Virus record (IMG/VR): IMGVR_UViG_3300030117_001886
Coordinates: 1-64,000 of that record
Direction: 5' to 3' (one strand)
Source: a virus
DNA length: 64,000 bases
This document shows positions 1 through 64,000 of this stretch, in pieces. Numbering within the stretch: the first letter of the stretch is position 1; every line of letters begins with the position of its first letter. The position numbers and the translations under genes are program-made. The notes below the pieces were generated by a model. That model had not been told where the DNA came from. It worked only from the letters and a program-made list of their open reading frames with translations, and made no database searches.

Positions 1-2
1 AA

Positions 3-3000
3 AAAGAGGCTGATAATATTATAGGAGGCATAGAGTTAGACTATAGGGATAACAACAGCGGCCTAAAAGGTGAGAAGATTACTAGACAGAAAGCACTAAA
101 TTTACTAAAGAAACTTTTACCAGACATGTTTGATAAGAGTGGTAAAATTATACCAAGCATGCTTTCTATGTTAAACTTTGCAGAGATGGAAAGAATGACT
201 GGTAGGACAGATGTTCTTGGTAGATTCTCAAAAGGAGTTATATTCTTACTGGAAGATAAGACAGGCGTATATGAGAATGTAGTACGTCACGAAGCATTAC
301 ATAAAGTAATATGGAACTATCTTACGCCTGCAGAACGTACAGCCTTATACAAGGCAGCTAGACAAAGATATAAAATGCCTGAAGGCATATTCAGTAATAA
401 AGAGGTAGAAGAGAAATTAGCTGATGAGTTTATGACTTACAGGCAAAAGCCTGAATCATTCAAGGATGCTATAGGTAGATTCTTCAAGAAGCTTCTTAAA
501 CTATTTGGGTTCTATCAAAAGAATGTAAACAATATAGATGCATTCTTTGCTAATGTAGAAAGCGGATACTTCTCTGGTAAAATGTATACACCAACAGATG
601 TAACAGGACTTAACTATATAGATATAGAAAAAACATTTGGGACTGTTCAGGTGTACAGAGACTCGTCTAAGATATTTAAAAGTCTTATGGCGAATAACAT
701 GGACACAAATAACAAGAAGGCTGCTATAGACAAAGAGTCTAAGAAAGTTTTGCGTCCGCCAGTAAGTAGAGATGAGGCTCTTAGAATGACAGCTCAGCAA
801 GTTTTAAATAATCTTGCAAAGATGGAGCAGATAGCTAACCCTACTGTAGATCAGAAGAGACTTATAGCGGCAACTAGAAAACTTTCACAAGAGAAAGTAC
901 TAAGAACATTATTTAAAGAATACTACGAGAGAGACTATAAGTCCTTAGGGGTTGACCTTGAGATAGAAGAAGATGTAGATGCAGTAAACTTAAAAGAGAT
1001 TATTGAAAGAGCTTTTGAAAAGGACCACAGTCTTAGTCTATCAGAAGAGGTTGTTGACTTTTTATCTGGTTTAACTTATCAGCAAAAAGGTACAGATACT
1101 ATCAATCGTATAAATATAAAACACGGCTATTTTATCTTATTACAATTATTTGCTGGATTAGATTCTAGCCTTGGTTTCAATGGTATGCAGGAGGAACTTC
1201 TTAAGAGAGGTAACAAACTAGGATTTAAACCTGGTACTGCAGGCCAGGCCGTGTTGAATAAACTAACAGATCCTAAACAAGGAATTTTAGTCCAAGGTTT
1301 AGTAGATAGATTGCCGGGTAGAAAAACTATACCTGGTAATGCTAGATTTATATCGGACAGCCTATTCATATTTGCAGAGGATAAAGGTAGAGATATATAC
1401 AATATCAACTCTGATATTGATCTAAATCCTGAAGGAATAAAAAGAGTAGTAAGGAAGAAAGACGAACTGTCTGAAGATTTCTTCTACAGAGTGTGGGAGG
1501 CTATGCAGGAGAATGGACAAGAGTTAAACTCTAACCAGCTTAAAGCGCTGTATGTAAAAGAGACATCACTCAAGACGCTTAAGAATATCTTTGTAAATGC
1601 TGCTAACCTAAGAAAAGAAAACTTTAAGATAGGTGAGTACGGTTTTGAGGGGGAAAGAAAAACTGTATCGTATTATACGCATAGATCATTTGGCACAGAC
1701 GCAGTACAAAGGTCCTCTGTAAAAGATGGTATGACAACTAATGCCAAGAGACTTGTAGGAAACATACCTGGTATTGTACAAAAATTAAAAGCAGGTAAGG
1801 TAGAGGATGGAGTTATACAGTTCTTAGATGTTATAGGATATGATAGATCTCTTATATCTCTAGACTTTAGAAATGAAGCTGAGCTTAAGCAGAAGCTTAT
1901 AAACATGCTAGAAGAGGTTAAGAACAATTATAACAAAGATGTAAACGTTTTATCTGAAACAGAGTTTGATTCTAATAACAAGCCGGTAGTAACTGGTAAG
2001 AGAAAGATTACTATGGAGGAGATAGTAGACAATGAAAGAAGTACTATCAATCTATTAGGGGGAGCATTACAGTTTATAGGGCAGGGACAGAAGCCACAGT
2101 CAATTAGAAATGCTGACGGTAAAAATATATACATATATCATAATAGTTCGTTTGGTGTAGACGCAATACTATCTCTACGCCCTAGCGTTAAGAAAAAAGA
2201 CAGAAAAGAATACTTACAAGAGGGTAGTCCTGCATACGAATCAACTTATCAATACAACATCTTTGCCAATGGTGATAGTAGAATATACAATATATCAGAT
2301 CACGATGCCATAATATCTTCATCAGGATTTGGTAGAGCTAAAGTATACAGAAGAGAAGAGGAGGCTAACTGGTCAGATAGAATATTTAACTATATGTTCT
2401 TAGCAGATATGTCTGCTATAGATAAAGGTAAAGGCATCTACAAGTACTCACAGCAGATACACACTGTAGCAGATGCGCCTACACTAAAAGCAGCTGAAGT
2501 TAGATTCTTAATGCCTGATCAACAAGATGCAGCTATTAGAAATATTATAAGACAATACAAATCTAAGCCTAAGAAAGGTAGTCCTACCGCATTTACTAGT
2601 ATACTAGAATCTAATATGAGTGAGTCTCAAAAGCTAGCTGCTATAAAGAAAGAGTTTAAGGACAGAGCTAAGAAGTTTGAGCAGGATTTAAAAGATAATA
2701 ATGTAAACTATAACACAAATGCCATGGATGGCATGATCAAAGTTCTACAGGACAATGGTGTTATAGCTAAGTTTGAAGGTGATGAGGTACAAAGAGAGGA
2801 GCAAAAAGAAAAAGCTAGATCTCAAGTTATAGAGCAGTTTGTAGCTAATTATGCAATTAATGGATTTTTCTTAAATCAGATTGTATTAGGAGATGAGGCA
2901 CAGTTTGGTAACTCATTTAAAGTAATTAAGCGTACTAAGATTGCATTTGCACCTGGATATAAAGGGTTTGTGAATGACAAGTATGGAATGCAGAAAGAGT

Positions 3001-6000
3001 TTAGAGTTATAGTTGCTAATGATCCAGTAGCTTCTCCATTTGATTACATGAGTGATAAAGAGAAAGCTGAGCTCCGTGATGATATGAAGGCTATAATGGG
3101 TACAGAGTTTGAGAACTTTGACATGGCAGATGCACAAGGGTTTATCCTACCCGAGCGTTTAGCTGACATACGTCGTGGTTTTGGTGGAGGTATAAAAATT
3201 AGTACTGTACTAAAACCTGTATACTTTGGTGTTGATAAGGACGGCCAAACGCATGCACTTAAGTATTCTGCAGTTGTATTAAGTGATGATTTAGTATCTA
3301 AACACCCAAAGCTTGAACAACTTAGAGCTGCAATGCGCGCTATAAAAGCAGATGAATATGTATTTAAAACCGCCAACAAGGTAGGTGGCCCTAAGACTCT
3401 TGCAGGAAATGGCTATGCAAATAATAAAGTAACTGTAGATGGTAAGTTTAATGAAGAGCTTAACTTTACAGAAGACAATGTTGTAGTACTAGACAACAAG
3501 AACTATAGAATACAGCTAGATCCAAAAGCTGCGTTAGATAAGGTAGTATCTAATCCTACACAGCTAGCGTATTTTATTGACTCAAATGGTTTGAACTTTG
3601 ATGCTGCATTGGAGTACTATCAGTTAATGGCTGATGAGTTTGGTATGGGGCTAGAAGACTTCTTAAGATCCGTAGACTCATTGTCAAGTAATAAAAAGAA
3701 TGCAATAGAATCTCCTGAAAAGTCTCGTATAAATAACATGCGTCACAGAGCTAGACAGATGGCTAAAGAGTCGGCTAGTAAACTTGCATCCTCTCAGAAG
3801 GAAGCCGAGGTTCTTAGTACAAAAGCTAAAGTTGTAGAGCAAGACAAGGATGGTAATAATATAGAAAGAGAAAGGTTTGCAATTGATATAAACTTCCCAG
3901 GTGTTGCGCAAAAGGTGTTCTCTCTAATGTTGTCTAAGTTAAAGAGTCACACTGTAAAAGTTAAGTTCCCGGGTTACAAAATGGTGTTACAATCATCATA
4001 CGGTATAGATGTGTACGAAGAGAATGGCGTAGCTAGAACAAAAGATCAAATAGAAAACTTTGATGAGAAGCTTGCTAACGGCACTATAAAGGAAAGACCT
4101 CTAAAACACATAACAGCTGATAAACCTTATGTAGAAGTACTTATGCCTTCTATACATCAAGATAGATTTCAGATAGGTGACACCATACTTAATGAAAACA
4201 TGATGGGCTTCCGTATACCATCTACAGAGCTACACTCTGCGGTTGCAATAAAGGTTGTAGGTTTTTACGATGCATTCCAAACTAATGTACTAGTTGCACC
4301 TAAAGAGCTCACACCGCTGCATGGTAGTGACTTTGACGTCGACTCATTATTTGTTATACGTAAAGCTACAATGTTTGATAACAAGAACGGTAAGAAGTTG
4401 TATGCAAACACTGAGAGAGGATTAGAGTATGATGGAGAATTAATACTAAGCATGGCTGACTCTTTAGATGTAGCCTTTTTAGACTTAGTGCAAGAAAGAT
4501 ACGATAAAGCTAGTGATAGATTTAGTGAGTTAATGGTAATGCAAAGACAGGAACTAGCAAAAGAAAGTCCTGTAAAAGAAGCGCTTGATGCCATTAAGGA
4601 TGAGATGTCTGCTATAAATAAATTTAGAGATATGGCAAGAGTTGCTATGAGCGCTATGCGTAAAAATAGAATGCTTGACATTTATCTAGAAGTTATAGAA
4701 GCTAAGAAGAACAGAGCTTCAATGCTTACGCCTATTGACATGAATAACTTTAAGGGTGTAAATAGAAAGGGCTCACCATCTGTGTTTGATGCTCTTAGCC
4801 AGGCTCTTGGCGTAGAGATACAAGATGGGCATGAGCAGTTATATAGAGACATAGACTTAACTGATCCTCTTGGAGAGAGATATATGCATCAAAGTAACAG
4901 ACAAGGCGCTATCCTTACAGGTGTATTTGCAAATGCAATGAAAGTTCTTATCTATGCTAGAAAAGGTAAAGAAGTACAAGGTAATAAAGAAGAGTCTAAA
5001 GTATTCTACGGATCGGGTGATAATATATTATCGTATGAAATAGATGGAACAAACTATGCAGAGCTAGCTATTAATGCAAGAGGTAAAGATATTAATGGTG
5101 AGATTGCAGATGAGTATGTATATGGTACACTTGACTCTGCAGTGAACGCTTCTATTGATAATGCTAATGAGCAGATACTAAATATAATTAATCTAAATGG
5201 AGATACCTCAGCTATATTTACAGTAATGACTAGTCAAGGTGTACCTCTAAACAAGGTTGCATTCTTTATAAACCAGCCTATTATACGAGCTGCTTCTAAA
5301 AGTCTAGGATTTAGAATGACTAACAAACTGACTAAGATGGAAGAGATTGTAGCAAATAAGCTAGGACTTAACATGGATCAGCTGCAGGAAAGATTAAACA
5401 GTGTAGAGATTACCACAGAAGCTCTTAGGGATGGCGTTCGTAGATCTGACATACTAGAAGATAAAAGTTTAGATGACATGCTTGGATCTTCAGCCAAAGA
5501 AATACTATTCCAATTAAAAGTAGCACAGCTTGCTAAGCAGATACTTAAGTATGATGACACTCTTAGAGATATGAGTAAAGCACTGAGTGTGTTACAATCT
5601 ATGCCATCTTCACTAGCTGAGTTTGAAGATATAAAACAAGCAGTTGCTAAAATTGTTACTAGAAATGAGGACGGCGAGCTAGAGTTTAACAGTAATTTTG
5701 GAATGCAAATTCCTGATATAACTAAAAACTTAGCACACTTTAGAGCTGCTATGGAAGTAGTAGAAGCGTTTGATGTGTACTCTGAAAATGCATTCCACAT
5801 TGCGCACCCAGAAATGAAAGCTTTTGCAGCTGAAATAGGTAAGCAGTTTACTACAGACAAGGAAGAAAAAGAAACTGCAAACGAAAAGAATGTAAAGATA
5901 CGTACTGAGTTTATCAAGTACATAGCATCTGGTATGCCGCAGTTTACTACGATTAATGAGCCTCTATATACATACAAAGGTACATTTGGTGAAATACAGT

Positions 6001-7025
6001 TTGGAGGTACTAGAGCATTTATTTCAGGACTAGTAGACGATATAGCTGCCTTGCCTAAATCTGAAAGATTCAACAACAAGTTCTTAGCAGGGCTAGAGAT
6101 TAGAAGACAGGCTGGTAGACCGTCGGGCGTGAAGTTCCAAGGCGCATCTAGTCTTACTCAGGAAGATTTAATAGAGTTATACAACGATTTTGAAAAGATA
6201 GATAGCGCTCTTAAGAATAAACTTGTTAAGTATGCTGTAGTTGCTGAGGGTATGTCGTTTGGTGCTGGCAATATTTCACTAGTAATAAATCCAAAATATT
6301 TTGCAGAGGTAGAGAAAGAGAGAACTAAGTTGATGGATAAAATATTCCCAGCTAAGTCTGCAGGAAAAGCAGCTATAGCCAAAGCGCAAACTATGCGGGA
6401 CAATATCCTAGAGCACTTTGAGATACAGTTTGCTTTAAATAATATTGGTAATGTAAAAAGAATATACGGTAAAGAAACAGGAGAGGTTCTAACTGAGAAT
6501 GGTAAGACTATAAGCAGAAAGGTAAAAGATGGAAGAGCTTACTATTTTAAGATGGAAAATGGTCCTAAGTATCTTAAGAATAACTTTACTGGTGACTTAT
6601 ACATAAGAACTTACCAGGAGACTAAGGATGATTTAATAGTTGCGTACTATGATAAGGTAGGAAAAAGTAATAATGCAGCATCCATATATTCGTCTTCAGA
6701 ATTTGTAATGGACAATGGTTATCTTATAAACCAAGCATTTAATAGTCAGCATCCTGTATTTGCAGTAAATAATTTAGATAGCAACACTGTAGATATTATT
6801 GGTAAGTATGAAGGATTAGAGCCTGGAATGATGGTAGGACTAGTGTTGAGAGGAGATGAGGTTAGAAGTAACATGCAGTTAGCAGAGATTGACTCTATAG
6901 ACACTTCCAAAGAAAATATAATTTCACTATCTTTGAAGCCTGGTAGATCAGTTGTTACTGGTAAGGCTGCTACAACTGAGGCATATAAAAGAGTGCATAA
7001 CGTGAAACCAAGTCAAGAGTGTTAA
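3..7025 (+). CDS. Virion-associated (crAss-like) DNA-dependent RNA polymerase with N-terminal zincin-like HExxH module; 5'-truncated
   Basis: Over 2300 aa. Catalytic double-psi-barrel motif GSDFDVD at 4329-4343, preceded by FRIPS. VVRHEALH at ~288-302 followed by EEKLADEF. The frame is open from nt 3 to the Met at 126, so the true start lies upstream of the window. Confidence 0.88.
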   Translation, partial: KEADNIIGGIELDYRDNNSGLKGEKITRQKALNLLKKLLPDMFDKSGKIIPSMLSMLNFAEMERMTGRTDVLGRFSKGVIFLLEDKTGVYENVVRHEALHKVIWNYLTPAERTALYKAARQRYKMPEGIFSNKEVEEKLADEFMTYRQKPESFKDAIGRFFKKLLKLFGFYQKNVNNIDAFFANVESGYFSGKMYTPTDVTGLNYIDIEKTFGTVQVYRDSSKIFKSLMANNMDTNNKKAAIDKESKKVLRPPVSRDEALRMTAQQVLNNLAKMEQIANPTVDQKRLIAATRKLSQEKVLRTLFKEYYERDYKSLGVDLEIEEDVDAVNLKEIIERAFEKDHSLSLSEEVVDFLSGLTYQQKGTDTINRINIKHGYFILLQLFAGLDSSLGFNGMQEELLKRGNKLGFKPGTAGQAVLNKLTDPKQGILVQGLVDRLPGRKTIPGNARFISDSLFIFAEDKGRDIYNINSDIDLNPEGIKRVVRKKDELSEDFFYRVWEAMQENGQELNSNQLKALYVKETSLKTLKNIFVNAANLRKENFKIGEYGFEGERKTVSYYTHRSFGTDAVQRSSVKDGMTTNAKRLVGNIPGIVQKLKAGKVEDGVIQFLDVIGYDRSLISLDFRNEAELKQKLINMLEEVKNNYNKDVNVLSETEFDSNNKPVVTGKRKITMEEIVDNERSTINLLGGALQFIGQGQKPQSIRNADGKNIYIYHNSSFGVDAILSLRPSVKKKDRKEYLQEGSPAYESTYQYNIFANGDSRIYNISDHDAIISSSGFGRAKVYRREEEANWSDRIFNYMFLADMSAIDKGKGIYKYSQQIHTVADAPTLKAAEVRFLMPDQQDAAIRNIIRQYKSKPKKGSPTAFTSILESNMSESQKLAAIKKEFKDRAKKFEQDLKDNNVNYNTNAMDGMIKVLQDNGVIAKFEGDEVQREEQKEKARSQVIEQFVANYAINGFFLNQIVLGDEAQFGNSFKVIKRTKIAFAPGYKGFVNDKYGMQKEFRVIVANDPVASPFDYMSDKEKAELRDDMKAIMGTEFENFDMADAQGFILPERLADIRRGFGGGIKISTVLKPVYFGVDKDGQTHALKYSAVVLSDDLVSKHPKLEQLRAAMRAIKADEYVFKTANKVGGPKTLAGNGYANNKVTVDGKFNEELNFTEDNVVVLDNKNYRIQLDPKAALDKVVSNPTQLAYFIDSNGLNFDAALEYYQLMADEFGMGLEDFLRSVDSLSSNKKNAIESPEKSRINNMRHRARQMAKESASKLASSQKEAEVLSTKAKVVEQDKDGNNIERERFAIDINFPGVAQKVFSLMLSKLKSHTVKVKFPGYKMVLQSSYGIDVYEENGVARTKDQIENFDEKLANGTIKERPLKHITADKPYVEVLMPSIHQDRFQIGDTILNENMMGFRIPSTELHSAVAIKVVGFYDAFQTNVLVAPKELTPLHGSDFDVDSLFVIRKATMFDNKNGKKLYANTERGLEYDGELILSMADSLDVAFLDLVQERYDKASDRFSELMVMQRQELAKESPVKEALDAIKDEMSAINKFRDMARVAMSAMRKNRMLDIYLEVIEAKKNRASMLTPIDMNNFKGVNRKGSPSVFDALSQALGVEIQDGHEQLYRDIDLTDPLGERYMHQSNRQGAILTGVFANAMKVLIYARKGKEVQGNKEESKVFYGSGDNILSYEIDGTNYAELAINARGKDINGEIADEYVYGTLDSAVNASIDNANEQILNIINLNGDTSAIFTVMTSQGVPLNKVAFFINQPIIRAASKSLGFRMTNKLTKMEEIVANKLGLNMDQLQERLNSVEITTEALRDGVRRSDILEDKSLDDMLGSSAKEILFQLKVAQLAKQILKYDDTLRDMSKALSVLQSMPSSLAEFEDIKQAVAKIVTRNEDGELEFNSNFGMQIPDITKNLAHFRAAMEVVEAFDVYSENAFHIAHPEMKAFAAEIGKQFTTDKEEKETANEKNVKIRTEFIKYIASGMPQFTTINEPLYTYKGTFGEIQFGGTRAFISGLVDDIAALPKSERFNNKFLAGLEIRRQAGRPSGVKFQGASSLTQEDLIELYNDFEKIDSALKNKLVKYAVVAEGMSFGAGNISLVINPKYFAEVEKERTKLMDKIFPAKSAGKAAIAKAQTMRDNILEHFEIQFALNNIGNVKRIYGKETGEVLTENGKTISRKVKDGRAYYFKMENGPKYLKNNFTGDLYIRTYQETKDDLIVAYYDKVGKSNNAASIYSSSEFVMDNGYLINQAFNSQHPVFAVNNLDSNTVDIIGKYEGLEPGMMVGLVLRGDEVRSNMQLAEIDSIDTSKENIISLSLKPGRSVVTGKAATTEAYKRVHNVKPSQEC

Positions 7026-7026
7026 T

Positions 7027-10000
7027 ATGGCGTGTACAATAAACATAACTCCAAAGTTTGGACCTAATACAGGTAAAGAAGTTCAGAGCAGTCTGTTTGA
7101 TCAAATAATAGAACTGATAAAAGATCCTAAATTAGCGCAGGATGCGTATGAGCAGGTCAGAACTCCTGAGTTTATAGAGAAGTTTGGTGATTGGATAAAT
7201 GATCCAGCGTCTTATGCGGCTAAGCTAGATGATAATGGTGAACCAATATTAGTAGAAAGAGATACAGAAGCAGTGTTCCCTGGTTTAGATGAACCTATTG
7301 TACTAAAACATTTTAAGAGAGAATCTACTGCTCCAACTGCAGAGAAATCTGTAGGCACAGATAATCTTAACGAGACACCTAACACAAAAGCACAGGCTAG
7401 GTTAGCTAACGTGATTAGAGAACTAAATCAAAAGAAAAATGAGGAGGGTCTTACCCTTGAAAATCCTGGTGACTCTGAGTATAAAGGTAATACAAGAAAC
7501 TATAAAAGATTAACCTCTGAGGTAAAGAAAATTGTTGGTAAAGATGTGGAGCTAGAGCGAGCCCGTAATGCAGCTGAAACTCTATACAACAACCTGCGCA
7601 AGGACCAACAAAAAGATACCATTACAATTGAAAACAAAGAGTTAAGTTTTGAGGAACTAGTAGAACACTACGAAAGAAAATTTAATACAGCAGCTGCATA
7701 CGGGCGAGCTATCCACAAGTATCTAGAATACCACATTACAAAAGATAGAGCTTTACTCACAGAGCTAGCATATATACGAGCAGCAAAAACAAAAGAAAAA
7801 GACGGCGTTGTACAAGACAAGATAGATGCCAAAGCTACTAACTGGGTAACAAATGAAAATGTTGCCAATCTATTGACAGCTAGGTCAGGATACACATCTA
7901 GTGATCAGATGGCTGCTGAGGTTATGATACATAGTGATATACTTGGTATAGCTACACAGGTAGATGGTTTATATTCACATGATGATAACACTATAAGTCT
8001 TGTTGATTGGAAGTCTGGTGCTGCTTTTCTTAATGACAAGTCAACTATACAACCCATGCCGTATGCTAGGGGTAAAGATTATATTGGTAACAGCAGATTA
8101 AATCAGGCTAAGCTTGAGCTTGCATTGCGTGCACTTATTATAAAAGAACAAGTACCTGATGCTAAGTTTAGAAACTTAACTGTACACCACATAGAAAGAA
8201 ACAACCTCGGTAAAAATCCATACAGAGTAGACCTGCAAGAGTTCTTAGGTATACTAAAAGAATACTTTAAAGCCACTGCACCAGAAAAATTTAGAGAGCT
8301 GGATGCAAAAGGATTGTTTGATTACAAAAACTACAAAGACTTTGAGGCTGAAGCTGACATGGTTCTTACTAAATATAAGCACCTACCTACTAAGGATCAG
8401 ATTCCTGCTCTTGAAAACGAAGCAATACTTCTAAGAAATAGAATTAATACAAACAATTCTAGAAATATTATAGAAGATAAAAGAAAGCTAGGCGAGATAA
8501 CAGCAGAAATATTAATGCTAAAGGATCATACTAAAGGTGAATTAGACCCTGATACTATTGCTGATAGCACTAACTCTACAGAAGGAATGCTTAAGGCCTA
8601 CTTTGGTACACTAGCTAATATGTCTAACAAACATATACAGCAATACAATGCACTGTTTCAAAGATCTAGAAAAGCATTTTTAGAAGATAAACAAAAAGAA
8701 AGAAGAAAGGCAGACAAACTATTTAAAGCTGTACAGGATGAATACTATAGAAAGAATCCTTTGAAAGGTATAACTAGAGATGTAGTATCATTTTATGATT
8801 ACAAAGATGTCTATGGTTTTGCATTTAAATTTAGAGAAGATGAGTCAGTATCCATGTCCGGGTTTTATAGAAAAACCATGGCGGAAGCAAAGAAAGAGTT
8901 AGCAAATGGTGAGATGACTCAAGCTCAATATAACTTATTAGAATATCTAGACAATACATGGAGAGGCACTTGGTCTGATGTTATGCTTAACACTGCATAT
9001 ACAGATAGATATGGTAAAGAAGTTTCTTATGCTAGAAGCATTGGCTTGATAGATGATGGTTCTAGAAGAGGAGTTGTAAATGATAATGGTAGTCTATCTG
9101 AAATGTTTGTACCAAGATTACCAAAAGAAATGTCTGAAACCGGTGAAGAGTATTCAGGTTTATTAAAGCCTCTTAAATCTCTATATCAAAAAGTAAAGAT
9201 GTTTGCACGTAGAAACTTTACATTCTTTGAAGAGGAGAATTATTACGCATACGGGGAAGATCAGTCTACATTCAATGCAGTGAAAGTAAGATACATGGGT
9301 AGTGAGTACTCTATTGCAGGACAGCAACATTCATTTAATTTAGAAAAAATGCATGCTGACTTTATGGTTAATATGTATCAAAAGAAATACATGGATAATG
9401 CGCTAGCAATGGCGGACGGCCTTAAGAGTTTTTATGAAGCTAAAGCAGAAGTAGGTCAAACAGCTAGATATGCTCCAGTAATTGAAATGTTAGATAAGCA
9501 TATTGTAAATACACTACTACAAGAGTTAGGATATAGACAGGCAGTGTTAACAAAAAAACAAATTACAATACCTGCCTTATACCCAGGAGGTAAAGTACAA
9601 ACAATAAATCTTTGGAAAGGTCTTATGGCATTAAAAAATCTTGCAACAGCAAAAGCATTATGGTTAAAAGCTGTAGCAGGTACATTTAATGGTTTACTTA
9701 TTACATTTCAAACTGCAGTTAATGCAGCTTCAGGTAGTATATCAAAACGTGTACTAAGAGCACAAGGTTTATCTACAGATGATATTGACTTTACTATATC
9801 TGATTTACTATTTGGTGTAGGTGAAATGACAAAGTATTATGCAGATATTTTAAATCCTCTTGCAGATAAGAGAGATAACAAAATGTATAACTTATTACAG
9901 AAGTTTAACTATCTACCTGATAACTATGATTATGCATCTGATCCAAAAGAACTGCGCATGACTAAAAATAGTTTGTTTAGATATTCTAATCTATTTTTCT

Positions 10001-10962
10001 TTCACTCAATACACGAGGAGTGGGGGCATGGTGTGTTATTAGCTGCTCAAATGAGAAAGATAAAAATGGCTGACGGATCAAATATATGGGATAGTTATAA
10101 TGATGATGGGTCGTTCAAAGAGTTTAAGGAAGATGGTTCTAGAAATGTTAGGGGATTAAGAAAAGGTAGAACAAAAGCTCAGGATGAAGTTATTAGTGAT
10201 CTTACAGCGGAAGAGTTAAATAGAATGTATAAAGCTAGTACACTTATACATGGTGCGTATAGATCTTGGGAAAGAGCTGCAATAGAAAGTTATGTACTTG
10301 GGCAATGGTTCTTACAGTTTAAAAAATATTTACCTGCCATACTATTTAGAGAGTGGGAAGGTAGACATGAGGATTTCAATCTTGGATATTTTAAATATGC
10401 AGATGAAAATGGTAATAGAAAAACTGAAATTGTAGATGGTGTAGAGTTAGATGTTATGGAATGGCATTCTGCTATGCATGAAGGAAGGGCTAGAGTTATG
10501 GGAGGAGTTTTGCTAGCAGGTCTAGGAATGAAATCATTTAGAAGTCCTGCAGGTAGAGGAGACTATAGATTTAGTCAGCTAAGCGGAAGAGATAAAGTAG
10601 GTGTAGTAGGATTAACAACTAGTTTATTTTTTAGTCTTTTGTTTTGGATTGCACTTGGTGCATACTTTGAAGATGATGAAGATAATCCATATGCAAAAAG
10701 ATTTGGATTCCTTGCAGCGGATGGGTTACAAGGTTTTAACCCGCGTGAGGTATTACGTACAGTTAAGAATCCACTTGCAGTAATTACACAATTAAATAAT
10801 TTAGCTGATGGGCTATCACAGATGATAGTATCAGGAGTATCCGGTGACTTTACTGGGGAAGGAAAGTTAAAAGGTCAGAATCAAGTTATGAAAGAAGTAC
10901 CGTTCTTATCTATACAAGCAGAACTAGAACGTTACGAACTTGTAGGAGGAACAGAAAGGTAA
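7027..10962 (+). CDS. Large polyvalent virion/ejection protein with PD-(D/E)xK nuclease domain and C-terminal hydrophobic helices
   Basis: 1311 aa directly after the RNAP. N-terminal TPEFIEKFGDW..LDDNGEP motif typical of polyvalent proteins. Nuclease motifs GRAIHKYLE, EVMI, QVDGL and VDWKSG. Hydrophobic segment VGVVGLTTSLFFSLLFWIALGAYF. Confidence 0.7.
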   Translation: MACTINITPKFGPNTGKEVQSSLFDQIIELIKDPKLAQDAYEQVRTPEFIEKFGDWINDPASYAAKLDDNGEPILVERDTEAVFPGLDEPIVLKHFKRESTAPTAEKSVGTDNLNETPNTKAQARLANVIRELNQKKNEEGLTLENPGDSEYKGNTRNYKRLTSEVKKIVGKDVELERARNAAETLYNNLRKDQQKDTITIENKELSFEELVEHYERKFNTAAAYGRAIHKYLEYHITKDRALLTELAYIRAAKTKEKDGVVQDKIDAKATNWVTNENVANLLTARSGYTSSDQMAAEVMIHSDILGIATQVDGLYSHDDNTISLVDWKSGAAFLNDKSTIQPMPYARGKDYIGNSRLNQAKLELALRALIIKEQVPDAKFRNLTVHHIERNNLGKNPYRVDLQEFLGILKEYFKATAPEKFRELDAKGLFDYKNYKDFEAEADMVLTKYKHLPTKDQIPALENEAILLRNRINTNNSRNIIEDKRKLGEITAEILMLKDHTKGELDPDTIADSTNSTEGMLKAYFGTLANMSNKHIQQYNALFQRSRKAFLEDKQKERRKADKLFKAVQDEYYRKNPLKGITRDVVSFYDYKDVYGFAFKFREDESVSMSGFYRKTMAEAKKELANGEMTQAQYNLLEYLDNTWRGTWSDVMLNTAYTDRYGKEVSYARSIGLIDDGSRRGVVNDNGSLSEMFVPRLPKEMSETGEEYSGLLKPLKSLYQKVKMFARRNFTFFEEENYYAYGEDQSTFNAVKVRYMGSEYSIAGQQHSFNLEKMHADFMVNMYQKKYMDNALAMADGLKSFYEAKAEVGQTARYAPVIEMLDKHIVNTLLQELGYRQAVLTKKQITIPALYPGGKVQTINLWKGLMALKNLATAKALWLKAVAGTFNGLLITFQTAVNAASGSISKRVLRAQGLSTDDIDFTISDLLFGVGEMTKYYADILNPLADKRDNKMYNLLQKFNYLPDNYDYASDPKELRMTKNSLFRYSNLFFFHSIHEEWGHGVLLAAQMRKIKMADGSNIWDSYNDDGSFKEFKEDGSRNVRGLRKGRTKAQDEVISDLTAEELNRMYKASTLIHGAYRSWERAAIESYVLGQWFLQFKKYLPAILFREWEGRHEDFNLGYFKYADENGNRKTEIVDGVELDVMEWHSAMHEGRARVMGGVLLAGLGMKSFRSPAGRGDYRFSQLSGRDKVGVVGLTTSLFFSLLFWIALGAYFEDDEDNPYAKRFGFLAADGLQGFNPREVLRTVKNPLAVITQLNNLADGLSQMIVSGVSGDFTGEGKLKGQNQVMKEVPFLSIQAELERYELVGGTER

Positions 10963-10965
10963 TGA

Positions 10966-10983
10966 AGGGGCACAAGGCCCCCT
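10966..10983. terminator. Hairpin at the convergence of the + and - gene blocks
   Basis: GGGGC-ACAAG-GCCCC stem between the converging stops at 10962 and 11004; U-tracts are weak. Confidence 0.5.
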
Positions 10984-11003
10984 ATTACCACACACAAATT
11001 TAG

Positions 11004-11546
11004 CTATGATTCTTGCTCCATAGCCATGAGCAACAACAAGAGGTATCCTATAAGATCTCTTGCTGTATCCTCGGTATCATCATTCAATCCCTTGTTAGCT
11101 ATCCTTGCTAACTTATCATCTATCCTAGCTTTGATAGCCTCTGCGGGCCCAAGCTTACTAAAGATACCAAGAGGTTTGAGCGCTGTGTTTCCATACGCAG
11201 CATTCTTCTCTTTCAACAAACTAGTGATGGATTCAGTAACCTTGTCTAAGTGCCATGCAAAATCTGCACTCTGAGGAACCTTCCACTTGTTTAGACTCAG
11301 ACCGGTAGCAATCTCATCTAAAGCTTTTACCTTTTCTTCCCATGATACAGAATCAGTAGTAGGCACAGTGCATGCACCAGGCTCAACTTTTTCTACACAA
11401 TCTTTTGGGTACCAAAAACTATACTGAGTTTCTCCAGGCATTATAAGTCTAAATCCTTCTCTAGGGTTTGTTTCTATTACTTCATATACATGACCTACCT
11501 TACCGCGGTGGCCACAATTTTTTATTATTCTTGCTAATTGTTTCAT
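11004..11546 (-). CDS. DUF1599 / nucleotide-modification-associated (MazG-like all-helical) domain protein
   Basis: C-terminal KEKNAAYGN...RIDDKLARI...EDTARDLIGY pattern. Confidence 0.7.
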   Translation of the reverse strand: MKQLARIIKNCGHRGKVGHVYEVIETNPREGFRLIMPGETQYSFWYPKDCVEKVEPGACTVPTTDSVSWEEKVKALDEIATGLSLNKWKVPQSADFAWHLDKVTESITSLLKEKNAAYGNTALKPLGIFSKLGPAEAIKARIDDKLARIANKGLNDDTEDTARDLIGYLLLLLMAMEQES

Positions 11547-11548
11547 AT

Positions 11549-12268
11549 TTAAAAAGGTGCTTCGTTAAGCTGTCTAGGCAATGGCTCGCCGCAGTATGTA
11601 TTCCATTTAATAGGTATATCAAGAAACTCGTTAATTCTACTAAAACTATGGCTAGTATGGAAACCTGCACGACCAGCAGTATACGAATCAGCTGCGGGAT
11701 GAGGTGCTTTAACAATCTTGTTATTTCCTTGTATAAATTTTTCATACTCTTGTGCTTTTTTGCCCCATAGAACATAGACAATATTGTCCTTGTTCTTTGA
11801 CAGACTGGTTAATAATTGTTTTGTAAATTCAAACCACAGTGCGGTATGTGATCCGGCCTTGCCTTTCTCTACAGTCAAAGCAGTGTTAAGTAATAACACG
11901 CCTTGTTCTGCCCAGCTAGTTAGATCATAGTCAAAGTCTAAGCAAAGAGTATCATATTCATACTCTAATGCTTTTTTAATCCAAGCAAGGCTAGGACTAA
12001 CTTTGAATCCGTTATGACTATTAGCAAAAGCTAAACCGGTTGCACTACCGTCGTGGTATGGATCTTGTCCAAGTATAACTACTCTAGTATCTTTCAGTTG
12101 GCAAAGTTTAAAAGCACGAAACGTAAGTTTGGTATCAGGATACACAATCTTACGCTCTGCTTTATTCTTTTTCAATACTGTAATTAGATTCTTAAAGTAA
12201 TTAGATTTAATTATAGGATCAAATAAGGGAAGCCAGTCCCCTACTTGATTTTCTATTGCTTTACTCAT
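11549..12268 (-). CDS. ung: Uracil-DNA glycosylase (family 1)
   Basis: Motifs GQDPYH, GLAF, PSL, GVLLLNTALTV, LWG and PHP. Confidence 0.95.
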   Translation of the reverse strand: MSKAIENQVGDWLPLFDPIIKSNYFKNLITVLKKNKAERKIVYPDTKLTFRAFKLCQLKDTRVVILGQDPYHDGSATGLAFANSHNGFKVSPSLAWIKKALEYEYDTLCLDFDYDLTSWAEQGVLLLNTALTVEKGKAGSHTALWFEFTKQLLTSLSKNKDNIVYVLWGKKAQEYEKFIQGNNKIVKAPHPAADSYTAGRAGFHTSHSFSRINEFLDIPIKWNTYCGEPLPRQLNEAPF

Positions 12269-12818
12269 AAGTATTTTCTTTTAGATTAAACATTTCAAAC
12301 AGTTCAGAATCATTTCCTAGTTCTACACCTAGTTTATCTTCTAGGTATCGTCTTCTCTCAGGATACTTGTATAGTATACTACAAAGAGGAGACTCAATAA
12401 CTAGCTCATGAAACTTTCTAATACGACTTTTTAATAAGCTAGATACTTTAGAATATTTACCATCCAAGATTAGAAAGATGTCATCTTCATATACTCCTGG
12501 TATAGCAAATTTTACAAGTGTTGTATCATTTGTATCAAGCACTTCTTGAAAAGTTCTAAATAAATGAAATGCAGCAATCATATCTTTAAACTTAGGATCA
12601 TTAGTTTTCCTGTACAGTATAGCAATACAAAAGTCATTCTTATGTTTACAATATACGTTTACAATTTGTTTTGGCATATATTGAAACTTATGTCCAGGCA
12701 TCATTGGTAATATTAAATGATACGAAAGACTATACTTTTGTCCTGTTATCTGTTTTAACGTTAGGCCCTTAGACATCAGCTTCAATGTTAAATGCTTCTT
12801 CACTGCCATCAAACTCAC
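12261..12818 (-). CDS. Hypothetical protein
   Basis: 185-aa ORF overlapping its neighbours in the operon; start uncertain (possibly the Met at 12776). Confidence 0.65.
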   Translation of the reverse strand: MSLMAVKKHLTLKLMSKGLTLKQITGQKYSLSYHLILPMMPGHKFQYMPKQIVNVYCKHKNDFCIAILYRKTNDPKFKDMIAAFHLFRTFQEVLDTNDTTLVKFAIPGVYEDDIFLILDGKYSKVSSLLKSRIRKFHELVIESPLCSILYKYPERRRYLEDKLGVELGNDSELFEMFNLKENTYE

Positions 12819-13494
12819 TTACCTTTTTAAGTATGTATACAAGTTTAAATGTTTCTGCAAATTTTTCAACTGCCTCAGGCGTATCAAATTTAGCCATGTA
12901 CTGACTTAAAACAACTTGGTGATGATTTAAAACATTAGGCATATTATCAATAATAGCATCAGCAGTTTTAGGGCCAAGGCCAGGTATGCCAGGAATACCA
13001 TCAGTACTATCGCCCATAAGGACCTGCTTCCAAAGAAAGTCTTTAGCATGTTGCTCACTTGTTTCATAAAATTCTGCTTTTTGATAGTTATAATGTTTAC
13101 CAGGCATTTGTTGAAGAACGTCCTTATCAGGACTAGATATTACAGCTTCATAGCCTTTAGATGTAAAATAATCTTTTGCTATGCCAACCATATCATCTGC
13201 TTCATAACCAGACACGCCTCTAAACTTATGAACCTGTTGTACATGCGCACGAAGCGCATAAAATATTGGAGGCTTCATGGCCCCCTTTCTATTATATTTA
13301 TAAGGCTTAGTCTTAGCTACATCGTATCTAAAACATTTACCTAGTGTTAAGTATCCTATATAGCTTTCAGCTCCCGTCTCTAGTATTATTTGTTCTATTC
13401 TTTGATCTATTCCTTGTATTGCCTCTTCTAAGGTATCTCTACCCATTTCAAAATACAGTAGGCTATCTGCATCTATAAGTACTATCTTACTCAT
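12769..13494 (-). CDS. 5'-3' exonuclease (PIN/FEN, T7 gp6/RNase H-like)
   Basis: LIDADS, YKYNR, EADD, DKD and the helix-hairpin-helix GDSTDGIPGIPGLGPKTA. Confidence 0.92.
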   Translation of the reverse strand: MSKIVLIDADSLLYFEMGRDTLEEAIQGIDQRIEQIILETGAESYIGYLTLGKCFRYDVAKTKPYKYNRKGAMKPPIFYALRAHVQQVHKFRGVSGYEADDMVGIAKDYFTSKGYEAVISSPDKDVLQQMPGKHYNYQKAEFYETSEQHAKDFLWKQVLMGDSTDGIPGIPGLGPKTADAIIDNMPNVLNHHQVVLSQYMAKFDTPEAVEKFAETFKLVYILKKVSEFDGSEEAFNIEADV

Positions 13495-13521
13495 GTTAAT
13501 AGGATTTAAAGTTAAGACACC

Positions 13522-13547
13522 AATAAGGGGACCTTCGTCCCCTTATT
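13522..13547 (-). terminator. Hairpin terminator after rIIB
   Basis: Perfect 11-bp stem AATAAGGGGAC-CTTC-GTCCCCTTATT. Confidence 0.7.
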
Positions 13548-13566
13548 AGAATCATGATCAAACAAA

Positions 13567-14736
13567 TTACAGAGCGTTGATCTCTGCAATGTCTTTATCG
13601 CAAGAAGCTTTGCATTCTGTGTATGCTTCGACTGCTTCTTTGCGCATCTCTTCCCACTCTTCGTCAGTCTTAGCTGCATAAGTAGAACTATGATATATAG
13701 AACCATTTACACCAGCTAGTGAAGAATGTACAAAATACTGTAGGCATCTGATTGCACCAGTCTCATCGTCAGGCACTGCACCAATATGCATAGGATCAAC
13801 AAAGATGTTGTGAATCTCACCGCTGTAGTATGCAATGTACTTAAGACCACCGAAGTGTAAACCCTTAACACAAGATGCATTGTCGTTTGTATTCACATAA
13901 GACCAATCTGGCAATCTGTGTGTACAACCAACTTTGATAAAGTGTCCTGCATTAGGGTATCCGTTAGGTCCTTCGCAGTAAAATGCATCACCGCTGTTAC
14001 CCATAACAGCTGGCTCAAACAATCTATCTTCTACAAACTCAGGCAATCCACCTTCCTCAATCTCACCTGTATCAGGATTGAATGTACGCTTGTAACGATC
14101 TATCATCTCACCAGTTTCTGTGTCATACGCATGCATAATCTCACTAGATACCTTGTAGCCATTAAGTAAACCTTCTTGAGTAATCTTCATCTGATACATA
14201 GTAGCTCTACGCTCAGCAACTTCTTCACTCAAGCCGTGATCCTCTAGCAACTCTGTTTTAAGTTTAGGATGTACATACTGCAAGTTTACAAAGTTAAAGA
14301 ACTTCTCAGCAAATTTGTCTCCTCTATTAGCATCCATCTTCTTCTTTAAGATAGGGTTACGTAAGAATCTAATCCACATCTTAACAAGAGGCATAAAGTC
14401 TACACCTTTGTCAAGTGATTCAAAGATACGGTCAACCAAAGCTTGTGGCATAGGTATACTAGATACTACACCTTCGTGCTTCAAAAAGAACTCACCGGTT
14501 CCCTCATTGACATGAATCCATTGGCATTCAGTTTCTACAGTTGTTTTGTAGTCTTGGACTGTAAGCTTAGCAAACTCTTCCATGAGTGCATTGTACTCGT
14601 CCATAGTTGTAACAGACTCCTGTCTGTCAGATAACTCCATCATCTTTTTATAAGTGTCCTCGGAGTAGTTAACACTAAACGGCGTGTCGCCGTACGAACC
14701 AGATATTTGGTTCTCAATAACATTAATTGTAATCAT
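13567..14736 (-). CDS. rIIB: rIIB-like protein
   Basis: C-terminal NDNASCVKGLHFG...VDPMHIGAVP...RCLQYFV resembles the rIIB signature; lies directly downstream of an rIIA-like gene. Confidence 0.75.
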   Translation of the reverse strand: MITINVIENQISGSYGDTPFSVNYSEDTYKKMMELSDRQESVTTMDEYNALMEEFAKLTVQDYKTTVETECQWIHVNEGTGEFFLKHEGVVSSIPMPQALVDRIFESLDKGVDFMPLVKMWIRFLRNPILKKKMDANRGDKFAEKFFNFVNLQYVHPKLKTELLEDHGLSEEVAERRATMYQMKITQEGLLNGYKVSSEIMHAYDTETGEMIDRYKRTFNPDTGEIEEGGLPEFVEDRLFEPAVMGNSGDAFYCEGPNGYPNAGHFIKVGCTHRLPDWSYVNTNDNASCVKGLHFGGLKYIAYYSGEIHNIFVDPMHIGAVPDDETGAIRCLQYFVHSSLAGVNGSIYHSSTYAAKTDEEWEEMRKEAVEAYTECKASCDKDIAEINAL

Positions 14737-14755
14737 GATTTAATTAATTTAGTTA

Positions 14756-14787
14756 CAAAGTTAATATAAAAATTTTGTTTATACAAA
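14756..14787 (-). promoter_or_regulatory. Bacteroidota primary-sigma promoter for rIIB
   Basis: Minus strand TTTG (14787-14784)-N20-TAACTTTG (14763-14756). Confidence 0.7.
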
Positions 14788-14883
14788 TAATTAGGGCTGA
14801 GAATGAGCGACGCAACCGTCTGATTCTCAATTAAGTACATATTGCCTCGTCAGGACTTACGCTCTTGCACACCCATAATTATT

Positions 14884-17619
14884 TTACCAATCTAGTCTAC
14901 CTTTAGCATCCAGGTAAACCTTGATTTCTTTGATAAGATCCTGGTCCAAATTCTCATCACTATTGGGACTATATGATATATACTCAATAGAATTCAATAG
15001 CGTATGCACGCCTTCAGACCACTCTTCAAGTTCATCAAACTTATCCATCAACTCTTGGTCTTGCCCAACAGCTTCTGGTATATCTAACACAAATAACTCA
15101 CGACTTTTCTGCTGTATGGCAGCGGCGTCATCGTTATCTTTGCAGAAGTTATGCATTTCTACAATCTTCTCGACCATAGGAAATATATCAGTATCTTTCA
15201 TCCACTGACTTGTTCTTACATCTACATCAGCCGCATTGTATACAGCCTCATACTTTTCAAACAAGTCTGGATTAATATCCTTAAGACAATATAAATATGT
15301 CTTACCTGTAATACTATTCATCTTATCTGCAGTGTACCATTTTATTGCGTATTCATCCATAGTATATCCTCCATTAGGTGTTAATTGTAAAAAGAATTCA
15401 TCAATGTGTTTAACATTAGGGTTCATACTAATGTGTTTAACATTGCTCTGTGAGACTCTGATAATCTGTGGCGTATCCCAATCAAAGTTAGTATTGTGAT
15501 ATACCGTACCATCTTCTTTAGTCTCAGTTCTTGGTATTACCGCAGAACTATTACTAAATCTAACAGGTGGTGTATCAAAGAAAAACACTCTATCGTCATC
15601 TCCAAGTTGCCATCTCAGTATATCTTTATATACTTCATTCATTGTAGGAGCAAAAGGATGTATCATACCACAAGCTACCATCAACTTGTCATCATCAGCT
15701 GCAGTACCATAGTAGGTAGTACGCTGAGTCTTCATAAGATCTTTTACCTTTGGTTCAATCTTATCTCTGATGTAGCGATTGTTACTACCTGATGCATGCC
15801 AATGCTTTTCGTTGTATCTAAAAGTGTATGCAACCATACGCTCTTCTATCTTACGACGTTCAGCTGGCGTGATGTTCTCGAACTGTGCAACCTCCTTAGC
15901 CTTAGCAATCTCGTCTTTGTATTCTTCTAGCCACTCTTCGTCTACCTCCATGTCATCATAATAACGACTATGTGTAGACTGTTCAATTAGCTCAAGAACT
16001 CTAGCACGTTTAGCTACACGCTTAGCATGTCTCTTCTTGTTCTCAGCAGAGTCAAGAACATAATTGTGGTTAAAATCGCCAAGCTTGATACAAATGATAG
16101 GACCATCACACTCGTGTATAAGATACATATCTTTGTACTTGCTATGATTCTCGTCACCCATTATAAAGATATTGTTATCTCTTAATTGGCTATAATCATT
16201 AATAGCAACTCTCTCTATAGTATCATCACCACTGCGGTAGTCTCTATTTTTAGTTATTACCTCAACCTTCATACCTTGGAACAAAGTTTTTACAGACTCA
16301 TTCTTAAGTCTAGGGTCTGGGCCAAACTTAGGCTTGAGTTGTTCTTGATCAATAATGTTAGACAATCTACCAAGTACACTACCGCTATCAGCTTTAGTCA
16401 AGACTTGCTTACAAGCTATCAACCAAGACACAAAGTCTGTTTGCTTTAGCTCTTCTTGTACAATCTCACTAGCCTCATCAGCAGCTGCTTCAATTACAGA
16501 CTTGATGTATGCTTTAGTGTTCTCATTCCATATCACCTTCTCACGCGACGGCGTAACATCTACACCCTCTTGCAATACAATCTCTTCACCAGTATCTGGG
16601 TCATTGATTACTTGTCTTGCAGGACATTTGAAAGCAATAGGTCCCCACATCTGCTGCATCTCCAACTCACGAAAATCAACAAAGCCATAGTTAACACCAG
16701 TTGGTGCGCCTACATCTTTAGTTAATACAATATGCGGTTTACTAAACATATATGTATCAGAGATAATCAAGTTATCAGAGTTATGCATAATTTTTGGGTG
16801 AATGTTTTCTTCCCTTTCATAGCCATCTTCTGCAATACGCTTAAATTTAATGCTAGGCATATACATCAGCTGCTCTTCAACTGCATCACGATAGTCACGT
16901 CTGTTGTGTTTCTTCACACCAAACGATACTATAGTCTGATTCTTTGCATCAGTAGGTACATAGTGCACTTTCGTTCCATCGCTAAGTACAACATGCGGGT
17001 TAGGCTTACCAGCCTCTGGGTTGAATGCAGGTACAATAAAGTCTGTCTTGTAGTTGTAGCAATTCATCTTGAACCTTTTACCATTGTGTACAGTCTCTAT
17101 AGTATAGAAATCTACACCAGTTGACAATGCAACCTTGGCACCAAGGCCAAATGCACCGAAGTTCTCAGCTGTGTTACGCTTAGTTGAATAACCAAGCTCA
17201 AGCACACCTTCCAAACGACGTGCACCAATACCAACACCATGATCATGTATACTAACTACATCGCAGTATCCTGTTCCTTCATTCTCTTTGTATGTAATTA
17301 GTACGTCATTGTTCTCTGTGTCTAGATGATCTAGATCGTAGTAACTTATATCAAAGTTACTATCACTATATTGTTCGCCGTGGCGTTCAATATAATAATC
17401 TTCAGCTTTTGCTTGACCAGTTAGTATCTCTATAGCTATCTCTTTCTCACGTTGCGCGTCAGCGCCGTTGGTAGCCAACTCTCTCACTGTGGATGGGATA
17501 GGTGTAGAGTACTGCGTAGATTGCAAAATGTCAAAGACCATTTTTTCTGCGCCCTTGTTAATCTTCTTAGCAAGGCCTTCAGATCCTTTGATCTGTTTGT
17601 CAATTGTTTTTATACTCAT
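14884..17619 (-). CDS. rIIA: rIIA-like protein with N-terminal GHKL (HSP90-like) ATPase
   Basis: VRELATNGADA, DHGVGI, STKR, GAFGLGAK and VDVTPSREKV; paired with rIIB. Confidence 0.82.
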   Translation of the reverse strand: MSIKTIDKQIKGSEGLAKKINKGAEKMVFDILQSTQYSTPIPSTVRELATNGADAQREKEIAIEILTGQAKAEDYYIERHGEQYSDSNFDISYYDLDHLDTENNDVLITYKENEGTGYCDVVSIHDHGVGIGARRLEGVLELGYSTKRNTAENFGAFGLGAKVALSTGVDFYTIETVHNGKRFKMNCYNYKTDFIVPAFNPEAGKPNPHVVLSDGTKVHYVPTDAKNQTIVSFGVKKHNRRDYRDAVEEQLMYMPSIKFKRIAEDGYEREENIHPKIMHNSDNLIISDTYMFSKPHIVLTKDVGAPTGVNYGFVDFRELEMQQMWGPIAFKCPARQVINDPDTGEEIVLQEGVDVTPSREKVIWNENTKAYIKSVIEAAADEASEIVQEELKQTDFVSWLIACKQVLTKADSGSVLGRLSNIIDQEQLKPKFGPDPRLKNESVKTLFQGMKVEVITKNRDYRSGDDTIERVAINDYSQLRDNNIFIMGDENHSKYKDMYLIHECDGPIICIKLGDFNHNYVLDSAENKKRHAKRVAKRARVLELIEQSTHSRYYDDMEVDEEWLEEYKDEIAKAKEVAQFENITPAERRKIEERMVAYTFRYNEKHWHASGSNNRYIRDKIEPKVKDLMKTQRTTYYGTAADDDKLMVACGMIHPFAPTMNEVYKDILRWQLGDDDRVFFFDTPPVRFSNSSAVIPRTETKEDGTVYHNTNFDWDTPQIIRVSQSNVKHISMNPNVKHIDEFFLQLTPNGGYTMDEYAIKWYTADKMNSITGKTYLYCLKDINPDLFEKYEAVYNAADVDVRTSQWMKDTDIFPMVEKIVEMHNFCKDNDDAAAIQQKSRELFVLDIPEAVGQDQELMDKFDELEEWSEGVHTLLNSIEYISYSPNSDENLDQDLIKEIKVYLDAKGRLDW

Positions 17620-17630
17620 AATTTTACAAT

Positions 17631-17654
17631 AAAAAAGGGAGCTATTTGCTCCCT
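17631..17654 (-). terminator. Intrinsic terminator/attenuator just upstream of rIIA
   Basis: Minus strand AGGGAGC-AAATA-GCTCCCT followed by TTTTT. Confidence 0.65.
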
Positions 17655-18094
17655 AAGTTTTTAATTAATTCTATGGTTTTTAGTACCTGGCCCTGATTCT
17701 TGGGCAGGTATAGTACTGGTGGATCTTCCAGTTGCATCAAATGATTTTTAAACATCTTCCATTTGATGGGAAAAACGTCGTTAGCGTAACCCTTGACCTC
17801 TATAATCCATTTACCATTAGGGTCAACAAAGTCAGGTGTGTATGTTATATCTCTAACTTTTTTAGTATTATCTACATATCCTTTTCTTTTATCAGGCTCA
17901 TAACATTCTGCCTCATAATGAAATCCTTGTAGTAGTATATACTTTTTCTTTTCGTATAGAGATTTTATACCTGCATCCTCTAGTTTCATATACGTAAAAA
18001 GTTCAAGCTTAGACCTGAACTTAATACCTTTATAAACCTTAGCGGTAGCATTTTGTACCTTTTTGTTTTTTGATTTACGCGTTCTTCGTTTCAC
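17642..18094 (-). CDS. PD-(D/E)xK endonuclease (DUF1064 / T7 endonuclease I-like, probable Holliday junction resolvase)
   Basis: YKGIKFRSKLE, YTPDF and IEVKG. Confidence 0.82.
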   Translation of the reverse strand: MKRRTRKSKNKKVQNATAKVYKGIKFRSKLELFTYMKLEDAGIKSLYEKKKYILLQGFHYEAECYEPDKRKGYVDNTKKVRDITYTPDFVDPNGKWIIEVKGYANDVFPIKWKMFKNHLMQLEDPPVLYLPKNQGQVLKTIELIKNLGSK

Positions 18095-19086
18095 TATAAT
18101 TGTATGTCTATCAATGTTTTTAATCCTCCTGTTTCCTTAAATTTAGCAATATAATCTGACAAATCTTTTACTCCATAATCCTCTGGTAAATAAATATTTC
18201 TTATTGGATAATATTTTTTACATATCTTAGCAGCCATGGTCTGACCAGGATTGCTTGGATTAGTAAAATCGTTATCATAAAATACTGCTAGCTTTTCAAA
18301 TCGTTGTTTGAGTTCTTCTATTATTTCCCTGCTTGGCAACTGCATTTCTGATTGCATGGCGACAGCGGGGATACCCATCTCGAAGAGGCACATAACGTCT
18401 TTGAGACTAGATGTAATAATACAGAGATTCCCTGTTTTAGGTAATTGATCATATCCTTGAATTTGTTTAGAGTTAGTGTTACTCATCCACTTTACCTCAT
18501 CACGAGGTGAGTAGATTTTGTATTTAGTTCCTATCTTATATGCATAGCTGAGGTTACAACTAAATCTACTTTCATTTATCCAGTAGTGCGAGATAGGGCT
18601 AACTGCAAACTTAATCAAAGTTTTCTTACTAATCAAGTACTGAGACCAAAATTCTGCATCTTTTCTCATCCAGGGCCTAGTTTTCTTACGTATTACAACA
18701 ACTCGTTTGTTTTCTACACGCATAGAAGACTTGTATCCAAGATAGCCTTTAGTAAAAGCCATCTCTTCTTTGTATGAAGAAAGATTCAAACCAAAATCGT
18801 TATCAATAATTCTAAGAGCTGAATAAAAACTACAATTATATACAGCCATTACATATCCAAAGCAGTCAAATGTATGATCGGGATGGGCCCAATCTTTGTA
18901 GAGAAGTTTGCCGCGCCATAGTACAATACTAACGCCGGGTCTATCATCCTTTCTAAGTTCACTACAAAACTTAACTCCTATTTCTTTAAAAGAAGAACAG
19001 TAATAGCTAAAAATATCTATCTCTCTGATTTTACTCAGAACCATTTCTTTGGACAGATGATCTTCACTGCTTCTATTCTTAATCAT
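18094..19086 (-). CDS. DNA primase (TOPRIM, crAss-type)
   Basis: FCSELRKDDRP, YKDW, ITSSLKDVMCL, YDND and KDLSDY. Confidence 0.85.
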   Translation of the reverse strand: MIKNRSSEDHLSKEMVLSKIREIDIFSYYCSSFKEIGVKFCSELRKDDRPGVSIVLWRGKLLYKDWAHPDHTFDCFGYVMAVYNCSFYSALRIIDNDFGLNLSSYKEEMAFTKGYLGYKSSMRVENKRVVVIRKKTRPWMRKDAEFWSQYLISKKTLIKFAVSPISHYWINESRFSCNLSYAYKIGTKYKIYSPRDEVKWMSNTNSKQIQGYDQLPKTGNLCIITSSLKDVMCLFEMGIPAVAMQSEMQLPSREIIEELKQRFEKLAVFYDNDFTNPSNPGQTMAAKICKKYYPIRNIYLPEDYGVKDLSDYIAKFKETGGLKTLIDIQL

Positions 19087-19093
19087 AGGGCTA

Positions 19094-19101
19094 CAAATGT
19101 A
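19094..19101 (-). promoter_or_regulatory. -7 promoter element for the primase gene (near-leaderless)
   Basis: Minus strand TACATTTG ends 7 nt before the ATG at 19086. Confidence 0.5.
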
Positions 19102-19103
19102 AT

Positions 19104-19137
19104 AAAAAATGGGGAGCTATTACACTCCCCACTTTTT
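19104..19137. terminator. Bidirectional intrinsic terminator after the SSB gene
   Basis: AAAAA-TGGGGAG-CTATTACA-CTCCCCA-CTTTTT. Confidence 0.7.
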
Positions 19138-19157
19138 ATGGCCATATTACTATAATT

Positions 19158-19910
19158 TTATGATACCCAGTCATCATCTTCTGAGATAGTATCAGTCTCT
19201 GCATCTGGTGTTACAACAGCTAGTTGAGGACTAAATACTCCCCATGCTAGTGTAGTATCAAACTCTGCATTGAAAGCTCCATACTCATCGTTAATCTTCT
19301 TAACAAACAAGTCGTCTCTCTGAGGCTTAACTCTACCAAAGAACTTAGTGTATACAGATTGATACTTACCATCTTTTACACCAACTAATAGTCTTATTTC
19401 ATTGTTAGAAAGTAATCCAACCAAAGCACGAACTTCAGTTACATCACCTTTTGCAATCTTTTCTATAGTTTCAAAGTAAGCTTCGTCGCCATTAGCAACA
19501 TTAGCCCACGCTTTAGTAAAGTCTACCAAAGTATCCTCACCAATGCGCGCCTTGCGTAACCCTTCTTTCTTAAACCATTCGTATGTTGGTTCTCCATCAG
19601 AGTAACATGTTTGACCAATAGCATTAATCCATTGATTCTTTCCAGACTGAGATACACGCTCAGTTGGGTTCATAAGAATATCAAATCTAGTAGTTAGATC
19701 ATCATTCTTAACCCAAAAGGTTAATTTAAAATATTCAGTACCATTTAAGTCTGCGTAATAGTTAGGCTCACTTTTTACCATGATACCCAATTCATGCAAT
19801 TGATCCATAGTAGGATTAACTGCAATCACTTTAAAATTTGCCAGGCCAGAGTATAATTTTATACCACCACCTGATACTTCGACATTGCTGTCATTGCTTT
19901 TAATTGCCAT
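19158..19910 (-). CDS. Putative single-stranded DNA-binding protein
   Basis: KLYSGLANFKVIAVNPT N-terminus and acidic aromatic tail (EDDDWVS); sits between the recombinase and primase as in crAss-like phages. Confidence 0.6.
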   Translation of the reverse strand: MAIKSNDSNVEVSGGGIKLYSGLANFKVIAVNPTMDQLHELGIMVKSEPNYYADLNGTEYFKLTFWVKNDDLTTRFDILMNPTERVSQSGKNQWINAIGQTCYSDGEPTYEWFKKEGLRKARIGEDTLVDFTKAWANVANGDEAYFETIEKIAKGDVTEVRALVGLLSNNEIRLLVGVKDGKYQSVYTKFFGRVKPQRDDLFVKKINDEYGAFNAEFDTTLAWGVFSPQLAVVTPDAETDTISEDDDWVS

Positions 19911-19928
19911 AATAAACTAGTTTAATAA

Positions 19929-20309
19929 TTAAAATTCATCTTCTTCACCAAACTCACCTATAAAAGGATCTTCTTCTTGTAGTTCTGGTGTAGCTTCTAC
20001 AGTCATAGATGCTTCTGTGTGTACATCTACATCTGGTGCAGTTTCTACAGGGATACTAGTCTGGTTAGGATCTACAGCTGTATCATCTACAAAGTTGAAA
20101 GAAAGTTTTCTTACCTTCTTAGCTTTTTTGCCTTTCAATGTTGGGTGTTCAAACATTTGTTTTACTTCCCAAGCTTGTAAGCCATACTTGTCTTTGATAC
20201 CGTTACGATCAATACCATTGTCTAGATCTTCCAAGATCATAGATACTGTAATAGTGTTTGGTGTTTCGTTTTTTTGCGTCTCCTCGCCAGGCGTTCTTGC
20301 TTCAATCAT
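19929..20309 (-). CDS. Hypothetical protein (HTH-like N-terminus, acidic tail)
   Basis: 126-aa ORF in the operon. Confidence 0.7.
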   Translation of the reverse strand: MIEARTPGEETQKNETPNTITVSMILEDLDNGIDRNGIKDKYGLQAWEVKQMFEHPTLKGKKAKKVRKLSFNFVDDTAVDPNQTSIPVETAPDVDVHTEASMTVEATPELQEEDPFIGEFGEEDEF

Positions 20310-20328
20310 GATTTTTTAATTTAAGCGG

Positions 20329-21027
20329 TTAATCAATAAATATTTCTGACCATTTTAAAGGCATGGTCTTACCTTTTAAGTGGTGACAACGTGAGCCAGC
20401 AGTTACATCATCCATAGAGTTGAAAGAAACCATAGTCTCATCATCCTCTCTGTAGATGTAGCCAACAGCGTCAGCGTTAGCACATGTTATCTGCTTGATC
20501 TTACCAGTCAAATCAAGGTCCTTTACAGCAACCTCTTTGCCTTTCTTCTCAAGCATTTTGTCCTTTAGGTGACCAACTAAGATAACATGATCTGCTAGTG
20601 TATTCAATCTATCTATCCATTTCTTGTAGGCTATACGTAAATATAAATAGCCAGCACCATTTGGCAATGATAGGACTGATGCACCAGGGTTCTTTTGTTC
20701 AAAGTTTTTACCCATAGGTGTTTTCATATAAATTTGTTTAGCTTCTGCTTCACACCATTCCTCAAGTTTTGAGATAGTGTCAATAGCAACATACTTATAT
20801 GGTTTGCCATCTTTTACAATAGCTTTACCAACCTCAGCAAGTTCTTTCAAGTTACTAACTTTGATCTTCAAAGCATCAACCATGTCTGAACCTTCTTCAA
20901 GGTCAATAATCAAACAGTCTTTCAACTGCGATAATACTGTAGTCTTACCTATCTTAGGTGGACCATAGATTATCATGTTCTTAGGCGATTTACGGCTCGC
21001 CTTAACCACAGTTTTTGGTAATTCCAT
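20329..21027 (-). CDS. AAA_24 / Sak4-like P-loop ATPase (recombinase)
   Basis: YGPPKIGKT Walker A, IIDLEEG, VAIDT, LVGH and ADAVGY. Confidence 0.85.
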   Translation of the reverse strand: MELPKTVVKASRKSPKNMIIYGPPKIGKTTVLSQLKDCLIIDLEEGSDMVDALKIKVSNLKELAEVGKAIVKDGKPYKYVAIDTISKLEEWCEAEAKQIYMKTPMGKNFEQKNPGASVLSLPNGAGYLYLRIAYKKWIDRLNTLADHVILVGHLKDKMLEKKGKEVAVKDLDLTGKIKQITCANADAVGYIYREDDETMVSFNSMDDVTAGSRCHHLKGKTMPLKWSEIFID

Positions 21028-21974
21028 TATGTACGTTCTTTAATAGTGAATGTATTTAGTTCTGCTTCATAGCCTATCATACCAAGTAACCCATCACGGT
21101 TCTTCTCTACATGACATGCTAGCAAGCCTTTAGGATTTTCACCACAATACTCTGCCGTTATACCGTATAGATCATGCGGGCGTTGTAACATCATAACAAC
21201 ATGTGCATCTTGACCAATACTGTCACCACCAAATAGATCTGACAGCATAGGTTGGTATTGATTCTTTGCACGATGTTCTTGCTCAATGTTACGATTGAGT
21301 TGTGATAATAGTATGTTGACTGCGCCCATAGTAGACTGCATCCACATACATCCTTTTGATATAGTATTTAGTTTCTTTAGTTCTGTATCTTCGCTTCCTC
21401 GTATTAGTCTTGAATGATCAAATATGTTTATTATTGTAGTTGTAGGTTTACTTAGTTGTATCTCTTCGTTTGCGTTCATTATATATTCCATTGTCCTCGG
21501 CACATTATTAAAGTATATAGGATAGTTCCCATACTTCATAACTTTCTTTGCGTAGCTTTGAAAGTCCATGTCTGAAAGTCTTTTGTTTATTGACAGTAAA
21601 TCTGCCATCTCTTTCTTTACATCTTTTGATGCGGACCTCATCACTTGCTGATAACCAGGCATCTCAAATGTCCAATAAAGAACAACAATATTTTTATCCT
21701 TATTGTTGTCTAGTACATCAAAGATTAACTGATTACTAAATGCGGACTTACCCACACCGGGGCGCCCTGCTATAACATACATCTTACCACGTTGTAGACC
21801 ACCAAGAAGATTGCGATTGAGTCTAGGCCATAGAGTTGGTAATACATCACGTTTACCAAGTTTAGCTTCTTTGACTATTGCGATTGATTGCTTTACAGCT
21901 TTGTCTATCTTCTGGAACCCACGGGTAGAGAATACGTCATAGCTTTCTGCTGATACGTTCTCTTTTTTCTCCAT
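21027..21974 (-). CDS. dnaB: DnaB-like replicative helicase (C-terminal ATPase domain)
   Basis: AGRPGVGKS, FEM, FDH, LSQLNR, SIGQDAHVV and KNRDG. Confidence 0.9.
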   Translation of the reverse strand: MEKKENVSAESYDVFSTRGFQKIDKAVKQSIAIVKEAKLGKRDVLPTLWPRLNRNLLGGLQRGKMYVIAGRPGVGKSAFSNQLIFDVLDNNKDKNIVVLYWTFEMPGYQQVMRSASKDVKKEMADLLSINKRLSDMDFQSYAKKVMKYGNYPIYFNNVPRTMEYIMNANEEIQLSKPTTTIINIFDHSRLIRGSEDTELKKLNTISKGCMWMQSTMGAVNILLSQLNRNIEQEHRAKNQYQPMLSDLFGGDSIGQDAHVVMMLQRPHDLYGITAEYCGENPKGLLACHVEKNRDGLLGMIGYEAELNTFTIKERT

Positions 21975-22449
21975 CTTCTACATTTTCATACTTTTCCCAA
22001 GTATAATTATTTAACCAAGTTTCTATGTTCTGCATATACGCTATGTCTTGAACCTTTAGCTGATTGTTTAAGCATTTGATAATATACTTATGTACATGTG
22101 GTTTGTTTGCCACAAGTTTTGAGTATCTTTTCTTTGCTTTTTTGTTGCTAGCAGCGTCTGGATTTTTTGCACAGAGTACACGCACATTACCTGATGACGT
22201 TGTAACTCTATTAGGGTAAATACTTATTAGTTCTGCAAACATTGCATCTACATCGGATACAAACAAATCAAGAAACTTTTCAGTAACTGTATTTTCATTT
22301 ACCCATCCGCGTAGTTGCAAGTCTGCTGGATCATATTTAAGTTTTACTTTGTCTAAGAGATTTTGTGCATTCTTATACACAATATACAAGTATACATACT
22401 CATCAGGAGATAAATTATTTTCTGATATTAGTCTGATATTCAGGTCCAT
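21937..22449 (-). CDS. Hypothetical protein, possible replication initiator/helicase loader
   Basis: Lies upstream of dnaB; YP...YMQNIETWLNNYTWEKY resembles phage initiator C-termini. Confidence 0.55.
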   Translation of the reverse strand: MDLNIRLISENNLSPDEYVYLYIVYKNAQNLLDKVKLKYDPADLQLRGWVNENTVTEKFLDLFVSDVDAMFAELISIYPNRVTTSSGNVRVLCAKNPDAASNKKAKKRYSKLVANKPHVHKYIIKCLNNQLKVQDIAYMQNIETWLNNYTWEKYENVEDGEKRERISRKL

Positions 22450-22469
22450 AGCATATAAATTTACGAAAA

Positions 22470-22697
22470 TTAATATTCAATTCCAAGATTTTTTGCTTGC
22501 AATCTTCTATCTTCTTCTTCAATTACAACTGCATACAAATTCATAATATCATCCAAAGTACAATCACAATTAAACTCTTTAGCCACAAGATCTGGCAACT
22601 CAGTTAAACATCTTGTTTCGTATTTTTCATGAACTAGCAGCACTGCTATTTCTAACATCTCTTTAGGTAATTTACCTTGTGTAACTTCTATAACCAT
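22470..22697 (-). CDS. Hypothetical protein
   Basis: 75-aa ORF overlapping the helicase stop. Confidence 0.6.
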   Translation of the reverse strand: MVIEVTQGKLPKEMLEIAVLLVHEKYETRCLTELPDLVAKEFNCDCTLDDIMNLYAVVIEEEDRRLQAKNLGIEY

Positions 22698-23869
22698 TTT
22701 ACATTATTTAAGGATTTAACACTACTTTTTAACCACTTCTCTTCCTGACTATCTTTTACATATAGTACATATATCTTACCAATCTTACCTTCTTGGTACC
22801 TGATAATCCTACCCACTCTCTGTATCATAGTTAGCCCTTTGCTGGTTAATCCACATATTACAGCCATTGTTGCATCTGCTACATCAAACCCTTGATTCAA
22901 AGCCTTAGTAGAGCATAGCACAGGTTTATCACCTGATCTAAAATCTGCTAGCGCTTGTTCTTTTGCTTTCTTACGTATACCGCTATGGTATATAGTAGAA
23001 AAAGGTTCTGTAGCATCTGCAAGTTTATTTGTAAACTCATTGTCACCACCAAACACAAGTATTTTTTCACCTATGTTCTTGATAACAATCTTTTGCAATG
23101 CAGCAATCTTACCATCGGCATGGTCTACTACAGCTTTACGTTGTCTAATAGCTCTGTAAAACTGTGCGGCTGCTGCTTTTTGTTCGTTTGTAGCTGTATT
23201 CTTGCCTGGCCCCATAATGTACTTTGCCTGATCAAACGCATCAAATTGTCCAAGAATATATTTAGAGTAAACAAAAGTATTGTTTGCTTTCTTATAATCT
23301 TTTTGTTCTGAATCTGTTAGTTTGATAGGTACGCAATGTACTACATAGGGAGACACTAATCCCAACTCAACACATTTGTCAAGTGAGATTCTATACACCA
23401 CAGGAGACATTTCATACAATACCTCTTTGTATTCTATATCTTCTGGCGGTGTTGCAGTCATACATAATAATCTATCCCAAGTATTGTTCTCAAAAAACTT
23501 ACGATACTCAGGAGACAAGCCTAGATGTATTTCATCACAAACCACCACGGTGTAATGATTACTCTCTAACTTATATGCAGACTGATAACATACTATATCA
23601 ACACGATCTAAAACGTGTTCATAGTTCCATTTTATAAACTCTTGTTTAAATTGTTCTTGAAGCTGATGTGTAGGCACTAGCACAAGACCCTTGCCAGACT
23701 CAGTACTATCCAAAGTTTTACCAACGGCAATAACTCCACATCTAGACTTACCAAAACCGGTACCAGCAATAATGCTGCCACTAAACTTATGTTTAGCCCA
23801 ATTATTAAGAGCTCTCTTTTGTTCTTCATCTTTTATTTTAATTAGCTTAGACATTATTTGCACTTCCAT
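22688..23869 (-). CDS. Superfamily 2 helicase (DExH, ResIII/XPB/UvsW-like)
   Basis: GTGFGKS, VLVPT, DEIH, MTAT, LNQGFD and QRVGRIIR. Confidence 0.92.
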   Translation of the reverse strand: MEVQIMSKLIKIKDEEQKRALNNWAKHKFSGSIIAGTGFGKSRCGVIAVGKTLDSTESGKGLVLVPTHQLQEQFKQEFIKWNYEHVLDRVDIVCYQSAYKLESNHYTVVVCDEIHLGLSPEYRKFFENNTWDRLLCMTATPPEDIEYKEVLYEMSPVVYRISLDKCVELGLVSPYVVHCVPIKLTDSEQKDYKKANNTFVYSKYILGQFDAFDQAKYIMGPGKNTATNEQKAAAAQFYRAIRQRKAVVDHADGKIAALQKIVIKNIGEKILVFGGDNEFTNKLADATEPFSTIYHSGIRKKAKEQALADFRSGDKPVLCSTKALNQGFDVADATMAVICGLTSKGLTMIQRVGRIIRYQEGKIGKIYVLYVKDSQEEKWLKSSVKSLNNVKWL

Positions 23870-24117
23870 AAGTTTACCGTCCTTTCTGTTTGAGTATCAT
23901 AAAAATCACCAGCATGTTCTACCAATCCCTTCTCACGAAGCTCTGATACACGTCCTGTAACTCTGTTAATATCCCAATCTAGTTTTTTAGCAATCATTCT
24001 GTTAGTGGCCTGCCCAAGATCTACATGTAATACTTTTAAAACTTGTGCCTGTCTTTTACTAATTGTACCCTCGTCAAATAACTTTTGATAGGAGGATACT
24101 GATTTATCATTTACCAT
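23854..24117 (-). CDS. Winged-helix DNA-binding protein
   Basis: ATNRMIAKKLDWDINRVTGRVSELREKGLV. Confidence 0.75.
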   Translation of the reverse strand: MVNDKSVSSYQKLFDEGTISKRQAQVLKVLHVDLGQATNRMIAKKLDWDINRVTGRVSELREKGLVEHAGDFYDTQTERTVNLWKCK

Positions 24118-24349
24118 ATATGTTTTCTTCTATTTCTTCACTAATATGTTCAGAGCAAGCTATACCAGTCTTTTCTAAGAAAGGTAGTATATCTACAGTT
24201 CTATAGCTTGAAGAGTCCTTTTCCATAGCATGTATAAATACACGATGAACGATCACTCCACCTACATACCCTGTAGTATCATCTGCTTCTGAATAGTCAT
24301 ACTCAGCTTGAAGACTATAATCTTGTATTTCAAACTCATATAAATTCAT
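24107..24349 (-). CDS. Hypothetical acidic protein
   Basis: 80-aa ORF with coupled overlaps. Confidence 0.65.
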   Translation of the reverse strand: MNLYEFEIQDYSLQAEYDYSEADDTTGYVGGVIVHRVFIHAMEKDSSSYRTVDILPFLEKTGIACSEHISEEIEENIYGK

Positions 24350-24783
24350 GTTAGTAATTCTTTTACGTTAATAATTTGTTCTTTTAGTTCCTTATTTTCA
24401 TGTTCGAGATATTCTACACGAGCTGCAAACTTTGCAATCATGTCATCTTTATCATTACAATCAGACATGCCTTTAATACCTACAGCTACTTCACATATAC
24501 CAAAAAATTCTGCATATGGTTTATCTACATCCATAAGATCAGCGTGTACCTTGAATGCATGTAACACAGTAGAGTGATCTCTATGAAACACGCCAGCATT
24601 TACAGTCGTACTATAATGCAACTTATCATTGATAAGAACCATGCATATACGTCTTGCTGCAACTACCTCGCCTTGTCTTGTTTTACCTCTAATTTTACTA
24701 ATAGGAACTTCAGTTAGCCTAGATACTGTAGCAAGTATTCTTGCAACGTTTGCATCTAGTTTATATAATTTTACTTTTCCCAT
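24346..24783 (-). CDS. Stand-alone DnaA domain IV-like (Bac_DnaA_C) HTH protein with C-terminal coiled coil
   Basis: IRGKTR..VVAARRICM...FHRDHSTVLHA matches the DnaA signature RDHTTVLHA. Confidence 0.8.
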   Translation of the reverse strand: MGKVKLYKLDANVARILATVSRLTEVPISKIRGKTRQGEVVAARRICMVLINDKLHYSTTVNAGVFHRDHSTVLHAFKVHADLMDVDKPYAEFFGICEVAVGIKGMSDCNDKDDMIAKFAARVEYLEHENKELKEQIINVKELLT

Positions 24784-26675
24784 GATTTACTAATATTTGT
24801 GTCTGCTTTTAACAAACCGTTAGTTACTACTTTTAATGCCGCATCCTCCATGTGTCTAGTCATAATATCTACCCATTGTTCTGCAAATTCTATCTTACAA
24901 ATAGTATCAATCTGATCATGAACTGTCATTACAATCTTCACAGGATAGTTATTCTTCTTGATAGCTTGACGAATATATATAAGAGCAAGTTTAGTCATGT
25001 CAGCTGATGCGCCTTGTATAGGTGTATTTTTACTAGCACGTTCTATACTACCAAGCTCAAAGGCTTGACTCTTGTCTTTGTATATGCGGGGATACCATGT
25101 AGGAAACCAGCGTCTTCTATTGAAAGGGGGAAAGGTTTTTATATATCCAAACTTTTTACCAAACGAACCAAGCTTATCAAGGAATCCACCGATAGCTGGG
25201 AATGCTGCAAAATATTTTTGAATAAGTATCTCTGCTTCTTTAATAGTAATGTTAAGAGTATCTGCAAGTTTATGTGGGCCCATACCGTAAGCAAGACCAA
25301 AGTTAATTGTCTTAACATTTGTTCTTAACTTACCGTGTTTAGGACATTTACATTTACTCTTATTCTTCATATAACTACAATTCTCTTCAGCTGTATCTAT
25401 CCACTCTTGGCCATAAACAAGATCTGCACATACACTGTGCAAGTCCTGTCCTTGTTCAAGAGCATTTATCCATACAGGATCTTTAGAACCAAATGCTATT
25501 ACATTTAGCTCTTGAGAAGAATAATCACTAGATACAAAGCACCAACCTCCAGGAGCAAGAAAACAATTACGGAACTTATTATCCGCAGGTATCTGTTGCA
25601 TGTTTGGCTTCTTGGATGCGACGCGTCCAGTGTCAAGTATTTGATTGAATTGTGTATGTATTTTACCATCGCTTGAAACAAATTTAAAGAAGTCTTTACC
25701 ATAAGAAGTAGCAAGCTTCATCTTTTCTTTGTACTTAACATACAAATCAATGATTTCATACTTGTGTCTGTATTTATACATCTTCTTACCGTTAACGTCT
25801 TCTAGATCAGGGACCAATTTTTTAAATACTTTAAGTACTTGTGTAGGGCTGGTCCACTTAATCCCCACTTTACGTAAATCTTCTTTAGGAGTAAACAAGT
25901 CACCTTGAATATGAGATGGGACAAATTCAGACAGTTGATGATTATTAACTACAAATTCGTCTAGTTTATCCCTCATAGTCAAGGCTTCTTGTTCGCTAGC
26001 TCGTGCGATGACCTCCCAAGCCTCTCTATCAATATCAATACCATTGTATTCAATATCAGAGAATGCTAACACCGCTCGATTTTCAAGTTCTACTACCTTG
26101 TTTAGTTTAAATTCATCTATCTTAGGTAGTTGTAGATTACGTAGTTTACATAAATACTCTACATCTTTAGCACCGTATTGTATTTGATCATCACGATAGG
26201 CCTGACCTTGTAGACCTATAAACTGATTTCTGGTTTCTTTGTTAAGTTCTACATTTAAGTATCTCTTACAAAGGTCTTTCAATCCATAGCCTATGTGACG
26301 ACCACAAGATAACACACGTTCCACCAAAAACGTATCATATACGTTATCACACTCTATGTTTGCCCATTTCTTAATAAATTTATAGTCAAACTTAGCATTG
26401 TGAAATATTTTAATAATCTTTTTACTTTCTAGTATTTGTCTAAGAGGTTCTATACTGATATGTCTAGTATCAATTACATACTGGTTGTTCTCATCACCTA
26501 TCTGAAACATAATCATTTTCTTACAGGTAAAGTCAAAGCCTTCAGTCTCAGTGTCAACACCGAGGACTTCCTGTCTTCCGCAATAAGCTACAGCTTGATT
26601 GATAGTAGCTAGTTCATATAAATCACTATTAAAGTCGTCTCCTAGAGCAGTACTATTTGTTATCAGCTTTATCAT
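24771..26675 (-). CDS. polA: Family A DNA polymerase with 3'-5' exonuclease
   Basis: Exonuclease motifs DTETEG, HNAKFD and YGAKD. Polymerase motifs TGRVASKKPNMQQIP, DYSSQEL, KTINFGLAYG, NTPIQGASAD and VHDQ. Confidence 0.96.
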   Translation of the reverse strand: MIKLITNSTALGDDFNSDLYELATINQAVAYCGRQEVLGVDTETEGFDFTCKKMIMFQIGDENNQYVIDTRHISIEPLRQILESKKIIKIFHNAKFDYKFIKKWANIECDNVYDTFLVERVLSCGRHIGYGLKDLCKRYLNVELNKETRNQFIGLQGQAYRDDQIQYGAKDVEYLCKLRNLQLPKIDEFKLNKVVELENRAVLAFSDIEYNGIDIDREAWEVIARASEQEALTMRDKLDEFVVNNHQLSEFVPSHIQGDLFTPKEDLRKVGIKWTSPTQVLKVFKKLVPDLEDVNGKKMYKYRHKYEIIDLYVKYKEKMKLATSYGKDFFKFVSSDGKIHTQFNQILDTGRVASKKPNMQQIPADNKFRNCFLAPGGWCFVSSDYSSQELNVIAFGSKDPVWINALEQGQDLHSVCADLVYGQEWIDTAEENCSYMKNKSKCKCPKHGKLRTNVKTINFGLAYGMGPHKLADTLNITIKEAEILIQKYFAAFPAIGGFLDKLGSFGKKFGYIKTFPPFNRRRWFPTWYPRIYKDKSQAFELGSIERASKNTPIQGASADMTKLALIYIRQAIKKNNYPVKIVMTVHDQIDTICKIEFAEQWVDIMTRHMEDAALKVVTNGLLKADTNISKSWEK

Positions 26676-26895
26676 TTGGCATAATTTTTCTTAAAGAATC
26701 GTGAAATGTTTCATCAAATTCTAATAAATATTTTGCATATGTAAGGCTAATATTTTTACCTTGAAACGATACAGTTTCTTCATTATTCTTCTCAGCTATG
26801 AAATATGCACGTCGTAAATCTTCCATATAGCCTTGTTGTATAGCCATATATACTTCTTTCATTTTACCCATTGTAATAATCTTTAATGTTGACAT
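26653..26895 (-). CDS. Hypothetical protein
   Basis: ORF containing an MGKMKEVYM start typical of small phage genes; the true start may be 26871. Confidence 0.6.
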   Translation of the reverse strand: MSTLKIITMGKMKEVYMAIQQGYMEDLRRAYFIAEKNNEETVSFQGKNISLTYAKYLLEFDETFHDSLRKIMPNDKADNK

Positions 26896-27091
26896 TTTGT
26901 TCTTCCATAATTACACGTTCGTTAGATTTTTCGTAAGGAAAAGTCATCCCAAACATCAGTTGAAAGGAAATATCAGAGTTAATAATTTTTGGTATTTCTA
27001 ACCATTTTTCTGTTGTAACATATTCACCAGCTTCATCGTATATATGTCTGGTTCTCAGTATGTTCTGGTGGTGTCCGTTATTATTTGCCAT
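26864..27091 (-). CDS. Hypothetical protein
   Basis: 75-aa ORF. Confidence 0.6.
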   Translation of the reverse strand: MANNNGHHQNILRTRHIYDEAGEYVTTEKWLEIPKIINSDISFQLMFGMTFPYEKSNERVIMEEQNVNIKDYYNG

Positions 27092-27115
27092 CTTGTTTTT
27101 GGAGTTTTAAAGCAT

Positions 27116-27145
27116 AAAAAAGGTAGAGGATTGCTCCCCTACCTT
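27116..27145 (-). terminator. Intrinsic terminator
   Basis: Minus strand AAGGTAGGGGA-GCAA-TCCTCTACCTT then TTTT; GNRA loop. Confidence 0.8.
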
Positions 27146-27166
27146 CAAATTAATTAATTTTAATTA

Positions 27167-27232
27167 CTAGTCGAATATTATGGCCTTAATAACTATAACA
27201 ATAATTAGTATAATAGCTATGTATAAGGCCAT
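27167..27232 (-). CDS. Putative 21-aa hydrophobic (single-TM) peptide MALYIAIILIIVIVIKAIIFD
   Basis: Hand-translated; below the ORF-track cutoff. Lies between a consensus promoter and a terminator. Confidence 0.5.
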   Translation of the reverse strand: MALYIAIILIIVIVIKAIIFD

Positions 27233-27284
27233 AAATTTGGTTTCTTGAAATGAGGTTATAAAATTTCTTATTACAATTTGATAA

Positions 27285-27315
27285 CAAATATACAATAAAA
27301 ATCTATACCTCCAAA
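27285..27315 (-). promoter_or_regulatory. Bacteroidota primary-sigma promoter
   Basis: Minus strand TTTG (27315-27312)-N19-TATATTTG (27292-27285). Confidence 0.7.
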
Positions 27316-27316
27316 C

Positions 27317-27946
27317 TTATTCTTCTAATAATTTTTTCAGATCTTCCCATGACATGTGTCTAGGAGCATTACGAAGTTTATTTAAGACTGAATCTTCTTT
27401 TAATTCTGTCCCATATTCTTCTACAAATGCAGTAAAATCTGATTTGACAAAAGTATGTTCTGGTTTATTGTTAGTTAAGACACATTCTGTATTACTAAAT
27501 ACATAATCTCCTTTACTTTTAACAAAGTCTCCATTTCTACCTTTACGTTTTGCATACTTCTCAGGATGCAGTACATGTTCTAGTCTAGTTGGTGTAGTAG
27601 TTTCTGTAACTTGTACTCTTAATCTAACACCTTTGTATGTAGGATTTAAATAATTAAGTTCTACATAATCCTCAAGGTCATCATTAAGTTCCCAGTTAAG
27701 TTGTTCTACATCAATACCAAGACCAACAAGTATATCATAGGGTTCAGCAGGAAACTTAGCACATCTAATACCAGGAGTGTATTTAGAATCAGATTGATTC
27801 ATAACTACAATAGCTCTAGTATTATTTATAACTCTCTCTCCAACCTCTATCATAATCTTTCCTTCATTTGTCCGAGTCATGGATGTAAGGATAGTATCTC
27901 CTATGCGTAAGTCCTGTTTATCTATAACTTCATAGTCCATCAACAT
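27317..27946 (-). CDS. Hypothetical early protein
   Basis: 209-aa ORF. Confidence 0.75.
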   Translation of the reverse strand: MLMDYEVIDKQDLRIGDTILTSMTRTNEGKIMIEVGERVINNTRAIVVMNQSDSKYTPGIRCAKFPAEPYDILVGLGIDVEQLNWELNDDLEDYVELNYLNPTYKGVRLRVQVTETTTPTRLEHVLHPEKYAKRKGRNGDFVKSKGDYVFSNTECVLTNNKPEHTFVKSDFTAFVEEYGTELKEDSVLNKLRNAPRHMSWEDLKKLLEE

Positions 27947-28172
27947 AATCGTTTTCTATTTGCCCTTGTAGCTCTTCATTGAACGGAACGGAGTCATCGT
28001 TCACTGACTCAACCACAAAGATGTTCTTAATTGCAGATGTACACTCCGACATAAAGTGAAGCGCATCTATTTTGTCTGTAAATGTAATGTCTTTTACATC
28101 ACATAAAGCGTTTTCGTCGCATGCATGATCTCCGTACATGTCACACTCGTATCTTATAACATATAATCTCAT
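27930..28172 (-). CDS. Hypothetical acidic protein
   Basis: 80-aa ORF. Confidence 0.6.
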   Translation of the reverse strand: MRLYVIRYECDMYGDHACDENALCDVKDITFTDKIDALHFMSECTSAIKNIFVVESVNDDSVPFNEELQGQIENDYVDGL

Positions 28173-28294
28173 TGGTCTCTTTTTTGTACGGATTTAACGT
28201 AATCTAACCAATCAAGCTTATCTGTGTAATAAGCATTTTTAAATATGGCATTGTATAAGCCATACTTGATAACTACTCTAATGAATTGTTTCAT
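28169..28294 (-). CDS. Hypothetical 41-aa protein (MKQFIRVVIKYGLYNAIF...)
   Basis: Hand-translated; ATGA overlap with the next gene and AT-rich leader. Confidence 0.55.
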   Translation of the reverse strand: MKQFIRVVIKYGLYNAIFKNAYYTDKLDWLDYVKSVQKRDQ

Positions 28295-28633
28295 GATAAT
28301 AAATGAATTAAGTGAATAAAAATGATGAGACATTTCAGCTGTCTCTTTGCTGTAAATTTTGTTAGATAATTAACTTATGCTATCCAGAGCGTTCCTCTCT
28401 TGCCTGATCAACAACTGGCCCTCCTAATGTCTACCCCCTCTCGAGGAACATCGCAGCCATGGCATAAGTTATTATCTTACTTAATGTGTTCATATAATAC
28501 TTTTCAAAGATGCATAATCTAAGCGCTTAGTTATACACACAGAGCAGGACCAGTTTGTTTCTGGAATTATTGGTTAATACTAATTCGATTACTCCTGAAT
28601 AATCTAAAAGTGAGCTCCACTTTTTATTAAGGA

Positions 28634-28861
28634 CTACCTCTCGTATGCAAGTCTTCTTAGACCAGCAACAGTAGTACCAACTTGTTGTGCTTTCAAAAGA
28701 GTGTACTTTTCAGTCACAATGTCTGAGTACATATCTACAAATTGTTTAACACTTTTAATTCCGGTTAACTCTTCACACAAACTATTAAGTTTATCAATAG
28801 TTTCTTTGTGCTCTAATTGTAACTTGTGTAACTCTTCAAGTCTTTGTTTTTCTTTGTCCAT
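28634..28861 (-). CDS. Hypothetical coiled-coil protein
   Basis: 75-aa ORF. Confidence 0.6.
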   Translation of the reverse strand: MDKEKQRLEELHKLQLEHKETIDKLNSLCEELTGIKSVKQFVDMYSDIVTEKYTLLKAQQVGTTVAGLRRLAYER

Positions 28862-29090
28862 CTTTTTCCTGTAACTTTTTTTCTAATACTTTAATTGTAT
28901 TTACACAATGATAGATTGTCTCTATCAAATGTTGTTTGTCCATTCTGACTAATAGATCTCCAAAAGGAGAGTAAAAAGAGGAAGAGTAATAACTCTCCCA
29001 CTCTCTTGTTTCTCCTAACCATTTACCTATAATCTCTTTGTACTCTATTGACCTGTGAAAGTCAGACGCATACTTTTTATCTTTCATCAT
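28836..29090 (-). CDS. Hypothetical protein
   Basis: 84-aa ORF with overlaps. Confidence 0.6.
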   Translation of the reverse strand: MMKDKKYASDFHRSIEYKEIIGKWLGETREWESYYSSSFYSPFGDLLVRMDKQHLIETIYHCVNTIKVLEKKLQEKDGQRKTKT

Positions 29091-29400
29091 CTTCTATACG
29101 TTTTTTAAAATCAAAAAGATCTAATCTTTCATACCTAGCACCAGAAGATAATCTCTCATCAGCATCTAAATACTGTAGTACATTTTTGTAGAACTGTGTC
29201 TCTTTATCTTCTCCTATTCGTAGAATATTAAGAGCTCTTTCTATACTATCGTTAAGAAAGGCAGCATAAGTTTCATTTATGTCATTGTCTCTTAGCTTAC
29301 CCTCATAAGTAACTATGAGCATTTGTAAGGCATTCATCATAAGGTTGTGATCATCATCACCTAAGTAGTCCTTTGCCTTTTTGTTGGATAAATTTTCCAT
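29077..29400 (-). CDS. Hypothetical protein
   Basis: 107-aa ORF. Confidence 0.7.
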   Translation of the reverse strand: MENLSNKKAKDYLGDDDHNLMMNALQMLIVTYEGKLRDNDINETYAAFLNDSIERALNILRIGEDKETQFYKNVLQYLDADERLSSGARYERLDLFDFKKRIEDDER

Positions 29401-29524
29401 AATGTTATATAATTTAATGATAATAATTGATTACAATATCAAAGTAGTGTGAAATGTAGGGTGTGAGGCCTACAACACGTACACACAAATTGACATAATC
29501 CCTGATCCTGAAATAAAAAAAAGA

Positions 29525-29552
29525 AAAAAGGGGGGACATAAGTCCCCCTTTT
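29525..29552. terminator. Strong bidirectional intrinsic terminator
   Basis: AAAAAGGGGGGAC-ATAA-GTCCCCCTTTT, with a long U-tract on the minus strand. Confidence 0.85.
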
Positions 29553-29553
29553 A

Positions 29554-29934
29554 TTAAGCCCTAGAAATGATGTTACGCATTTTTCCGTTAATCACTTTTG
29601 CTTCAACTTCTACTTGTTGATTGGTTAAACTGATACCTTGTAGAATATCGTTTTCCCATTCTTCAAGATTCAATGTTCCCTCTTGTATTAAAGTTTTATC
29701 TCCAAAGTTTACATTGAATTTACCTAAGTTTAGAATAAATTCTCCTTTGTCTGTTTTAACACAGATAGTTTTAAAAGGTCGTACTCCACCTACCAAAGTA
29801 GCATTGTATGTTCCCTCGTCTAGTTTTGATTCACTAGAACCTCCAGCAATTACTGAAGCGTTTGGATTTAGTTCTTGCATTTGCATAGCTTTTTTGTAAG
29901 CTACCATTTCTGCTGTTTCTGTTAATGTTGCCAT
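29554..29934 (-). CDS. Hypothetical protein, first gene of the leftward (early) block
   Basis: 126-aa beta-rich ORF with an AT-rich leader and its own terminator. Confidence 0.75.
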   Translation of the reverse strand: MATLTETAEMVAYKKAMQMQELNPNASVIAGGSSESKLDEGTYNATLVGGVRPFKTICVKTDKGEFILNLGKFNVNFGDKTLIQEGTLNLEEWENDILQGISLTNQQVEVEAKVINGKMRNIISRA

Positions 29935-29972
29935 AACGATTTAATAAATTAAGTTAATAAAATTTGTGTGTA

Positions 29973-30006
29973 CTTGGGCAAAATGGGGTGTACCCCATGC
30001 ACCAAG
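29973..30006. other. GC-rich hairpin at the divergence point of the early and late blocks
   Basis: CTTGG..ATGGGGT-GT-ACCCCAT..CCAAG. Confidence 0.55.
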
Positions 30007-30083
30007 ACCCACAGGGGCTACATTATGGGGAGGTCTGCGCACTCAAAAATTTTCCAAAAATTTTTTTTATTTTATTTTTTATA

Positions 30084-30091
30084 TATATTTG
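30084..30091 (+). promoter_or_regulatory. -7 promoter element (TATATTTG) starting the late block
   Basis: TATATTTGCAC after a long T-tract. Confidence 0.6.
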
Positions 30092-30140
30092 CACATGACC
30101 TTCAAAGAAATATTGAGAAACTGTAAACGAAAATTAATAG

Positions 30141-30275
30141 ATGGCGACAAGAAATACATTTACAAGAGTAGACACACCGAAGAAAAAAAGACCAGGGATA
30201 CATGCAAAAAGCAAAACAAGTAAGCTTACAAGTTCTAAGAACTACCGCAAAAAGTACAAAGGTCAAGGAAGATAA
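30141..30275 (+). CDS. 44-aa highly basic protein ending KKYKGQGR
   Basis: Hand-translated MATRNTFTRVDTPKKKRPGIHAKSKTSKLTSSKNYRKKYKGQGR; the terminal YxGQGR motif is recurrent in small phage proteins. Confidence 0.7.
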   Translation: MATRNTFTRVDTPKKKRPGIHAKSKTSKLTSSKNYRKKYKGQGR

Positions 30276-30287
30276 GAATAATTTGTG

Positions 30288-30295
30288 TATATTTG
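30288..30295 (+). promoter_or_regulatory. -7 promoter element upstream of the structured region
   Basis: TATATTTGCAC. Confidence 0.6.
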
Positions 30296-30299
30296 CACA

Positions 30300-30645
30300 A
30301 GCAGAGGCATTCCTTAATAGGAATATCACCCCTGAGGACCGAAAGGGCAGTAGGGGGTCAGACGTGGGATTTATACCTAGTAACATAATAGTAATATGGC
30401 CCTAGGCAAATACGCTAGAAAAAACGCTGTGACAGCGAATCATCAGTAGGAAATTTTCTCCCATAGCCTCGAAAAGGAAAGATATAGAACCTAGTTGGGA
30501 TAGAATACATATTAGGTAAGTGTGGTGAATTAACACCGTGATAATTATCCCTTGGTCTTCTCAAAGAAGAAAGCACTGCTAGGTTTGAAATTCTAACCAT
30601 AATTACAAAACTCCTAGGGGGAACCTATATCTAGACTGCACATAT
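30300..30645 (+). ncRNA. Candidate large structured non-coding RNA or long structured leader
   Basis: No credible ORF; many local hairpins and several long-range complementary segments (see findings). Confidence 0.5.
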
Positions 30646-30655
30646 AATTATAATT

Positions 30656-30871
30656 ATGGGAAAATCAAAACCAAATAATCCTAGCTTGTGGTCACGAGCA
30701 AAAGCTGCGGCCAGAAAGAAGTTTAAGGTGTATCCATCTGCATATGCTAATGCGTGGGCATCTAAATGGTACAAATCAAAAGGTGGCACATGGCGAGGAG
30801 CTGACAATAGAGTAAAGAAATCTATGAAAGGTGGATTTACTATGGAGAAAGGACCTGCTAAATTAGACTAA
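30656..30871 (+). CDS. Small basic phage protein
   Basis: LWSRAKAAARKKFKVYPSAYANAWASKWYKSKGGTW, a recurring phage family. Confidence 0.8.
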   Translation: MGKSKPNNPSLWSRAKAAARKKFKVYPSAYANAWASKWYKSKGGTWRGADNRVKKSMKGGFTMEKGPAKLD

Positions 30872-30873
30872 TC

Positions 30874-31143
30874 ATGGCAAAAGGCGGATTAGGTAAATGG
30901 TTTGGTGAGAAATGGGTAGACGTAAAGACAGGTAAACCTTGTGGTAGATCTGGTAAGAAAGATAAACGTCGTGGATACCCGGCATGTAGACCATCAAAAG
31001 TAGCAGGTAGTATATCTAAAAGAGAAGCAGCTAAGAAAACAGGACCAGGAAGAGTAAACTGGTCAACCACTGCATCTGGTAGAAAGCGTAAAACAAGCAG
31101 AGCTATGCAGGGTGGATATAAGACTTTACCAAAACTTTATTAA
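30874..31143 (+). CDS. Small basic protein (DUF5872-like)
   Basis: GGLGKWFGEKWVDVKTGKPCGRS...YPACRP. Confidence 0.78.
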   Translation: MAKGGLGKWFGEKWVDVKTGKPCGRSGKKDKRRGYPACRPSKVAGSISKREAAKKTGPGRVNWSTTASGRKRKTSRAMQGGYKTLPKLY

Positions 31144-31174
31144 TTTTTTCTTGGAACTATAAATTATTTTGTTA

Positions 31175-31182
31175 TAACTTTG
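31175..31182 (+). promoter_or_regulatory. -7 promoter element upstream of groES
   Basis: TAACTTTGCA, with TTG about 21 nt upstream. Confidence 0.55.
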
Positions 31183-31198
31183 CATTATTAAATTTAAA

Positions 31199-31486
31199 AT
31201 GATGGCAAAGAAAACAGAATTTAGACCGTACGGTAACTGGTTAGTTCTACCAGACCCTACTACAACAGAAACAGAATCAGGGTTAATCTTAGATGACTCA
31301 ACTGCAAAGAAGATGGCAACTAATGTACTAGAAGTATTAGCTGCAGGTCCTCAATGCATCATGGCAGAGGTAGGAGACACAGTTCTTGTGAATCCTTTAT
31401 CAGAAGCTATGCGTATGAGTATTAATGATAAGCCTTGTGTATTAATTAATGAGCATAATATATTAGGGAAGTTTGATAAGAACTAA
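31199..31486 (+). CDS. groES: GroES/Cpn10-like co-chaperonin
   Basis: FRPYGNWLV, TESGLIL, VLAAGP, VGDTV and NEHNILG. Confidence 0.85.
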   Translation: MMAKKTEFRPYGNWLVLPDPTTTETESGLILDDSTAKKMATNVLEVLAAGPQCIMAEVGDTVLVNPLSEAMRMSINDKPCVLINEHNILGKFDKN

Positions 31487-31655
31487 ATTTTTAACTCACG
31501 AATTTGATGAGCTCTTTGAATTATACAGAGAGTTTGAAGATAAACTTACTATGTGGTCAGAAAACAACATAAACTCTACATGGGATATAGAGGTACTTAT
31601 AGGAGAATACGAATATATAATTATAGTAACTGTAGACAATGAAAATAACGATTAA
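31473..31655 (+). CDS. Hypothetical acidic protein
   Basis: 60-aa ORF with a TTG start that fills the gap. Confidence 0.5.
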   Translation: MIRTKFLTHEFDELFELYREFEDKLTMWSENNINSTWDIEVLIGEYEYIIIVTVDNENND

Positions 31656-31995
31656 CGCAGATACAACTACAAAACAGATAAGCATTTGGAATGGTATATT
31701 TGATCTAACTAAAAAAGAGATACAAGTTATATCTAATCTTATAGATGCAGAAGCCGTAACTAGAACAGGTAATATAGCAGATGTAAAAAACAAAAGAGCA
31801 GCTGCTAGAAATATGGGTATATCTGATTACAATACTTTAAATAACTATATAAAAAGATTGAAAGATAAAAAAGCCTTGATAGTTAAAAATAATAATTATA
31901 CCTTACATCCACTATTAAATGCAGATACTACATATGTTGAGATACTTATCAAAAACGGAGGAGATAAAACCAATAATAACCCTATGGACGAATGA
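31639..31995 (+). CDS. Putative winged-helix DNA-binding protein
   Basis: LTKKEIQV...AARNMGISDYNTLNNYIKRLKDKKAL. Confidence 0.65.
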   Translation: MKITINADTTTKQISIWNGIFDLTKKEIQVISNLIDAEAVTRTGNIADVKNKRAAARNMGISDYNTLNNYIKRLKDKKALIVKNNNYTLHPLLNADTTYVEILIKNGGDKTNNNPMDE

Positions 31996-32060
31996 GTATA
32001 ATGTAGATTTTGACATAGTTCAAGATCCACATGGTATATGCTTAGAAATAACAGTAAACG

Positions 32061-32402
32061 ATGGAAGACAACAAACTACCTACTGCATTACAGATGATGA
32101 AGAACTTCAGCAAGGAGCTCGTTACTTTTGTGCAGAAGGGAATGCCTAATGTAAGTGAAGAAGATTATCAAGAAAGATTAGACGATTGTTTTAATTGTGA
32201 GCATTTTCTAGAAAACTTAAATAGGTGTGGTAAGTGTGGCTGTTTGGTTGAATATAAAGCTAGATGGAAAACAACTAAATGTCCTATAGGTGTTTGGAAA
32301 CAACAGATAGTTGGAGAGGGTGGTACATCCCTTGAAGGCAAGATTAAACGCAATGAAGAAAACAAAGAAGGAGATAATACAGAGACTAGCGACAAAGTAT
32401 AA
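32061..32402 (+). CDS. Cys-rich zinc-binding protein (DUF6171-like)
   Basis: ERLDDCFNCEH...RCGKCGC...KCPIGVW. Confidence 0.7.
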   Translation: MEDNKLPTALQMMKNFSKELVTFVQKGMPNVSEEDYQERLDDCFNCEHFLENLNRCGKCGCLVEYKARWKTTKCPIGVWKQQIVGEGGTSLEGKIKRNEENKEGDNTETSDKV

Positions 32403-32583
32403 TTTACCTCTTAGTACAATAGAGAATATAGTTATGCACCAGTTTAAATTTGTGGCTAAGATTATGGAAGAGGGCAAGTTTGAATCTATAAGAATACCAT
32501 ACTTTGGAAAGTTTTCTTCAAACAAGAAACGACGAGATTATATAACTGCATTAAAAAATGGATCTAATAACGATAGACAATAA
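32353..32583 (+). CDS. HU/IHF-like DNA-binding protein
   Basis: MKKTKKEIIQRLA...IRIPYFGKF; start moved to the ATG at 32353. Confidence 0.7.
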   Translation: MKKTKKEIIQRLATKYNLPLSTIENIVMHQFKFVAKIMEEGKFESIRIPYFGKFSSNKKRRDYITALKNGSNNDRQ

Positions 32584-33100
32584 CGTAGCTATACCTAATG
32601 CATATACTCTTACAGTAGAAGCATTCAAAGCTATAGTAGATAGAGATAAGACTGCAAATAAGAAAAAAGCAACTCAAGAGCTAGCCTATGTCTATTTTAA
32701 ATGTGATCACCGATCTCCTTTTGCAGTATATGGAGAAGAAGAAAGGGGATCTGAAGTCAAACTAAATGTATTTGGTTTGGATAGCAAGTGGGAAGAAGAT
32801 GAAAAAGTAAAAGCCGCTTGCGATAAGTACAGAGAGTTAAACGAGACCTCAGCAGTTAGGCTACTGAAGTCTGCTAGAAACTCTGTGCTTAAATTACAGA
32901 AATATTTTGATACCGTAGATTTAACAATGATGGATGATAATGGTAGACCAATATTTCACGCAAAAGATCTAGTAGCCAACTTATCCAAGATGGGGGATGT
33001 AGTAGATGGCTTATCAAAACTAGAAGAACAAGTAAAGAAAGAAGAACAAGCTAACAATCCTAACAGAGGTGGGGTTGTAGTTAACAAATATAGTTCGTAG
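32558..33100 (+). CDS. Conserved crAss-like protein, putative terminase small subunit
   Basis: Helical 180-aa protein with DRDKT..K..A..ELAYVYF..D.RSPF and a terminal RGG, two genes upstream of terL. Confidence 0.55.
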   Translation: MDLITIDNNVAIPNAYTLTVEAFKAIVDRDKTANKKKATQELAYVYFKCDHRSPFAVYGEEERGSEVKLNVFGLDSKWEEDEKVKAACDKYRELNETSAVRLLKSARNSVLKLQKYFDTVDLTMMDDNGRPIFHAKDLVANLSKMGDVVDGLSKLEEQVKKEEQANNPNRGGVVVNKYSS

Positions 33101-33109
33101 ATTTGAAGT

Positions 33110-33364
33110 ATGGATTTTCTAAAAGACATAGAGGACTATCATACTGCAATGCAAAATGCTTATCTATTTGTTACAAAAAAGATAACAGTAGATGATGTCT
33201 ACAGCGATTTGGAATCTGGGGAAGTTACAGAATTTTATTTACCATTTGATCCATTAGTAAATGATGGAAGAGATATTGGTACTCTAGATTTACTCATTGA
33301 GCATTTTACAGAACTAGAAGAGTATGAAAAATGTCAGGAGTTAGTAAAAATAAAAGATTTATAG
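33110..33364 (+). CDS. Hypothetical protein (C-terminal UVR-like EEYEKCQEL)
   Basis: 84 aa; TAGATTTG promoter element at 33098-33105. Confidence 0.65.
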   Translation: MDFLKDIEDYHTAMQNAYLFVTKKITVDDVYSDLESGEVTEFYLPFDPLVNDGRDIGTLDLLIEHFTELEEYEKCQELVKIKDL

Positions 33365-35319
33365 ATACACATCTATTTAGTCCAGCAGCTAGCCACTTTC
33401 TAGAATATGGCTACTATACAAACGCTTTGCCTGGAACTAAGTCATACTATGATTATTGGGATTTAGAAAAACAAAGATGTCTGTACGGATATGAGGTTGA
33501 TAGTGTAAGCATTACTGGCTTTCACTATTTTTATTTAAACTACTGTCGTATGGAAAGAGCAGTAGAAGAAATACAACCTGATGGCAGCATGTTAAACAGG
33601 CGTGAGAACAGCTTCCCATCTTTCTATGATGGAGATTACGAATACTTTCATGCAGTAGATCAAGCAAGAAAAGAAGATAAACATTTAGCAGTACTAAAAG
33701 CTAGACGTAAAGGATTCTCATACAAGGCTGCAGCTATGTTAGTAAGAAACTATTATTTTCAAAGAGGTAGTAGAGGTTATGTATTTGCTAGTCAGAAAGA
33801 ATATCTGATCGGTGATGGCCTGTTATCAAAGGCCTGGGACATCATATCATTTGTAGATGATAATACAGCATGGACACAACCACGTCTTAGAGACCGTGAG
33901 ATGCACAAACAGTCAGGCTATAAAAAGAATATAAACGGTGCACTAGTTGAGCTTGGTATGAAGGCTCAGATAATAGGCGTATCATTGAAAGACGATCCCG
34001 ACAAGGTTCGTGGTAAGGCGGGTGATCTAGTTTTCTTTGAGGAAGCTGGGTCATTCCCTGGCCTTTTGAAAGCTTGGGAGGTAGCTATGCCAACAATGCG
34101 TCAAGGTAGCAAGACCTTGGGTACAATGATAGCATTTGGTACAGGTGGTGCTGAAGGTTCTGACTTTCATGCATTGGAAGAATTATTCTATAGTCCAGAT
34201 GCATACGATTGTTTAGCGTTTGAGAATATATGGGATGATGGTGCACAGGGTAGTACATGTGGTTACTTTGTACCTATATATCAGAACTTAGAAGGATTTA
34301 TAGATAAGGATGGTAACTCTGATATACAGTCTGCAAAAGCATACGAAATGGATCAAAGGGAGAAGAAAAAATTAGCAGCTGATACAAAAACATTTGATCA
34401 ATATATAGCTGAACATCCTATGAATCCAGGTGAGGCAACTCTACAGATTACAGCAAATCTGTTTGATGTATCATCACTGCAAGCTCAGTATAATACAGTA
34501 AAAGTTAACAACCTGACTTCCAAGGCAATACCAGGAAGACTGCATTATGGTAAGGGGGAGACTATAAAATTTACACCGGACTACACACTAAAACCTATAT
34601 TTAAGTTCCCACATAACAAGACTGATAACAACGCAGGTTGTGTAACTATGTGGGAAGCTCCATATAAAGATAAGAAAGGAGTAGTGCCTCATAATTTATA
34701 TATTATTGGGCATGACCCTTATGGACAAAACAGGTCAGCAGATTCTACATCACTTGGATCTGCATATGTACTTAAGAGAGTAAATAATCTATCACAACCA
34801 GATGATATACTTGTAGCTAGTTATGTAGGTAGACCTGAAACTCAAGATGAATTTAATCGTAACTTATTTATGTTGGCTGATTATTACAATGCCAGGATAG
34901 GATTTGAGAATGATCGTGGTGAAGTTATAGCATACGCAAAACGACATAGAAAGTTACACAGATTGCAGCCAGAGTTTGAAATGCTAGATAAAAAAGAGTT
35001 ACAATCTAGACGTGTAAGACGTAGTTATGGCATGCATATGACCCAAGCTAGAAAGCAGCAAGGTGAGATATATATAAGAGACTGGCTAAATTCAGCACGA
35101 GGGGTTGAAAGTGAAGGCAAAGAATCGTTAAATTTGCATAAGATCTATGACCCAGCACTGTTGCAAGAATTAATTAAATTTAATCATAAAGGTAACTTTG
35201 ACCGAGTTATGTCTCTTATGATAGCAATGTACCATTCCAGAGAGTTGTACAATGCTGAAGTAAAGAATATATATGAAGATAGATCTACGGATGATTTCTT
35301 CAATAGACAAATGTTTTAA
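33331..35319 (+). CDS. terL: Terminase large subunit
   Basis: LKARRKGFSY Walker A variant, FFEEAG Walker B, FGTGG; RNase H-like nuclease GHDPY and GNFDRV. Confidence 0.93.
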   Translation: MSGVSKNKRFIDTHLFSPAASHFLEYGYYTNALPGTKSYYDYWDLEKQRCLYGYEVDSVSITGFHYFYLNYCRMERAVEEIQPDGSMLNRRENSFPSFYDGDYEYFHAVDQARKEDKHLAVLKARRKGFSYKAAAMLVRNYYFQRGSRGYVFASQKEYLIGDGLLSKAWDIISFVDDNTAWTQPRLRDREMHKQSGYKKNINGALVELGMKAQIIGVSLKDDPDKVRGKAGDLVFFEEAGSFPGLLKAWEVAMPTMRQGSKTLGTMIAFGTGGAEGSDFHALEELFYSPDAYDCLAFENIWDDGAQGSTCGYFVPIYQNLEGFIDKDGNSDIQSAKAYEMDQREKKKLAADTKTFDQYIAEHPMNPGEATLQITANLFDVSSLQAQYNTVKVNNLTSKAIPGRLHYGKGETIKFTPDYTLKPIFKFPHNKTDNNAGCVTMWEAPYKDKKGVVPHNLYIIGHDPYGQNRSADSTSLGSAYVLKRVNNLSQPDDILVASYVGRPETQDEFNRNLFMLADYYNARIGFENDRGEVIAYAKRHRKLHRLQPEFEMLDKKELQSRRVRRSYGMHMTQARKQQGEIYIRDWLNSARGVESEGKESLNLHKIYDPALLQELIKFNHKGNFDRVMSLMIAMYHSRELYNAEVKNIYEDRSTDDFFNRQMF

Positions 35320-35322
35320 TAT

Positions 35323-37560
35323 ATGTACGCAGCAAATCATAGTATACCCAAACAAAAACTTGCAGATTCTAAAAAGAATGACAAGTGGGGAAAAGAATGC
35401 GTAGAAGCTTTTATAGGCTTATCAAATACAAATGGATATGGTAACCGCAAGAGTAAACTACAGCAACTGTATGACTATTATAATGGTCACGTAGAGGAAG
35501 AAGATTATAAATACGTAACAAAACCTTACGGTAAAAGCCGTAGTAACTTTCCTTCCAAAATACGTAATTATCCTATTATCAAACCCATCATAGATCTTTT
35601 ATTAGGAGAAAAATCTAAACGACCTCTTAATTACAGTGTTGTAGTTAAAAATGCGGATACCGTGTCTATTAAAGAGGAGGCTAAGAAAGCTACTCTAATG
35701 CAGGTTATGCAACAAAAATTTATCAACCGTCTTAATCAGATGGGAATGCAAACTGGTATGCCCACAGAAGAGGTACAGATGCCAAAGCAAGTAGCAGAAT
35801 TATTTGAAAAGAGTTATGTAGATGCTAGAGCAATCATGGGTCAGCAGGCTGTAAACTATATTATGCAAGAACAAGAGATGTATGATAAGTTTCAGAAAGC
35901 TTGGTTTCATTTCTTAGTATCAGGTGAGTGCTACACACATAGAGGGGTAAGACATAATGAACCATTTTACGAGGTACTAAATCCTGTAGATATTGACTAT
36001 GATAAAGATCCTGACTGTGAGTTTGTGGAAGATGGAGACTGGGCATTGATTCGTAAATATGCACATGCATCTACAATCGTAGATATGTTTAGAGAAGAAC
36101 TTACAGATGCTCAGATAGACAGATTAGAGAGACCTGAAGAGTTTTCTAATGATGCACACTTAAGTCAAGGTTATTCTATGCATAATGTAGAAATGTACAG
36201 AAGCAGACTTATTGAGGTAAATACTGTTTACTGGAAGTCAATGAAACAGGTTGGATTCTTAACATACCCAAATCCTATTACAGGAGAAATGGAAGAGCAG
36301 GTAGTAGAAGGAAAAACAAAACTTACAGATGAACTAAAAGAGGCAGGTGCTAAGATTTCATATGAATGGGTAACAGAAGTGTGGCAAGGTACAAAGATTG
36401 CTGATGATATGTACGTAGATGTTCGTCCAGTAGAAAATCAAAGATTTACACTTGACAACCCATCAAACGGTAAGCTACCAATCAATGGTAGAAAGTATTC
36501 TGAAATAAACTCAGAGAATATATCACTTGTAGGATTAGGTATTCCTTACCAAATAAATTACAATATCTACAAGTACAGATTAGAAATTGCTATTGCAAAA
36601 TCAAAAGATATTATTGCACAGTTTGACATCAACATGATTCCTAAAAAGTGGGACATGGATAAGTTTATGTACTATGTTGATGCAACTGGTATTGCATGGG
36701 TAGACTATAACAAAGAAGGTATGCAGCTGAATCCTCAACATCAAGCTGTAATGGACATGTCTATCAAAACTATAGAACAGTATGTTGTATTACTAGAATC
36801 TATCATACAAGAATGGGAAAGAATCTCAGGAGTAAATAGACAAAGACAGGGTAGTATTGGAACATATGCAGGTAAAGGAACAAGTCAGCAAGCTATTGTA
36901 CAATCTTCACACATTACAGAAGATATGTTCCGTAAATTTGCTAGACTAGAGCAAAGAGATATACAAGCTATTTTAGATTATTCTAAAGATGCTTGGAATG
37001 GTAGTAAGAGTGCAATGTTTTATATGCCTGACGGAACATCTGAGTTCTTTAGCATTGATGGTACTGACTACTCTGAAACTAACTATGGTATATTTGCTAG
37101 TAACTCAGCTTCTGATATTGAGAAGAAAATGAAGGTAGAGCAACTAGCACAAGCTATGATACAGAATGGTACACCAGCATCTATTGTAGCAGAAGCTATA
37201 GATCAAGAAAGCTTTACAGCTATCAAAGATAAGATTAGAGCTGCTGAGAAAGCACAGCAAGAATTGCAACAAGCACAGCAGCAAGCTCAGATGGAGATGC
37301 AAGAAAAACAAATCCAAGCAGCTAATCAACAAAAAGCAATGGAGATGGACAACTCTGAGAAGAACAGACAGACTCAGATTGAAGTTGCACTAATCAATGC
37401 AGAAGCAAATCAAGAACTAAAACGTCAAGAGTTAGAACTTAAAGCTCAAGAGCTAAAAGATAAAGCTGACAATATGGATGACAAGATTAGACTTGAAGAG
37501 AAAAGAATAAATTCACAAGAACGAGTAGCAAAGGATAGCAAACGAAATGCCTCTAAATAA
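35323..37560 (+). CDS. Portal protein
   Basis: 745 aa after terL; YDYYNG, NYPIIKPIIDLLLGE, ISGVNRQRQG and a Gln-rich coiled-coil barrel. Confidence 0.92.
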   Translation: MYAANHSIPKQKLADSKKNDKWGKECVEAFIGLSNTNGYGNRKSKLQQLYDYYNGHVEEEDYKYVTKPYGKSRSNFPSKIRNYPIIKPIIDLLLGEKSKRPLNYSVVVKNADTVSIKEEAKKATLMQVMQQKFINRLNQMGMQTGMPTEEVQMPKQVAELFEKSYVDARAIMGQQAVNYIMQEQEMYDKFQKAWFHFLVSGECYTHRGVRHNEPFYEVLNPVDIDYDKDPDCEFVEDGDWALIRKYAHASTIVDMFREELTDAQIDRLERPEEFSNDAHLSQGYSMHNVEMYRSRLIEVNTVYWKSMKQVGFLTYPNPITGEMEEQVVEGKTKLTDELKEAGAKISYEWVTEVWQGTKIADDMYVDVRPVENQRFTLDNPSNGKLPINGRKYSEINSENISLVGLGIPYQINYNIYKYRLEIAIAKSKDIIAQFDINMIPKKWDMDKFMYYVDATGIAWVDYNKEGMQLNPQHQAVMDMSIKTIEQYVVLLESIIQEWERISGVNRQRQGSIGTYAGKGTSQQAIVQSSHITEDMFRKFARLEQRDIQAILDYSKDAWNGSKSAMFYMPDGTSEFFSIDGTDYSETNYGIFASNSASDIEKKMKVEQLAQAMIQNGTPASIVAEAIDQESFTAIKDKIRAAEKAQQELQQAQQQAQMEMQEKQIQAANQQKAMEMDNSEKNRQTQIEVALINAEANQELKRQELELKAQELKDKADNMDDKIRLEEKRINSQERVAKDSKRNASK

Positions 37561-39382
37561 CAGGGAAAAATTAGAAATTATAACTAGGGCTAAGAAGGAT
37601 GGGTATAAAGGTGATTACCTAGAACTATTCAGAATGGCTGAACAGCAGATGCGTCAAGATATGCCTGAACCTCAGTTTAGGGGTGGTGGTTTTGCTAATG
37701 ATATAAATAAACCAAAGAAGTCTACATACGTAGATGCTAGATCTGGTTATGGTTTTCCTACTACTTATGAACATGGTGGTCCTCATACACCTGCTACAGT
37801 TGTTCCAACTTTTCCTGATGTAGACATAACAGCACTTACGGATGAAACTTATGCGTCCTTAACCCCAGCACAGCAACAGTTATATGATGCTTATATAACT
37901 CCAGCGGGTGTTTCACAGTCTATTCCTATTACGGTTGGGGAAGAAAATCAAGTTACAAAAGACATACATTTCATAGATGCTTTAAATTTAGCTGGTAATA
38001 ATCCTGCTACTGATATAATAAATCAGCCAATCCTGAACATGACTGAGAAAGAAAAGATTATATTTAGACAAAAAGGACAGTTTAGAGCTCATGCTAATTC
38101 TGGCTTGCTTGGTAGAGATATTTATATTCCATCTCGAGATGCTTATATGCATGGTCCAAACTTTATGAGAAACAGGAGAACACTTCAGATACCGGAGGGT
38201 ACTTATTTTCATCCTGAAACAAACCCAGGAACAGAAATTGATCTAAATTTAACAGACCCTAAAGATTATGAAAAATATCAGGCTGGTGTAAAAGCAGGTA
38301 TATATATTCCCGATCCTTACGGAAGAGAGAGTGAGTTTGGTCCTGGAAGGACTATTCATCCATCAATGTACCAAAAACCACAATCACAATATCTGGAAAA
38401 AGCTTTTCAGGAGTACGCTCATGTTGACCCTACTCTTACCGGCCCCTTCTCTATGCATGGTCCTGGTGGACGGATTATTACAGACATTGATAGATTACGT
38501 AGAACTGTTGAGGAAGGAGAGTATCCTGATGCTTCTAACTATCAGTCTCCTTATGATCTGGAATATCATACCCATACTGCACCAGACAGTAATGTAAATA
38601 TACTAGCTAACCAATATAGTATGGATAAGTATGATATGATTAATACAAAGCCTACATTAAATTTACCCAAAAAACCAAACCCGCTTCCCTTGATTCAGCA
38701 AAAACACGGCGGCTTCGCTGCATTCTTTGCTAGTGATTATGATAAGTATGTACAGAAGAAAGAGGATGGAGGTAAAAAGGTTGAGTATACAAAACCTAAA
38801 CGTGAGTCTGGTGTGTTTGTTAGTCCATTTGTACAATCATTTAAAACTTCAGACTTACAAAAGCAGCAGGATATTCAAAATATGGATTATGATTTTGATG
38901 CATTTGCAGCAGGTATTGCAGATGTAGAATCTGTAGGAGGAGCACTTATGATTAATGATCAATCTAGTGCTACTGGTTTGTATCAAAGAAGGTTTAGTGA
39001 GATAAAAGATATATACCCTGGAACACGTGAAGAGTTCTCTAAAGATATAGCCGCACAAAAAAGATTTTTTAAAGAAAGGTTTGATAAAGACATAATGAAA
39101 GATGGTATAGAATTATTTAAAGAATATGATCCTCAGATGAATCTTTCTAGATACGGCTTAGATCCTGTAAAAATATCTGCTCTGTCTAATATGTTAGGAA
39201 GACAGGGTACAAGAAAATATTTAGGAAACGTGTTAAGAGATGGTAAATCTCTGGAAGAAGTATTCCCTACTAAATATGGACCTAATAGACAGTTAGGGCG
39301 GGATGGTAAACCTTTAGAAAATAAAACACCAGAAGAATACATAGAACAATTCTATAAGGTGTATTCAGAAAGAGCTAAGTAA
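37547..39382 (+). CDS. Mosaic virion-associated protein with C-terminal lysozyme/transglycosylase-like domain
   Basis: IADVESVGG...SSATGLYQ (catalytic Glu plus GLxQ motif); modules separated by xxxGG motifs. Confidence 0.6.
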   Translation: MPLNNREKLEIITRAKKDGYKGDYLELFRMAEQQMRQDMPEPQFRGGGFANDINKPKKSTYVDARSGYGFPTTYEHGGPHTPATVVPTFPDVDITALTDETYASLTPAQQQLYDAYITPAGVSQSIPITVGEENQVTKDIHFIDALNLAGNNPATDIINQPILNMTEKEKIIFRQKGQFRAHANSGLLGRDIYIPSRDAYMHGPNFMRNRRTLQIPEGTYFHPETNPGTEIDLNLTDPKDYEKYQAGVKAGIYIPDPYGRESEFGPGRTIHPSMYQKPQSQYLEKAFQEYAHVDPTLTGPFSMHGPGGRIITDIDRLRRTVEEGEYPDASNYQSPYDLEYHTHTAPDSNVNILANQYSMDKYDMINTKPTLNLPKKPNPLPLIQQKHGGFAAFFASDYDKYVQKKEDGGKKVEYTKPKRESGVFVSPFVQSFKTSDLQKQQDIQNMDYDFDAFAAGIADVESVGGALMINDQSSATGLYQRRFSEIKDIYPGTREEFSKDIAAQKRFFKERFDKDIMKDGIELFKEYDPQMNLSRYGLDPVKISALSNMLGRQGTRKYLGNVLRDGKSLEEVFPTKYGPNRQLGRDGKPLENKTPEEYIEQFYKVYSERAK

Positions 39383-39451
39383 TATGAAGTGTTATATTAT
39401 AAAAGATATAGTAAAAGATATATACTAGATAAAAACTATAATAATTAATAT

Positions 39452-39459
39452 TAAATTTG
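39452..39459 (+). promoter_or_regulatory. -7 promoter element for the scaffold/capsid operon
   Basis: TAAATTTGCAC, 6 nt before the ATG at 39466; TAAAAGATATA direct repeat at 39400 and 39412. Confidence 0.6.
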
Positions 39460-39465
39460 CACAAT

Positions 39466-40605
39466 ATGGACAATAAAGAGAAACTAAACTTAGACGACAT
39501 TTCTTTCGATGATTTCATTGATGGAGGTGTAGCAACAGCGGGTGAAGAAGCAGTAGCCAGTGAGCTTGCGGTAGAAGAAACAAAAGAAGAACCAACTAAT
39601 GAACTTGATGAAGATGCAGCAGTCAAAGAATCAGGAGAAGAAGTTGAAGACATCGACACAGACGACGAGGAAGAAGAGGAAGTTGAAGAAACTTCAAATG
39701 ACTCAGCAGCAGATGATGGCGTGGAGGCTACGGAGTCTGCAGAAGATGGAGAAATAGATAACACCGTAATTGGTGAAGTTCTTACAAATCTTGGATATGA
39801 ATTGGAAGGAGACTATGCAGACACTGTAGAAGGTCTTACTCAAATGACACAGGATGTAGCACAAACAATGGCTGAAGATCAGTTGGATAATTTGTTTGAG
39901 CAGTTTCCTGAGATACAACAACATTTAGAGTTTGTCCTAAACGGTGGTGATTCTTCAGAGTTTTACAGTCAAGGCAATAGGCTAAATACAGTAGCAAATG
40001 TTAATCTTACAGAGAATAATGTAAATGCTCAACAAGCTGTACTTGTAGAATACTTCCGAGTAAAAGGACACGATGATTCTTTTATTGCAGAATTATTAGA
40101 AGATTATGCATCTACTGATAAATTATATGATAAGTCTGTAAAAGCAAAAGAAGCATTATTAAAATACGAACAAGCACAGAGAGCTCATCAAATGGAAGCA
40201 CAGAAACAAGCTTCAGCCCAGCAAAGACAGGAGGCACAAAATTTTTGGAGCAATGTAAGTGAAACTATTGAGGAGTCTAGAGAGTTCTCAGGAATAGTAG
40301 TACAACAAAAAGATAAGAAAAAGTTCTTTGACTATATATCTCAGCCAGTTGACAAACAAGGCAACACACAACGTGATCTAGATCATGAGGGTGCTGAGAT
40401 GGATGTTAGGTTAGCAATTGACTATCTAATGTTCAAAGGCTTTAAATTAGAAGATATGATCAAGGCAAAAGCTAAAACAGAAACAGCTAAAACCTTGAGA
40501 AAGCAGATCAAAAGAAGTACGAGATCTGTAAAAGGTGCAAAAGGTAAAGGAGGATCTAAATCATTTGATGTAGATAATCTAGACCTTAGCTTAACAAGTC
40601 TATAG
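39466..40605 (+). CDS. Acidic scaffold-like protein preceding the MCP
   Basis: Very acidic N-terminus, coiled coil, conserved position; start moved to the ATG at 39466. Confidence 0.75.
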   Translation: MDNKEKLNLDDISFDDFIDGGVATAGEEAVASELAVEETKEEPTNELDEDAAVKESGEEVEDIDTDDEEEEEVEETSNDSAADDGVEATESAEDGEIDNTVIGEVLTNLGYELEGDYADTVEGLTQMTQDVAQTMAEDQLDNLFEQFPEIQQHLEFVLNGGDSSEFYSQGNRLNTVANVNLTENNVNAQQAVLVEYFRVKGHDDSFIAELLEDYASTDKLYDKSVKAKEALLKYEQAQRAHQMEAQKQASAQQRQEAQNFWSNVSETIEESREFSGIVVQQKDKKKFFDYISQPVDKQGNTQRDLDHEGAEMDVRLAIDYLMFKGFKLEDMIKAKAKTETAKTLRKQIKRSTRSVKGAKGKGGSKSFDVDNLDLSLTSL

Positions 40606-40637
40606 GAAGGAACCTATAGCATTAAATTTAAATTGAA

Positions 40638-42059
40638 ATGCGAGTATTAAAAACTTATTACAATGATTCGCAAATGACTGACACTAATTCGTTGGTTAAT
40701 GCGTTGATGGAAAAGCCAACTGAGCTTTCTCCTATCATTACTCATCTCGCAGGACGTGAGGATAGAAAATTTCCTTTGACTATGTTGACAGAAGGTGTAG
40801 GTAACACTGTATCTATTGATCGCTTTGAATACGAGTATCGTGTTAAATCACACACTCAACATATTCGTCCTGTATTAGGCAGCCTTGGTGCAGATCAAGG
40901 ACAAGGTGGAGCAATCTTCACCGTAACATTCCCAGACAAATGGTTTGTTTTCCCATATACATTAGTTTCTCAATCAGGAGTACTATGTAGAATTATGGCT
41001 GAACCACGCGCGGTGAATGGTGCTTATGAGTACGACTTAAAATTAGTTAATCCAAGTACAACTTTAGTTGTTCCTCAAGCAGACGTTACTAACGGTGCTA
41101 TGTGGGGTCAATTGTACGCTAACGTAGGAGTTGACTTCTCAAGAGGTAACGCTTCTAACTGGTCTGCGCCAGGTTTAATCCGTAACAAAATTGGTACGGT
41201 ACGTAAATCTTACCACATGTCTGGTAACGCAAAAGACTATGTTGCTGAGTTTGAATTACCAACTAAAGAAGGTTCAACTACTAAATTATGGATGGACTAT
41301 GAAGAATATCAGCACATGTTACACTTTAAACAAGAGTGTGAGTTGATGTATATGTATGGTGAGAAGACTTATGATGATAATGGTGTAACTACTATGACAG
41401 ACGAAAACGGACAACCTGTTATCGCTGGTCCTGGTTTATTACAACAAATCATTAACAAGGATACTTACTCTACTTTAACTGAAAACAAGTTGAAGAATAT
41501 TATTGGTGACTTATTCTACGGAATGACTGATGCTTCTCAAAAGCAAATTACTCTTTACACTGGAACAGGTGGTATGAGAGAATTTGATGAGGCGTTAAAG
41601 AATCATTTCGGAGCAACTGCTAACTCATTTAAGGTTGGTGGCGAGAATAGATTCATCACAGGTACTGGTCGTTCATTAGGATTGACTGGTTACTTTACAA
41701 CATACGAGCACGTGGATGGACACGTAGTAAATGTAGTTAAACATGATATGTTTGACCACGGCCCAGTTGCACAAGCTCGTTCAAAACACCCTGTTACAGG
41801 ATATTCACTAGAATCTTACCGTATGGTATTTGTTGATAACTCTAACTATGATGGCCAAGCCAACATTCAGATGATCAACAAGAAAGGTCGTGAGTATTTA
41901 AGATGGGCAGTAGCTGGATCTGTAGTACCTAAAGGGTTTGCAGAATCAGATTTACGTGCATCTGATGTAGACGGGGCGTCTGTACACATGTTGAAAACTG
42001 GTGGTATTGTATTGAAGAGATTTGATACTTCACTAGACATTGAGTGTGTACGTTCGTAA
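40638..42059 (+). CDS. Major capsid protein (HK97 fold, crAss-type)
   Basis: 473 aa with highly biased codons; TGTGGMREF, GYFTTY, FDHG and HPVTG..LESYRMVF. Confidence 0.9.
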   Translation: MRVLKTYYNDSQMTDTNSLVNALMEKPTELSPIITHLAGREDRKFPLTMLTEGVGNTVSIDRFEYEYRVKSHTQHIRPVLGSLGADQGQGGAIFTVTFPDKWFVFPYTLVSQSGVLCRIMAEPRAVNGAYEYDLKLVNPSTTLVVPQADVTNGAMWGQLYANVGVDFSRGNASNWSAPGLIRNKIGTVRKSYHMSGNAKDYVAEFELPTKEGSTTKLWMDYEEYQHMLHFKQECELMYMYGEKTYDDNGVTTMTDENGQPVIAGPGLLQQIINKDTYSTLTENKLKNIIGDLFYGMTDASQKQITLYTGTGGMREFDEALKNHFGATANSFKVGGENRFITGTGRSLGLTGYFTTYEHVDGHVVNVVKHDMFDHGPVAQARSKHPVTGYSLESYRMVFVDNSNYDGQANIQMINKKGREYLRWAVAGSVVPKGFAESDLRASDVDGASVHMLKTGGIVLKRFDTSLDIECVRS

Positions 42060-42199
42060 GAGGCGTTAATCGCAGTCTATATATCTGGTTTCTCGAGATG
42101 AGGGGGGTGTCAAAGCCCCCCGTAATCTCATAACTATAAGAAAGTAGGGTTGAGTATTCTTACAGACCCGAATGGAAATTTAATTTAAAGAACTTAAAA

Positions 42200-43012
42200 A
42201 TGATAAAAAAAGTAATTTTAAGGCGTAAAGAGACTAAGAGTTTCTTGCCTAAAGAGATTCAATTAGAATCAAGAATGTACCTTAGTAGTGTTTATAAAGA
42301 TAGACAACCTCTAAGGGCTTTTAGCGCAGACGAGTGCAAAAAGCATTTAAATGGCCTACTTGATGTAGGTGCTGATCATGTAGATTGGCCTAAGCATGAA
42401 AAGAAATATTGGGCAGAACTATCTATCAATGTTCCTTTTGCAGGAGTAGAGTTAGATATTTCAACAGACGAGGATGGAAGACCAGTTAATCAGGAAGACT
42501 GGATTCGTTACAAGTGGGCACAAAGACACCCACATGTAGCAAACAGTAAGAAAGAAATGGATTCTCAGTTTGGTAAAAGATTTTACATCCTTGACCCAGG
42601 GCAAGAAGTTAGAACTAAGAATAATAAAATTCAAGTTTTAAAAGATGCCGACAAAGAATTTATTAAAGCTTCAGGAAGCGTAGATAAAATGAAACATATT
42701 GTAAAACTTATGTCAAATACTACAAATCCTGATACTCTAACAAAAGAAGAATTAGAGAACTTGCTTTATGAATTAAAGAACGCTGAGCCTGCTAAATTCT
42801 TAAAATTTGCAACTGACAAAGATTTAGAATTAAAAGCTCAGATAGAAGAAATGGTTAGTCTGGAGATATTGCGTAAGATTGGTAATCAAATAATTTATAT
42901 TGATGAGATCTTAGGAGATACAATGAAGGACGCTGTTATACAGTTGAATGATAAAAAGAACTCAGGAAAACTGATGGAACTTAGAGCAAAACTAAAAGAA
43001 GCTAAAAGTTAA
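42200..43012 (+). CDS. Conserved crAss-like protein downstream of the MCP
   Basis: 270 aa; HPHVANS...FYI.D; syntenic position. Confidence 0.7.
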   Translation: MIKKVILRRKETKSFLPKEIQLESRMYLSSVYKDRQPLRAFSADECKKHLNGLLDVGADHVDWPKHEKKYWAELSINVPFAGVELDISTDEDGRPVNQEDWIRYKWAQRHPHVANSKKEMDSQFGKRFYILDPGQEVRTKNNKIQVLKDADKEFIKASGSVDKMKHIVKLMSNTTNPDTLTKEELENLLYELKNAEPAKFLKFATDKDLELKAQIEEMVSLEILRKIGNQIIYIDEILGDTMKDAVIQLNDKKNSGKLMELRAKLKEAKS

Positions 43013-44091
43013 TGAACATAAATGAAATGCATATAGCGGTGAACCAGGGAGTGGACAAGATCCACTCTCTGCAAGCCGATGTATTATTAAGCGAGGAGAT
43101 AGATCTAGAGCTTAATAAAAATATCATGAGATTTATAAACCAAAGGTTTAATCCTATGGGTAATAAGTATCGTCAAGGTTTTGAGCAAAGTCAAAAAAGA
43201 ATTGATGATCTTAGAACTCTTTTAACGGAATCAAACCTGACTGTAACTTTCAAAGAAAATTTACTTAATGGTAAAATATTTGTAGATGTAGCAGAATTAC
43301 CAGATGATTATTTATATCTAATTAGACAAAGTTCTAAAGTAAATATAAATAATTGTAAACCTATTAATTTTGGGTTTAGTGATGCTGGGGCAACAGTGTT
43401 TAATGCAACAATACCAGAATCTGCTTTTAATACTATTGCAGGTGATGGTATTAACCTGTATGATTCTTTATTGTTTTTTTCTGACCCGGCTGTTAACTCT
43501 AGTATTAGTTTATATAGTGGTGCTGTTAATGATGAAAATCTTAGTGATTTTATTATGCATATTATTCCACAGAGTGTTACTGCAGGGTTTTCTATGGGAG
43601 GTATTGGTAATAATCTGTTAATAACAATTGATGGGTTTCCAGGATTTGTTGATGGACAAAGTCAAGTTCAATTAACTGTAAATGGTGTAACATCTGTATA
43701 TGATTTTACAGCTAGTAGTGTAGGAACACATAGAATTCCTACAAGTGTTTTTACTAGAGAAATGCATCCTAACAAGTTTATACAACATGATGATATTTTC
43801 AAACTGTTAACAGACCCATTTAACAAAACAAAACATACAGCTCCTTTATCAACGATACAAGGAGATAATATAGAAATATATACTGATGATACATTTCTCA
43901 TAGAGGAAGTAAAATTATTATATTTAAGGCAACCTGCAAAGGTTGATAATACTTCTACAGTTCCTGTAAACTGTGATCTTCCAGACCACACTCATCAGGA
44001 AATTGTAGATATGACTGTATCAACGATCTTAGGTAATATTTCAGATCCAAGATATAGTATCTCTGTAACAGAAAAAATGCAGAGCGAATAA
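43012..44091 (+). CDS. Head-tail ring/adaptor protein with an inserted domain
   Basis: EMH..., GFEQSQKRIDDLRTL and YLRQPAKV...CDLPDHTHQEIVDMTV. Confidence 0.7.
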   Translation: MNINEMHIAVNQGVDKIHSLQADVLLSEEIDLELNKNIMRFINQRFNPMGNKYRQGFEQSQKRIDDLRTLLTESNLTVTFKENLLNGKIFVDVAELPDDYLYLIRQSSKVNINNCKPINFGFSDAGATVFNATIPESAFNTIAGDGINLYDSLLFFSDPAVNSSISLYSGAVNDENLSDFIMHIIPQSVTAGFSMGGIGNNLLITIDGFPGFVDGQSQVQLTVNGVTSVYDFTASSVGTHRIPTSVFTREMHPNKFIQHDDIFKLLTDPFNKTKHTAPLSTIQGDNIEIYTDDTFLIEEVKLLYLRQPAKVDNTSTVPVNCDLPDHTHQEIVDMTVSTILGNISDPRYSISVTEKMQSE

Positions 44092-44134
44092 TTATTTATT
44101 AACGTGATATTTATATCACACAAATTTTAGAAAA

Positions 44135-45154
44135 ATGAGCGGAATTTATAGAGCTACATTTGTAACAGAGGCTGACTTATCAGCAGATGGATCTGATTTT
44201 GATGGAATCGCATCAGGAGAGGTAGGAATTTTTAACGTAGATACAGGAGCTTATTTAAGTGCAAATGAAGCATTCTTGTCAACAGAGTTTGCAGATGACA
44301 CTAGTGGCGCTGGAGCAACAGACCAACAGTTAGATACTAGAATCATACCTAGACGTTTTCAAATTGTACAAGGTCGTGATGTTGGTAACCCTTGGTGTTC
44401 ACCAATCATCCAAAAAGAAGATGTATTGAGAATTGACTGTAGTCCAAAATCATCTGCAGCAGCAGCTACATCATCAATTGATTTAAGTGGTGCTTCAATT
44501 GCAGTAGGCGAAACTTATTCAATTAAGTTTGTAATTACATCTATTGACTTTCACTATGAAAACTTTGTTAATCCAAATGATTCAAAGAATGTATCATATG
44601 TGGGACAAGTATTACAGTATGAGCGTACAGCTACTTCAGCAACATTAGATACTGAATTAGCTGCTATGGTAGTTGAGTTTAATGCTAAAGATGGCTTCCC
44701 ATTCACAGCTGGTTATACTTCTGGTACTGATGTATTATTATTTACTTGTGACAACGAGTTTGTTAGCTTTGAGGCTAAGTATGATTTTAGCAGTATTACT
44801 ACAGCACCTACAGTAACTACAGTAACTGATACTAAGCATGTAGTAGGTTTTGGTGATGGTAGAATAGTTAGAGGTATGGAAAAACAAACACAAGCTTTGT
44901 TTGGATACCAAAACAGAATTTACTTACCACAAAGTCCAACATTATATTCAGTAGCATCTAATGACTACGATATGATCTCTCTTACTTTTGATCAAGGGAG
45001 AAAAGGACATGCTAATCCATGGTTATTCACAGGAGAAAATGTTGTAAACATTGCTATTAAGGATGGTACTACACACACTGCCTTTGATAACGCATTTGGC
45101 GCTAACATTGACGGTGGAGCAGCTACTCTTTACTCTAAGTACGGAGCAGCATAA
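44135..45154 (+). CDS. Structural protein (putative auxiliary capsid/decoration protein)
   Basis: 339 aa, S/T/A/D-rich, followed by a strong terminator. Confidence 0.6.
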   Translation: MSGIYRATFVTEADLSADGSDFDGIASGEVGIFNVDTGAYLSANEAFLSTEFADDTSGAGATDQQLDTRIIPRRFQIVQGRDVGNPWCSPIIQKEDVLRIDCSPKSSAAAATSSIDLSGASIAVGETYSIKFVITSIDFHYENFVNPNDSKNVSYVGQVLQYERTATSATLDTELAAMVVEFNAKDGFPFTAGYTSGTDVLLFTCDNEFVSFEAKYDFSSITTAPTVTTVTDTKHVVGFGDGRIVRGMEKQTQALFGYQNRIYLPQSPTLYSVASNDYDMISLTFDQGRKGHANPWLFTGENVVNIAIKDGTTHTAFDNAFGANIDGGAATLYSKYGAA

Positions 45155-45165
45155 TCATTAACTTT

Positions 45166-45200
45166 ATTCATCCCCTGAAATATGGGGATGAATTTTTTTT
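45166..45200 (+). terminator. Intrinsic terminator
   Basis: ATTCATCCCC-TGAAATAT-GGGGATGAAT followed by T7. Confidence 0.9.
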
Positions 45201-45209
45201 ATTTAAAAC

Positions 45210-45719
45210 ATGTCACAAAATAATATTTCAGTAACAATAAGTAAAGACTGTGAGGTTATTACATTAAAAGTTTTACCTATAGATCCAGGAGGAGGAGTTT
45301 TAACTTTAACAGGAGCTCACAATGGAGCTGCTTTAAATTTTACACCAAATACTTTTCCAAATCCTATAGCAGGACAAATGATAAGTTTAACATTTACTGC
45401 AGATCAATTGAATAGTGCAGGCTCAGAGCTTTCAGGTATATATATATTTACAGCTCACCAAGGAACTTTTAAAGTTTCAGGAGGTGTAGTAGCAGCTTGT
45501 AGTTTACAGTGTTGTATTGCTAATGAAATAAATGAATACATGGCATGTCCTTGTGATCCAACAAAATCTCCTAAACTAGAAAAAGCTACAAAAGTATTTT
45601 TATTAGCAGAGGGAGCTCAAGCTGATTTATCAGCTACTATACCAAACCCAGATAATGCGATAGCAAAATTTAATAAAGCAGTATCACTGTGTAATTCATC
45701 TTGCGGCTGTGGCTGCTAA
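45210..45719 (+). CDS. Hypothetical structural protein with Cys-rich C-terminus (tail hub-like)
   Basis: CSLQCC, CPC and terminal CNSSCGCGC. Confidence 0.65.
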   Translation: MSQNNISVTISKDCEVITLKVLPIDPGGGVLTLTGAHNGAALNFTPNTFPNPIAGQMISLTFTADQLNSAGSELSGIYIFTAHQGTFKVSGGVVAACSLQCCIANEINEYMACPCDPTKSPKLEKATKVFLLAEGAQADLSATIPNPDNAIAKFNKAVSLCNSSCGCGC

Positions 45720-45730
45720 AATAAAAGCAT

Positions 45731-48700
45731 ATGCCTAAGTATTCTATATCTGCTTCTATAATATCTCCAAGAAAACAAGCTGCAACTTTAATAATGGGTG
45801 TAGGGGGTGGAGATTATTACTTTCCTGCTACCATTTATGGAACTAGTGATTTTGGTGTAATAATTTCTGACTTACTAGTAATTGATGATTTAGGTACACC
45901 TACATCACCACCTACTGATCAAGCGCTTTCATCAATAGATGCGGTAAAGATTGAAGGAAATAACTATTCTAGTGGTGGTTTTCTAACCAGTACTTCAGGA
46001 CAGTGGCAAGCAGAAGTTTATCAAGTTCCTCAAAATGCAGCTTCAGGTTCCGGAGGTTCAAGAGTTCTCCTAAAAGGAGCCATGTTTGACGCCTGTTGGG
46101 ATGCAAACCAAGCAGGAACAGGATCTTCTACAGGGTTTGAGCCTATAAGAATAGAAATACAATGGTCCATACCAGATCCAACAGATCCAACCCAATTTCT
46201 TCAAGCTCCTAATAATATACAACTATTTCATCCAGGAGGTGCTATTTATCCAGGACCTATTGTTGGTCAAATTGTAGGTTGTGGTGGTTTTAGAGATCCT
46301 GTTTCAAACCAATTAGTGGATGCAAATTATGCACTAGATCTTAAAGAGTTAGGTACTAATGCAGCAGAATATTCAGACCCAGGTAATGGTGTTGATGTTT
46401 ATGCAATGGATATACCTAATGTAGCATACTTTACGGATGGTACTATAGGGGATGTATTTGTACAAGAGTTCGGAGCTATTGCTCCTAATCAATATAATGG
46501 TCAGGGAAATAGTATAAAGATAGGAGATTTTACTATGAGTGGGAATGGGTATGATACACATTTTCTAGTATCAGATCCAGATAATCCTAATACTAGTATC
46601 TTAGGTGTTTCTCAAACTCCAGGAGGAACTAATCTTCAAGATTTTTTAAAGAGACCTTTGAGTACTGACGAGTGGGGAATTTTTGTTATTAATGATATAG
46701 GAAACTCTCAATTAGGTGGTGGCACAAGTCCTGCAAAAATAACAACTGCAAATGACTGGAATAATGCTGCAGAATGGTGTTCTATGTCATACTTCTCAGT
46801 TAGTGACTTTTGTCAGTTTCAGGTAACTAATCAATATATTCCAGGATGTACAGATCCTCTAGCATGTAATTATGACGCAGCTGCTGAAATAAATGATGGT
46901 ACATGTACATACGATAATTATTGTGTGATTGCTGGTTCAGATAATAATGATACTTCAAATCCTACATATTTTACAATAGACGCAACTACTGGAACTATTA
47001 CAATGGATCGACAAGATCTTATTATAGATTTTGGTAATGATCAGACTGTAAATTCATGTGGCCAAACTTTTTCACCTGCTACAAATCCATTTGGTTCAGA
47101 TTTTGCAGATGGAAATAGTTCTACTACAAGTATTGATAGAATATCATTTGCCATGGATATTAATGATGGTAATGGTATGCAGATTATTGATGAGCATATA
47201 GGTTTTAATGGTGGTGGAACCCCTGTCGTCTCTGATGCACTTCGACCTGATTTTGTGGGAGCGGATAACGATGGAGATGGAGTGCCAGATAGCGCAAGCT
47301 CTCTTGGTGCTTTCACAAATTTAGGGCAGGTATTACCAGCAGGACAAACAATCACTTGTAAGTTTATAGTTTTTGGTAATGGTGAATATCCTGGAGGGTG
47401 TTCAGTTCAAAGTACAACATATTCTATAACTACTCCAAATATTTCAATAGTAGGATGTACAGATTCTACAGCATATAATTACAATGCAAATGCTACTGTA
47501 GATGATGGAACATGTAGTATTTGTAACAGTGGTGCTGATTTTGCTCCCAACTTAAACATAGATAATCAAGCTGCACCAGCTTCACAATCAGGAGCTGCTG
47601 ATGGTGCTACAACTTTTAACATAAATGCAGTAGGTAGCGCATTTGCGGGGGGAGTTCAGACTGGTAATTTAATAGCAATTTTTGCTGGAAATCTAAGCGA
47701 AGCAGATATTGTAGCACATGCTCAAGGAACAAACTCTAGTATAGCGCCAATCATGTCTCAGTCTTGGGTAGGTAATCAACAAAATCCAGGTAGTCCCTCA
47801 GTAACATTTATAGGGTTAACGGGTAATGTTACATATAATTACTTAGTATATAATCCTAGCCTTATAGTAAATGATCCTGCAAATAATTTAAATGGTAACT
47901 GTTACAACTTTGGGTTTTTTACACAAAGCTATTATGCTTGTACAAATCCTAGTAATGATCCTTATATTACAAATGGTGTACCCGCTACTAGTTTAACTGT
48001 AGATGATCCTTCTTTATGTACTTTAGTTTCGACATGTGCAGCACTAAACCAAACTTTAGGTGCAAGCTATCAGGTTCTATCTACTAATCCATGTGATCCT
48101 CCTCTCATAAGTATAACATATAGTAATGCTGTATTCTATAATGGTAGTATGTTAACTAGTATGCTTATTCAGGAGCCTACTGGGTCATCACACGACTTAA
48201 CGGCGCAACTTCAAGCAGGATCTAGTACCCTTAATTATAATTTAAATGCTAGTGATATTCCAGGAGATTATATAATTAGTATGGAAACCCAACTTCCTGG
48301 TTCATTAACTCTATGCTTGTTAGAAGAAACGGTAAATGTTCCTCAATCAGCATTTGAAGTTTGTGGGTGTACAGATCAGGGGGCAGATAACTATAATCCT
48401 AATTCTACTCAAGATGATGGATCATGTGAATATTCTGGGTGTACAGATCCAACAGCAACAAACTTTAATCCACAAGCAACAATTGATAACGGAACATGTA
48501 TATTCCCAGTATTTGGATGTACTGATCCAAATGCTACCAATTACAATCCAGCCGCAGATACAGATGACGGTTCGTGTAATTATATTTTAATAGAAGTAGG
48601 ATGTACCGATCCCCAGGCATCAAACTTTTCTCCAACTGCCACTCAAGATAGTGGTAACTGTATATATCCTGGATGTACTGATCTTAATGCAGCAAATCCT

Positions 48701-49336
48701 ACATATTATACTGATCCAAATGATCCTAGTCAACAAATTTTAGCAAATCAAAGTGATGGATCATGTATATATACTATAATTGATATACCAGGATGTACTG
48801 ATGTTGCTGCTGATAATTACAGTATAGCGGCAACTGTAGATGATGGTTCTTGTACATATGGAGGAAACAATGGTACGACAGGGCCAACAGGTCCAACAAC
48901 AGCAATAACAGCTTTAGCAGATGGTCCTGCAGGGTATGGTGCTTTTTTACATCATATGACTGATTGTCTTTCTAAAGCATTAACAAGGTATCATAATAAA
49001 ATGATTGCAGGTGTTACCTGTGATGATGATACTCTTGTGCACCTCGCATTAGCTAGTAAACTTCTAAAAAACATGCAAATAGATTGTTTATTTGATGTTG
49101 AAAGTGATGTAGCTATGGGAAAATTAAATAATTTGATTAAATTTGTACTTTCGTATTGTGATGATTGTGAGTATGATTTAGCTGAGAGCGGTGCAATAGT
49201 AGCATTTGAAGAAGATCAAATTATAGACCTAGACACAGAGTCTATATTAATAGATACGAATAATAATGGTGTAAATACCGCAAATCAAAGTAGTTTTATA
49301 TTTGATAACGGAACAACCAACATAACAATTTTATAA
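45731..49336 (+). CDS. Large GCTD-repeat structural/fibre protein
   Basis: 1201 aa, no signal peptide, 8 GCTDxxAxNY..A..DDGSC repeats. Confidence 0.75.
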   Translation: MPKYSISASIISPRKQAATLIMGVGGGDYYFPATIYGTSDFGVIISDLLVIDDLGTPTSPPTDQALSSIDAVKIEGNNYSSGGFLTSTSGQWQAEVYQVPQNAASGSGGSRVLLKGAMFDACWDANQAGTGSSTGFEPIRIEIQWSIPDPTDPTQFLQAPNNIQLFHPGGAIYPGPIVGQIVGCGGFRDPVSNQLVDANYALDLKELGTNAAEYSDPGNGVDVYAMDIPNVAYFTDGTIGDVFVQEFGAIAPNQYNGQGNSIKIGDFTMSGNGYDTHFLVSDPDNPNTSILGVSQTPGGTNLQDFLKRPLSTDEWGIFVINDIGNSQLGGGTSPAKITTANDWNNAAEWCSMSYFSVSDFCQFQVTNQYIPGCTDPLACNYDAAAEINDGTCTYDNYCVIAGSDNNDTSNPTYFTIDATTGTITMDRQDLIIDFGNDQTVNSCGQTFSPATNPFGSDFADGNSSTTSIDRISFAMDINDGNGMQIIDEHIGFNGGGTPVVSDALRPDFVGADNDGDGVPDSASSLGAFTNLGQVLPAGQTITCKFIVFGNGEYPGGCSVQSTTYSITTPNISIVGCTDSTAYNYNANATVDDGTCSICNSGADFAPNLNIDNQAAPASQSGAADGATTFNINAVGSAFAGGVQTGNLIAIFAGNLSEADIVAHAQGTNSSIAPIMSQSWVGNQQNPGSPSVTFIGLTGNVTYNYLVYNPSLIVNDPANNLNGNCYNFGFFTQSYYACTNPSNDPYITNGVPATSLTVDDPSLCTLVSTCAALNQTLGASYQVLSTNPCDPPLISITYSNAVFYNGSMLTSMLIQEPTGSSHDLTAQLQAGSSTLNYNLNASDIPGDYIISMETQLPGSLTLCLLEETVNVPQSAFEVCGCTDQGADNYNPNSTQDDGSCEYSGCTDPTATNFNPQATIDNGTCIFPVFGCTDPNATNYNPAADTDDGSCNYILIEVGCTDPQASNFSPTATQDSGNCIYPGCTDLNAANPTYYTDPNDPSQQILANQSDGSCIYTIIDIPGCTDVAADNYSIAATVDDGSCTYGGNNGTTGPTGPTTAITALADGPAGYGAFLHHMTDCLSKALTRYHNKMIAGVTCDDDTLVHLALASKLLKNMQIDCLFDVESDVAMGKLNNLIKFVLSYCDDCEYDLAESGAIVAFEEDQIIDLDTESILIDTNNNGVNTANQSSFIFDNGTTNITIL
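48365..48853 (+). repeat. Six clustered GCTD...DDGSC coding repeats
   Basis: Seen in the translation. Confidence 0.85.
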
Positions 49337-49337
49337 A

Positions 49338-58395: not shown

Positions 58396-59526
58396 ATGAC
58401 TAAAGATGAAATTAAGGTTTTTTTACAAGAGAAACCTGGCTACCTGAAAGAAGGTGCCGAACGATTGTCTGAGAGACTAAACTGCAGTGTTGAAACCTGT
58501 AGACATGCTTTGAAAGAAGCTAGACTTGAAGCAAAAGGATCTGACTTTGATTTAGATAATATAAATGAATCTGAAATAAGTGAGTTCAAGAAGTTCTTAA
58601 AAAATAATGAAATAGAAGAAACAGATGTCAAGTCTGTTAAGTTTTGGCAAAACATGCAAGGGGATAACAGATTCTCTGTTGTAGTAAAAGGAGAAGACGA
58701 TCTAATGAAGCAAGCAAAGGAAGAGATGATTGCACTTCTAGAGTCTTACAGCCCAAAGGTTGAAAAGGACTACAACTCTGTCAAAGACCCAGTAGTATAT
58801 GAAATATCCTTACCAGACATTCACTATGGTAAGTATACTGGACAGACACTTGACCAAGCTGAGGAAGAGTATATGAATACTGTAAAAGATTTACTAGCTA
58901 AAGCAGAAGGCTTAGATATAGAAAAAATCTTATTACCAATAGGTAATGATGGTATGAACTCTGAGGGATACTCCCGTGCTACTACAAAAGGTACACCTCA
59001 GCAAGATTCAGCAGAATGGCAAGAAACATTTGTAGGATATTGTAACTTAATGGTAAGAGCAATAAACTACTTAGCTAATACTGCACCAGTAGATGTGGTT
59101 GTTGTGCAAGGTAATCACGACTATGAAAGAATGTTTTACGCAGGTGAATACCTAAGAGCATTCTTTAAAAACGATGAAAGAGTTGATGTTGATAATAACT
59201 TTGACTCTAGAAAATATTATAAATACGGAGTTAACTTAATTATGTTTACACACGGAGATAAAGAAAAAACTGCAGAGATGCCACTAATAATGGCGACGGA
59301 ACAACCTATGTTGTTTGCACAAACTAAATTTAGAGAAGTGCACTGTGGACATAAACATAAAGAAAGAGTTGATGAGTTTAGAGGAATAAAAGTAAGATTT
59401 ATACCATCTATTTGTGCTAATGACGCTTGGCATAAGATGATGGGGTATGAAGCAAAGAGAACAGGGCAAGCACATATATGGAGTAAAAAACGCGGTTATG
59501 AAGGGTATTTACAAACTAACATCTAA
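58396..59526 (+). CDS. Calcineurin-like metallophosphoesterase with N-terminal HTH
   Basis: DIHYG, GNDG, GNHD, THGD and HCGHKH; start moved to the ATG at 58396. Confidence 0.85.
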   Translation: MTKDEIKVFLQEKPGYLKEGAERLSERLNCSVETCRHALKEARLEAKGSDFDLDNINESEISEFKKFLKNNEIEETDVKSVKFWQNMQGDNRFSVVVKGEDDLMKQAKEEMIALLESYSPKVEKDYNSVKDPVVYEISLPDIHYGKYTGQTLDQAEEEYMNTVKDLLAKAEGLDIEKILLPIGNDGMNSEGYSRATTKGTPQQDSAEWQETFVGYCNLMVRAINYLANTAPVDVVVVQGNHDYERMFYAGEYLRAFFKNDERVDVDNNFDSRKYYKYGVNLIMFTHGDKEKTAEMPLIMATEQPMLFAQTKFREVHCGHKHKERVDEFRGIKVRFIPSICANDAWHKMMGYEAKRTGQAHIWSKKRGYEGYLQTNI

Positions 59527-59531
59527 ATAAG

Positions 59532-60221
59532 ATGACATTAAATGAGATTGCATATAATATTTTAAACATTCTTAGAGGAGGACGTTCTAATAGTGACGAA
59601 CACATGTCTCTAAGTCAAATAAAATTTAACATTAAGTATTACAGAACCATGATGATACGTAGAGACATGGCTCGTAATAATTTTATGTCGAGACATCTAG
59701 AGCAAGATTTAGGATGTTTGAATCTCATTGAAGTAAATTCTTCAAAATGTTGCAATCTTGATTTGGATTGTACTGTTTTTAGAACACAAAGAAAGATACC
59801 TAAAACTGTAAGAGCTAATTTTAAAGAGCTGATAACATATGTAGGTGGAGCTGACGGTCTAACTAGAATACCTTTGATACAGTCTGACTATATTAAATAC
59901 TTACCATATGATAAGTATACAAAAGATCAGAGAAAAGCTTTTATGATTGAAGATTATTTGTATCTATATAATCCTCATGGTATGGAGATTGTAAATGTAC
60001 GAGGAGTTTTTGAAGATCCAGAAGAAGTTGCAAACTTTGATTGTGATGGAGTTGGATGCTATGATGATGATGCACCTTTCCCAATACCAGGAGATATGGT
60101 GCAAGCGATTACAAATGCTTTAATGAGGGGCGAGTTAATGCTTATGGCTAATACTGCAGGAGATACAACATTAGATAGAATGCAGGATATGCCAACAGCT
60201 CCAGCACCAAATCAAGAATAA
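59532..60221 (+). CDS. Tail ring/tubular structural protein
   Basis: MTLNEIAY..., VRGVFEDPEEV and CYDDDAPFPIP, typical of crAss-like ring proteins. Confidence 0.7.
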   Translation: MTLNEIAYNILNILRGGRSNSDEHMSLSQIKFNIKYYRTMMIRRDMARNNFMSRHLEQDLGCLNLIEVNSSKCCNLDLDCTVFRTQRKIPKTVRANFKELITYVGGADGLTRIPLIQSDYIKYLPYDKYTKDQRKAFMIEDYLYLYNPHGMEIVNVRGVFEDPEEVANFDCDGVGCYDDDAPFPIPGDMVQAITNALMRGELMLMANTAGDTTLDRMQDMPTAPAPNQE

Positions 60222-60223
60222 TT

Positions 60224-60532
60224 ATGACAGCAAAAGATATTTTAGAATACGCAAGAGGTGGGGCTAAATCACCAGCATGGACAAGAAAGGCAGGTAAGAA
60301 TCCAAAAGGAGGATTAAATGCAAAAGGTCGTGCGTCGTATAATAGAGAAACAGGAGGTAACCTAAAAGCTCCTTCCAAAAAGAAAGGTAATAAAAGGAGA
60401 TCAAGTTTTTGTAGTAGAATGTGCGGAATGAAAAGAAGACGTACTTCTGCTAAAACAGCAAGAGATCCACAATCTAGAATTAATAAATCATTACGTGCCT
60501 GGAACTGCGGGTCATGTAGCAATTGGAAATAA
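60224..60532 (+). CDS. Small basic protein (DUF6321-like)
   Basis: SPAWTRKAGKNPKGGLNAKGRASY...RRSSFCSRM...SRINKSLRAWNC. Confidence 0.8.
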   Translation: MTAKDILEYARGGAKSPAWTRKAGKNPKGGLNAKGRASYNRETGGNLKAPSKKKGNKRRSSFCSRMCGMKRRRTSAKTARDPQSRINKSLRAWNCGSCSNWK

Positions 60533-60534
60533 AA

Positions 60535-60831
60535 ATGGGATACGGTAAAATTAAAATGAAAAAAGGTGGCGAAAAGAAAGTTGACATGGAAAAGGTCAAA
60601 AAAGACGCTAACAAGTTTATGAAAATGATGAAGTACAGATATGGTGACTTCAAAATGTCATATAAAGTAGGTGGAATGAAAGAAGTTGATGCAGAGAAAA
60701 ATCCTGGATTAGCTAAACTACCTACAAAAGTACGTAACAAAATGGGTTACAAAAAAGAAGGCGGCATGAAAAAGAAGATGATGGGTGGCACCAAAAAGAA
60801 AATGGACGGCGGCTATAAGATGAAAAAATAG
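60535..60831 (+). CDS. Lys/Met-rich small basic protein
   Basis: NPGLAKLPTKVRNKMGY and repeated xxGG. Confidence 0.7.
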   Translation: MGYGKIKMKKGGEKKVDMEKVKKDANKFMKMMKYRYGDFKMSYKVGGMKEVDAEKNPGLAKLPTKVRNKMGYKKEGGMKKKMMGGTKKKMDGGYKMKK

Positions 60832-61313
60832 TGGCTTATACCATTACAGATATATATACAGACTATTGCGAGAACGTAGAGCAGATTGATAAAACTATGT
60901 TTAAAGACATATGCTTTGATTTTAATGAAGAAATCATAGAAATGTTATTAGATGGAAGTGAGTTTAACATGGGCAACAATCTATCAACTATATCTATAGT
61001 TAAAATGGACAGAGATCCTCGTAACAGAGTTATTGACTGGGCTGAGTCTAATAGATATAAAGAAGAGCTTAAGATGGCAGGAGAGATGCTCTATGACGCT
61101 AAAACAGGAGACGGAGTTCGTTGGCATATTTATTATACAGATGACTACTATTGTAAGTATTATTGGTACAAGGGTAGATGTAAAATAAAAAATAAATCAG
61201 TATACAGGTTTGATGCTACACGAGGTGTAAAAGGTAATAAAGAAAAATTAACAAGGCTGCTCAAGAAAGATGATCTAGCCTATTTAAGATTTAAAAAGCA
61301 TGGCAGTATATAA
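60831..61313 (+). CDS. Hypothetical conserved crAss-like protein
   Basis: GTG start coupled to the previous stop; IDWAES..., YYCKYYW. Confidence 0.7.
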   Translation: MAYTITDIYTDYCENVEQIDKTMFKDICFDFNEEIIEMLLDGSEFNMGNNLSTISIVKMDRDPRNRVIDWAESNRYKEELKMAGEMLYDAKTGDGVRWHIYYTDDYYCKYYWYKGRCKIKNKSVYRFDATRGVKGNKEKLTRLLKKDDLAYLRFKKHGSI

Positions 61314-62178
61314 TCAAATAACAAGTAGAGCAATCATTAGAAAGATAATGAGAGATCTACAGACTACTAGTGATAACTGGATTGATGATGCTATAGAGTG
61401 GATGGGTGAAGCTTTGGAGCACATAGGATCTTCTGCACAACTTCAAGAGAAAGGTTGTGTTCTTACTATAAAAAATTATAGAGCTGACTTACCTACTGAT
61501 TTGTATTATATAAACCAAGTTGCTATAAACAATAATGTACTACCTTCTGTTGAAAATGAATTAACTGAGATATTAGCTAAAATAGATGCTATAAAAGAAG
61601 ATCTTGATGCTAACCCTAATCAGAATGTTATTAGAGAACTTAGAGATCTTACTAATAGACTTGTGGTTCTAGAGAATATATATTTAGCAGATACTGCAGG
61701 ATTACAGCCCTTAGCGTACTCTACTACTAGTTTTCCTAAATCTATACACTGCACAGATTGTGTAAATGAGATGGCAAAACATAAAGAATCTTACTTTATA
61801 GATGCGGGCACAATAAAAACATCCTTTGTATCGGGTAAAGTATGCTTAAGTTATAAAGCATTCCCACTAGATGATATGGGGTATCCTATGGTGCCAGATG
61901 ATATAAGTTTTAAAGAGGCATTATTCTGGTATGTATATAAAAAATTATTATTAGGTAATAGTGTAAATGTACCAAATGGTATAAACTACACATTTGCAGA
62001 ACAGCAATGGAAGTATTATTGTACTCAAGCTAGAAACTCTGCTGTATTCCCAGATATTGATAAGTGGGAATCATTCTTAAACCAGTGGGTTAGAATGATA
62101 CCTAATATGAATAGGCATAATAATGCTTTTGAAAATTTAGGAACAAGAGAAATGTTAACGCGTAGTATTGACTATTAA
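61300..62178 (+). CDS. Tail ring/tubular protein
   Basis: EWMGEALEHIG, LPTDL, YKAFPLDDMGYPMVPD and WKYYCTQAR. Confidence 0.75.
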   Translation: MAVYNQITSRAIIRKIMRDLQTTSDNWIDDAIEWMGEALEHIGSSAQLQEKGCVLTIKNYRADLPTDLYYINQVAINNNVLPSVENELTEILAKIDAIKEDLDANPNQNVIRELRDLTNRLVVLENIYLADTAGLQPLAYSTTSFPKSIHCTDCVNEMAKHKESYFIDAGTIKTSFVSGKVCLSYKAFPLDDMGYPMVPDDISFKEALFWYVYKKLLLGNSVNVPNGINYTFAEQQWKYYCTQARNSAVFPDIDKWESFLNQWVRMIPNMNRHNNAFENLGTREMLTRSIDY

Positions 62179-64000
62179 TGAAAAGATTAAAAGGTTTAAG
62201 TAGAGATGCGAATCCAATAGATCAGCCTGTTGGAAGTTATAGATATGCTAAGAACATGGTTCTTGACATGGCTAAAAACGCTATTGTATCCGAGTCAGGA
62301 GATATTACAGTATCTGAATTAGGACAAAATGCAAATGCAAGTATTATTGGTTTTTGTGTGTTAGATTCTACAGAGATAGTTATATTCTTAGTAACGTCAT
62401 TTGGTGATTCTCAGATTGGGGTTGTAAATACTGACACTGGAAATCATAGTGTAATATTTAATGATAGCGCATGTACTGAAAAGTTAAATTTTAATTTAAA
62501 TCACCCGATAGAAGCTGAATATAAAATTAATGCTACTGACAATACTAGTGTATATTTTACAGATGATTTTAATCCACCAAGATTTATTAACCTTAACGAG
62601 CCTCCTATAGCAACTCCGAGTTTAAATATAGAGGTTGCATTCAATCTATTTCCAATTATTGAAAAATACCCTAAAGCAACTTTAGTAGAAGTTACTAATG
62701 GAGGTACTCTTAATGTTGGTACATATTGGATGACTTGCCAGTTGGTGTCAAGAGATGGAGCTACTACAAATGTTTTAGATGTTACTAGGCCTATATACAT
62801 TGGTCCAAATCCAGAGCCTCTAGCGCATCAACCTTTTGGTATTGGAGAAGCTTATGACAATGTAGATTTTCAAGGGGCAGATGCCGGTCAAACTAGTGGT
62901 AAAAAAATAATTGTAAATTTTGATAATTTAGATGATAGTTATACGTCTATACGTCCTATTGTTATAGCTCAGGTAGCAGGAGTTAGATCTGCTATAACTC
63001 TACCAGATCGCCCTTTATCACCAGGACAAACTGATATAACAATTCCATATACAGGATACGAAAGTTCTGCAACTTTTAATTTAGCTGAGATACAAGTAGG
63101 TAGAGCAAGTTATGAAAAAGCAAAAACTATTGCGCAGGTAGACGATGTATTATATTTAGGAAATCTTGTAAGAACTAAAGTAGATTTAGGTTATCAAAAA
63201 CATGCTAATAATATAAAAATAAGATCTAAACAACTAGATCCAAATGGAGGTGCAAATGATGTTATAGCAAATAATGTTAATGCAGCGTTTGGTATTAATC
63301 CACCCCTACATGCTGGTTCTGGTACTTTAAGTATATTTCATAATAATATTAACAGATCTACTCCAAATAACATAGCATTTGGTAGAAGTGCTTATGATAA
63401 TTACTATTTTAAAGGTTATCAAAGAGATGAAACATATGCTTTTTATATAACATGGATATTAAAAGATGGTACTGAATCTGTAGCATATCACATACCAGGC
63501 AGAGAAGCGGTTACACCTACTTTATCTGTAGAAGGAGGATATAAAGAAACAGAAGATTATATTACAGGCGGGTTAGGAAATCCAGGACCAGCAGATCTTG
63601 ATACAATGATGGGGCCGGTAGGGCCTGTTGCTGCTTCAGGTATAACTCCAAAACTTTTTCATTTAACAACATCTGGTTTTGATAAGACAGGAGGATTTAA
63701 TATGGGTTTTTGGCAAAATGAAAATGAAACCTATCCAACTGCTGCAGAAGATGTTAATGGAGATTTTGTAGGACTGCATGGACAAAAGGTTAGGCATCAT
63801 CATTTTCCAGCTGAAAGTCAAATTGATAATTCAAACCAACAAATTAATGGGGTCAATGGATCTCAAATAAGTGCCCATGCTGGAGCTAATTTTAATTCAA
63901 GAGGAGGAGGAATGATATGGGATGGTGGATATTCAGGACAAGGTACTAATTGTAGATTTAATCCTTTAGGATTTTATGCTACTGATATAGCATATCCTCA
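62178..64000 (+). CDS. Tail muzzle/stabilisation protein (P22 gp10-like), 3'-truncated
   Basis: Missing from the ORF track because it has no stop. Hand-translated MKRLKGLSRDANPIDQPVGSYRYAKN...YFTDDFNPPRFINL...GYQRDETYAFYITWILKDGTESVAYHIPGR; still in frame at the window end. Confidence 0.8.
   Translation, partial: MKRLKGLSRDANPIDQPVGSYRYAKNMVLDMAKNAIVSESGDITVSELGQNANASIIGFCVLDSTEIVIFLVTSFGDSQIGVVNTDTGNHSVIFNDSACTEKLNFNLNHPIEAEYKINATDNTSVYFTDDFNPPRFINLNEPPIATPSLNIEVAFNLFPIIEKYPKATLVEVTNGGTLNVGTYWMTCQLVSRDGATTNVLDVTRPIYIGPNPEPLAHQPFGIGEAYDNVDFQGADAGQTSGKKIIVNFDNLDDSYTSIRPIVIAQVAGVRSAITLPDRPLSPGQTDITIPYTGYESSATFNLAEIQVGRASYEKAKTIAQVDDVLYLGNLVRTKVDLGYQKHANNIKIRSKQLDPNGGANDVIANNVNAAFGINPPLHAGSGTLSIFHNNINRSTPNNIAFGRSAYDNYYFKGYQRDETYAFYITWILKDGTESVAYHIPGREAVTPTLSVEGGYKETEDYITGGLGNPGPADLDTMMGPVGPVAASGITPKLFHLTTSGFDKTGGFNMGFWQNENETYPTAAEDVNGDFVGLHGQKVRHHHFPAESQIDNSNQQINGVNGSQISAHAGANFNSRGGGMIWDGGYSGQGTNCRFNPLGFYATDIAYP

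Follow-up and report, generated by a model that had tools for sequence, protein, structure and literature searches.

The window analyzed here, a 64-kb stretch of an 80,250-bp IMG/VR record with an estimated completeness of 93%, contains a self-contained, gene-like module that almost certainly encodes a structured RNA, about 275 nt long across its family and about 330 nt long in the window. The copy in the window, taken from the first base of helix P1 to the last conserved base of the 3′ tail (30304 to 30633, + strand), is with near certainty a genuine, intricately folded RNA, with at least 12 helices. The family is carried by hundreds of ocean phages and by a few genomic islands of Flavobacteriaceae and is almost certainly uncatalogued. 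A possible function, to be held tentatively, is that of a cotranscriptional leader with an effect on RNA polymerase, as conAn2 and put have; a stand-alone RNA is about equally likely.

Evidence for a folded RNA

The initial annotation proposed a large folded RNA here, in about 350 nt without a credible open reading frame, and named folding energy and covariation among homologues as checks. There is indeed no credible ORF across positions 30296 to 30655 and no conserved ORF before the ATG at 30656. The folding energy of the single sequence is only modest (z = −2.1 for the + strand and −1.4 for the − strand), so that comparative evidence was needed and covariation carries the proof. More than 120 homologues were collected, among them 65 distinct close relatives (alignment A5) and 55 distinct diverse 5′ domains (alignment A7).

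Covariation among these homologues is very strong. In the 65 close relatives, a 68-pair model has 95.0% standard pairs, compared to 36 to 45% when the partners were slid, with compensatory changes at 36 of the 68 pairs. This alignment has a covariation score of 0.40, against 0.06 to 0.10 for the slid controls, and Watson-Crick pairs of the model make up nearly all of the column pairs that score highest in mutual information (APC corrected). The diverse 5′ domains have 98.5% of cells paired, a value that leans toward the model because A7 was aligned by covariance model and is thus fitted to it, and 20 of 28 pairs are compensatory. The boundaries of conservation in the alignments are sharp. Some G-U pairs vary little or not at all (for example, A5 columns 64/187 and 282/316); read on the other strand they would become C-A mismatches, so the folded strand is the + strand, which is also the strand of the late genes. 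The proposal of a large folded RNA is therefore supported both by the close relatives and by the diverse 5′ domains.

The modest z score of −2.1 would fit a locus of chance hairpins or an element that works at the DNA level, such as a packaging site, an att site, or an operator array. However, the compensatory changes, the G-U pairs specific to the + strand, and the poor pairing of the slid controls all speak against this; covariation that is strand specific excludes a DNA-level element, and the reading as a whole is hardly credible. Two marine metatranscriptome contig sets contained only bits of neighboring or unrelated genes and left the RNA uncovered, which weighs neither way.

Anatomy of the RNA

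The RNA is composed of a 5′ domain (P1 to P4), an A-rich linker, a 3′ domain (P5 to P10), and a conserved tail (Table 1). Two covariance models were built, R1 for the 5′ domain and R2 for the 3′ domain, which match the window at 30301 to 30475 with 77 bits and at 30471 to 30635 with 149 bits, respectively. R1 matches nearly every complete member of the family at 55 to 82 bits. R2 is strong only in close relatives, and its matches in distant members are weak but adjacent to the 5′ domain. Thus, the 5′ domain is the conserved core. Many unpaired nucleotides, including those of the junctions, are invariant.

Table 1. Features of the RNA locus and the late block in the window
Feature	Position(s)	Strand	Remarks
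p44	30141-30275	+	44 aa, very basic; first late gene; own −7 box at 30084-30091
−7 promoter box TATATTTG	30288-30295	+	Bacteroidota TAnnTTTG type; ends 8 nt before P1
Structured RNA, long form	30304-30633	+	~330 nt; alignments A4 and A5, structure counts, covariance model matches
5′ domain (P1-P4)	30304-30470	+	Conserved core of family; covariation
P1	30304-30308/30466-30470	+	Encloses P2, P3, and P4
P2 (ATTCCT/AGGAAT)	30309-30313/30320-30324	+
P3	30328-30333/30353-30358	+	Conserved asymmetric internal loop
P3a	30339-30340/30345-30346	+	2 bp, GAAA cap
P4	30364-30369/30459-30464	+
Long-form expansion inside P4	30370-30458	+	~85 nt; lineage specific; in 17/65 aligned sequences
Expansion hairpin CCUAG/CUAGG	30376-30380/30402-30406	+	Compensatory changes by eye (A11)
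Expansion hairpin CGCUG/CAGCG	30425-30429/30433-30437	+	Compensatory changes by eye (A11)
3′ domain (P5-P10)	30476-30598	+	Faster evolving; covariation
P5	30476-30482/30592-30598	+	Strong covariation
P6 (AACCTAG/CTAGGTT)	30487-30495/30578-30586	+
P7 (GGGATA/TATCCC)	30497-30503/30545-30551	+	Encloses P8 and P9
P8	30507-30510/30520-30523	+
P9 (GGTG/CACC)	30524-30527/30534-30537	+	Loop AAUUAA
P10	30554-30556/30575-30577	+
P10a (TCTTC/GAAGA)	30558-30560/30569-30571	+
Conserved 3′ tail	30599-30633	+	..AGGGGG..CUAUAUCUA
p71	30656-30871	+	DUF5872 profile positions 1-49
p89	30874-31143	+	DUF5872 profile positions 53-85
groES promoter, −7 box TAACTTTG	31175-31182	+	Separate unit with groES
groES co-chaperonin gene	31199-31486	+	Unit directly follows RNA in most relatives
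TerL	33331-35319	+
Intrinsic terminator	45166-45193	+	Strong; 10-bp stem, then T run; within late block
Late block after RNA		+	Order p71/p89, groES, TerL, portal, head, tail; >33 kb total

In most relatives, P4 holds a 17-nt hairpin (P4a) with a stem that shows 2 to 5 standard pair types per position. The window and 16 others of the 65 aligned sequences have the long-form expansion in place of this hairpin. RNAalifold gave no useful fold for the insert; inspection of alignment A11 by eye showed that the other long forms keep the CGCTG/CAGCG pair with compensatory changes, so that this hairpin, part of the initial annotation, stands as a feature of a lineage-specific insert.

Six or seven of the helices in the initial annotation are confirmed. 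The motifs now assigned to P2, P6, P7, P9, and P10a are real by covariation, as is ACCCCT..CC-GAAA-GG..GGGGGT, which corresponds to P3 with P3a; P1, P4, P5, P8, and P10 are additions to that set. Two pairings described as crossing and pseudoknot-like (30391 with 30597 and 30400 with 30613) fail in the 17 insert-bearing sequences, with, for example, 3/14, 1/17, and 3/12 cells paired at some positions, and 30402 to 30406 instead pairs locally, within the insert. Closure of the ends by GCAG/CTGC is not conserved either and is paired in only 25 to 43 of 63 to 65 sequences. The proposed pairing of AGATATAG with CTATATCT survives only in part: the first three bases pair with 30592 to 30594 as part of P5, and what is possible is the short UAUA segment, in which positions 30626 to 30629 of the tail may pair with 30483 to 30486 (98.8% paired, with only G-U-compatible changes). 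Another candidate, a tail pseudoknot UUUUC/GGGAA, was rejected; it has 50 to 65 of 65 cells paired per position, solely via G-U, and no compensatory change.

Promoter and position in the late block

The layout of the window is crAss-like: one giant ORF exceeds 2,300 aa, the genes from 11 to 30 kb form a leftward block, and those from 30 kb to the end, which include the genes for TerL, portal, and major head protein, form a rightward one. The closest GenBank matches to TerL are gut crAss-like phages at approximately 42% identity, so the placement in Crassvirales given by the initial annotation holds only at a distance. The RNA locus is the sole strand switch of the window and lies between a leftward gene for a 126-aa protein and the rightward genes. 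Just 5′ of the p44 promoter, at the strand switch, there is a GC-rich, hairpin-prone island (29973 to 30045), which is partly conserved in one other locus (L001); the short-form homologue L109 has an analogous GGGG/CCCC-rich stretch in the same place.

A promoter element had been noted at 30288, and the −7 box is found there. A TAnnTTTG box lies within 60 nt 5′ of the motif ATCACCC in 72 of 111 distinct upstream regions, compared to 7 of 111 control windows, and in those 72 it is mostly 21 to 29 nt before the motif. With the TerL, portal, and major head protein genes downstream, this bears out the earlier view that an RNA with its own promoter heads the late operon. In every TerL-clade locus with mappable neighbors, the RNA is codirectional with and 5′ of groES, five small genes, and the TerL gene.

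No terminator-like site was found on the + strand from 30288 to 37000, nor was a terminator found directly 3′ of the RNA in the downstream regions compared. Of 58 distinct downstream regions, 25 have a complete second promoter after the RNA and ahead of groES, so the operon does not depend on the promoter of the RNA. In the other regions, a promoter-less ORF starts 15 to 35 nt after the RNA. This is the case for p71 in the window, which starts 23 nt past the last conserved base with no promoter box seen in between; transcription of p71 and p89 therefore presumably runs through the RNA. In the 20 kb scanned, a single clear internal terminator was seen. The next ORF starts only 17 nt after it, at 45210, too close for a promoter to fit, so transcription must pass through this terminator.

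Flanking small basic proteins

The initial annotation suggested that the small, very basic proteins encoded on both sides of the RNA could be its RNP partners, and the pattern of co-occurrence does not support this. The p44 family (38 to 50 aa, very basic, motif KRPG[IV]HAKSK.S.L.SSKNY.K.Y.GQG) occurs at no fewer than 374 IMG/VR loci and has no Pfam assignment. Its genes are typically the first of a codirectional block, with ORFs directly after. At 51 of 111 RNA loci, a p44 gene is directly 5′ of the RNA on the same strand, and it is always there when present. However, p44 is absent from four near-complete genomes that carry the RNA (with a working positive control), 79 of 80 other p44 loci have no RNA and ORFs follow at once, and the complete genome G160 has p44 without the RNA. 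Given these counts, an obligate partnership with p44 was rejected; the most fitting view is that p44 normally opens the late block and that its only link to the RNA is one of position. The p71 and p89 genes look like a DUF5872 domain split over two genes, and similar genes are found in cyanophages. As partners they were likewise rejected, since they are found alongside the RNA in only seven loci.

Distribution of the family

A search of TerL-related loci with nhmmer gave about 31 homologous stretches, located about 2.7 kb 5′ of the TerL gene. Motif scans retrieved first 87 and then at least 119 IMG/VR stretches, along with at least 119 metagenome contigs, including contigs from TARA, and 4 GTDB MAGs. 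At least 22 of 24 evaluable TerL-clade genomes carry the RNA. G160 belongs to the same clade; between its p44 and groES genes (L127, 3053 to 4200) there are instead genes for a 102-aa membrane protein and an amidase-like protein. The RNA occurs in three phage types; in the two types other than the TerL clade, it too is located at a strand switch, ahead of the terminase or tail genes.

In chromosomes of Flavobacteriaceae the RNA is sporadic, with 2 of 151 genomes in a sample of the family and 3 of 151 in a sample of the genus, and two MAGs (G001 and G002) have two copies each. The bacterial islands that carry it encode integrase-like proteins, xis-like HTH proteins, and type I restriction-modification systems, with a tRNA adjacent in one case. 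Here, the RNA heads arrays of small genes that include the xis-like genes. In two islands (L246, from a Polaribacter MAG, 2946 to 4709, and L400, 3543 to 5042), the RNA lies between genes for two conserved proteins, neither of which has a Pfam assignment: one of 216 to 229 aa (..NNGYRQRKNT..AELLDYL..) and one of 500 to 590 aa with repeated, zinc-ribbon-like Cys-pair motifs.

As stated in the initial annotation, the RNA cannot be assigned to a family. Among the 4,227 covariance models of Rfam 15, none matched anywhere in the window at gathering level, only noise was found for 29700 to 31000 at E ≤ 10, and there was no match to L109 at E ≤ 10 or to eight distant loci at E ≤ 1. BLAST found no homologue of the RNA in GenBank phages, and a literature search found no description of it.

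Possible functions

From the arrangement of the locus, we infer that the RNA is transcribed and that it is cotranscribed with the genes downstream, and we tentatively propose a mechanism in which it acts as a leader. This is based on the fixed position at the head of the block, the lack of a terminator after the RNA, the promoter-less ORFs that follow it, and the terminator within the late block that has to be passed. Host RNA polymerase would start at the Bacteroidota-type promoter that ends about 8 nt before P1, and the RNA would be the first transcribed part of a rightward late block of more than 33 kb, with no terminator of its own. The nascent RNA would fold and act in cis on the elongating host polymerase, either alone or with a host factor. 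The polymerase modified in this way would be processive and resistant to terminators along the long operon, as with put (HK022) and conAn2 (pLS20). Where a genome has a second promoter after the RNA, the modification would be confined to transcripts initiated at the RNA's own promoter. Several observations count against such a leader. These include the second promoter itself, which is complete in 25 of the 58 regions, the lack of the RNA from one complete genome of the clade, and the fact that the 20 kb scanned contained just one clear internal terminator. Furthermore, the module passes among unrelated phages and islands, and some bacterial genomes have two copies, which fits a portable accessory gene; no similarity to put, EAR, or conAn2 was seen in its sequence or structure. 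No NusG-like factor or NusG domain was found in the phage genome, which disposes of the idea of a phage NusG as partner.

A stand-alone RNA that works in trans is about as likely as the cis-acting leader. Such an RNA would be abundant, made from its own promoter, and released by processing, and it could serve as an RNP scaffold, as a decoy or sponge for a host factor or defense system, or as a mimic. This reading agrees with the dedicated consensus promoter, with the sharp boundaries of conservation, and with the separate groES promoter that comes right after the RNA in those 25 of 58 regions. A portable module (three phage types plus islands, with two copies in G001 and G002) that is sporadic in bacteria (2/151 and 3/151 genomes) and was lost from G160 is also what it would lead one to expect. 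The many invariant unpaired nucleotides suggest tertiary folding or a binding partner, and phage phi14:2 makes abundant long noncoding RNAs (lncRNAs) from other intergenic regions. However, there is no terminator or recognizable 3′-end signal, the orientation is constant with the RNA always heading a gene block, and no partner protein is consistently linked. Three other readings share most of the remaining probability. In a riboswitch-like sensor, the 5′ domain would bind a metabolite or a signaling ligand and the 3′ domain would set the expression of late or excision genes. The 5′-leader position, the layout of a conserved core and a variable second domain, the invariant junction nucleotides, and the location 5′ of xis-like genes in islands are all reminiscent of such a leader; nevertheless, it is unlikely, as the RNA is followed by a promoter or an ORF start rather than by a terminator/antiterminator or other expression platform, is bypassed by the second promoter in many genomes, and matches no Rfam riboswitch family even at E ≤ 10. 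A ribozyme, for example, one that is self-cleaving or that processes the 5′ end of the late transcript, is a slightly poorer prospect still. In its size, its multihelix junctions, and its strictly conserved unpaired bases, the RNA looks like a typical large ribozyme, and an S-element-like string, AAGAUAUAG, is present, but no Rfam ribozyme model matches (group I introns and RNase P included), there are no flanking exons, and the fold supported by covariation lacks a P3/P7-type pseudoknot such as group I introns have. Lastly, the RNA could be a primer or activator transcript associated with a replication origin, which is expected at the minimum of the cumulative GC skew. That minimum is at approximately 28 to 30 kb, and the RNA lies at the divergent junction, but skew follows gene orientation and is thus not independent evidence for an origin. 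Copies in islands are found at element borders beside xis genes rather than at obvious origins, and neither an AT-rich unwinding element nor iterons were seen in the RNA, which makes an origin transcript improbable.

Some more specific identities were considered and rejected. A group I intron is excluded by the lack of a match to RF00028, by a promoter that abuts P1, by the complete ORFs on both sides, and by the lack of a P3/P7 pseudoknot. Apparent likenesses to RNase P, to tmRNA, to the B12 box of cobalamin riboswitches (GCACUGC), and to the group I S element (AAGAUAUAG) are unsupported by Rfam or by the fold. A template RNA of a retron or DRT-type system was dismissed because the 80-kb genome encodes no reverse transcriptase (no RVT_1 match, with controls working).

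Comparison with known RNAs and significance

The put RNA of HK022 and the EAR RNA are cis-acting antiterminators of about 70 and 120 nt, respectively, that need no protein partner. Like them, the RNA described here is structured, promoter proximal, and at the head of phage or other long operons; unlike them, it is 275 to 330 nt long and has at least 12 helices. conAn2 is the RNA of the bipartite conAn processive antitermination system of pLS20 and other Gram-positive conjugative elements; conAn2 RNAs act in cis, are 260 to 600 nt long, and follow a gene for a small protein at the start of mobile-element operons of more than 32 kb (PMC8191782). The RNA described here shares with them its large size and its place at the very start of a very long codirectional operon on a mobile element. 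Directly before the RNA there is often a gene for a small protein, which in the conAn system is the processivity protein ConAn1 and here, at 51 of 111 loci, is p44. However, no similarity in sequence or structure was seen, conAn is known from plasmids of Firmicutes rather than phages of Bacteroidota, p44 is an inconsistent neighbor whose family occurs mostly without the RNA, and a second promoter often follows the RNA here.

Cellulophaga phage phi14:2, a marine crAss-like phage, produces abundant lncRNAs from its g004-g006 intergenic region, and its late genes are transcribed by the host RNA polymerase (10.1101/2020.03.07.982082). The phi14:2 transcripts are likewise long, noncoding, and highly transcribed. 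They differ in genomic position, and phi14:2 has no match to the 5′-domain model R1. In our data, with spurious ORFs removed, phi14:2 (L401) has a gene-free region of 1.7 kb (2904 to 4602) that corresponds to the reported lncRNAs and is unrelated to the RNA family. GOLLD (RF01998) and ROOL (RF03087) are large, ornate RNAs that are often carried by phages. The new RNA resembles them in being large, highly structured, and phage borne, with many conserved unpaired nucleotides. In contrast to them, it matches neither model, is smaller, is not near tRNA clusters in phages, and has a fixed position at the head of the late block.

Large RNAs with a structure as conserved as this are rare, and those whose function has been solved are mostly ribozymes, riboswitches, or core parts of the expression machinery. 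There is a reasonable, though less than even, prospect that the family is a new class of large functional RNA, common to marine crAss-like phages, other phages of Flavobacteriia, and integrative islands. It would then be either the first processive antiterminator made of RNA to be known from Bacteroidota, or a new kind of ribozyme or an RNA that binds a host factor, passed as a module among mobile elements. For RNA catalogues, it is a new family, for which the alignments and the two covariance models provide a starting point. As the counts from IMG/VR and from metagenomes including TARA show, the RNA is abundant in ocean viromes. In a branch of Crassvirales that is still uncultured, it occupies the point at which late gene expression is controlled, and it is shared with genomic islands of the hosts. 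Its function, once known, would help to explain how a late operon of over 33 kb is expressed by phages whose hosts have unusual promoters and translation signals.
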